A stretch of DNA of 35,089 bases. Source: Planctomycetes bacterium DG_23. Its GTDB lineage: Bacteria > Planctomycetota > DG-23. The position numbers and the translations under genes were made by a program. Below are positions 1-35,089 of the stretch, one piece after another. Numbering within the stretch: the first letter of the stretch is position 1; each line of letters begins with the position of its first letter. The stretch lies in assembly GCA_001302825.1 (NCBI GenBank), contig LIZR01000006.1:1-35089 (forward strand), given 5' to 3'. The notes below the pieces were generated by a model. It was not told where the DNA came from. It made no database searches and was given only the letters and a program-made list of their open reading frames with translations.

Positions 1-262
1 TTTTCATAAACGATGACATTGCAGGGAAGCATAAGTCCAATATTTTCCTCGGCAAGAATGGCCTGGTAGGCATTAGCAGGATTACAGGCCCCCAATATCA
101 CATACTTTTCAAAATCAATGCCCAATTTTTCTTTTAACTTCTCCTGGACATCAATTTTAGTTAGCACTCCGAAGTCTTCTTTCTTCAACTGCTCTGTAAC
201 AACTTCTATCGCTTTTTCTAAAGGAATGTTCAACTCTTTGGTAAAGCCCCATAATTAATCAT
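1..262 (-). pseudogene. DUF302 domain protein, runs off the window edge, with an apparent frameshift in the G-run at 247-250
   Basis: Hand translation: SD AGGAGG (268-273), then ATG at 262 gives MINY. The DUF302-like frame (GFTKELNIPLEKAIEVV...FGVLTKIDV...ILGACNP...IGLMLPCNVIVYE) is a different frame, with TAA at 255-257 upstream of it. Not in the supplied ORF track. Could be a sequencing error. Confidence 0.75.
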
Positions 263-473
263 TTTTTCCTCCTGGGCCGGGAGGTTGCGGCGACCGACTA
301 ATTTTTTCTCCCTCGACTCTTTGGCTTGCTTCATTGGTCTATTTTCGCGGGTTCGCGAAAAAATCCCCTTCTTTATTAAATAATACACTTTTGCGTCTTT
401 GTCAACAATTTAGAATGGACAAAAGTAGTGTGTTCATCATTAGCCATAGGTTACCGCATATCACTTTTTCAAA

Positions 474-3089
474 TTAAATACTTTTCCTATACCTTCTCAT
501 AAGCAGCGAATTGGAGACCACCGAGACCGAACTGAAGGCCATCGCTGCACCAGCGATCATAGGGTTTAATAAGAATCCAGTAAAGGGGTAAAGAACCCCA
601 GCGGCGATAGGAATACCGGCTGAATTGTAAAAAAATGCCCAGAAGAGATTCTGTTTTATCTTTTTCATTGCATAGCGAGATAAGTCCATAGCCATAACCA
701 CATCTCTGAGGTCGTCTTTGATGAGCACGACATCGCCCGACTCAATGGCCACATCCGTTCCGGTGCCGATAGCCAGGCCAATGTCAGCCTGAGTTAGAGC
801 CGGGGCGTCGTTTATGCCATCGCCGACCATAGCCACTTTCAGCCCTTCCTCTTGAAGTTTCTTAATTTCTTGGGCCTTATTTTGTGGAAGGACTTCGGCA
901 AGGACTCTATCGATACCGACCTGCCTGGCTATGGCCTCTCCGGTCCGTTTATTGTCGCCGGTTATCATAATGACTTGCTTACCCATCTCTTTGAGCTTTG
1001 CCACGGCTTCTTTAGAAAATTCCTTCAAGGTGTCAGCAACGGCAACCATCCCCAGCAGTCTGTGATTGGTGGCGAACAACATCACCGTTTTGCCTTCGCC
1101 TTGCAATCTTTCCAGATCCTGGGTAGCCCCGGATATATCTATGTTTCTATCTTCCATCAGGCCTCTATTGCCCAGTAATATCTCATCACCGTCAATTTTG
1201 GCCGCAACCCCTCTGCCGGTCATGGATGCAAAATCACGCACATCCCGCAATCGCACATTCTTTTGCTGGGCCGCCTTTACGATGGCTTCGCCAAGCGGGT
1301 GCTCAGAATTTTTCTCTACCGAAGCGGCTAAAGACAAAACTTCTTCTTCAGGCACGCCGTAGGCTATAACATCGGTTAATTCAGGTTGACCTTTGGTTAA
1401 GGTGCCTGTCTTATCAAACACTATGGCATTGATTTGGTGAGCGTTTTGCAATGACTCTGCGCTTTTTATCAATATGCCGTTTTCCGCACCTATTCCCGTG
1501 CCTACCATAACCGCCGTTGGGGTAGCCAGGCCCAGGGCACAAGGGCAGGCGATAATCAATACCGCGATAAATATGGTTAAGGCGAAGAGGAAATTTGCAC
1601 CCGCAAGCAACCACACAACGAAAGCCACAGTCCCGATAATAACCACTGCTGGAACAAAATAGGCGGAGACTTTATCGGCAAACTGCTGAATGGGAGCTTT
1701 GGAACCCTGGGCTTCTTCGACAAGTTTTACAATCTGGGCTAAAGCGGTATCTTTGCCGACTTTGGTGGCCTTGAATTTGAAACTTCCCGTCTTATTTATG
1801 GTGGCGCCGATGACCTCGCTTCCTTCGGATTTTTCAACCGGGATGCTTTCACCGGTAATCATCGATTCGTCAACGCTTGAATATCCTTCTGTTAATATTC
1901 CGTCAACAGGAATTTTCTGACCGGGCTTAACAATAACAATATCGCCAACTGTCATTTCTTCCACGGGAATTTCTTGCTCCTGGCCATTTCTCAGGACAAA
2001 GGCGGTCATTGCCTGAAGCCCCATAAGTTTTCTAATGGCTTCTGAGGTTTTGCCTTTGGCAATAGCCTCAAGTAGTTTACCCAAAAGAATGAAAGCGATG
2101 AGGAATCCGGCAATTTCATAATAGAGATTTCGCATAGTGAAAGCAGTACTGCCTAACCACATAGCCGCTGAAACATATAAACTGTAGAGATAAGCCGCAC
2201 CCACCCCTAAGGCCACCAGGGTATCCATATTGGCGGTTTTAGTTTTAATTAGTGCCAAAATCCCCCTGGTGAAAAATTGATAACCGGCAAGCATAATAGG
2301 GGTGGCCAGAAGGAACTGTATAAGTGCCATATGTTGTATCATAAATGGAGCAAGGGGAAGTTTGAGTCCAGTAGCCATAGCAAAATACATAAGTGGAGAT
2401 GCCAGGATGATAGATATGGTGAATCTAATCTTAAGGGACCTAACTTCCTTTTGTCGCGCTTCTTTTTCTGCATCGACCGTAACTTCTTCTTCCTCAATAG
2501 GCGTGTAACCCGCCGCTTTTATGGTTTCTTTGATCCTATCCGAGGACAAAACCGAACTGTCGTAATGGATGGTCGCTTTTTGGTTAACAAATAGGTCTTT
2601 TTTTACTATGCCGTGAAGGCTTCTTAGAGCGCCGTCTACTGTGCCCAGGCAATGGGGATTATCCATACCAATAACTTTAAGTTTTAAAGTGGCTTTACCT
2701 TTAACTTCGGGAGTTTCCTTGGGCTCGATGGTTTTGTATCCGGCCTGAGCAATGGTTTGGTGCAACTCGTCCAGAGTAGTCTTTGCGGGGTCATATTCAA
2801 CATAGGCCTTTTCGCTGCTGAAGTTGACCCTGGCGTCTGATACTCCGGGAGTTTTTTTTAGTGCATTTTCTATGGTTAGCACACAACTTGCGCAATGCAT
2901 ACCTACGATGCCAATTATGGCCCTATTTTTGGAAGGCAGTTGGGCTTGGGGTTTGAGTGGCTCTTCTTTCTTGCCCAAGAACTTATCCCGGCAAACCTTG
3001 CTGCAAAAAAAATAGACTTCGCCGTCTTTTTCTGCCTTGAGGGCTTTTCTTTCGTCTACTTCCATTCCACAAATGGGGTCCTTGGGCAT
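474..3089 (-). CDS. copA: Copper-translocating P1B-type ATPase with N-terminal YHS/TRASH domain and two HMA-like domains
   Basis: KDPICGM...YFFCSKVC (YHS/TRASH), GMHCASC (HMA), [33 protein letters not shown] and MAFSS motifs of the Cu(I) P1B-1 subgroup. Confidence 0.95.
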
Positions 3090-3340
3090 AATGCTTTTCC
3101 TTCTCTAAGAAGCAGCAAACTGCATTCTATATTCCAAAGTCCAAAGACAAGGTTTATAAGCATTCGGGGTAAGATAACAAGATTATTTTGAAAAGGCCTT
3201 ATAAGGAGGGGAAAGTTTTGGTGCGAGCTAACCACTCACAAGAAAAGCCCGTGGGACGCAAAGAGAGTCTGGGCCAAAATTCAGAGTGTAAAAGTGAAAT
3301 GTCAGTTAACCTTGTCTTTTTCTTCTTTCTACTCCTCTTG

Positions 3341-3772
3341 CTACTTCTCTTCTCCCTCCTCTTTTTCCACTTCCTCCTTTTCTTCGGTTTCAGCAGCAGG
3401 GTCTTCTGAAGTTATATCTTCAATCGTTTCTTCAATGATTTTCTTCGAATGTCCCATCCAGGTTCTAACCACGGGTATCCGGTGGCCAAATTTTATAACT
3501 GCCGCGATAAGCAAGACAAGGATACCCACTGTCAGAAGCCCCTGAGAGACAAGCTTTCCGCGCCTCTTTTTAATTTTGTCCACCACCTCGCCCAATCTGG
3601 AGGGCGCAGAGCCAGATCCAGGAGTGTAATCCACTGAAAGAACGGTTCCCCGTTCTATGCGGGGAACAATTATCACCTGCCCGCAGGTCGGACATCTGCC
3701 TCTCTTGCCCGCATATTTTTCATCCACGCTCAACCGTTTACCACAACTGAAACATCTCAGTTTTACATCCAT
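3341..3772 (-). CDS. Hypothetical single-pass membrane protein with N-terminal zinc ribbon and acidic tail
   Basis: CFSCG...CPTCG zinc ribbon, one hydrophobic segment (LLTVGILVLLIAAVI), Glu-rich C-terminus; GGAG upstream of the ATG. Confidence 0.75.
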   Translation of the reverse strand: MDVKLRCFSCGKRLSVDEKYAGKRGRCPTCGQVIIVPRIERGTVLSVDYTPGSGSAPSRLGEVVDKIKKRRGKLVSQGLLTVGILVLLIAAVIKFGHRIPVVRTWMGHSKKIIEETIEDITSEDPAAETEEKEEVEKEEGEEK

Positions 3773-3851
3773 CTCTTTCTCTCCAGGGGGAGGAAGGCAC
3801 TAACACGCCACAACGAAGTGAAAAAAATAACCCAATTTCGGATATGTTCAA

Positions 3852-4082
3852 TTATCCGTTCATTCGAGCCGTAGGAGTATCATCCGCCAAGATGCGAGCA
3901 GGAAGCAAAAATGCCTCTGGACTTTCAGTTTTCTCCTGTTTTTTTATAAAATGCTCGTGGTTCGGGGGGACAAATTTTTGGCATTCGATGCAAAATTTGC
4001 TCTGGGGAGAAGCGCATCCAGTGAAAAAAGCGAGCAGAATCCCCGCCAGAGCCATCCAAGAGGAAAGCCTCTTCATAGCCAT
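3852..4082 (-). CDS. Small putative lipoprotein (76 aa)
   Basis: Start moved to ATG 4082 (SD GGAGGT at 4089-4094). MAMKR, a hydrophobic stretch and lipobox FTGC; the mature part has CIEC and HEH. Confidence 0.6.
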   Translation of the reverse strand: MAMKRLSSWMALAGILLAFFTGCASPQSKFCIECQKFVPPNHEHFIKKQEKTESPEAFLLPARILADDTPTARMNG

Positions 4083-4150
4083 AATTGCACCTCCCTCATG
4101 GCTGATGTGACCCCGCCCGCCCCCCAAAAGTGCCTCGTATTAAAAACAAT

Positions 4151-4178
4151 ATTATACCAATTTCTCACTCACAGTCAA
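4151..4178 (-). promoter_or_regulatory. Sigma70-type promoter for the small lipoprotein gene
   Basis: TTGACT-N16-TATAAT with TG extension on the minus strand. Confidence 0.6.
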
Positions 4179-4288
4179 CACAAAAATTCTTATTTCTTTT
4201 CTCTCTTAGCAGAATAAATGCAAATTTTCTTCCATCGCAGGGCCTATTCTCTTATAATTTCGATGCGAGGAGGCGTTTTAGGCAAAAA

Positions 4289-5971
4289 ATGGAAGAAATT
4301 GCATTTCTGCTTAGGCTGCGGGCCAGGATTGCGGCCAACACCGTGGCCAAGGTTCTGAGCACCGCTAAACTCAGAAGCGCAATGGTAGTGGGATTTTGTG
4401 TCGTTTTCTGGGGTACCCTTTTCCTGACCTTCTGTCGCGGTTTCCTCTTCCTGGATAAATTTCCCTTTTTCAAAGAACGGGTGGTGGAATATCTATTTTC
4501 ACTTTTCTTCTTTTTCCTATTTTTGATGCTTATCTTTTCCAATGCCATTATCAGTTTTTCCAGCCTGTTCCGCTCCGACGAAGTGGGGTTCTTGCTGGGG
4601 TTGCCCCTCTGCGGCGAGAATGTATTTTTATATAAGTTCGTGGAATCGGTGGCCTTCAGTTCCTGGGCATTTCTTTTGCTGGGGATGCCGGTGATGATTG
4701 CCTATGGTCTGACGGAAGGGGTAGGGTTTATCTTTTATGTTTTCGTCTTTTTCTTTCTTCTGGGATTTATCTTCTTACCCGCGGGCTTGGGCTCTTTAAT
4801 AGCGCTTCTTCTGGTTTCCTTTTTTCAAAGGCGAAAGAAACATATCCTGGCGCTCTTTCTAATTCTGGCAGGGGCGTTTTTGTCTGTGGGTCTTGGCCGC
4901 ATAATCCTTCAGGCGAAGTCGGAATTTACTTTTTCCGGGATATGGGTTAAAGGCCTTCTGGATAGGTTCAGTTTCAGTAAGAACGCTTTTCTGCCCAGTC
5001 ACTGGCTCACTCAGGGAACCCTGGCCTTAGCCCGGGGCAAAGGCTCGGATGCGCTGCTTTATTTCGCGGTGATTATCGCCAACGCTCTTTTACTTACCCT
5101 CATAATTTATCAGGTGGCGAGTAGAATCTATGCTTTCAGTTGGTCCAAATCGCAAGGACGCACCGGCAAGAGGCCCCTGAGTATCGGCCGCTTCTGGGAT
5201 AGGATTTTGGAGAAGGCGTTTTTCTATCTTAGCCCCGGGGCCCGACTGCTTTTGCTGAAGGACTTCAAGACCTTTCGTCGTGACCCGGCACAATGGGGCC
5301 AATTTCTCATATTTTTTGGGCTCCTGGGTGTTTATGTTCTGAATCTGCGCACCTTTGCCTATCACCGTGCGGAAACTAACTGGAAGAGCATAGTCTCTTT
5401 TCTTAATCTCTCGGCCACGGCGCTGACTCTGGCCACCTTCAACAGCCGTTTTATCTATCCACTTCTTTCGCTGGAGGGCCGAAGGTTCTGGATTCTGGCT
5501 TTGGCACCGGTGGAAAGAAAGGCGATGCTTCTGGGCAAATTTGCTTACTCGCTTGTGGGCTCTCTGTTGGTGAGCGTTGGCCTTATATTTCTTTCGGATT
5601 TTATGCTTCAGATGCCATTTTTCGTGGTTGCTATCCACGCGGGGACTATGTTTTTGATTTGTTTTGGCCTTTCAGGAATAACGGTAGGTTTGGCGGCGAT
5701 TTATCCCAATCTAAAGGAGGAAAATCCATCGAAGATTGTGGCAGGATTTGGCGGGACCTTTACTTTTCTTTTGAGTCTGGCCTTTATCATGGCCGTGATA
5801 TCTCTGGAGATACTTCCTTTTCACCTATACCTCGCTTCCAGGCGGATAACAGAAGCGGCCTTTGGACGATGGCTATTGATAGCCTTTGCCGTGGCCATAG
5901 GTATTACCTTTCTCGTTTCCTATGCACCTTTGGTCTTGGGGATTAGGGCTTTTAAAAGGATGGAATTTTAA
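4289..5971 (+). CDS. Putative ABC transporter permease (multi-pass, export type)
   Basis: Many TM segments in two halves; motifs LF.SDEVGFLLGLP, KDFKTFRRDPAQW, SLEGRRFWIL.LAP. Start moved to ATG 4289 because the upstream extension overlaps promoter DNA. Confidence 0.8.
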   Translation: MEEIAFLLRLRARIAANTVAKVLSTAKLRSAMVVGFCVVFWGTLFLTFCRGFLFLDKFPFFKERVVEYLFSLFFFFLFLMLIFSNAIISFSSLFRSDEVGFLLGLPLCGENVFLYKFVESVAFSSWAFLLLGMPVMIAYGLTEGVGFIFYVFVFFFLLGFIFLPAGLGSLIALLLVSFFQRRKKHILALFLILAGAFLSVGLGRIILQAKSEFTFSGIWVKGLLDRFSFSKNAFLPSHWLTQGTLALARGKGSDALLYFAVIIANALLLTLIIYQVASRIYAFSWSKSQGRTGKRPLSIGRFWDRILEKAFFYLSPGARLLLLKDFKTFRRDPAQWGQFLIFFGLLGVYVLNLRTFAYHRAETNWKSIVSFLNLSATALTLATFNSRFIYPLLSLEGRRFWILALAPVERKAMLLGKFAYSLVGSLLVSVGLIFLSDFMLQMPFFVVAIHAGTMFLICFGLSGITVGLAAIYPNLKEENPSKIVAGFGGTFTFLLSLAFIMAVISLEILPFHLYLASRRITEAAFGRWLLIAFAVAIGITFLVSYAPLVLGIRAFKRMEF

Positions 5972-8183
5972 GGCGGGCCAAATATCTTAAGAGCTCCCTT
6001 ATCCGACTCATCTCCTCTTTTTTCAGGTTCTCTCGGCCAAAGCGGACCCTGTAGAAGGCCTCGGTTATTTCGCTTACCGGCCGAAGGGTTTCGCCCGCCC
6101 GAGAGATAATATGTCGGGCAAATTCCATAGGCGTGAAGGTGGGTTCTCTCTTGAAGCCTTTGCGAGAGAGGATGAGCAGCAGTTGGCGGTAAAATTTCAC
6201 TTGAGGATAAGGCAGGTATACTGTTGCGTGAGACTTGAAGAATTTGAAAACAATGATAAACGGCCTCATTATCGCCCAGCGGAAAAACAAGACGAATAAC
6301 ACAGCGGCAGTGAGGAGGGAAAGCCCAATTACGGTTATTAAGGGGCCTGTCCAGGATGCCCCCAAGGGGGTTATGCGGCGGCCACCGATCAGAAAACGCC
6401 CCCTCCTCAATCTTCCGCCAAGGATTCTTCGGCCCAAGGCGTTACTTGCCCTTTCCACTGCTTTGTAGACCTTAGCCTGATATTCTTCATAGCCTATGAT
6501 GTACGAATACCAGCGAATCTCCAGCAAATCGAGCAGTTGCCTGAAATTTCCTATCCAGGGCAAGGAAGGGCCGGGAAGCGCCGGCGACCCCATAAGAGGA
6601 GACGGGTCAAAAGTAATCCAGCCTATGTCCGGGAAATAGACCTCCACCCAAGAGTGGGCGTCGTTTTGGCGAATTAGATAGGAGTCGCCGAGTCGATTCC
6701 ACTCGCCATTTCTGAAGCCATTTACCAGTCGGCAAGGAACACCCAAGGAGCGAAGGAGCACAACCATAGCGGAGGCGAAATATTCACAGTGGCCCTCCTT
6801 TAAGTTAAAAAGGAAATCTTCCACCGGCTCAACATCCAGGCTGTGGCGGATATTGAAAGTATAATGATAGTTTGCGCTCAAGAACATCTCGATGGCCCTG
6901 GCTTTGTCAAAGGGGGTGGGGTACTTGTCGTCGGGGGCGGCTTCCCGGGCCAGTGCGTAAACCCGCGGCGAAATTTGCTCAGGCAGAGGTAAGTATTGCC
7001 GGACAATATGCATAGGATAGTTACTTGGTGCAGAGCGAAGATCCTCTTCCAGAGGTCTGGGGATGCGAGATACTACCTTATATTTCAAGGGAAACCACCG
7101 GTCATGCGCAGTGGTCAAGACCTCGCTCGTTTCGCAATATTCAATGCTATGTAGTGCGGTACTCTCAAAGCGAATCGGAGCATAAAGTGAGAACACGATT
7201 CTTGAATCCAACGGTTGAAGAATAACTTCTTGCGTAATGTCTTCTACAGGGCAATTAGGCAATCGACGAATTAAGGAAAGCGGAACTTTCTCCGTGCTGT
7301 AATAACGACCTCGGCCTCTTCCGTCCTGAAATTCTTCCCAGGCAGAACCATCATAATTTTGAAATGAAATCCCTCGCCAGTAGAGGTCGTCCTTGGGAAT
7401 ATAGGGTTTGTCATCTTTATAGAGACTTACCGCCATCACCGGGTCTGTCTTTTCCAAGATTTGCCCTATATCATCCAGTTCTACTTCCTCCGAAAAACCG
7501 GTAACAAGCACTGCGGGGACAGGGGTTTTGGTTACCCGGGCATGCCAGATAGCAGCAGTAAACCGTGGGAAAAAGACAAAAGTCAGAAATACCATTGGTA
7601 AGCCAAGACTGAATATGGTGACCAGAGTGCTGCTGAAGCCCCCTAAAGGCCTTTTTATATAAAGGGCCTTTCCCACGCTCCCTTTTCTTTCCATCTCCTC
7701 TTGGATATCTTCTCGGGTTCTTTTATCCTGAAAGACTATCAGGACATAAGCAGCGAGCAACGCATAGAACAGAAGAAAGGGCAGGTAATACATCTTCACC
7801 GTGAGGATAGCAGCGACCATAATGTTTATTAAACTTATAAGCATTAGGAGGCCATAATCCCGCTGCTTTTTCTTTTGCAAAAGCTTGATGATAGTCACAT
7901 AGACAAGAAAATGGCTCATACTTTTTATAAAGTCATAGATGATAAAATATTCAACGACGGCGCCTATGAAACCTGCTACCGTTAACCAGGAAGCCACCCC
8001 TTCTTCAATGTTGGCGTCTTTCTTTTCTATATACCAACACGCAGTAAAGCAAACAAAAACAAAGAGGCTAAAGTATATTGAACCCTGAGCCACGGTCATA
8101 ACAAGCGCGGCCAGACCGATGAGCAGATATAGAGAAAATCTGAAATTAAGACTTCTTCTAATTTGTCCGATAATTTGCTTCAC
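5952..8183 (-). CDS. Membrane transglutaminase-like protein (TgpA/DUF3488 + transglutaminase core + DUF4129)
   Basis: N-terminal TM bundle, LYWRG, catalytic triad motifs GHCEYFASAM, AHSWVEVY, WITFDP; typical third gene after moxR-DUF58. Confidence 0.9.
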   Translation of the reverse strand: MKQIIGQIRRSLNFRFSLYLLIGLAALVMTVAQGSIYFSLFVFVCFTACWYIEKKDANIEEGVASWLTVAGFIGAVVEYFIIYDFIKSMSHFLVYVTIIKLLQKKKQRDYGLLMLISLINIMVAAILTVKMYYLPFLLFYALLAAYVLIVFQDKRTREDIQEEMERKGSVGKALYIKRPLGGFSSTLVTIFSLGLPMVFLTFVFFPRFTAAIWHARVTKTPVPAVLVTGFSEEVELDDIGQILEKTDPVMAVSLYKDDKPYIPKDDLYWRGISFQNYDGSAWEEFQDGRGRGRYYSTEKVPLSLIRRLPNCPVEDITQEVILQPLDSRIVFSLYAPIRFESTALHSIEYCETSEVLTTAHDRWFPLKYKVVSRIPRPLEEDLRSAPSNYPMHIVRQYLPLPEQISPRVYALAREAAPDDKYPTPFDKARAIEMFLSANYHYTFNIRHSLDVEPVEDFLFNLKEGHCEYFASAMVVLLRSLGVPCRLVNGFRNGEWNRLGDSYLIRQNDAHSWVEVYFPDIGWITFDPSPLMGSPALPGPSLPWIGNFRQLLDLLEIRWYSYIIGYEEYQAKVYKAVERASNALGRRILGGRLRRGRFLIGGRRITPLGASWTGPLITVIGLSLLTAAVLFVLFFRWAIMRPFIIVFKFFKSHATVYLPYPQVKFYRQLLLILSRKGFKREPTFTPMEFARHIISRAGETLRPVSEITEAFYRVRFGRENLKKEEMSRIRELLRYLARLKIPSF

Positions 8184-9559
8184 GCGACCTTTTCTCCTGC
8201 TAATTCAGGGCTGCTCTTGAGGCTGAAAAGGGAATGGAAGAAAGGTGAAGATACATCTACAACTTTCACTGTGCCCGGTCGACCGCGAATTTGCCCCAGA
8301 GACTGGAACGCCGCTGCCTCTTCTTCCAAAATAACTGCCACCAAAAATGCAGTGTCAAACAATTCTCTTTCCACCAACCTGACTAAATCCCTCAAAGTAT
8401 ATTTGGAAGATGCTTCAAGAACAGCCAAGGTTCGAAGCAATCTATAGAAATGTGCCTGGCCTCTGCCGCCCGGGATCCCCACCAGCCCCTTACCCATTGC
8501 ATAAAATGAGTAAGCAATATGGGATTCCTCCAAGGCTCTTGCCAAGGTGGCCACAAAACTTATGGCCAATTCTAAGTTTTCTCTTCGATTATCTTCTGCA
8601 AGTTCAGGGATGAAGGTGTCCAGGAGGATACTTACCTCTTCTCGTTCGGAACGGTCGAATTCCTTGACCAGGGGCTTGGCCAGTTTGGCCGAACTTTTCC
8701 AATGTATATGGCGTGGGTTGTCCCCAGGACGATACTCCCGAAGACCGTAAAATTCCTCTTCCCCACCTTTGACAAAGGTCTTCACCGCGCCTGCGCTAAA
8801 TTTGGCCCCACCTGAAGGCATGATTGTTTGCTCAAGTTGGCCTAAACGGGGAAGAACCAACAGAGTTGCTTCACTGGGAATGCTTATGGCCCTTTCAAAG
8901 AAGCCAAAGGGAAAAGCAGTAGTTAGCTTGCAGGTGTTTAGAGTATAAAGGCCCCGGTGCGGGATTAGCCCGGTATAGGAAAGCGTCTGGCCAGAGCCAG
9001 GTGCCAGTTTGGAGAAGTAGACTTTGGCGGGCCAAATAGACGGATTACTGTTGGGAGCATCCTCAAAAAGAACGGAAAATGAACTTGCCCATCGCTTATT
9101 ATTTCTCAAAGTAACATCAACTTGGAAAGGTTCACCAGCAAAAACATCTACCGGAAGAAGCCTGGTTACTGCACTCTTGGAAAGAGGGCCTTTGGATACG
9201 AACCAGGAGGCCGCCATTGCCCCAAGTGTGAACCCCAGCACGAGATGCACAAGGTTGAGCCCGGACACCACGGCCATAGCACCTATACCGCAGGCGACCA
9301 GAGTCAAGATGCGACCGGACCTGGTTACCCTTAGCCTGCGAGCGAATTTTCCCCGGCGAAATATCAGCCCTGAGGGCCCACCTCCTAAGAGATGCAAAAC
9401 GCCAATGCCAAGTGCCAGGAGGAAAGAAATGCTGAAGATTTGCGGCGCACCTACGGCCAGACTTCCCGCCGACAGAAAAACAAAAAATAGAAAAAGCCAG
9501 CGCTTGTGACTGTCAAAAAGCGAGATAGTAAATTGAGAAAAGACCCTATTGGATTTCAC
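8180..9559 (-). CDS. DUF58 domain protein (MoxR-associated)
   Basis: FPFGFF and EFYGLREYRPGDNPRHIHWKSSAK motifs; N-terminal TMs; GTG start at 9559 chosen from SD GGAGGT (9569-9574); 4-bp overlap with the next gene. Confidence 0.9.
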   Translation of the reverse strand: MKSNRVFSQFTISLFDSHKRWLFLFFVFLSAGSLAVGAPQIFSISFLLALGIGVLHLLGGGPSGLIFRRGKFARRLRVTRSGRILTLVACGIGAMAVVSGLNLVHLVLGFTLGAMAASWFVSKGPLSKSAVTRLLPVDVFAGEPFQVDVTLRNNKRWASSFSVLFEDAPNSNPSIWPAKVYFSKLAPGSGQTLSYTGLIPHRGLYTLNTCKLTTAFPFGFFERAISIPSEATLLVLPRLGQLEQTIMPSGGAKFSAGAVKTFVKGGEEEFYGLREYRPGDNPRHIHWKSSAKLAKPLVKEFDRSEREEVSILLDTFIPELAEDNRRENLELAISFVATLARALEESHIAYSFYAMGKGLVGIPGGRGQAHFYRLLRTLAVLEASSKYTLRDLVRLVERELFDTAFLVAVILEEEAAAFQSLGQIRGRPGTVKVVDVSSPFFHSLFSLKSSPELAGEKVA

Positions 9560-9667
9560 CAGTCGGTTACCTCCGATTATCGCGCTGAGCAAACACCTTG
9601 CTCTGCAAGAAGGGGCTCAGGGCGCAGATAGCCGGCGCGAATGACTTTGAGGAAACCCCGCGGTGTC

Positions 9668-10606
9668 TTAAGCCCAGGCCATTTTTGCCGTAACTTGGTC
9701 GCGGATGGCAGTAACTATACGAATGGCCTCCGCACCCGGTCCGGTTCCTCTGGAGATTTTGTCCACCACGCGATGGGCCAAGACAGGCACAGCCAGCCGT
9801 TTCACATCGTCGGGGACGCAATAATTTCTTCCCTCAATTAGAGCGAGGGCCTGAGCGGCGCGGAATAGATTGAGATTTCCTCGTGGGCTCACCCCTATTT
9901 CCAACTCGTCCGAGTTTCGCGTCCCTTCTGCAATAGCCAGGATGTAATCGGCAATTGTTTCATCCACATTCACCTCTCTGACCCTTTGCTGAATCTCCAG
10001 CACCTGGTCGCTGGACATAACCGCCAGCAGGGAATCGAAGGGATGTCTTATCTTCTGGTCATATAAAACGCGCTTTTCATCATCCCAGCCGGGGTAGCCG
10101 ATGCGCAGCCGCAAGAGAAACCTGTCCAGTTGAGATTCGGGCAGAGAGAAAGTGCCCGTGAATTCAAAGGGGTTCTGTGTGGCGATGACCATAAAGGGTG
10201 AGGGAAGCGGATGTGAGACACCATCAACAGAGACATGGTAGTCATTCATTGCTTCCAGAAGACTCGACTGGGTGCGGGGAGTGGTGCGATTTATCTCATC
10301 GGCCAGTATAATGTTAGCGAAGATGGGACCCTTTTTGAACACAAACTCATCTCGCGGCGCGTTGAATATGGACACACCGATAATATCCGTAGGCAGTAAA
10401 TCCGGAGTAAATTGGATGCGCCTGAATGAACAGTGAATGGAACGAGCCAGGGTCCGAGCCAGAATGGTTTTTCCCACTCCGGGCACATCCTCAATGAGTA
10501 TGTGACCTCCAGAAAAAAGCCCCACCAAAACCACATCTACCACTTCATCTTTGCCAATAAAAACACGCTTGATATTCTCCCTAAGTATCTGAATGTCTTC
10601 GATCAC
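9668..10606 (-). CDS. moxR: MoxR family AAA+ ATPase
   Basis: HILIEDVPGVGKT, RIQFTPDLLPTDI, LADEINR, ATQNP, LPESQLDRF, GVSPR. Confidence 0.95.
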   Translation of the reverse strand: MIEDIQILRENIKRVFIGKDEVVDVVLVGLFSGGHILIEDVPGVGKTILARTLARSIHCSFRRIQFTPDLLPTDIIGVSIFNAPRDEFVFKKGPIFANIILADEINRTTPRTQSSLLEAMNDYHVSVDGVSHPLPSPFMVIATQNPFEFTGTFSLPESQLDRFLLRLRIGYPGWDDEKRVLYDQKIRHPFDSLLAVMSSDQVLEIQQRVREVNVDETIADYILAIAEGTRNSDELEIGVSPRGNLNLFRAAQALALIEGRNYCVPDDVKRLAVPVLAHRVVDKISRGTGPGAEAIRIVTAIRDQVTAKMAWA

Positions 10607-10687
10607 TGGATTTGCTCCAAGCCATAGACACCTCGCAGAATTTCTCTTCCCCCCAGTCCCCTTCTATGATAGAATATATTTACAGAG

Positions 10688-10774
10688 TGCCGGAGACGAG
10701 ACTCGAACTCGTACAGTCCATAGGGACCATTAGGCCCTCAACCTAACGCGTCTACCAAATTCCGCCACTCCGGC
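10688..10774 (-). tRNA. tRNA-Leu(GAG), CCA not encoded
   Basis: Reverse complement folds as a cloverleaf: acceptor GCCGGAG/CTCCGGC+A, D-loop GG, anticodon arm TTAGG-TTGAGGG-CCTAA, long variable arm, GTTCGAG T-loop. Confidence 0.95.
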
Positions 10775-10784
10775 CAATGACATT

Positions 10785-10812
10785 ATTGTACCACTTTTGG
10801 CATTAAAGTCAA
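10785..10812 (-). promoter_or_regulatory. Sigma70-type promoter of tRNA-Leu
   Basis: TTGACT-N16-TACAAT with TG extension, 10 nt upstream of the tRNA. Confidence 0.6.
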
Positions 10813-10853
10813 GGAGTTTTTTAGCCAAGGTATGCTCTTTCACTTAAACTATT

Positions 10854-12275
10854 ATGGATAAGGAAGATAAGGTTATGGGCAGTTCGTTCAAAAGGCCTTA
10901 CTGGCCATATGGGTTGATTGCCATTTTTGCTTTAACCCTCATATTAGTCGGCGTTTTCGGCTTTCTGGGTATGCGCTCGCTAAGAGTCCCCGGGGAAACC
11001 CCACAAGTCACTTCAAAAGATGAACTTATGCGGGCTCTGGGCATTCAGTTGCTTGAAGAGGCCTCGGCGCCTTCATTTACCCTGTCCGACCTCAATGGAA
11101 AACCCACCAGTCTCACTGATTTTAAGGGCAACCTCGTGCTTTTGAATTTCTGGGCTACCTGGTGTGGGCCCTGTGTAGAAGAGACGCCTTCCTTGGAAAG
11201 GCTACATTCAGAATACAAAGACCAGGGCCTGGTGCTGCTTGCGGTAGCCATTCAGAGTGATATTCGTTCAGTGGAAAACTTCGTGAGGGAAATGAACCTG
11301 AGTTTTAGAGTGCTTATCGATGAGGATGGAAGTGTCTTTCAAAACTACGGGCTATTCTCTGTCCCCACGACTTTTTTCATTGGAAAAGATGGCAAGATTA
11401 TTGGCCAGCGCGTAGGCGCGATGAATTGGGCCACACCTCAAATGTTAAGTCTCATAAGCCTGCTTTTATCTGACGAGCAAAGGCCACTGACAGTGCCTTC
11501 CCAGGCCGAAAGTCCTCCTGCCGAGATCGATGTAAGAACCCTGGAGACGGTGCCGCTTTTACTGGGCTTTTCTATCGCTTTCTTATTGGGCATACTCTAT
11601 TTCATTTCTCCTTGTGTTCTGCCTTTAGTTCCTTCCTATCTCTCATATATTACCGGGATGTCCTTCCAGGAATTAACCGCAACTCAGGAGAAGGCCAGAA
11701 GTCCATCCCGGCGTCTGGCCATAATTCATTCCTTATTATTTATCGTGGGCTTCTCCATATTCTTCGTTGTCTTGGGTGCTTCTGCCAGCCTTGCGGGCCA
11801 TTTTTTAAGAGAGCACCGGGATGTGGTCAGGATTGGGGGCGGAATACTGATTATAATTTTCGGGCTAATAATATCCGGCATTTTAAGAATTCCTTTTTTG
11901 ATGAGGGACTGGCGCATTCGGTTTAAGGAAAAGCCCACGGGATTTCTGGGGTCTTTTTTGGTGGGGCTTACTTTTTCGGCAGGGTGGACGGCCTGTGGAG
12001 CGCCGCTTTTGGGCTCGATACTCGCCCTCAGCAGTCAAACGGCAACCGTGGGGCGCGGTGTTTTTTTTCTATCGGGCTTTTCTTTGGGATTGGCGCTGCC
12101 TTTCTTCCTGAGCGCCGTGGCTCTTACTTCCTTTCTGAGCTTCTTCACCAAATTCAGGAAATTCATTGGGCTGGTAGAAAAGATATCCGGAGCATTGCTG
12201 ATTCTGGTCGGTTTATTGCTTTTAACTAACTCTTTTAACCTGCTTGTCCGTTATTTCTCCAAATTACTTCCCTGA
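10854..12275 (+). CDS. TlpA/ResA-like thioredoxin fused to a CcdA (DsbD-beta) transmembrane domain
   Basis: N-terminal TM anchor; LNFWATWCGPC and VPTTFFIGKDGKI (TlpA); SPCVLPLVPSYLSYI and WTAC (CcdA). The start could be ATG 10875. Confidence 0.9.
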   Translation: MDKEDKVMGSSFKRPYWPYGLIAIFALTLILVGVFGFLGMRSLRVPGETPQVTSKDELMRALGIQLLEEASAPSFTLSDLNGKPTSLTDFKGNLVLLNFWATWCGPCVEETPSLERLHSEYKDQGLVLLAVAIQSDIRSVENFVREMNLSFRVLIDEDGSVFQNYGLFSVPTTFFIGKDGKIIGQRVGAMNWATPQMLSLISLLLSDEQRPLTVPSQAESPPAEIDVRTLETVPLLLGFSIAFLLGILYFISPCVLPLVPSYLSYITGMSFQELTATQEKARSPSRRLAIIHSLLFIVGFSIFFVVLGASASLAGHFLREHRDVVRIGGGILIIIFGLIISGILRIPFLMRDWRIRFKEKPTGFLGSFLVGLTFSAGWTACGAPLLGSILALSSQTATVGRGVFFLSGFSLGLALPFFLSAVALTSFLSFFTKFRKFIGLVEKISGALLILVGLLLLTNSFNLLVRYFSKLLP

Positions 12276-12313
12276 GTTGCATATTCATACGGCGCCCCTA
12301 CTATACTATGACT

Positions 12314-14440
12314 TTAAGGTCTAAGTAATATGCGGGCATCGGCTACCTTGGCCCCCTTCCCTTCCTCCAGCACCATAAGCGGATTTACATCCAATTCCTC
12401 TATCTCGCCGAAATCAGTCACTAATTGTGAAAGCCTCAGGAGACATTCGGCAATCGCATCCAGGTCGGAAGGGGCCTGGCCGCGCAAGCCTGCCAGCATC
12501 CTATAGGCCCGTATGGATTCTATCATTCTGATAGCGCTTAGTTCGCGTATGGGTGCCAATCGAAAGGTGACATCCCGCAAGGCCTCCACATATATTCCAC
12601 CCAGGCCAAACATCAGGATAGGGCCGAAATGCGGGTCTCTTTTCATTCCTATGATTGTCTCTCGTGCACCTTTAACCATCTCAGCAATAGTAACGCCCCA
12701 GATGGAGGCTTTGGGCATTTTCCTTTTGACACTGCGCATCATCTCGCGATAGGCCCGTCTTATGCTTGACTCATCATCAAGCCCCACGCTCACGCCTCCC
12801 ACATCAAACTTATGTATTACATCCGGCGAGGCTATCTTCATCACTACTGGATAGCCGAATTTCTGGGCGGCCTTCAAGCATTCTTCCACACTCGTGGCCA
12901 GGATGTAATCCACCACGGGAAAGCCATAGGCCTCCAGGACTTCCACGGCCTCGGCTTCGGGGATGTGCGTGCGTTTTTCTTCTCGCGCCTTTTTGAATAT
13001 GGCTCGCACTTTGCGCTTTTTGACTTTGAAGGTCTTGAAAGCCGTGCGCGGACGCGTGGTCCAATCTGCGTACTGAGACATATTGCCGAGCGCCCGTGCC
13101 GCACTTTCCGGAAAGGTATAATGGGGAACAGCACCCTCCTCCAATATTTTCACGCCCTTGGATATATCCACCACGCCCATAAAGCAAGCCAGGATAGGTT
13201 TTGTCGCCCGGGTGCTTATCTGGCATATAACGCGGGCTATTTCTTCAATATCGGTCATTGTTTGCGGGGTGAGAATAACTATCACCCCATCCACCTTCCT
13301 GTCGGCGAGCACAGCGCGCAGGGCTATCTTGTAGCGGTCGTTTTGCGCATCACCAATTAAGTCAATGGGATTTTCTACAATGGCCTCTGCCGGCAATCGT
13401 TTTTTCATCTTAGCTTTAGTCTTGGGCGAAAGAGCGGCCATCTCCAGGCCGTATCTTATACAGGCATCAGTAGCCATTATTCCCGGACCGCCAGCATTAG
13501 TAACTATGGCCGCGCGGCGCCCCTGAGGTAAAGGCTGATTGGCAAAGGCCACTGCGCAGTCAAAGAGTTCCTCCACCGAATCAACCCTTAAGACCCCGGA
13601 TTGGGCAAATATTGCGTCATAGACTTCGTCCGAGCCGGAAAGACTCCCGGTATGTGATGAAGCCGCCTTGGCCCCGGGAGGGGTGCGGCCTGATTTTACG
13701 GCCAATATGGGCTTTCTTCTGGCGATTTCTCCTGTAATATCCCAGGCCAGTTTTATGAAGGCCTTCCCATCCTCCACTTCCTCTAAATACATTAAGACCA
13801 CATCTGTCTTGGGGTCTTCCGCAAAAGCGTGTAAGATGTCGATTTCATTCACATCGGCCTTGTTTCCCATACTAATGAATTTGGAAAAACCGAAGCCAGT
13901 CCCCTGGGCATAGTCCAGCACCGCGGTGCACAACGCCCCACTTTGAGAAAGGAAGGCAATATTGCCCCTTTTGGGAATGCTGCGGGCAAAACTTGCGTTG
14001 AGCGAAACCTCCGGGTCGGTGTTAATGACTCCCAGGCAGTTGGGGCCGACCAGGGATATATCGTGCCTTCTTACTATGCGCTTAACTTGCTCTTCTAACT
14101 GCACACCCCTTCCGCCCACTTCCTTGAATCCGGCGGAGATAATCACCGCACCTTTGACGCCTTTCTCGCCACATTCTTCAAGAACCTTGGGCACCACCTC
14201 CCGGGGCACAATTATCACTGCCAAATCTATCTCCTCAGGAATATCTTTTACGGAAGGGTAGCATTTGACGCCAAGGATGCCCTTGGCCTTAGGATTGACC
14301 GGATAGAGTATTCCCCGGTAGTTGTTTAAGAGGATATTGCGAAAGATGGCCTGACCCACGCTTTCCGGCCTTCGTGAAGCTCCGATTACCGCAATAGACT
14401 TGGGGCAAAAAATGGGACGAAGGTCTTCACACTCTTTCAT
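12314..14440 (-). CDS. Acetate/acyl-CoA ligase (ADP-forming), fused alpha-beta
   Basis: PKSIAVIGAS CoA-binding domain, GPNCLG, SQSGA, phospho-His motif ASSHTGSL, TNAGG, ATP-grasp C-terminus (HKFDVGGV, ELDVNP); ATG 14440 follows GAGGTGG. Confidence 0.92.
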   Translation of the reverse strand: MKECEDLRPIFCPKSIAVIGASRRPESVGQAIFRNILLNNYRGILYPVNPKAKGILGVKCYPSVKDIPEEIDLAVIIVPREVVPKVLEECGEKGVKGAVIISAGFKEVGGRGVQLEEQVKRIVRRHDISLVGPNCLGVINTDPEVSLNASFARSIPKRGNIAFLSQSGALCTAVLDYAQGTGFGFSKFISMGNKADVNEIDILHAFAEDPKTDVVLMYLEEVEDGKAFIKLAWDITGEIARRKPILAVKSGRTPPGAKAASSHTGSLSGSDEVYDAIFAQSGVLRVDSVEELFDCAVAFANQPLPQGRRAAIVTNAGGPGIMATDACIRYGLEMAALSPKTKAKMKKRLPAEAIVENPIDLIGDAQNDRYKIALRAVLADRKVDGVIVILTPQTMTDIEEIARVICQISTRATKPILACFMGVVDISKGVKILEEGAVPHYTFPESAARALGNMSQYADWTTRPRTAFKTFKVKKRKVRAIFKKAREEKRTHIPEAEAVEVLEAYGFPVVDYILATSVEECLKAAQKFGYPVVMKIASPDVIHKFDVGGVSVGLDDESSIRRAYREMMRSVKRKMPKASIWGVTIAEMVKGARETIIGMKRDPHFGPILMFGLGGIYVEALRDVTFRLAPIRELSAIRMIESIRAYRMLAGLRGQAPSDLDAIAECLLRLSQLVTDFGEIEELDVNPLMVLEEGKGAKVADARILLRP

Positions 14441-14512
14441 AACCACCTCAGTTCAGTTCAAAAAAGCCAAATATAGATAATGAAAAACTAATGTCAGGAC
14501 CATTATGCTGTG

Positions 14513-14615
14513 ATTTTATCCAGGAGGCCACTCTGGGTCAAGAAGAAATAATATGGCCGTGTGCGCAACTTGGTGTCCATAAAGACTTGACCTGGTCCGG
14601 GTAAAGATTTAGAAT
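14513..14615. promoter_or_regulatory. Divergent sigma70-type promoter pair
   Basis: Minus strand TTGACC-N17-TAAAAT (14513-14541); plus strand TTGACC-N17-TAGAAT (14587-14615). Confidence 0.55.
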
Positions 14616-14669
14616 TTATTTTCAGTACTCAATTTTTATGAATGAAGCCCACTTGAAAGACTGCTTGCG

Positions 14670-15986
14670 ATGTCCATAGATACCGCCCGGCAGAACGGCC
14701 GGGAAAAAGAAAAACGGCCGTCCGGCCCTTTATTCATAAAAAGAAACTACTACTTGGGGATATTTAACGGCGTTTCTTATTCCTTCGGTCGACAGTTCAT
14801 CAGTGCCCGCATAGTACTTTCCGAGTTCATTTACGAATTCACCCATTCCAGCACCCTGGTGGGGCTAACGGTCGCCCTGAATAGTGCCACGATGATATGG
14901 CCCCAACTTTTCGTGAGTAACTTAGTAGAACATCGGGCGCGCAAGAAACCCTTCTATGCCTTTTCCTGTCTGGTGCGCATTATAACCATTGCTTTTATCT
15001 TCCTTCTTCTGGCTCGAAGCGGCAGCAAACCGCGCAGTTATTTCTTTCCTCTTTTTTTTCTTCTCTACTTCATATTCGGTATTGGCACGGGTATCGGGAT
15101 AATTCCCTTTTATGATATAATATCCAGAACCATCCCGCCCACCAAACGGGGCTCCTTCTTTGGCAACCGCCGGTTCTGGAGCGGGCTTTTGATGTTTCCC
15201 TTCGCCCTTTTCTTTGTGCATCGGGTGGTGCGCTGGCCCTTCCCTCAGAACTATCTCACCCTTTTTGCCGTAAGTTCATTCTGGGTGGTTATGGGACTGA
15301 TTATTTTCCTTTTTGTAACTGAACCACCCGGCATCCCTCGAGCCCGGCGGTTGAGATTCAAATATCATTTAGCCTCTGGCTTTAGAACCTTAAGAAGAAA
15401 CAAAAACTGTAGAAACCTGCTGCTGATGCGTTTCTTCGCCACTATAGGCGACTTGCCTATGGCCTTTTATATACCGTATGCCATAAAGATTTTGGGTTTG
15501 GTGAAGGTGAGCGGTATCTTTCTTGCCTTCTTCACCCTGAGTCGGGTTTTGCCGAGTCTATTTTGGGGGAAAATGGGCGACAGAAAAGGGAACAAATTTG
15601 TTCTGGCGATGAATGCCATCCTGGTGACCATAGCCCCACTTATAGCCATAGCAGCCGGCAGTCTTTCAAAAGTGGTGCATATAGGTGGATGGGAGGCAAA
15701 TGTTGGAGAAGTGGTGCTTATTATGGCGCTGATGATAAGCGGGACGACTTTTAGCGGGCGATCCATCGCCCAGGTCAATTTCCTCTTGGAGATGGCGCCA
15801 GAAAGGCGCCGACCAAGTTTCATCGCCTTTATGAATACCTTCGCCTTCCCCCTTGCCTTTTTCCCTCTTTTGGGCGGTATTTTTGCCGATGCCTTCGGAT
15901 TTAATCTGCTCTTTTTTATATCTTTCCTTTCCGGAATGGCTATGTTGTATTTCGTATTGCGCCTGGAAGAGGTAAGGAAGACATAA
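14670..15986 (+). CDS. MFS transporter
   Basis: About 12 TM segments; MFS motif A-like WGKMGDRKGNK; IPPTKRGSFFG and APERRRPSF loops. Confidence 0.85.
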   Translation: MSIDTARQNGREKEKRPSGPLFIKRNYYLGIFNGVSYSFGRQFISARIVLSEFIYEFTHSSTLVGLTVALNSATMIWPQLFVSNLVEHRARKKPFYAFSCLVRIITIAFIFLLLARSGSKPRSYFFPLFFLLYFIFGIGTGIGIIPFYDIISRTIPPTKRGSFFGNRRFWSGLLMFPFALFFVHRVVRWPFPQNYLTLFAVSSFWVVMGLIIFLFVTEPPGIPRARRLRFKYHLASGFRTLRRNKNCRNLLLMRFFATIGDLPMAFYIPYAIKILGLVKVSGIFLAFFTLSRVLPSLFWGKMGDRKGNKFVLAMNAILVTIAPLIAIAAGSLSKVVHIGGWEANVGEVVLIMALMISGTTFSGRSIAQVNFLLEMAPERRRPSFIAFMNTFAFPLAFFPLLGGIFADAFGFNLLFFISFLSGMAMLYFVLRLEEVRKT

Positions 15987-16048
15987 TGTGGATAAAAAGG
16001 AAAACAAGGCGCATTTTTTGCCCGGGTCTCGGAGAAAGGAGGAGGAAG

Positions 16049-16708
16049 ATGAGATCTCTTTCGTTATTTATGACGGCGATAGGGGTTATCTTTTTGAGTT
16101 TCCAGGGGCGTCCTCTGACCGAGGCTAAGATTAGTTCGTTGCCTCAGCCAAGTCTAAAGGGAGATGTTTCAGTGGAAGAGGCCCTGGCCAGACGCAGGTC
16201 CATCCGGAGTTTCAGCGAAGAGAAACTCACTACCGAAGAGATTAGTCAGTTACTCTGGGCCGCTCAGGGAATAACTCAAAGAGGGACCGGCTTCAGAACC
16301 GCCCCTTCCGCTGGCGCCCTTTATCCGCTGGAAGTTTACCTGGTAACCGAAGATGGCCTCTTTCATTATATGTCCCAGGGGCATCGGCTGGAGAGGCTCG
16401 AAGATAGTGACCTGCGAAATGAACTGGCCGGGGCGGCTCTGGGTCAGCGAGCAGTAAGAGAGGCCGCAGTAGATTTCGTGGTCACCGCCGTCTATTCCAG
16501 AACCACAAGAAAGTATGGCCCAAGAGGTGAAAGGTATGTCCACATTGAGGTAGGTCATTTAGGGCAAAATATCCATCTTCAAGCCGTGGCGCTGGGACTC
16601 GGTTCCCTCTCTGTAGGCGCCTTCAGCGATGAGCAGGTCAGGCGGGTATTATCCTTGCCCAAAGAAGAAGTGCCTCTTTATATCATCCCTGTGGGCCATC
16701 CAAAGTAG
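16049..16708 (+). CDS. SagB/ThcOx-type nitroreductase-family dehydrogenase with N-terminal signal-like sequence
   Basis: RRRSIRSF, LLWAAQG, RTAPSAGALYPLEVY, EVGHLGQNIHLQA; start at 16049 after AGGAGGAGG. Confidence 0.9.
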   Translation: MRSLSLFMTAIGVIFLSFQGRPLTEAKISSLPQPSLKGDVSVEEALARRRSIRSFSEEKLTTEEISQLLWAAQGITQRGTGFRTAPSAGALYPLEVYLVTEDGLFHYMSQGHRLERLEDSDLRNELAGAALGQRAVREAAVDFVVTAVYSRTTRKYGPRGERYVHIEVGHLGQNIHLQAVALGLGSLSVGAFSDEQVRRVLSLPKEEVPLYIIPVGHPK

Positions 16709-16756
16709 CGGCAGAGAACCACCCTACGAAAATAATCAAATCTATCAAGATTTTGC

Positions 16757-16803
16757 TTGACAAGAGAAGTGTTTTTCAATATTATATGATTAAATGCTCA
16801 TAA
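16757..16803 (+). promoter_or_regulatory. Sigma70 promoter with overlapping inverted-repeat operator upstream of arsR-acr3
   Basis: TTGACA-N17-TATTAT (16757-16785); inverted repeat TATGA-N8-TCATA (16785-16802). Confidence 0.7.
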
Positions 16804-16813
16804 ACTCAAGGAG

Positions 16814-17131
16814 ATGGAAATGGAAGATTTCCCTCATCGTTTGGTTGCCGACTATTTTGCCGCTTTATCTCATCCTATAAGGGTCAAAATCCTGGAGCTA
16901 TTAAGGGATGGCGAGTGTTGCGTGTGCGAGATTTTCCCGGCCATAGGCGCTGAGCAGTCTAATACCTCCCGCCATCTGGCGGTGCTGCGTCGCGCGGGGA
17001 TTTTGAAAGAACGCCGGGAGGGGGTAAAAGTATTTTATGCGGTAGCAGATAAAAAGGTTTTTGGCATTATCGATGCCGCAAAAAGAATAAGCGGGCAGCA
17101 AATATTAGCCCGGGCTGAGGCCTTGAGGTGA
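16814..17131 (+). CDS. arsR: ArsR/SmtB family metalloregulator
   Basis: ALSHPIRVKIL, ECCVCEI metal box, QSNTSRHLAVLR helix-turn-helix; directly upstream of acr3. Confidence 0.9.
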   Translation: MEMEDFPHRLVADYFAALSHPIRVKILELLRDGECCVCEIFPAIGAEQSNTSRHLAVLRRAGILKERREGVKVFYAVADKKVFGIIDAAKRISGQQILARAEALR

Positions 17132-17244
17132 ATTCGAGATGTTTCTGGGAAAGGAAAGATAGCGCTGTATAAAACGGCGGTCTTAACAAAGTTGATTTTT
17201 ATTCTTATAAAAGTTTTGAGAATGCCGAAAAAGGAAACGATGAC

Positions 17245-18426
17245 ATGCAAGGAAAGTCACACCGGGTTGAACGAAGGCTGACGAGCTTTGAAAAATACCT
17301 CAGCATCTGGGTAATTCTTTGTGTCCTTACCGGCATATTGCTTGGCCGCTTAGCGCCGGGGGTGGCCAGGTCTCTCGATGGGCTGGCCATATATGTCAAA
17401 GGGGCCCCTGTAGTCTCTATCCCCATCGCTGTTTGTCTATTTTTTATGATGTATCCGATTATGGTAAAGGTAGATTTTGCCGCGGTGGCACAAGCAGGAA
17501 AAAACCCCAAACCGGTGCTTCTAACGCTCTTCGCTAACTGGGCCGTCAAGCCTTTCACAATGTATGCCATCGGTTTTTTCTTCCTCGGCGCCCTTTTTGT
17601 GGGCTTCATCGGCACCAGTGCCGTGGACTATGTCAAACTTCCTCCTGGCGCTGACTGGGCTGTTGGCAGCGTTCACGGAGCAGGTAAGGTAGTGATGCAC
17701 CAGAGTCTAAAGATGCTTGAGGTTCCTTTGTGGCGAAGTTACCTTGCCGGATGCATCCTCCTGGGGATTGCTCCCTGCACGGCGATGGTGCTGGTTTGGG
17801 GGTACCTGGCCAGGGGGAATGATGCTCACACTCTGTTAATGGTGGCCATTAACTCTTTGTCTATGCTCGTACTCTACGGGCCGCTGGGCGGCTTTCTGCT
17901 TGGTGTGGGTCGGCTGCCCGTTCCCTGGCAGGCACTGCTTCTTTCCATTACCATCTATGTTGCGCTGCCTTTGGTGGCCGGATATTTCTCGCGCCGGTGG
18001 ATTATCAAGACTAAAGGCCGGGAGTGGTTCCAGCAGAAATTCCTGCATCTTCTTACGCCGGTAGCCATCATCGCCCTCCTCGTTACCCTGGTTCTCCTGT
18101 TCTCCTTTAAAGGAGAAATCATCCTTGGACAGCCCCAGACCATCCTCTGGATTGCCGTTCCCCTTTTTATTCAAACCAATCTCATCTTCTGGATGACCTA
18201 TGGTTTAGCAAGGCTTCTAAGGCTATCGTATGAAGATTCAGCACCTTCAGCGATGATCGGCGCGTCCAATCATTTTGAGGTGGCCATCGCCACAAGCACT
18301 ATGCTCTTCGGCCTGGCGAGTGGTTCATCGCTGGCAACAGTTGTGGGTGTGCTCATTGAAGTACCAGTAATGCTGATGTTGGTCAAGATTTGCTTGAGAA
18401 CTCAAGGGTGGTTTTCCCGTAGTTAA
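17245..18426 (+). CDS. acr3: Acr3 family arsenite efflux transporter
   Basis: [50 protein letters not shown]. Confidence 0.95.
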
Positions 18427-18447
18427 CCGGGAAGGAGATAATTGCTG

Positions 18448-18510
18448 ATGAAGACGGGTGTCCTTGCTGCCTTAAAGGAGATTAAGAGATGGCTTGAGAA
18501 TAGAACTTAA
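18448..18510 (+). pseudogene. 20-codon ORF after acr3, possible arsC remnant
   Basis: SD AAGGAG (18432-18437), then MKTGVLAALKEIKRWLENRT*. Resemblance to the ends of thioredoxin-type ArsC is by eye only. Confidence 0.25.
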
Positions 18511-18532
18511 AATTGCTCAAGAGGACCAGTTT

Positions 18533-19432
18533 TCATTCAGATTTAATAATTTTTTCTACAATTTTTTCAAGCGCCCGGGCAGCGAGATTCTGAGCATAGA
18601 AGAGGCTGTAAGGTTTACCTTCATCGCAGGCCGTTACTATAGCTGGGTCCATAGGGAGCCTCCCCAGGAAGGGTGCTCCCATCTCCCGGGCCATTCGCTC
18701 CCCTCCCCCGCTCTTGAAAGGCTCGATCCTCTTACCACAGTGAGGGCAAGTGAGACCGCTCATATTCTCTATAACTCCCACAAGCGAAAGATTAACCCGT
18801 CTGATGAACGAGATGCATTTACGCACATCCGATAGAGATATCTCCTGTGGCGTAGTCACAATAACGGCCCGGGCATCCGGGATAGCCTGGGCAATGGAAA
18901 GCGGTTCATCTCCTGTGCCCGGCGGCAAATCTATGACCAGATAGTCAAGCTCTTCCCATTTTACCTGGCCGATGAATTGCTTGATGGCGCTGCTTTTCAA
19001 GGGCCCACGCCAGATTATGGCATCATTTTCACTTTGCAGCAAAAAACCAATAGATACGATGCTCAATCCATCCAGCAGTTTGGCCGGAGTCATCAAGCCT
19101 TCTTTCGAGCCGAGCCGGGCCCGGTCCAGGCCTAACATTTTCGGGATGGAAGGCCCATGCAAATCCACATCCATAAGACCGACTTTAAATCTCCTCTTAG
19201 CAAGCCCTACGGCCAGGCTGCTGGCAATGAAGCTTTTGCCCACACCTCCCTTACCACTTATTACCATTATCTTATGTTTAATATGTTGGAGGCTTCTCTG
19301 AACAGCACGATTCAATTGATTGAGGTCAGACGCTCCGGTCGGGTAAGACTGACTGGCAGAGGGGGAGGTTCGCTCTCTTGCTTTGTTTTTCATATTAGGC
19401 ACTGCCCTTTCTTTCCGGGAAGGTTCATTCAT
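18533..19432 (-). CDS. mrp: Mrp/ApbC/NBP35 family Fe-S cluster carrier ATPase
   Basis: SGKGGVGKS, DVDLHGPSIP, WRGP, DLPPGTGD, VTTPQ, ENMS, CPHC; start uncertain (19432, 19402 or 19393). Confidence 0.93.
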   Translation of the reverse strand: MNEPSRKERAVPNMKNKARERTSPSASQSYPTGASDLNQLNRAVQRSLQHIKHKIMVISGKGGVGKSFIASSLAVGLAKRRFKVGLMDVDLHGPSIPKMLGLDRARLGSKEGLMTPAKLLDGLSIVSIGFLLQSENDAIIWRGPLKSSAIKQFIGQVKWEELDYLVIDLPPGTGDEPLSIAQAIPDARAVIVTTPQEISLSDVRKCISFIRRVNLSLVGVIENMSGLTCPHCGKRIEPFKSGGGERMAREMGAPFLGRLPMDPAIVTACDEGKPYSLFYAQNLAARALEKIVEKIIKSE

Positions 19433-20165
19433 CTACTTTTCGGGCTGCAGTAATGATGTCTTTTCTTAGAATCTCACTGTCACAGCGCAGTCCTTCGGGA
19501 AGCGGAATCGGCCTTGCTCCGCAGGTTTCTTCTCTCATCAAACTAAAGCCTTGCTGAAGCAAAGCCTCTTTGAAATCTTTCTGCCTCCAAGGGAAATGTA
19601 TCTCCTTCATCTCCCATGCGCAGTCCAGCTCTTCGTATTTAGTGAGAAATTCCATAGCGTCAGAAATATCCAGACGGTACTTATTTTCAGAAATCTGCTC
19701 CAGTTGGATAGGCCTGCCCACAAACTTTTCGGCAAAGCGCAAAAGCCTTTGCTTTGGTCTTTGGTCTTCGAACTTAAAGGTGACCTGACTGGGCTTTGGC
19801 CGCAAGTGGTCTTGGATTATGAGGATTCCTCCAGGCTTAAGCACGGAATGTGCTATTTCGATGGACCTTAAGCCGGCGTCCTCTCCGTTTATGGAAATAA
19901 TCTCGTGCAATACCTTTATAAGAAGGGCCGAATCGATTGAATTTTCAAGGAAGACCTGAGCCTGGGCAGGGGCAACAAGGAGCGCTACATTGGGCAGTCT
20001 TTTTCCCTTTGCGGCGTGAACCTTTTCCCAAGAAATATCCAGTCCTACAATCAGACTATCTGGAAATGATTCCTGCAGCTTCTGCAGAATAGCGCCACCA
20101 CCACAGCCAAATTCCACAATCTTCCCGGGTTGAATGAGGTCGTAGAAGCCAGCCAATTTTTCCAT
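19425..20165 (-). CDS. Class I SAM-dependent methyltransferase, substrate unknown
   Basis: IVEFGCGGG motif I, VGLDIS, VLHEI, VLKPGGILII. Confidence 0.85.
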   Translation of the reverse strand: MEKLAGFYDLIQPGKIVEFGCGGGAILQKLQESFPDSLIVGLDISWEKVHAAKGKRLPNVALLVAPAQAQVFLENSIDSALLIKVLHEIISINGEDAGLRSIEIAHSVLKPGGILIIQDHLRPKPSQVTFKFEDQRPKQRLLRFAEKFVGRPIQLEQISENKYRLDISDAMEFLTKYEELDCAWEMKEIHFPWRQKDFKEALLQQGFSLMREETCGARPIPLPEGLRCDSEILRKDIITAARKVDE

Positions 20166-20206
20166 TTGTGGTCATCTCCGCAGCTCTTCTTGAAAAACCA
20201 CCCTCA

Positions 20207-20446
20207 TTATCTAACACAAGTCCCATCGGAACAAGGTGGCACGGCGCAAGGTGTATCGCGCCCGCAGCAGGTGCCTCCTGCAATTGAGGGGCCTGACTTG
20301 ACAGAAACGGAAGGCACGGAAATGAGTTTGGCCAGCCTCTTGCTTCCGCAGGAAGGACAAGCCGGCTTTTCCTGCGCATTCACTTTCTTTTGAAAAACCT
20401 CGCTTACCTTGCCGCAATCTTCACATTTGTATTCGTAGATAGGCAT
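20207..20446 (-). CDS. FmdB family zinc-ribbon protein with Cys-rich tail
   Basis: MPIYEYKCEDCG...CPSCGS..L.KLIS; tail CCGRDTPCAVPPCSDGTC; start moved to ATG 20446 (GGAG upstream). Confidence 0.9.
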   Translation of the reverse strand: MPIYEYKCEDCGKVSEVFQKKVNAQEKPACPSCGSKRLAKLISVPSVSVKSGPSIAGGTCCGRDTPCAVPPCSDGTCVR

Positions 20447-20481
20447 TTTTGGCTGTCTCCAAGAATTGGTTTCGCCAGGCT

Positions 20482-20814
20482 TCAATGCTCACAGATGTTT
20501 TCTTCCAAGGCCAGAGTTCCTTGAAGATGTTGCCTTACCAGTTCCTCAGGCTCAAGGTTCGGTGCACCGGTGAGCACCTTTATTCCATATTGAGCAAAGA
20601 TATCCAAAGCGCGAGGACCTATTCCGCCAGTGATAACCACGTCCGTTTCCTGTTCCTTAAGCCACTTGGGAATGACCCCGGGGGCATGCGGAGGCGGGTT
20701 ACACCTTTCACCTGCCTTGAGTTTTCCTTGTTCAATGTCGAAAAAGGCAAAATAGTCGCTGCGGCCGAAATGAGGAGAAACTCGCCCTTGTATAACGGGA
20801 ACGGCTATCTTCAT
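20482..20814 (-). CDS. NifB/NifX (MTH1175-like) metal-cluster-binding protein
   Basis: MKIAVP...SPHFGR, NPPPHAPG, DVVITGGIGPRA, C-terminal NICEH. Confidence 0.9.
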   Translation of the reverse strand: MKIAVPVIQGRVSPHFGRSDYFAFFDIEQGKLKAGERCNPPPHAPGVIPKWLKEQETDVVITGGIGPRALDIFAQYGIKVLTGAPNLEPEELVRQHLQGTLALEENICEH

Positions 20815-20827
20815 CTTCTTCTCCCGG

Positions 20828-21637
20828 CTATTTTTGATAGCCTGCTTTTTTCAAAACTTTAGTTGCGGAAACATACGCCGGCGAATCCTCCGGTAAATCC
20901 AGAAGGGATTCTCCTTCTATAGTGCGTCTGGCCACCTCTTCATCTCTGAAGACACTGCCCAAAAACTTCGTCCCCTCGGGCAGCATCTCGGCCGCTGGCT
21001 CTGTACCCTGGGGAAAGATGTGATTGGCGACTATATAGAAATTTTCCGTGTGGATGCCGATGGCGCCGATGAGTCTCTTGGAGCGGCTAATATTGGCGAA
21101 GGATTTTTTCGTCCCGTCAAGGATGGCAAAGATGCTTTCCACCTGCGTGGTGATTCTGCGATTGAGGTGTTCCAATCCCGCGGGCGAATCAATTAAGGTG
21201 AAGTCATAATGCGGGGAAATCTTCTCCATCAAGGCCTTCAGCCAGTGATTGGGAAGACAGTAGCACCCGGCTGTCCACTTGGCCCCCAAGGCGAAGAAAT
21301 CAAACCCCGGCCCTTCGTAGAGGCCTCCCTGGTGAAATAGAAACTCAATCTGGTCGGGCCGTGCTGGTATGGCCTTGCCCACGCTCTCATCCACTGCCGC
21401 GTCCCTGACATCGAAGATTATCTCGGATACGGTCCTCACACCCTCTTTTTCCAAATCCACACCGAGCATCATGGCCAGGGATTGGTCCGGGTCGGCATCA
21501 ACCGCCAGGATGCGCTTCGCATCCTGAGGATGCTCAGCATCCGAAGGGCGCTTCCCATCGCGTAGATATTTGAGTGCCAGAGCAATAAAACTCGTCTTGC
21601 CCACGCCCCCTCTTCCTGTTGAAACAAGTATTCCCAT
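20828..21637 (-). CDS. CooC-like (nickel insertion / CODH maturation) MinD-type ATPase
   Basis: GRGGVGKTS, AVDADPD, GCYC metal motif, IDSPAGLEHLNRR; start ATG 21637 or TTG 21646. Confidence 0.85.
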   Translation of the reverse strand: MGILVSTGRGGVGKTSFIALALKYLRDGKRPSDAEHPQDAKRILAVDADPDQSLAMMLGVDLEKEGVRTVSEIIFDVRDAAVDESVGKAIPARPDQIEFLFHQGGLYEGPGFDFFALGAKWTAGCYCLPNHWLKALMEKISPHYDFTLIDSPAGLEHLNRRITTQVESIFAILDGTKKSFANISRSKRLIGAIGIHTENFYIVANHIFPQGTEPAAEMLPEGTKFLGSVFRDEEVARRTIEGESLLDLPEDSPAYVSATKVLKKAGYQK

Positions 21638-21678
21638 ATTGGGCAAATCCCCTCAAATGGACTTAGGCCAAAAATAGA

Positions 21679-21707
21679 ATTATATCATATATAGCCCTCT
21701 TTGTCAA
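21679..21707 (-). promoter_or_regulatory. Consensus sigma70 promoter upstream of the cooC-like gene
   Basis: Exact TTGACA-N17-TATAAT with TG extension on the minus strand. Confidence 0.8.
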
Positions 21708-21733
21708 TACACTCGTTGACGAGGAAAAGCGGC

Positions 21734-22417
21734 TTAGCCTTTTAGTTCTTTGAGTCTTTTCCTTATGGCCTCTAATTGCTGTTCGAGCATTTGGGCCTGC
21801 TGCTGGAGAAAGGCAAGTTCCTGCTCCGGGGACATCTGAGGCTGGGCTCCTGGCTGCTGGAATGCACCGGGGGCGGCCATCATTCCTCGACCCATTCCCC
21901 CACCCATACCGCGGCCCATACCTCTACCCATACCACCACCTCGACCCATACCGCCACCCATACCCATACCGGCGCCCATACCCATACCTGGAGCGAAAGG
22001 CATTTGGGTGCTAGGTTGGCCTGGGCCACTTGCCGGCTGGCCGGGAGCACCCGTGCCCATACCAAAATGGCCGGGCACATTGGGCTGTGAGGCAGCCCCT
22101 AAACTCCCTTTCTTGAAGGATTCAATTGCCTGCCGAACGGTGCCGGAAGCGCCGATAACCACCTGGATGCCAGCGGCCTGCAAGGTGCGGTAGGCGTTGG
22201 GTCCGCAATTGCCAGTGATGACCGCTTCAACATCGTTTTCCGCTATAAGTTGGCCGGCCTGAATGCCTGCACCGCCGCCCGCTGTGGCATAGGGATTTTG
22301 CGTAGCCTTGAAGTCAAGCGATTCAGCGTCAGCAAAGATGAAATACTGACATCTTCCAAATCTCGGATCTACCTGGGCATCCAGGTCAGCCCCGGTTGAT
22401 GTAACGCAGATTTTCAT
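21734..22417 (-). CDS. NifB/NifX domain + Gly/Met/Arg-rich linker + DUF5320-type C-terminal coiled coil
   Basis: MKICVTSTG...VDPRFGRC, GGAGIQA, VITGNCGPNA; GMG(R/G) repeats; tail MSPEQELAFLQQQAQMLEQQLEAIRKRLKEL. Confidence 0.9.
   Translation of the reverse strand: MKICVTSTGADLDAQVDPRFGRCQYFIFADAESLDFKATQNPYATAGGGAGIQAGQLIAENDVEAVITGNCGPNAYRTLQAAGIQVVIGASGTVRQAIESFKKGSLGAASQPNVPGHFGMGTGAPGQPASGPGQPSTQMPFAPGMGMGAGMGMGGGMGRGGGMGRGMGRGMGGGMGRGMMAAPGAFQQPGAQPQMSPEQELAFLQQQAQMLEQQLEAIRKRLKELKG
21884..21988 (-). repeat. Imperfect coding tandem repeats encoding GMG(R/G/A)
   Basis: Recurrent cccatac units on the plus strand. Confidence 0.8.
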
Positions 22418-22455
22418 ACTTAGACTCCTTTTTTTCTGAAGAACACTTCAGTGCA

Positions 22456-22492
22456 GCCGTCTGGAGGCAAAAATAATTCACCTCCAGGCGGC
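22456..22492. other. Intergenic stem-loop
   Basis: GCCGTCTGGAGG-N13-CCTCCAGGCGGC, 11 of 12 pairs Watson-Crick. Confidence 0.6.
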
Positions 22493-22498
22493 CTCCCT

Positions 22499-22879
22499 TC
22501 AGGAACCTTCCTCGGAAAGTTCCTTAATCCTGGCGTGGATGCTGTCAATCTGTTTTTCCAGGGCATCGGCCTGGGTCTTGAGGAATTCAAGTTCCTGTTC
22601 CTTGCTCATCCCGGGCCAGGCCCCGGGCGTAAATCCGGCGGCAAAAGGCGCCCCGGCAGAACCCGCTCCAGGCGTAAAGGCCGGATAAGGAACTTGCCCC
22701 TGCTGAACACTTTGCCAATAGGCTTGCGCCTGAGGTGTAGGCCACTGCCCGCTCGTCAGGAAACTCGCGCAGGGACCCAGGCCCGTAGGGCTTCTTCCTA
22801 TCCAGCCCGGGCTAAACCCGAAGCGCATCCAGCCAGGAAGTCCGGTGAGTTGGTACATCCACCTATATCCGCCCGGCAT
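22499..22879 (-). CDS. DUF5320-like protein (TGLPGW motif + coiled coil)
   Basis: YRWMYQLTGLPGWMRFG; tail MSKEQELEFLKTQADALEKQIDSIHARIKEL; SD AGGAGGGTG. Confidence 0.85.
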   Translation of the reverse strand: MPGGYRWMYQLTGLPGWMRFGFSPGWIGRSPTGLGPCASFLTSGQWPTPQAQAYWQSVQQGQVPYPAFTPGAGSAGAPFAAGFTPGAWPGMSKEQELEFLKTQADALEKQIDSIHARIKELSEEGS

Positions 22880-22934
22880 GATTCACCCCTCCTTTCTTGC
22901 AAAACGAGTAAATTAATGTGCTAATGGGCATTTA

Positions 22935-23333
22935 CTACCACCAACGCCTCATACCGCGGCCTATGCCCATGCCTCGGCCTATGCCCATGCCTCGGCCTAT
23001 GCCTCTGCGCATACCGAGACCTAAGCGCGGCCGCATGAACCCCCCGTAATAGGGTGCATAAGGCAGCCCTCGGCCATAGCCAACAGGCATTCCAGCCGAG
23101 TAAGGATAGTCATAGGCGCCATATGCAGAAGGGTATCCTGCAGCCCCGTAGCCATAGGGATAGCCATAGGCGCCAGAGCCAGAAGGATATCCGTAGCCCC
23201 CTAACCTTCCCAGGGCTAACCCCCCGGGCATTGGATTGGCAAAGCCAGGCACAGGAAAACCAGCACAAAAACCTGCAGCCCTTCCCGTCATAGGTCCCAT
23301 ACCCCAGGGACCGGTTCCGTCTCCACCAGGCAT
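22935..23333 (-). CDS. DUF5320-like protein (N-terminal GTGP motif), Gly/Tyr/Arg low-complexity, no coiled coil
   Basis: MPGGDGTGPWGMGPMTGRAAGFCAG; YGYP repeats; GIGRGM tail repeats; start moved to ATG 23333 (SD AGGGGGTG). Confidence 0.85.
   Translation of the reverse strand: MPGGDGTGPWGMGPMTGRAAGFCAGFPVPGFANPMPGGLALGRLGGYGYPSGSGAYGYPYGYGAAGYPSAYGAYDYPYSAGMPVGYGRGLPYAPYYGGFMRPRLGLGMRRGIGRGMGIGRGMGIGRGMRRWW
22957..23003. repeat. Perfect 18-bp tandem repeat, about 2.6 copies (coding)
   Basis: cggcctatgcccatgcct twice, then cggcctatgcc. Confidence 0.9.
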
Positions 23334-23409
23334 TTCATTCACCCCCTTTCGCTTTCTGCACTAATCCTTTGTCGAGTCTCTTCTACTAAAGTGACCTGAA
23401 AACCGACAA

Positions 23410-23874
23410 CTATTCACGGGCATTGCGGCCAAAGCCAGCTCGCCCGCCTCCTCTGGCATACCCACGGTCCTCCTCGGCGCGACGGATGAAATTGCTTCCA
23501 CAATTGGGGCAATTTGCGGGCCTCGGCGTGCCGTAAGGAACCTCCCAGGAATGCCCGCAACCGCCGCATCCGAATTTCCTCATTGCCACCTCGTAATTTC
23601 CTCCTTGAATGCTTAATGCCTTGCCATTAATTAGCGCCTGGGCCACCTTCTTTCTCGCCTCTTCCACGATGCGCCCGAAAGTGGCCCGGGAGATGTTCAT
23701 CCTTCCCGCGGCCTCTTCCTGGCTTAAACCCATAAGGTCGGCCAGACGGAGCGCCTCCAGTTCGTCCACGGTTAGCCCAATTCTTTCTAACCCCTGCCTC
23801 CAAGGCCCCGGAGGGCCAAAGGAGTTATGTAAAGGCCTCCAGCCTACGCGCCGTCTTTTTCTTGGTCTGGGCAT
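23410..23874 (-). CDS. DUF134 (UPF0251) helix-turn-helix protein with C-terminal zinc ribbon and RG-rich tail
   Basis: MPRPRKRRRV, LTVDELEALRLAD.GLSQEEAA.RMNISRATF, ARKKVAQAL.GKAL.IQGG; then CGGCG...CPNCGS. Start moved to ATG 23874. Confidence 0.92.
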   Translation of the reverse strand: MPRPRKRRRVGWRPLHNSFGPPGPWRQGLERIGLTVDELEALRLADLMGLSQEEAAGRMNISRATFGRIVEEARKKVAQALINGKALSIQGGNYEVAMRKFGCGGCGHSWEVPYGTPRPANCPNCGSNFIRRAEEDRGYARGGGRAGFGRNARE

Positions 23875-23891
23875 AGCCACTCCAATAGTTT

Positions 23892-23938
23892 TGAGCATAT
23901 GCTCATAATAAGTATACCCTATGGATAGGCATTGTCAA
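23892..23938 (-). promoter_or_regulatory. Promoter and palindromic operator of the DUF134 gene string
   Basis: TTGACA-N16-TATACT (23911-23938) followed by the perfect palindrome TGAGCATATGCTCA (23892-23905). Confidence 0.8.
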
Positions 23939-23972
23939 GGCAAAAAATGGCAAAAAAATCCGAAAATTTTGT

Positions 23973-24017
23973 TTGACACGGAGGCGAAGCCACCATATAT
24001 TAGAAAATGCGAATATA
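23973..24017 (+). promoter_or_regulatory. Promoter and inverted-repeat operator of the second arsR-family gene
   Basis: TTGACA-N17-TATATT (23973-24001); inverted repeat TATATT-N10-AATATA (23996-24017). Confidence 0.65.
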
Positions 24018-24033
24018 CTAATAGGGTACCGCT

Positions 24034-24318
24034 ATGGAAGAAATGGTACAGGTCTTTAAGGCCCTTTCCTCTGAACAGCGGATGAGGATTGTTGAGGCCC
24101 TCAAGGAAAAGCCCCTTTGCGTTAACGCCCTGGCCACGAGGCTGGGTATGAGGCAATCGGCGGTTTCTCAGCATTTGCGCATCCTGCGTGCGGCAGGTCT
24201 GGTTAAGGGCGAAAAACAGGGCTACTGGGTTCATTATTCGCTGGATGGTCAAAAGCTTGAACGAAGTTTGCAATATATAAAGGAATTCTTAGGATTTGAT
24301 AATTTCCCCGGTATATAG
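24034..24318 (+). CDS. ArsR/SmtB family transcriptional regulator
   Basis: FKALSSEQRMRIV, LCVNALA, QSAVSQHLRILR, GYWVHYSL. Confidence 0.92.
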   Translation: MEEMVQVFKALSSEQRMRIVEALKEKPLCVNALATRLGMRQSAVSQHLRILRAAGLVKGEKQGYWVHYSLDGQKLERSLQYIKEFLGFDNFPGI

Positions 24319-24327
24319 AGTTCATCT

Positions 24328-24921
24328 ATGAATGTTCTGAAAAAATATTTAGTCCGCATGTGCGCAATTGTTGCTATCTATTTTGTGCTCGGGTTTGGTG
24401 CGCACCTCGTTGATGAGGTCTTGGATATGCCCCATCCTTATTGTGGACCACACACCTCCTGGTTTAGACTTGCACTTTACCGTGGAGTTCATCTCGGCAT
24501 TATCTTTGCAGCAGCGATATTTTTTATTGCCAATCTGAGTGTGGTCGTTGACTGGGTAAGGGCAACTGGCCCACGGCCATTGAGGGAAGACCTGGATATG
24601 GACTACTATCCCAGATTCTGGCAGGCGTCTCGCTGGCTGCGCTCCCGGCTTTCTCGGCTTGTGCTTATAGCCGGCTTTTTAGTCATCGTGGGCTACTGGA
24701 CAGCGACAATAATTTGGATTTGGGAGGCTGAGCAAAGCCCCCACGGAATGATCTCGCCTCCGCATCGGATATCATCCGTTATCTGTTTTGGTTGGAGTGT
24801 TGCTTGGTTGGCAGACTCACTGCAACGAAAAAGCAAGAGTACTGTTGTAGGTTCCGTACTCTTTATGATGCTGACTTCTTGGCAATTATATGTTGTCGGA
24901 GTGTATCCATTAGTGGGATAG
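24328..24921 (+). CDS. Hypothetical integral membrane protein
   Basis: About 5 hydrophobic segments; fills the gap between arsR2 and the ABC ATPase with short spacers; no family recognised. Confidence 0.65.
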   Translation: MNVLKKYLVRMCAIVAIYFVLGFGAHLVDEVLDMPHPYCGPHTSWFRLALYRGVHLGIIFAAAIFFIANLSVVVDWVRATGPRPLREDLDMDYYPRFWQASRWLRSRLSRLVLIAGFLVIVGYWTATIIWIWEAEQSPHGMISPPHRISSVICFGWSVAWLADSLQRKSKSTVVGSVLFMMLTSWQLYVVGVYPLVG

Positions 24922-24929
24922 AGGTGTGG

Positions 24930-25979
24930 ATGACAAGTGTGGGTAAAGAAGAATGGGCGATAGTTGTCTCGGGGCTTACTAAGCACTATGGCGAAGTCGT
25001 TGCCGTAGATGAAGTGAGTTTCAAGGTGCCTCAGGGCGAGATATTCGCCCTTTTGGGCCCGAATGGTGCCGGGAAGACTACTACTATCAGGATGCTGGTG
25101 GGTTTGAGTTGCCCGACCGCCGGTGATGCGCAGGTGGCTGGCTTTGGTATTGGGGCCGACCTGGTGAGGCTTAAAGAGACCGTCGGGGTGGTGCCTGAAA
25201 CCTCCAATCTTTACGAAGAACTGACGCTGCTGCAGAATCTTATTTTTATGGCTGAACTCTACGGAGTTCCCAGGGGCGAGCGCCGAGGGCGTGCGGAAAG
25301 GCTTCTGGCAGAATTTGGGCTTCTGGATATGCGGGAGACAATATTCAGGAATCTTTCCCGGGGTTTTAAGCGCCGGCTAACCATTGCCGCAGCGCTTATC
25401 CATTCCCCTCAGGTGCTTTTTCTGGACGAACCTACGCTGGGTCTGGATGTGATGGCGGCACGCAACTTGAGGGAGATGATTCGAGAACTCAATCGTGACG
25501 GCACCACGGTTTTTTTGACCACCCATAACATCCCTGAGGCTGAGGCCCTGGCCAACCGCGTAGGCATCATCGTTAAAGGACGACTCATTGCGCTTGAGTC
25601 ACCGGAAGCACTCAGGCTCAAGGCCCAGGCCGCCACCATTATTGAACTTAATCTGGAGAGGCTGCCCGAACCGGTCATTGAAGACTTTTCCGCCCTCCCC
25701 TTTGTGAGCCAGGCTTATAAGGAAGGCGATAGTCGTCTGCGGGTCGTTCTTGAGGAGGTTACCTCCCCGGCCCGAGAAGCCCCGGCCGGGCCGGCAGGCA
25801 TATACGAGGTCATTCAATTGGCGCAAAGTAAAGGCCTTAGGATTCGGTCGTTATCCACGATAAGGCCGACATTGGAAGACGCCTTTGTGCAACTGACCGG
25901 CGTTGAAGCAGAGGTAATGAGGATGGATAAGGTTTCCTCTCCGGGCGCAAGGCCGGGAAGTTCTGGAGGCGGAGATTGA
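24930..25979 (+). CDS. ABC exporter ATP-binding subunit (DrrA/NodI-like)
   Basis: GPNGAGKTT, LSRGFKRR signature variant, LFLDEP, TTH, PTLEDAF; start moved to ATG 24930 (SD GAGGTG). Confidence 0.93.
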   Translation: MTSVGKEEWAIVVSGLTKHYGEVVAVDEVSFKVPQGEIFALLGPNGAGKTTTIRMLVGLSCPTAGDAQVAGFGIGADLVRLKETVGVVPETSNLYEELTLLQNLIFMAELYGVPRGERRGRAERLLAEFGLLDMRETIFRNLSRGFKRRLTIAAALIHSPQVLFLDEPTLGLDVMAARNLREMIRELNRDGTTVFLTTHNIPEAEALANRVGIIVKGRLIALESPEALRLKAQAATIIELNLERLPEPVIEDFSALPFVSQAYKEGDSRLRVVLEEVTSPAREAPAGPAGIYEVIQLAQSKGLRIRSLSTIRPTLEDAFVQLTGVEAEVMRMDKVSSPGARPGSSGGGD

Positions 25980-26719
25980 TTCTTAATCAATTAGCGAAGA
26001 GTTTCCACATCGCCAGGAAAGATATCCGGGCGTACTATCTCAAACCGCCGCTAATTACCTGGGGGCTTATGTTTCCGGCAGTGATTATCCTGGCGATGTA
26101 TCTCAAGGACCCGCAGGGAATCCAAAGGATAGCCCCGGGGCTCATTGCGATGACGCTTCTTTTCGGCAATACTTCAATGGCGGCCATTGTAGTTACCTTT
26201 GAAAAGCGGATTGGGGCCCTGGAAAGACTTCTTCTGGCGCCGGTTTCCCGGCCTGCGCTAATCGGGGGTAAGGTAATGAGTGCGGCGGCCTTCGGGCTGC
26301 TCACCAGCACCATAATCAGCATAGGCTATATTGTTATTTTCAAGCATATGCCGCTTAGGCCGGGGCTACTGGCCTTAACGCTTCTTTTAGGGTCGGTTCT
26401 TTTCGCTTCCTTAGGGACATTCATATCTCTTGCCGTCAAGGAAGTCTTTGAGGCTATGACTGTATGCAATTATGTGCGGTTCCCTTTAATTTTTGTAAGT
26501 GGCGTATTTACGAGCATAAAGGTTTTACCGCGGCCTCTTCTGCCCATTGCCTACATTTCGCCTCTTTCCTATGCGGTAGATGGGGTGCGGCAGTCTTTTG
26601 CAGGTGAAGGAGGAATTTTTCCCATCTATCTTGACCTGATATTGCTTGCCTTATATGGATGTCTATTTTTCGTTCTTGCGGTATGGGGCTTAAAGAGGCG
26701 AATTCAAAAGGAATACTGA
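25976..26719 (+). CDS. ABC-2 type permease
   Basis: About 6 TMs, EKRIGALERLLLAPV, FVSGVF, SPLSYAVDGVR; 4-bp overlap with the ATPase gene. Confidence 0.92.
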   Translation: MILNQLAKSFHIARKDIRAYYLKPPLITWGLMFPAVIILAMYLKDPQGIQRIAPGLIAMTLLFGNTSMAAIVVTFEKRIGALERLLLAPVSRPALIGGKVMSAAAFGLLTSTIISIGYIVIFKHMPLRPGLLALTLLLGSVLFASLGTFISLAVKEVFEAMTVCNYVRFPLIFVSGVFTSIKVLPRPLLPIAYISPLSYAVDGVRQSFAGEGGIFPIYLDLILLALYGCLFFVLAVWGLKRRIQKEY

Positions 26720-26734
26720 GAGGAGGTGAAGAAG

Positions 26735-26872
26735 ATGTGTGATAGGGTAAAAAAATCCGGGTGCGAACATTCAGAAAGGTTAAAAGGGAGGCCAGAGGAT
26801 TGCACTGCGGAGCAGATTAGAGAGTGTCACGGCGAGGTGAAGGGCCATCCTTGCGTAAAGAAAAGCAAGTAG
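26735..26872 (+). CDS. Small Cys/His-rich protein (45 aa), metallothionein-like
   Basis: Hand translation, below the ORF-track cutoff: SD AGGAGGTGA (26721-26729), MCDRVKKSGCEHSERLKGRPEDCTAEQIRECHGEVKGHPCVKKSK*. Confidence 0.8.
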   Translation: MCDRVKKSGCEHSERLKGRPEDCTAEQIRECHGEVKGHPCVKKSK

Positions 26873-26924
26873 AAGTTCGCGCTACTAAATCAGGTAGCCA
26901 AATAGCGCAGGAATCGGAAGAAAA

Positions 26925-28187
26925 TTAAAAGAGTTCTTTTTGTTCTGTCTCCTTCTTTTCTTCTTCAGCGAAGATGTTGATTTTGCCAAAGACGCCATCG
27001 TAGCCGGGCACAATCTGAAGACGGGCCTCCCTCACCCTTCTTATCCCCTCCGAGACCCTGGGCGAGGCCAGTTTTTCAATCTCTTCCTCAGGGACATTCA
27101 GAAGCATATCCAGTTCGCTTCCCAGATGCAAGATGAGCCGCTGATATTCTCCTTCCACTGCTTTGGTATTTACTCCCTGAGATAAGGCCTCAGCAATTAT
27201 CTCCGATAGCGGAACGAGATGCCGGGCACCGATGGCATCCTGGGGAGTGAAACCTTCGGGTCTATCGGCAAGACTTTCTACCCGATGCATTACCCCCACG
27301 GTGAGTCGGCGTCCGCAGACCGGGCAGATGTAATTGTGGCTTTTGGTTTCAGCCGGCGAAAAGAGCACGCCGCAATTTCGGTGTCCGTCATAGTGATATT
27401 TTCCTTCCTGGGGGAAGAATTCAATGGTGTAAAGAAAGGCATTTCTATTTTTTGTTTTGAGCGCCTCTATAATCTCATAATAATCCAGAGCGCAGTCAAA
27501 GACATTGGCCTCGCGGCCAATTTTTGAAGGAGAGTGGGCGTCGGAATTGGAGATGAGGGTTATCTCATCCAGGGCAGAAAGCCGCCAGTTCATCTGAGGG
27601 TCGGAGGAAAGGCCGGTCTCAATGACCCGGATGTAGCCGGCCTCTTCCTCAAAGCATTCCTCAATGGAATCAAAGCCCGAATTAGCGCCGAATAGGGAAA
27701 ACCAGGGCGTCCAGACATGGGCCGGCACGATGAGGATGTCGGGAGAAATATCTCTTACGATTCTTACCAAATCCTTGACTGCGAAACTGAAGGTGGGCCG
27801 GCCGTCCGCGTGCAGGTTTCCTCGTTTGGCCAAAGCGGCGTTAATCTCTTCTGCAACTTGAAAAGTCGGGGCGAAGAGCATGGTATGAATCTTGCGCAGT
27901 TTTCCGCCCTGAGTGAAGATGTTGTTCACCTCGGCAGTCAGGATGAAATGAACCTGTTTATCCTTTGATTCCGGTGGATTTTTGAGGAGAAATAGGCCGT
28001 TTCCGCCGGCGACAAGTTTGGCCTTAAGTTCTGCGAAATAGGCAGGATGAGTAAAATCTCCCGTGCCCAGAAGTGCGATGCCTTTGTTTAGAGCCCAGCG
28101 AGCCAGAGTCTCTACCTCCATATCCTTGCTGGTAGCCCGGCTATATCTGGAATGGACATGAAAATCAGCGATAAATGACAAGTGCAA
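26925..28187 (-). CDS. PHP-domain endonuclease Q (EndoQ)-family protein
   Basis: ADFHVHSRYSRATS, GTGDF, PAHVWTPW, ETGLSSD, SNSDAHS, GKYHYDGHRNC...CPVCG, PGYDGVFG. Confidence 0.88.
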   Translation of the reverse strand: MHLSFIADFHVHSRYSRATSKDMEVETLARWALNKGIALLGTGDFTHPAYFAELKAKLVAGGNGLFLLKNPPESKDKQVHFILTAEVNNIFTQGGKLRKIHTMLFAPTFQVAEEINAALAKRGNLHADGRPTFSFAVKDLVRIVRDISPDILIVPAHVWTPWFSLFGANSGFDSIEECFEEEAGYIRVIETGLSSDPQMNWRLSALDEITLISNSDAHSPSKIGREANVFDCALDYYEIIEALKTKNRNAFLYTIEFFPQEGKYHYDGHRNCGVLFSPAETKSHNYICPVCGRRLTVGVMHRVESLADRPEGFTPQDAIGARHLVPLSEIIAEALSQGVNTKAVEGEYQRLILHLGSELDMLLNVPEEEIEKLASPRVSEGIRRVREARLQIVPGYDGVFGKINIFAEEEKKETEQKELF

Positions 28188-28204
28188 AACCTCCAGTCGT
28201 GTGC

Positions 28205-28876
28205 TCAGGGACTGAATTTTTTTCTGCGAAGTTCTATCCCCAGACGGACCAGAGCAGCTTCAAAATCGGCAAAACGCCAGCCAGCCAGTCTATTCTTGGC
28301 CCAGAATTTTTTTAGAGAACGAAGAACCTGCTTGGGGTCTTCTTTGGAAGAAATTATGCCCAGTTTTTCGGCCGCATCCATAACCAGACCGGAAGGCACC
28401 GGCTCGGCCTTTTTCCATATGCCGCGCAGTTCGCGCACGAAGATATTCACTGTAACATCGCCTATGCCCTTACCCAGGGCCTTAATCCTTTTTCCTAAAT
28501 CTTCTGTATCTTTGGCCTTGCGGTGAAGCAGATTCAAATCTCCGCCATAATTTTCCTTAAGGGCCTTCATAACCTCCAGAAGTTTGGTGGCGGTCTTGAA
28601 ATCATAGCGCACATAGCCGCCCTCATCAAGCAGGGCCACCAGGCCATCCCAGCCGGTAGCCAGGATTTTCTCCGGCGTAAGCACCCCCTCTTTTTCAAAG
28701 ACTTTATAGGTAGAAGTGGCAATGGTTTCGGAAATGCGCGCGCCATAAAGAATGGAGGCCAGAAACCATTTGAAGATTTCTTCCGACCTGCCGGAATCAA
28801 GATTGTTATTCAGAGCCTTGGAAAATCTCCCGCTGGCAGAGCGCAGCATCTCCAGAGCCTTACTATATTCAGGCAT
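28205..28876 (-). CDS. HhH-GPD superfamily-like (DNA glycosylase fold) protein
   Basis: FKWFLASILYGARISETIA, LTPEKI, GGYVRYDFKTA, HhH-like LGKGIGDVTVNIFVREL. Confidence 0.7.
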   Translation of the reverse strand: MPEYSKALEMLRSASGRFSKALNNNLDSGRSEEIFKWFLASILYGARISETIATSTYKVFEKEGVLTPEKILATGWDGLVALLDEGGYVRYDFKTATKLLEVMKALKENYGGDLNLLHRKAKDTEDLGKRIKALGKGIGDVTVNIFVRELRGIWKKAEPVPSGLVMDAAEKLGIISSKEDPKQVLRSLKKFWAKNRLAGWRFADFEAALVRLGIELRRKKFSP

Positions 28877-30116
28877 CTGGGCCTTTTCCTTCTGGTCTCC
28901 GGCTTATAATGTTCTGGGCAATTTCTTTCAAATCAGTATCCGATATGCTGGCCTTTTTATCGGCAAGGCGTCTTAATCTATCCAGGGCTTGTTTAAGTTC
29001 TATTTCGCTGAGGTCAAATCCGGCCTCTTCAAGTTTAAATTTCAGAAAGTGGCGGCCGATATGTTTACCCAGGAGAAGCTCGGGCGATTGGGCACCAACT
29101 TCTCGGGGGTCAAAGATGAGATAGGTTTCTTGGGCCTTCAGTATTCCGGCCTGGTGGATGCCGGCTTCGGTAGCAAAGACATTATCGCCGACAATAGGTT
29201 TATAAGGCCAGATGGGTATGCGGGTTAAGCGAGCCACCATTTCGCTCAACGAAGAAAGTTTTGTGGAATCAAAACGCACCTTGACGCCGAATTCATCTGA
29301 GTGCACCTTCAGCGCCATCACCACTTCCTCAAGTGCGGCATTTCCTGCCCTTTCACCGATGCCATTTACAGTGCACTGAACGATATTTGCTCCGGCAGCC
29401 ACCGCGGCCAGAGTATTTGCCGTGGCCAGCCCCAGGTCGTTATGGCAATGTACTGCCAGAAGGGCGTCCCGGATGTTTTTCACATTTTCGTTTATACCCT
29501 TGATGAAAGTGGTCATGGTTTTCGGTGTGGCAAAACCTGTAGTGTCGGCAAAGCCAATGCCAGAGGCCCCGGCTGAGATGGCTTCCTCATAGATTTGGAA
29601 GAGAAACTCCGGTTCGGTGCGGGAGGCATCCTCAGCTGCGAAAGACACGATGTCAAAATATTTTCTGGCATACTTTACGGAAGAGCGCGCTATCTCCAAA
29701 ATCTCTTCCGGTGTTTTCTCCAGTTTGAATTTGCGATGAATGGGCGAGGTGCCCAGGAAGATGGAGACCCCGGCCTTGCGGCGAGACAGACCCTCAAGGG
29801 CGCGAGCGGCCTTATCTATGTCCTCCTCTCGGGCCCTGGCCAAGGCGGTGACAATTGCCCTTCTTAGCCCCTGGGCCACGAGACACACGGTTTCAAATTC
29901 CTCCCGGGAAGAGATGGGGAATCCGGCATTGATGGAGTGAACACCGGCCTCTTCCAGTTTGCGGGCAATGGAGAGTTTCTCTTGAGGGGAAAATGAAACA
30001 CCGGGCATCTGCTCGCCTTCCCGCAGTGTGGCATCGCTGACGAGGATGGCTCCTTTTTCCTTTAGCGAGTGAACGATGACCTTTCTAACCCGTTCTTTGA
30101 ATGCGAAGGTGACCAA
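28869..30116 (-). CDS. 2-isopropylmalate/homocitrate synthase family (DRE-TIM) enzyme lacking the C-terminal regulatory domain
   Basis: DATLREGEQ, AGFP, EDASRT, HCHNDLG, NGIGERAGN, EAGIHQ, LGKH; ends before any LeuA regulatory domain. TTG start at 30116 chosen from SD AGGGGA (uncertain). Confidence 0.88.
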   Translation of the reverse strand: MVTFAFKERVRKVIVHSLKEKGAILVSDATLREGEQMPGVSFSPQEKLSIARKLEEAGVHSINAGFPISSREEFETVCLVAQGLRRAIVTALARAREEDIDKAARALEGLSRRKAGVSIFLGTSPIHRKFKLEKTPEEILEIARSSVKYARKYFDIVSFAAEDASRTEPEFLFQIYEEAISAGASGIGFADTTGFATPKTMTTFIKGINENVKNIRDALLAVHCHNDLGLATANTLAAVAAGANIVQCTVNGIGERAGNAALEEVVMALKVHSDEFGVKVRFDSTKLSSLSEMVARLTRIPIWPYKPIVGDNVFATEAGIHQAGILKAQETYLIFDPREVGAQSPELLLGKHIGRHFLKFKLEEAGFDLSEIELKQALDRLRRLADKKASISDTDLKEIAQNIISRRPEGKGPDA

Positions 30117-30300
30117 GGCAGTCCCCTTTTCCAGGGCAAAAGTATACTTTTCATTACTTTTTAGCAAAACACCTGAGGAAATTCAAGAAAAAGTCGCTCA
30201 AGAGGCGCAACTTTTGCTGACGGCTCCATTTGCCTTGACAAGGCCCTGCCCCGATGAGAAAATAAAACTGTCAAATTTTTTGTCCGAAGAGATAGTGGGC

Positions 30301-30762
30301 ATGCTCAAATTTCTGGCCGACGATATGGTGGGGAAATTGGCCCGGCGACTGCGTCTGGCTGGCTACGATACCCTTTATTTTAAGCATATCGACGACGGCC
30401 AGATGGTCACCCGCGCCAGAGCAGAAGAGAGAATCATAGTAACCCGGGACAGGAAACTGGCGGATAAATTTCATCTGGAGAATGTTTACATCGTCGGCTC
30501 TGAAGTCCCGGCCGAACAGTTCAGGCAAGTGGTTAAGGCCTTTGACCTGGATGTAAAGTCGGAAGCATTCAGCCGCTGCTTGGAGTGCAATGAACTCCTT
30601 GTGCCAGCAAAAAAAGAGGACCATAAGGCCGAAATTCCACCTCGCGTTTACAGGCTTCACAATACATTTTTCCGGTGTCCGGGATGTAAGAAACTATACT
30701 GGCGGGGAAGCCACTACGCCCGGCTTAAGGAAATGTTGTCGGCATCTGAGGGTGAAAGTTAG
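30301..30762 (+). CDS. Mut7-C RNase (PIN-like) domain protein with zinc ribbon
   Basis: KFLADDMVGKLARRLRLAGYD, IVTRD, SRCLECN, CPGCKKLYWRGSH; start moved to ATG 30301. Confidence 0.9.
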   Translation: MLKFLADDMVGKLARRLRLAGYDTLYFKHIDDGQMVTRARAEERIIVTRDRKLADKFHLENVYIVGSEVPAEQFRQVVKAFDLDVKSEAFSRCLECNELLVPAKKEDHKAEIPPRVYRLHNTFFRCPGCKKLYWRGSHYARLKEMLSASEGES

Positions 30763-30791
30763 CGGCTTTCAATTTTGAGTGAAACTGACTT

Positions 30792-31562
30792 ATGGATAGC
30801 ATAAAATTTTTGGGAACGGCCGGGGCGCGGTTCGTAATGATGAAGCAACTCAGGGCCTCGGGTGGGACCTGGCTTGCGCTTTCCCAGACCAACATACTTA
30901 TTGACCCGGGCCCGGGAACTTTGGTTAAATGCTGGCGCTCCCGGCCCAAACTCGACCCTTCCAAACTCGAGGCCATCGTCCTTTCCCACAAACATCTTGA
31001 CCATTCCGGAGATATAAATGTAATGATAGAGGCGATGACGGATGGCGGCTTCAAAAAGAGGGGGCTCGTCTTCGCCCCCAGGGACGCTTTAGAAGAAGAC
31101 CCGGTTATCCTGCACTATCTGAGAGATTATCCTGAACGCATTGAAGTTCTTGAAGAAGGCGAAAAATATGAAATAGGCCCGGTGACGCTGGAAGTGCCCA
31201 AGCGCCATTTGCACAGCGTAGAGACCTACGGGCTAAATTTTTCCACCAAAAAGCGAAGCATTTCCTTTGTGACCGACACCTACTTTTTCCAGGAAATTTC
31301 CGAAATCTATCCTGGCGAAATTCTGGTAATAAATGTGGTGCGCTTGCAGAAGGATGATAGAAAAGATATTCAGCACCTGAATTTGGAAGATGCAAAGCGT
31401 ATTATTGCCCAGGCCAAGCCTAAACTGGCCATTCTCACCCATTTCGGGATGACCGTTATCAGGGCCAGGCCCTGGGAATTGGCCGAAAAGATAGAGGAGG
31501 AGTTGGGCATCCGTGTGGTAGCGGCAAGAGATGGTATGAGCATAAACCTCGATGAAATTTAA
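30792..31562 (+). CDS. Metallo-beta-lactamase fold hydrolase (RNase Z/PhnP-like)
   Basis: FLGTAG, IDPGPG, SHKHLDH, TDT, LTHFG. Confidence 0.88.
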   Translation: MDSIKFLGTAGARFVMMKQLRASGGTWLALSQTNILIDPGPGTLVKCWRSRPKLDPSKLEAIVLSHKHLDHSGDINVMIEAMTDGGFKKRGLVFAPRDALEEDPVILHYLRDYPERIEVLEEGEKYEIGPVTLEVPKRHLHSVETYGLNFSTKKRSISFVTDTYFFQEISEIYPGEILVINVVRLQKDDRKDIQHLNLEDAKRIIAQAKPKLAILTHFGMTVIRARPWELAEKIEEELGIRVVAARDGMSINLDEI

Positions 31563-32899
31563 GTCTCTTCCGGCTGCAAAAATCTTTCATCAACAGGATA
31601 TATTCCGTCCATACAGGCCTTGCAAAGGCCCGGGTGGCCTATGGCCTCTTCCAAAATCTCTACCGAAGGATAGCAAACCGAATCTGCCCCGAGTTTTTTG
31701 GCCACCAGTCTTCCCACCTCATCGGCAGGCATTTTATGAAACCCGTAGGCGGCGTAGACCTTACTCTGGGGGTCTTTGAAGCAGGGGTAGCAAAGAGCCG
31801 GGCAGGAGATGACCAGATGAACCTCTGTGGCCCCGCTTCTCCTCAACTTATATATCATACCGTCGCGAACCACAGTTCCCCGGACAATGCTGTCATCGCC
31901 CAGGGCTACCCTTTTATCTTTTATCATTTCCCGAATTATGTAAAATTTTGACCGCGCGGCTTTTATGCGCTCCTCGGGGTCTTCAACCTGGAAAGTTCGT
32001 TTAGCCCCGGGGTTTTTCACTACGGCCTCTTCAAAAGGCTTACCCAGGGCTTGCGCATATCCCAGGGCCACGCCTCTGCCTGAATCCGGGGAAGCAATAA
32101 CCATATCTATGGAGAGGGGATATTTTTCCGCCAGAGCCTGGCCCAGTTTTTTTCTCACCAGATAGACATTGCGGCCTTCGATGGAAGAAGTGGGGTCAGC
32201 GAAATATACCCATTCAAAGGCACAATGGGCATGGTCGTCCTTTTTCAATTTTTTAGACGCCAGGCCATCTTTTGAAATTACGATTACCTCTCCGGGCTCT
32301 ACATCCTTTAGATATGAGGCCTCCACAGCATCCAGCGCCTTGGTTTCTGAGGCCACCATATATTCATTATTTTTTTTGCCGAGGCAAAGTGGTTTTATCC
32401 CCTTGGGGTCTCTGAGACACACCAAACTCAAATCTTTCGGCCCTTTCACCATAATGACCAGATTATAAGAACCCCGACCCTGGAGAGTGTCCATAAGTTT
32501 TTCGGCAGCGATGAAGATGTCGCCGGTTTCCTCCAGATGCTCAAGAAACATATTTTTGATGACTTCATCGTGTTTTTCAGCAAATCCTAACAGGGCGCCG
32601 TCCATAGTTAGTGACAGTGAAAAGCGTTTGCCCTCCACCTCCACCGGTTGGATATTTTCCATTTCCTCATAGAACGTCTGGCCGATGCCCGCATAGGGTT
32701 CTATGGCATCCAAAAAGGGAATTTCATCCTTGAGAAAATAATATACGAGACTCGGCCCCTTCTTGGTGAGAATTTTATCCTTGGCAACAGAGACGCCGCA
32801 GCCCTCCTCGCCTCGATGCTGAAGCGCAGTGAGGCCGTAGAAAAGTGTGTCCATAATGCTCTTTTTATCAAGAGAATAGACTCCCAATATCCCAGACAT
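31559..32899 (-). CDS. purF: Amidophosphoribosyltransferase (PurF) homologue with degenerate glutaminase site
   Basis: LQHRG, RDPKGIKPLCLG, VASET, CAFEWVYFA, PDSG, DDSIVRGT, LCKACMDG; start at ATG 32899 gives MSGI, not MCGI. Confidence 0.85.
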   Translation of the reverse strand: MSGILGVYSLDKKSIMDTLFYGLTALQHRGEEGCGVSVAKDKILTKKGPSLVYYFLKDEIPFLDAIEPYAGIGQTFYEEMENIQPVEVEGKRFSLSLTMDGALLGFAEKHDEVIKNMFLEHLEETGDIFIAAEKLMDTLQGRGSYNLVIMVKGPKDLSLVCLRDPKGIKPLCLGKKNNEYMVASETKALDAVEASYLKDVEPGEVIVISKDGLASKKLKKDDHAHCAFEWVYFADPTSSIEGRNVYLVRKKLGQALAEKYPLSIDMVIASPDSGRGVALGYAQALGKPFEEAVVKNPGAKRTFQVEDPEERIKAARSKFYIIREMIKDKRVALGDDSIVRGTVVRDGMIYKLRRSGATEVHLVISCPALCYPCFKDPQSKVYAAYGFHKMPADEVGRLVAKKLGADSVCYPSVEILEEAIGHPGLCKACMDGIYPVDERFLQPEET

Positions 32900-32969
32900 T
32901 CCCCATCCTTTCTTTCGCTTTTTTGCCCCTTTTAGGCGCAGGGTAGTCTTCGAGCATCTTGAAAACCAT

Positions 32970-33094
32970 ATCATAATGGAAAATTTGCCTGGTCTCAAGC
33001 ATTTTATTTATTCCCTCTAAGCCTCTATGGGCCAAACAAAAGCCCGGGACAAGAACCATTTATGTTTTGCAAATGCGGCCTTTTTTGATAAAAT
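32970..33094. promoter_or_regulatory. Divergent promoters for purF-like and leuCD
   Basis: Minus strand TTGAGA-N17-TATGAT (32970-32998); plus strand TTGCAA-N16-TAAAAT with TG extension (33067-33094). Confidence 0.5.
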
Positions 33095-33148
33095 TATTTT
33101 TTGGGGATGCTTGAGGCCAACTGGTTCTGCGACACGGCAGGAGAATTT

Positions 33149-34402
33149 ATGGGCAAAACTATAGCGGAAAAGATAATAAGCGAACACGCCGGTAAGGAAG
33201 TCTCGGCAGGCGAATTTGTGGTGGCCAATGTGGATCTGGCCTATATCCACGACGGCACCGGGCCTCTGGCCGTGCGCCAGATGAAGGAAATGGGCCTGGA
33301 GAAGGTATATGATACTGAAAAGGCGCTTGTCTTTTTGGACCATGCCTCGCCCTGTCCCCGCCAGGAACTGGCAAATGCCCACCAAATGCTGCGTGAATTC
33401 GCCAGCCGAACCGGCGCCACACTCTACGATGTGGGAAGAGGCATCTGTCATCAAATTGTGGTGGAAAGTTTTGCCTCTCCCGGCGACCTTATCGTGGGCG
33501 CAGACTCCCATACCACTACCGCGGGAGGGCTGGGGGCCTTTGCCACTGGGATGGGCTCGACCGATGTGGCCGTGGCTATGGCCTTAGGGCGCACCTGGCT
33601 GCGCGTGCCTGAGACTATCCGCATCCAGGCGAGTGGACGCTTTCCCCCGGGAGTTTATTCCAAAGATTTAATACTTCACATAATTGGTCAAATCAAAGCG
33701 AAAGGCGCTGTCTATAAGGCCCTGGAGTTTACAGGAGAGGCCGTGGCGGATATGCCCCTTCCCGAGCGTTTGACTATGGCCAATATGGCAATTGAGGCCG
33801 GGGCCAAGGCTGGCCTTTTCCCCACCGATGATGAGACCAGAAGGTTTCTGGAAGAGATGGGTCGGGGAGAAGATTTTCGCCCCATCGCTTCCGATGATGA
33901 CGCCCGGTTTCAAAAGACGCTAAAGATAGATGTGAGTAGTCTTGCCCCCACCCTCAGCGTGCCGCACTTTGTAGATAATGTGAAGACCATAGACGAAATT
34001 GGAGAGGTCAAAGTTGACCAGGTATTCATAGGCACCTGCACCAACGGACGCCTGAAAGATTTCCACATAGCAAAAGAGATGCTTGAGGGCCGGCAGGTCT
34101 CCCCGGGCACCAGGCTCATAATTATCCCGGCTTCCCAGAGGATATATCTGGAGGGTGCAAGAGACGGCACCTGGGAGGCCCTGGCCACCGCCGGCGGGTT
34201 GGTCAATTCGCCGGGTTGCGGGCCCTGTGTGGGGGTGCATCAAGGAGTTCTGGCAGATGGTGACGTATGCGTTTCCACCCAGAACAGAAATTTCAAGGGC
34301 AGGATGGGAAATCCCAACGCTTTTATTTATCTGGCCTCACCGGCAGTGGCTGCGGCTACGGCGATAAAGGGGAAAATCGCCGACCCCCGGGAATTTTTTT
34401 AA
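33149..34402 (+). CDS. leuC: 3-isopropylmalate dehydratase/homoaconitase large subunit (short, archaeal-like type)
   Basis: MGKTIAEKI, HDGTG, GICHQ, GADSHT, FIGTCTNGR, PGCGPCVG, NRNFKGRMG, LASP; start ATG 33149 after AGGAG. Confidence 0.93.
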   Translation: MGKTIAEKIISEHAGKEVSAGEFVVANVDLAYIHDGTGPLAVRQMKEMGLEKVYDTEKALVFLDHASPCPRQELANAHQMLREFASRTGATLYDVGRGICHQIVVESFASPGDLIVGADSHTTTAGGLGAFATGMGSTDVAVAMALGRTWLRVPETIRIQASGRFPPGVYSKDLILHIIGQIKAKGAVYKALEFTGEAVADMPLPERLTMANMAIEAGAKAGLFPTDDETRRFLEEMGRGEDFRPIASDDDARFQKTLKIDVSSLAPTLSVPHFVDNVKTIDEIGEVKVDQVFIGTCTNGRLKDFHIAKEMLEGRQVSPGTRLIIIPASQRIYLEGARDGTWEALATAGGLVNSPGCGPCVGVHQGVLADGDVCVSTQNRNFKGRMGNPNAFIYLASPAVAAATAIKGKIADPREFF

Positions 34403-34426
34403 CTTTTTCTTTGCCAGAGAATTAAA

Positions 34427-34544
34427 TGTGGGGAAGACCCTTTGGAAAAAGGGCCTTTCCCCACACTGCTTTCCTAAACCTTAAGGAGTAAGGTTTTTTG
34501 GAGGGAGTATGAGGGACGCCTTTTTTTCAAAAAAGGTTCCCTCA
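34427..34544. repeat. Composite palindromic (REP/BIME-like) element between leuC and leuD
   Basis: Hairpin 1 tgtggggaa...ttccccaca (34427-34465); central inverted repeat aaacctta/taaggttt (34476-34496); hairpin 2 tgaggga...tccctca (34510-34544). Confidence 0.75.
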
Positions 34545-34570
34545 CTTAGTTTTAACGAAAGGAAGTCTAA

Positions 34571-35071
34571 ATGGTACTGAAGGGCAGGGTCTGGAAATTC
34601 GGCGATGGCGTTAGCACGGATGATATAATTCCGGGGAGATTTTTTCACCTGCGGTCAAATCTGCCGGAACTGGCCAAGCATACCCTGGAAGACCTGCGGC
34701 CGCAGTTTGTGCCAGAGGTGAAATCAGGGGATTTTGTAGTGGGTGGCGAAAATTTCGGTCAGGGCTCATCGCGGGAACACGCGGCTCAGGTGCTTAAATC
34801 AAAAGGGGTGAACGCGGTCCTGGCTAAAAGTTTCGCCAGGATATTTTTCCGTAACGCCATAAATGTGGGCCTGGCAGCAATCATCTGCGATACCGACGAG
34901 ATCGATGAAGGCGACGAGTTAGAGATTAACCTTGAAAAAGGCATAATAACCAACCTCAGCAAAAAGAGAGACCTGACTTTCACCCCCCTCCCCCGGGTAA
35001 TGGCGTGCATACTTTCCGACGGCGGCCTGGTAGCGCACATCAAAAAGCAGGGAGAGTTCAAGTTGGATTAG
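34571..35071 (+). CDS. leuD: 3-isopropylmalate dehydratase/homoaconitase small subunit
   Basis: GRVWKFGD.VSTDDIIP, NFGQGSSREHA, AKSFARIFFRNAINVG, GGL. Confidence 0.93.
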   Translation: MVLKGRVWKFGDGVSTDDIIPGRFFHLRSNLPELAKHTLEDLRPQFVPEVKSGDFVVGGENFGQGSSREHAAQVLKSKGVNAVLAKSFARIFFRNAINVGLAAIICDTDEIDEGDELEINLEKGIITNLSKKRDLTFTPLPRVMACILSDGGLVAHIKKQGEFKLD

Positions 35072-35089
35072 TACCCCGGATAGGGCAAT

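Follow-up and report, generated by a model that had tools for sequence, protein, structure and literature searches.

A Planctomycete Operon of DUF5320, NifX-Like, and Mrp Genes as a Candidate IssA/ORP-Type System for Metal-Sulfide Handling

The analyzed window (35,089 nucleotides, positions 1 to 35,089 of contig LIZR01000006.1 from the strict anaerobe Planctomycetes bacterium DG_23) contains a nine-gene operon, g1 to g9, with intergenic gaps of −8 to 87 nt (Table 1). In order, its products are a DUF134 protein (g1), two DUF5320 proteins (g2 and g3), a fusion of a NifX-like domain with a GMGRG-repeat tail and a coiled coil (g4), a CooC-like ATPase (g5), a second NifX-like protein (g6), an FmdB zinc ribbon (g7), a class I methyltransferase (g8), and an Mrp carrier (g9). 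The original prediction had proposed nine co-oriented genes with these identities; all ORFs were found on the minus strand at the coordinates it gave, the Pfam scores agree with its assignments, and the motifs it quoted are present in g1, g2, and g4. It had further described the first four products as carrying low-complexity regions; most of g3 is not low-complexity (entropy 3.92 bits). As it also noted, client enzymes are lacking: the scanned ORFs of the window include no member of a CODH, nitrogenase, or hydrogenase family. A CODH/ACS with its own cooC is encoded elsewhere in the genome (contig C48).

Table 1. Coordinates of the Operon, Its Genes, and Promoter Candidates
Feature	Coordinates	Strand	Evidence
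Nine-gene operon	18533–23898	minus	nine ORFs
g1, DUF134 protein	23410–23898	minus	PF02001, 84.3 bits
g2, DUF5320 protein without coiled coil	22935–23333	minus	PF17253, 47.6 bits, profile positions 1–62 only
g3, DUF5320-related protein	22499–22879	minus	PF17253, 26.1 bits, profile positions 19–99
g4, NifX-like/tail fusion	21734–22417	minus	Nitro_FeMo-Co PF02579, 89.9 bits; PF17253, 42.1 bits
g5, CooC-like P-loop ATPase	20828–21646	minus	CbiA/MinD-type Pfam match
g6, stand-alone NifX-like protein	20482–20814	minus	PF02579, 69.7 bits
g7, FmdB-family zinc ribbon with Cys-rich tail	20207–20485	minus	Zn_ribbon_8, 61.7 bits; TIGR02605, 61.1 bits
g8, class I SAM-dependent methyltransferase	19425–20165	minus	Methyltransf_11/25/31
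g9, Mrp/NBP35-type Fe-S cluster carrier ATPase	18533–19432	minus	ParA/NUBPL PF10609, 325.2 bits; CPHC motif
Promoter candidate upstream of g1	23911–23938	minus	sigma-70-like TTGACA, 16 nt, TATACT; 11/12 consensus positions
Promoter candidate between g4 and g5	21679–21707	minus	TTGACA, 17 nt, TG-TATAAT; 12/12 positions; consensus match only

The site upstream of g1 is a candidate only, because the region is no richer in sigma-70-like sites than shuffled sequence (four found, shuffle mean 5.0); no sigma-54-type site within two mismatches occurs between 23899 and 24033. The g4/g5 candidate suggests that g5–g9 may be transcribed separately. The Gly- and GxGR-rich composition of the operon proteins exceeds chance in their own 2.02-Mb genome, where only three of 14,427 six-frame ORFs carry at least four GxGR motifs, namely g2, g4, and one further ORF, of DUF5320 type, on contig C69. 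The Gly fraction of g4 (0.20) lies above the 99th percentile (0.163) of the genome's 2312 ORFs of at least 150 residues, and that of g2 is 0.30. Both NifX-like domains of the genome, and its only DUF134, are located in the operon.

The g4 protein comprises a NifX-like domain (residues 1–115), a Pro-rich linker with GMGRG repeats (119–196, pI 12.0), and a coiled-coil helix (197–226). AlphaFold2 predicts a confident NifX-like fold (pLDDT approximately 97–98 over residues 1–110), a disordered tail (41–50 over 121–190), and a confident terminal helix (91–96 in the blocks covering it). The closest solved relatives, MTH1175 (1EO1, E 5.3e-19) and ORP (2WFB, E 7.9e-19), identify the domain by sequence as ORP/MTH1175-type; in 45 sequences of the family, C23 never varies and C71 is kept in at least 90%. 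Homologues with the g4 layout are numerous (6137 at E ≤ 0.001 among 8000 scored candidates), and among the matches listed the anchor that ends the NifX-like domain is present in 116 of 120, 97 of which also have the coiled-coil motif. The tails of these 97 are rich in Gly (36%), Met (13%), and Pro (12%), contain 6.5% Arg, and strongly favor Arg over Lys (518 versus 71); at least three GxGR motifs occur in 81 and the net charge is positive in 92. The tail of g4 itself is Met-rich, with only three Phe in 78 residues and no Cys.

The g2 protein has a conserved N-terminal motif of approximately 35 residues with one Cys; a Tyr/Gly/Pro-rich middle follows, then GxGRG repeats (as GIGRGMG) and a C-terminal RRWW. 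Its overall composition is 30% Gly, 11% Tyr, and 9% Arg, and its pI is 10.05. It is predicted to be disordered over its full length (mean AlphaFold2 pLDDT 45.6, no residue reaching 70). Among its 2769 homologues the five closest (P0121–P0125) share its architecture and ending, and 25 of the 30 invariant alignment columns fall within residues 1–37. The 120 stand-alone DUF5320 homologues among the matches listed have a median pI of 10.1, and 93 of them have an aromatic residue within the last three positions. The g3 protein, which falls just under the PF17253 cut-off of 27 bits, has a strongly conserved Trp/Pro/Gly-rich N-terminal region of approximately 60 residues, from which a Pro/Gly/Ala linker leads to a heptad coiled coil at the C terminus (L97, L100, A104, L107, I111, I114, I118, and L121, spaced 3-4-3-4-3-4-3). 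Its homologues (754 of 758 candidates at E ≤ 0.001) are 57%–89% identical over 88%–100% of the query among the matches listed below the self-match, and their alignment has 36 invariant columns.

The g1 protein, probably a regulator, carries a zinc ribbon (CxxC...CxxC) and an RG-rich tail besides its HTH, which is related to sigma-70 region 4; in Pfam it gives weak sigma-70 region 4 and HTH matches, and Zn_ribbon_8 at residues 109–139. Its true start is more likely the ATG at 23874, which has GGAG five bases upstream and yields the N terminus MPRPRK; the Pfam match starts at residue 10 of the longer ORF. Near its C-terminal end lies GYARGGGRAGFGR, then NARE. Among 26 DUF134 genes in DUF5320 loci, 18 encode one or more RG/GR motifs in the tail, including eight with two or more. 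RG repeats are joined to three partners, the NifX-like domain, the DUF5320 N-terminal motif, and DUF134, and by these comparisons the low-complexity parts of the operon proteins are conserved family features.

The closest solved relative of g5 is CooC1 (3KJE, E 1.8e-11), with which its CYC motif aligns; g5 retains a Cys-x-Cys motif (GCYC). The cooC gene next to cooS/acs on contig C48 and g5 are divergent paralogues, at 32% identity. The g9 and g6 proteins match consecutive parts of the MrpORP model NF041136: g9 aligns with positions 1–251 (378.7 bits, below the cut-off of 450 because the C-terminal domain of MrpORP is missing) and g6 with positions 265–365 (E 2.9e-32), so that g9 corresponds by sequence to the N-terminal and g6 to the C-terminal domain of MrpORP. 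The g6 protein is of the TM1816/PH0822 type, matching these two at E 8.6e-15, and its residue 19 is Ser in place of a Cys shared by at least 90% of 25 aligned relatives.

Tight linkage of DUF5320 to NifX-like and Mrp/MinD genes recurs across many anaerobic phyla. We surveyed 79 species-representative loci from several bacterial and archaeal phyla, 74 of which carry the DUF5320 N-terminal motif. Sixty-one of these 74 have a same-strand NifX-like gene at a distance of up to 2 kb, and 67 have a NifX-like gene within 5 kb; Mrp/MinD P-loop genes (46), DUF134 (22), and FmdB (22) also occur within 5 kb. The far flanks (169.5 kb, more than 7 kb from DUF5320) contain only two NifX-like, one P-loop, three FmdB, and no DUF134 genes. 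Pfam analysis of 141 ORFs from nine diverse loci gave DUF5320 in nine, NifX-like proteins and MinD-like proteins with 4Fe-4S domains in eight each, and full Mrp and DUF134 in five each; Fur, NikR, metal transporters, NifU, and thioredoxin also adjoin DUF5320 there. Two of the three outcomes that the original prediction had named as refuting it were low-complexity regions lacking conservation and DUF5320 genes without linkage to metallochaperones; the tails are conserved in homologues and the linkage is tight. Its inclusion of the CooC-like ATPase and the methyltransferase is borne out within this operon, but not across the survey: a g5-like gene lies within 2 kb of DUF5320 in one of the 74 loci (L061) and approximately 9 kb away in another (L074) of the 79, g5 orthologues in relatives have other contexts, none next to DUF5320 or NifX genes, and class I methyltransferases, present within 5 kb in 15 of the 74, are no denser there than in the far flanks. 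These two genes thus appear, from gene neighborhoods, not to be conserved parts of the DUF5320 system.

The original prediction knew of no assigned function for such clusters, overlooking IssA/IssX and the Desulfovibrio ORP complex (PMC5524996, PMC6345978). Pyrococcus IssA has a NifX-like domain followed by a Pro-rich and cationic, aromatic, Gly-rich tail (pI 10.7). The protein binds thioferrate, stores it in particles of 20–300 nm, and reconstitutes ferredoxin; an uncharacterized “IssX” clade from non-thermophiles has Gly-rich, high-pI tails (PMC5524996). IssA is thus a published precedent for the predicted storage or scaffold role. The role of IssA is itself debated: thioferrate-like iron was characterized in Delta-IssA cells too, and detoxification has been proposed in place of storage (PMC8219758). 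By its published description, IssA/IssX resembles g4 in the NifX-like domain and the Gly-rich cationic tail. In contrast, the IssA tail is aromatic and that of g4 has almost no aromatics; g4 ends in a coiled coil, of which the IssA paper makes no mention; and the g4-family cysteines are in the NifX-like domain, whereas the single Cys of IssA, for which a use of acidic residues is proposed, is in the tail (PMC5524996). The Desulfovibrio ORP complex comprises NifX-like, MinD-like, and Mrp proteins, and MrpORP passes Fe-S clusters to its ORP partners (PMC6345978). MrpORP is one protein, whereas its matching domains are split here between g9 and g6, and the 4Fe-4S MinD-like proteins typical of ORP clusters are encoded outside the operon, on contig C69.

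We favor, at a probability of about 45%, the reading of the operon as an IssA/ORP-type system. In such a system, anionic metal-sulfide would be held on NifX-like domains by cationic disordered tails, either fused or separate; coiled coils would multimerize the assembly, and P-loop ATPases would load or unload it. The ORP/MTH1175-type domain of g4 would nucleate or hold anionic inorganic species, either an Fe-S polymer resembling the thioferrate of Pyrococcus IssA or a thiometallate cluster like that of orange protein. Arg-based tails (Gly/Met- or Gly/Tyr-rich), part of the protein itself in g4 and contributed in trans by g2, would wrap and neutralize this material, and the C-terminal heptad helix common to g3 and g4 would multimerize the assembly. 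Mrp (g9), its detached NifX-like domain (g6), and the CooC-like g5 would move clusters or metal in and out, and DUF134 (g1), with the same kind of RG tail, would regulate the operon. Because the operon is known here from its genes and from predictions, this mechanism rests on analogy. The strongly conserved DUF5320 N-terminal motif is left unexplained by this reading, and counts against it.

Low-complexity domains rich in Tyr/Gly and RG are a feature of eukaryotic FET-type proteins, and by analogy, as the original prediction proposed, the Gly/Tyr/Arg-rich proteins might undergo phase separation or polymerization and concentrate the Mrp, CooC-like, and NifX-like carriers with protein contacts alone, an inorganic polymer not being the organizing ligand. 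The predicted disorder of g2 and of the g4 tail would suit such a condensate, as would coiled coils supplying multivalency and a regulator whose similar tail would make co-partitioning possible. However, tail composition differs strongly between subfamilies, Met-rich and lacking aromatics in g4 but rich in Tyr, Phe, or Trp in g2-type proteins, so that charge-based binding of a common anion fits better than one shared sticker grammar; moreover, the apo form of IssA, the one characterized relative, is a monomer that oligomerizes only with Fe-S bound, and the IssA precedent is one of tails binding an inorganic anionic Fe-S polymer and not of protein-only phase separation (PMC5524996). We therefore consider a protein-only condensate unlikely. 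The RRWW ending of g2 and the C-terminal aromatics of its homologues recall the carboxysome protein McdB, likewise disordered and coiled-coil, whose invariant C-terminal Trp is required for cargo binding and condensate formation (PMC11321042). DUF5320 might thus connect MinD/Mrp-type ATPases, pairs of which adjoin DUF5320 genes, with the cargo that they would position, either an Fe-S storage body or the division site. MrpORP localizes to one cell pole, and a putative part in cell division has been discussed for the ORP complex (PMC6345978). A positioning adaptor is nevertheless decidedly unlikely: the likeness to McdB is an analogy lacking sequence relationship, the strongest linkage is to NifX-like genes (67/74) and not to ATPases (46/74), and cluster chemistry is indicated by the Fe-S motifs of the adjoining ATPases: CxxC for Mrp, CxC for g5, and 4Fe-4S domains for the MinD-like proteins.

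The metal itself might instead be a soft one, with GMGRG tails and the ORP-type domain binding Cu(I), Ni, or Mo/W-Cu thiometallates for detoxification or for delivery to enzymes such as the CODH/ACS of this genome. The Met content of the g4-family tails would fit, the g4 domain matches orange protein as well as MTH1175, ORP homologues carry a non-covalent S2MoS2CuS2MoS2 cluster (PMC6345978), g5 retains the Ni-binding CxC motif of CooC, and NikR, Fur, CDF, ZIP, and ZnuA genes adjoin DUF5320 in some loci. We give soft-metal buffering in place of Fe-S storage only a slim chance, since DUF5320 rarely has a g5-like gene nearby, a separate cooC accompanies the CODH, Met enrichment is limited to the fused subfamily, and Mrp and the 4Fe-4S MinD-like proteins indicate Fe-S. 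Very improbable is a DNA- or RNA-binding regulatory module of RG/RGG-like tails and the DUF134 HTH, with the metallochaperone genes as its regulon. Its proteins are basic (pI approximately 10), the HTH is sigma-70 region 4-like, and the g4 repeats show a weak similarity to eukaryotic ribosomal protein S10 in its RG-rich tail (E 0.002–0.006), a relationship we rejected as a low-complexity effect; yet thousands of proteins have the tail covalently joined to a NifX-like, cluster-binding domain, and DUF134 lies near DUF5320 far less often than NifX-like genes do.

Most likely working in the manner of the archaeal IssA iron-sulfur store, the operon would add to a kind of system already known and would not be wholly new. 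If the IssA/ORP-type reading is correct, its net function would be the buffering, storage, and delivery of Fe-S, or of a related metal-sulfide, in the sulfide-rich cytoplasm of an anaerobe.

Nine co-oriented ORFs, designated g1 to g9 with g1 first, run along the minus strand from 23898 to 18533 and are separated by intergenic gaps of −8 to 87 nt. The start of g1 is probably at 23874, as judged from a GGAG sequence upstream of it. Promoter-like sites upstream of g1 and between g4 and g5, the latter a perfect consensus, are candidates only, because the count of such sites in the region is not above that of its shuffles. Sigma-54 control, as in the Desulfovibrio orp operons, was considered and rejected: no sigma-54-type site within two mismatches lies upstream of g1, and the 25 matches counted over the window are not in excess of its shuffles (17.1, sd 4.2). 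Two plus-strand ORFs overlapping g3 (157 aa) and g4 (104 aa) are unlikely to be genes and are shadows of repetitive, GC-rich coding sequence. A divergent plus-strand gene set adjoins the operon; in a Hadarchaeota locus (L039), ABC-2, ABC ATPase, HTH_20, and methyltransferase genes are likewise found just upstream of the DUF5320 gene. Other metal-related genes are present elsewhere in the window.

Genes of the operon and neighboring features on contig LIZR01000006.1
Feature	Coordinates	Strand	Assignment
g1	23410-23898	-	DUF134 with sigma-70 region 4-like HTH and zinc ribbon (Pfam, NCBIfam)
g2	22935-23333	-	DUF5320, N-terminal half of profile (Pfam, NCBIfam)
g3	22499-22879	-	C-terminal part of DUF5320 (26.1 bits, marginally under the 27-bit cut-off)
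g4	21734-22417	-	NifX-like domain with DUF5320 tail
g5	20828-21646	-	CbiA/MinD-type ATPase
g6	20482-20814	-	NifX-like
g7	20207-20485	-	FmdB zinc ribbon
g8	19425-20165	-	Class I methyltransferase
g9	18533-19432	-	Mrp/NUBPL
Candidate promoter, upstream of g1	23938-23911		Promoter-like site
Candidate promoter, between g4 and g5	21707-21679		Promoter-like site
ORF overlapping g3	22451-22924	+	Unlikely to be a gene
ORF overlapping g4	21776-22090	+	Unlikely to be a gene
Divergent gene set	24034-26719	+	ArsR-family regulator, unassigned membrane protein, ABC ATPase, ABC-2 permease
P1B-type ATPase	474-3089	-	YHS and HMA domains
ArsR regulator, then transporter	16814-18426	+	SBF/ACR3-type transporter

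The low-complexity strings quoted in the original prediction were all found in the sequence, and a genome-wide comparison of ORF composition places the observation beyond chance. At least four GxGR motifs occur in three of the 14,427 six-frame ORFs of the genome, namely g2, g4, and a DUF5320-type ORF on C69, another contig of the same assembly; the glycine fractions of g2 (0.30) and g4 (0.20) exceed the 99th percentile for the 2312 long ORFs of the genome (0.163). g3, which had been grouped with the low-complexity proteins, is not of this kind over most of its length, being made up instead of a Trp/Pro/Gly-rich region that is strongly conserved, plus a coiled coil. The gathering cut-off of the DUF5320 family (PF17253, 27 bits) is passed by g2 (47.6 bits, profile 1–62) and by the g4 tail (42.1 bits, profile 13–99). 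g3 falls just short of it; many of its listed close homologs bear a precomputed PF17253 label, and both its C-terminal coiled coil and its TGLPGW-type motif are also present in full-length DUF5320 members.

The g2 protein (132 residues, with 22 aromatics and a single cysteine) has no globular domain, and its AlphaFold2 model is disordered throughout (mean pLDDT 45.6). It has 2769 homologs. Among the 120 listed, the DUF5320 N-terminal motif of ∼35 residues occurs twice in 101 and once in 19, a narrow coiled-coil pattern is matched by 20, an aromatic is found among the last three residues in 93, and the median pI is 10.1. The N-terminal motif is nearly invariant, residues 1–37 of g2 holding 25 of the 30 invariant columns. 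For g3, there are 754 homologs and 36 invariant columns. That g2 and g3 are halves of one broken DUF5320 gene was rejected, as they lie in different frames and each has full-length homologs with the same ends; the large homolog sets and the invariant columns in each identify them as two genuine subfamilies. A g2-like protein (P0122, 77% identical) and a g3-like protein (P0242, 89% identical) share one source, whose longest contig is 3368 bases, which suggests that the pair may be adjacent in a relative too. ESM Atlas searches with g3 and g2 returned DUF5320 clusters only, with no structural lead at a TM score of at least 0.5, and a literature search on DUF5320 returned no paper bearing on its role. 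When the g2 N-terminal motif (residues 1–45) was paired with the NifX-like domains of g4 and g6, complex prediction gave 0.02, the mark being 0.32, a score that counts neither for nor against binding.

Both g4 (89.9 bits) and g6 (69.7 bits) match the NifX-like family (PF02579/IPR003731, cut-off 26.3). The solved structures nearest to the g4 globular domain are those of MTH1175 (1EO1, E = 5.3e-19) and the D. gigas orange protein, ORP (2WFB, E = 7.9e-19), and neither NifX nor NafY is among its eight structure matches. The AlphaFold2 model comprises a NifX-like fold (residues 1–110, pLDDT ∼97–98), a predicted disordered tail (121–190, pLDDT 41–50), and a terminal helix (pLDDT 91–96 in blocks covering 197–226), which has the hydrophobic spacing 3-4-3-4-3-4-3 in common with the terminal helix of g3. 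The tail (119–196) contains 29 Gly, 9 Pro, and 4 Arg but no acidic residue (pI 12.0), and only 3 of its 78 residues are aromatic; it lacks cysteine, the three cysteines of g4 all being in the globular domain, where cysteine is conserved in the family. The fusion gave 6137 matches at E ≤ 0.001 from 8000 candidates scored. Of the 120 listed, 116 have the anchor that marks the end of the NifX-like domain, 97 have both this anchor and the coiled-coil motif, and 27 carry an extra ferredoxin motif. The 97 tails (median 81 aa) are composed of 36% Gly, 13% Met, 12% Pro, and 6.5% Arg; Arg outnumbers Lys by 518 to 71, at least three GxGR motifs are present in 81 tails, and 92 are net positive. The low-complexity regions are thus conserved traits of the family.

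We scanned one genome per species for DUF5320 neighborhoods, obtaining 79 loci from the best 80 of 369 confirmed matches, chosen by similarity of the N-terminal motif. They derive from archaea (Aenigmatarchaeota, Bathyarchaeia, Hadarchaeota) and bacteria (Atribacterota, Bacillota, Planctomycetota, Omnitrophota, Chloroflexota, Actinomycetota, Deltaproteobacteria, Leptospira), among other groups. In control searches the family was also detected in Methanosarcina acetivorans and Thermotoga maritima. Neighbors were counted in the 74 loci that have an ORF with the N-terminal motif, using first-round phmmer matches only, since iterated profiles drifted and mixed the NifX-like and P-loop families via MrpORP-type fusions. 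As lower bounds, because contig ends shorten many loci (median total flank 12.6 kb), NifX-like genes lie within 2 kb of DUF5320 in 61/74 loci, all on the same strand, and within 5 kb in 67/74; the corresponding counts are 31 and 46 for Mrp/MinD-type P-loop genes, 19 and 22 for DUF134, and 18 and 22 for FmdB. Background sequence more than 7 kb away (169.5 kb) held two NifX-like genes, one P-loop gene, three FmdB genes, and no DUF134 gene. A g4-type (ORP/MTH1175-type) NifX-like gene is present in 72 of the 79 loci and a g6-type gene in 42. The proposed linkage of DUF5320 to metallochaperone genes therefore holds, on the 5 kb counts for the NifX-like and Mrp/MinD families.

When 141 ORFs from nine diverse DUF5320 loci were compared with Pfam, all nine loci showed DUF5320, eight had at least one NifX-like gene, and seven had at least two; the one missing, in the Pirellulales locus L024, had been displaced by ORF picking and is present in the earlier neighbor search. 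MinD-like ATPases with 4Fe-4S domains were found in eight loci (L064 being ambiguous), full-length Mrp and DUF134 in five each, Methyltransf_11 in three, and Fur in two. The same loci include NikR, a CDF transporter fused to a NifX-like domain, ZIP, ZnuA, NifU, thioredoxin, radical SAM, and metallo-beta-lactamase genes. At L005, the ORF at 2163–3551 adjoins DUF5320, with a ZIP transporter and thioredoxin nearby.

Two genes that the original prediction had included in the system do not belong to its core. The g8-like methyltransferase was found within 2 kb of DUF5320 in one of the 74 loci and within 5 kb in two. The idea that g8 methylates arginines in the RG tails was considered and set aside as a weak proposal: any class I methyltransferase occurs within 5 kb in 15/74 loci, a density similar to that in the far flanks (8 in 327 kb). 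Methyltransferases recur on C69 and in L024, L039, and L062. The CooC-like ATPase g5 can be aligned end to end with CooC1 (3KJE, E = 1.8e-11), and has both the P-loop and, in a CYC sequence, the Cys-x-Cys metal site of CooC, but it lacks the genetic association of CooC with CODH. On another contig of the assembly (C48:2120–7160, locus L101), cooC, cooS (Prismane/CODH, 568.8 bits, the only such gene of the genome), and an acetyl-CoA synthase subunit gene lie together, so that CODH/ACS has its own CooC outside the window and g5, ∼32% identical to it, is a second, divergent paralog. Orthologs of g5 in four related genomes (46–54% identity) occur in other contexts, one adjoining an FAD oxidoreductase and another within a molybdenum hydroxylase cluster; among their neighbors there is no gene of this operon and no adjoining Ni-CODH, and g5 is not a conserved neighbor of DUF5320. 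An in-frame TGA (selenocysteine) in the g5 orthologs was also dismissed, the TGA being an ordinary stop codon.

The nearest structures to g6 are PH0822 and TM1816. g6 matches positions 265–365 of the MrpORP model NF041136 (E = 2.9e-32, 112.3 bits), and g9 matches positions 1–251 (378.7 bits); the cut-off of 450 bits for the two-domain protein is not reached because the domains are on separate genes, i.e. MrpORP is split here into g9 (N-terminal part) and g6 (C-terminal part). Residue 19 of g6, which falls in the HFGHCE-type motif that has been discussed in connection with the C-terminal domain of MrpORP, is Ser; it is Cys in at least 90% of 25 aligned relatives, and the C-terminal Cys108 of g6 is kept. 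In the 2.02 Mb assembly (84.6% complete), the operon holds both NifX-like domains and the sole DUF134, and no nitrogenase family was found in what is an incomplete genome.

A second DUF5320-type mini-cluster is present on C69 (196–5941, locus L100). Its 73-aa ORF, which has RG repeats and a zinc ribbon in addition to the N-terminal motif, scores 24.9 bits with PF17253 and so misses the cut-off; three class I methyltransferases, a J-domain protein, FmdB, ferredoxin, and a fused double MinD-like ATPase with 4Fe-4S domains make up the rest. The Pirellulales locus L024 carries a similar set, with a J-domain protein, two methyltransferases, and MinD-like ATPases with 4Fe-4S domains. RG/GR motifs also occur in the tails of neighboring DUF134 proteins (at least one in 18/26, at least two in 8/26), and a zinc-ribbon module, CxCPSCG...CPxCG, follows RG repeats in a NifX-like protein (L009:10914–11486), a DUF134 protein (L059:990–1424), and the C69 ORF. 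The RG tails of DUF134 and the pairing of zinc ribbon and RG repeats in three settings identify the Gly/Arg tail as a portable module of this system: it is fused to a NifX-like domain, free-standing, or attached to a regulator, and is always tied to ORP-type genes.

The closest known protein is P. furiosus IssA (PF2025; UniProt Q8TZG9, an accession given in PMC8351635). It has an N-terminal NifX-like domain, after which come a Pro-rich stretch and then a cationic, aromatic, Gly-rich tail (pI 10.7); it binds thioferrate, forms particles of 20–300 nm, reconstitutes ferredoxin, and is monomeric as the apo protein (PMC5524996). The same paper assigns MTH1175 to the IssA clade and describes IssX, an uncharacterized clade of non-thermophilic homologs with Gly-rich, high-pI tails, a description that fits g4, the comparison being by description only (PMC5524996). 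g4 shares with IssA the N-terminal domain nearest to MTH1175, the Pro-rich stretch, and an unstructured, Gly-rich, Arg-based cationic tail of even higher pI, and both come from anaerobes. In contrast, 14 of 70 residues of the IssA tail are reported to be aromatic and the tail holds the protein's only cysteine (PMC5524996), whereas the g4 tail is Met-rich, nearly aromatic-free, and without cysteine, ends in a conserved coiled coil, and belongs to a family whose conserved cysteines sit in the globular domain; these features argue against strict IssA membership. Unlike IssA, as far as that account describes it, the tail here also exists as separate genes (g2 and g3) with a conserved N-terminal motif.

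The gene set is also of the same kind as that of the ORP/MrpORP system of D. vulgaris Hildenborough, as described in parts of two reports (PMC6345978; PMC8359166). There, the ORP complex consists of Orp3, 4, 5, 8, and 9, and MrpORP passes Fe-S clusters to partners and sits at a cell pole (PMC6345978), while orp operons need sigma-54 and OrpR (PMC8359166). The ORP-like parts of the present operon are the g4 domain, g9, and g6. MinD-like ATPases with 4Fe-4S domains are a feature of most DUF5320 loci and of C69, where they form a fused double gene, but not of this operon, and an OrpR-like PAS-type sigma-54 activator adjoins DUF5320 in the deltaproteobacterial locus L069. Differences from ORP are the splitting of MrpORP, the lack of both a sigma-54-type promoter and an activator here, and the low-complexity tails and DUF5320, which do not feature in those parts of the ORP reports (PMC6345978; PMC8359166).

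The system is best filed under this IssA/ORP kind, which is already described; what is new is DUF5320, a family of conserved Gly/Arg tails that can be detached and that has an N-terminal motif and a coiled coil of its own. By analogy, the ORP-type domain would hold anionic metal-sulfide species, which Arg-based disordered tails, fused in g4 and free in g2, would bind and neutralize; the coiled coils of g3 and g4 would multimerize the assembly, Mrp with g6, plus the CooC-like ATPase, would load or unload it, and DUF134 would regulate the operon. We give this scheme as a whole a probability of about 0.45. It draws on the domain identities, the predicted tail disorder, the heptad helix, the conservation of the cationic tail, the linkage to NifX-like and Mrp/MinD genes, and the reuse of the tail, and it leaves the conserved DUF5320 N-terminal motif unaccounted for.

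A condensate formed by protein alone, as the original prediction proposed, would accord with the likeness of these proteins to FET-type Tyr/Arg-sticker domains, which consists of composition and low pLDDT. IssA oligomerizes only with Fe-S, and we consider this putative condensate unlikely. The original interpretation holds in part: IssA offers a precedent for a storage or scaffold role, and the linkage and the conservation are borne out. DUF5320 proteins might instead be adaptors for MinD/ParA-type ATPases in the manner of McdB, which positions carboxysomes with McdA and, in the part of the account used here, is disordered, basic, often coiled-coil, and C-terminally aromatic, with ParA/MinD-family neighbors (PMC11321042). 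Disorder, the coiled coil, and the C-terminal aromatic residue (Trp in g2) speak for such an adaptor, but the sequences are not similar, microcompartment genes are absent, and the neighboring ATPases are of Fe-S carrier types; the likeness is a functional analogy, not membership, and an adaptor role seems quite improbable.

The 13% Met of the tails, together with the ORP match and the CxC motif of g5, would also suit the buffering of soft metals or thiometallates, which we regard as doubtful and improbable on balance, and nucleic-acid binding appears the most remote of these roles for the family. Gly/Tyr-rich repetitive composition is further shared with the sulfur globule proteins (SGP, PF17228), which are secreted envelope proteins of sulfur oxidizers. 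One DUF5320 protein (L069:9992–10396) passes the SGP cut-off (28.4 versus 26.7 bits), probably a compositional match due to Gly/Tyr repeats, and g2 has no SGP match at E ≤ 0.01.

A bolder extension, which we think improbable, is that DUF5320, the tailed NifX-like proteins, and the MinD/Mrp-type ATPases build and position a membrane-less Fe-S mineral-protein body. The cationic disordered tails would template an inorganic metal-sulfide polymer crosslinked by the coiled coils, the DUF5320 N-terminal motif and C-terminal aromatics would dock the body to ParA/MinD-like ATPases in McdB fashion, and DUF134 would sense its filling state through its own RG tail. If this were true, it would amount to a “ferritin of the anaerobic world” that is widespread, occurring in many bacterial and archaeal phyla, and that is positioned by a system of its own.

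The storage, buffering, and trafficking of iron and sulfide in strict anaerobes are poorly understood. To our knowledge, no Fe-S store other than IssA has been described, and the work on IssA comes from a single hyperthermophilic archaeon. The family reported here is very large and uncharacterized, with more than 6000 NifX-tail fusions, more than 2700 g2-type proteins, and 754 g3-type proteins across many anaerobic bacterial and archaeal phyla. Should the tails bind material of the thioferrate kind, as the IssA/ORP reading proposes, a function would be found for DUF5320 and DUF134, and IssA-type storage would be a general anaerobic strategy and not an oddity of the Thermococcales.
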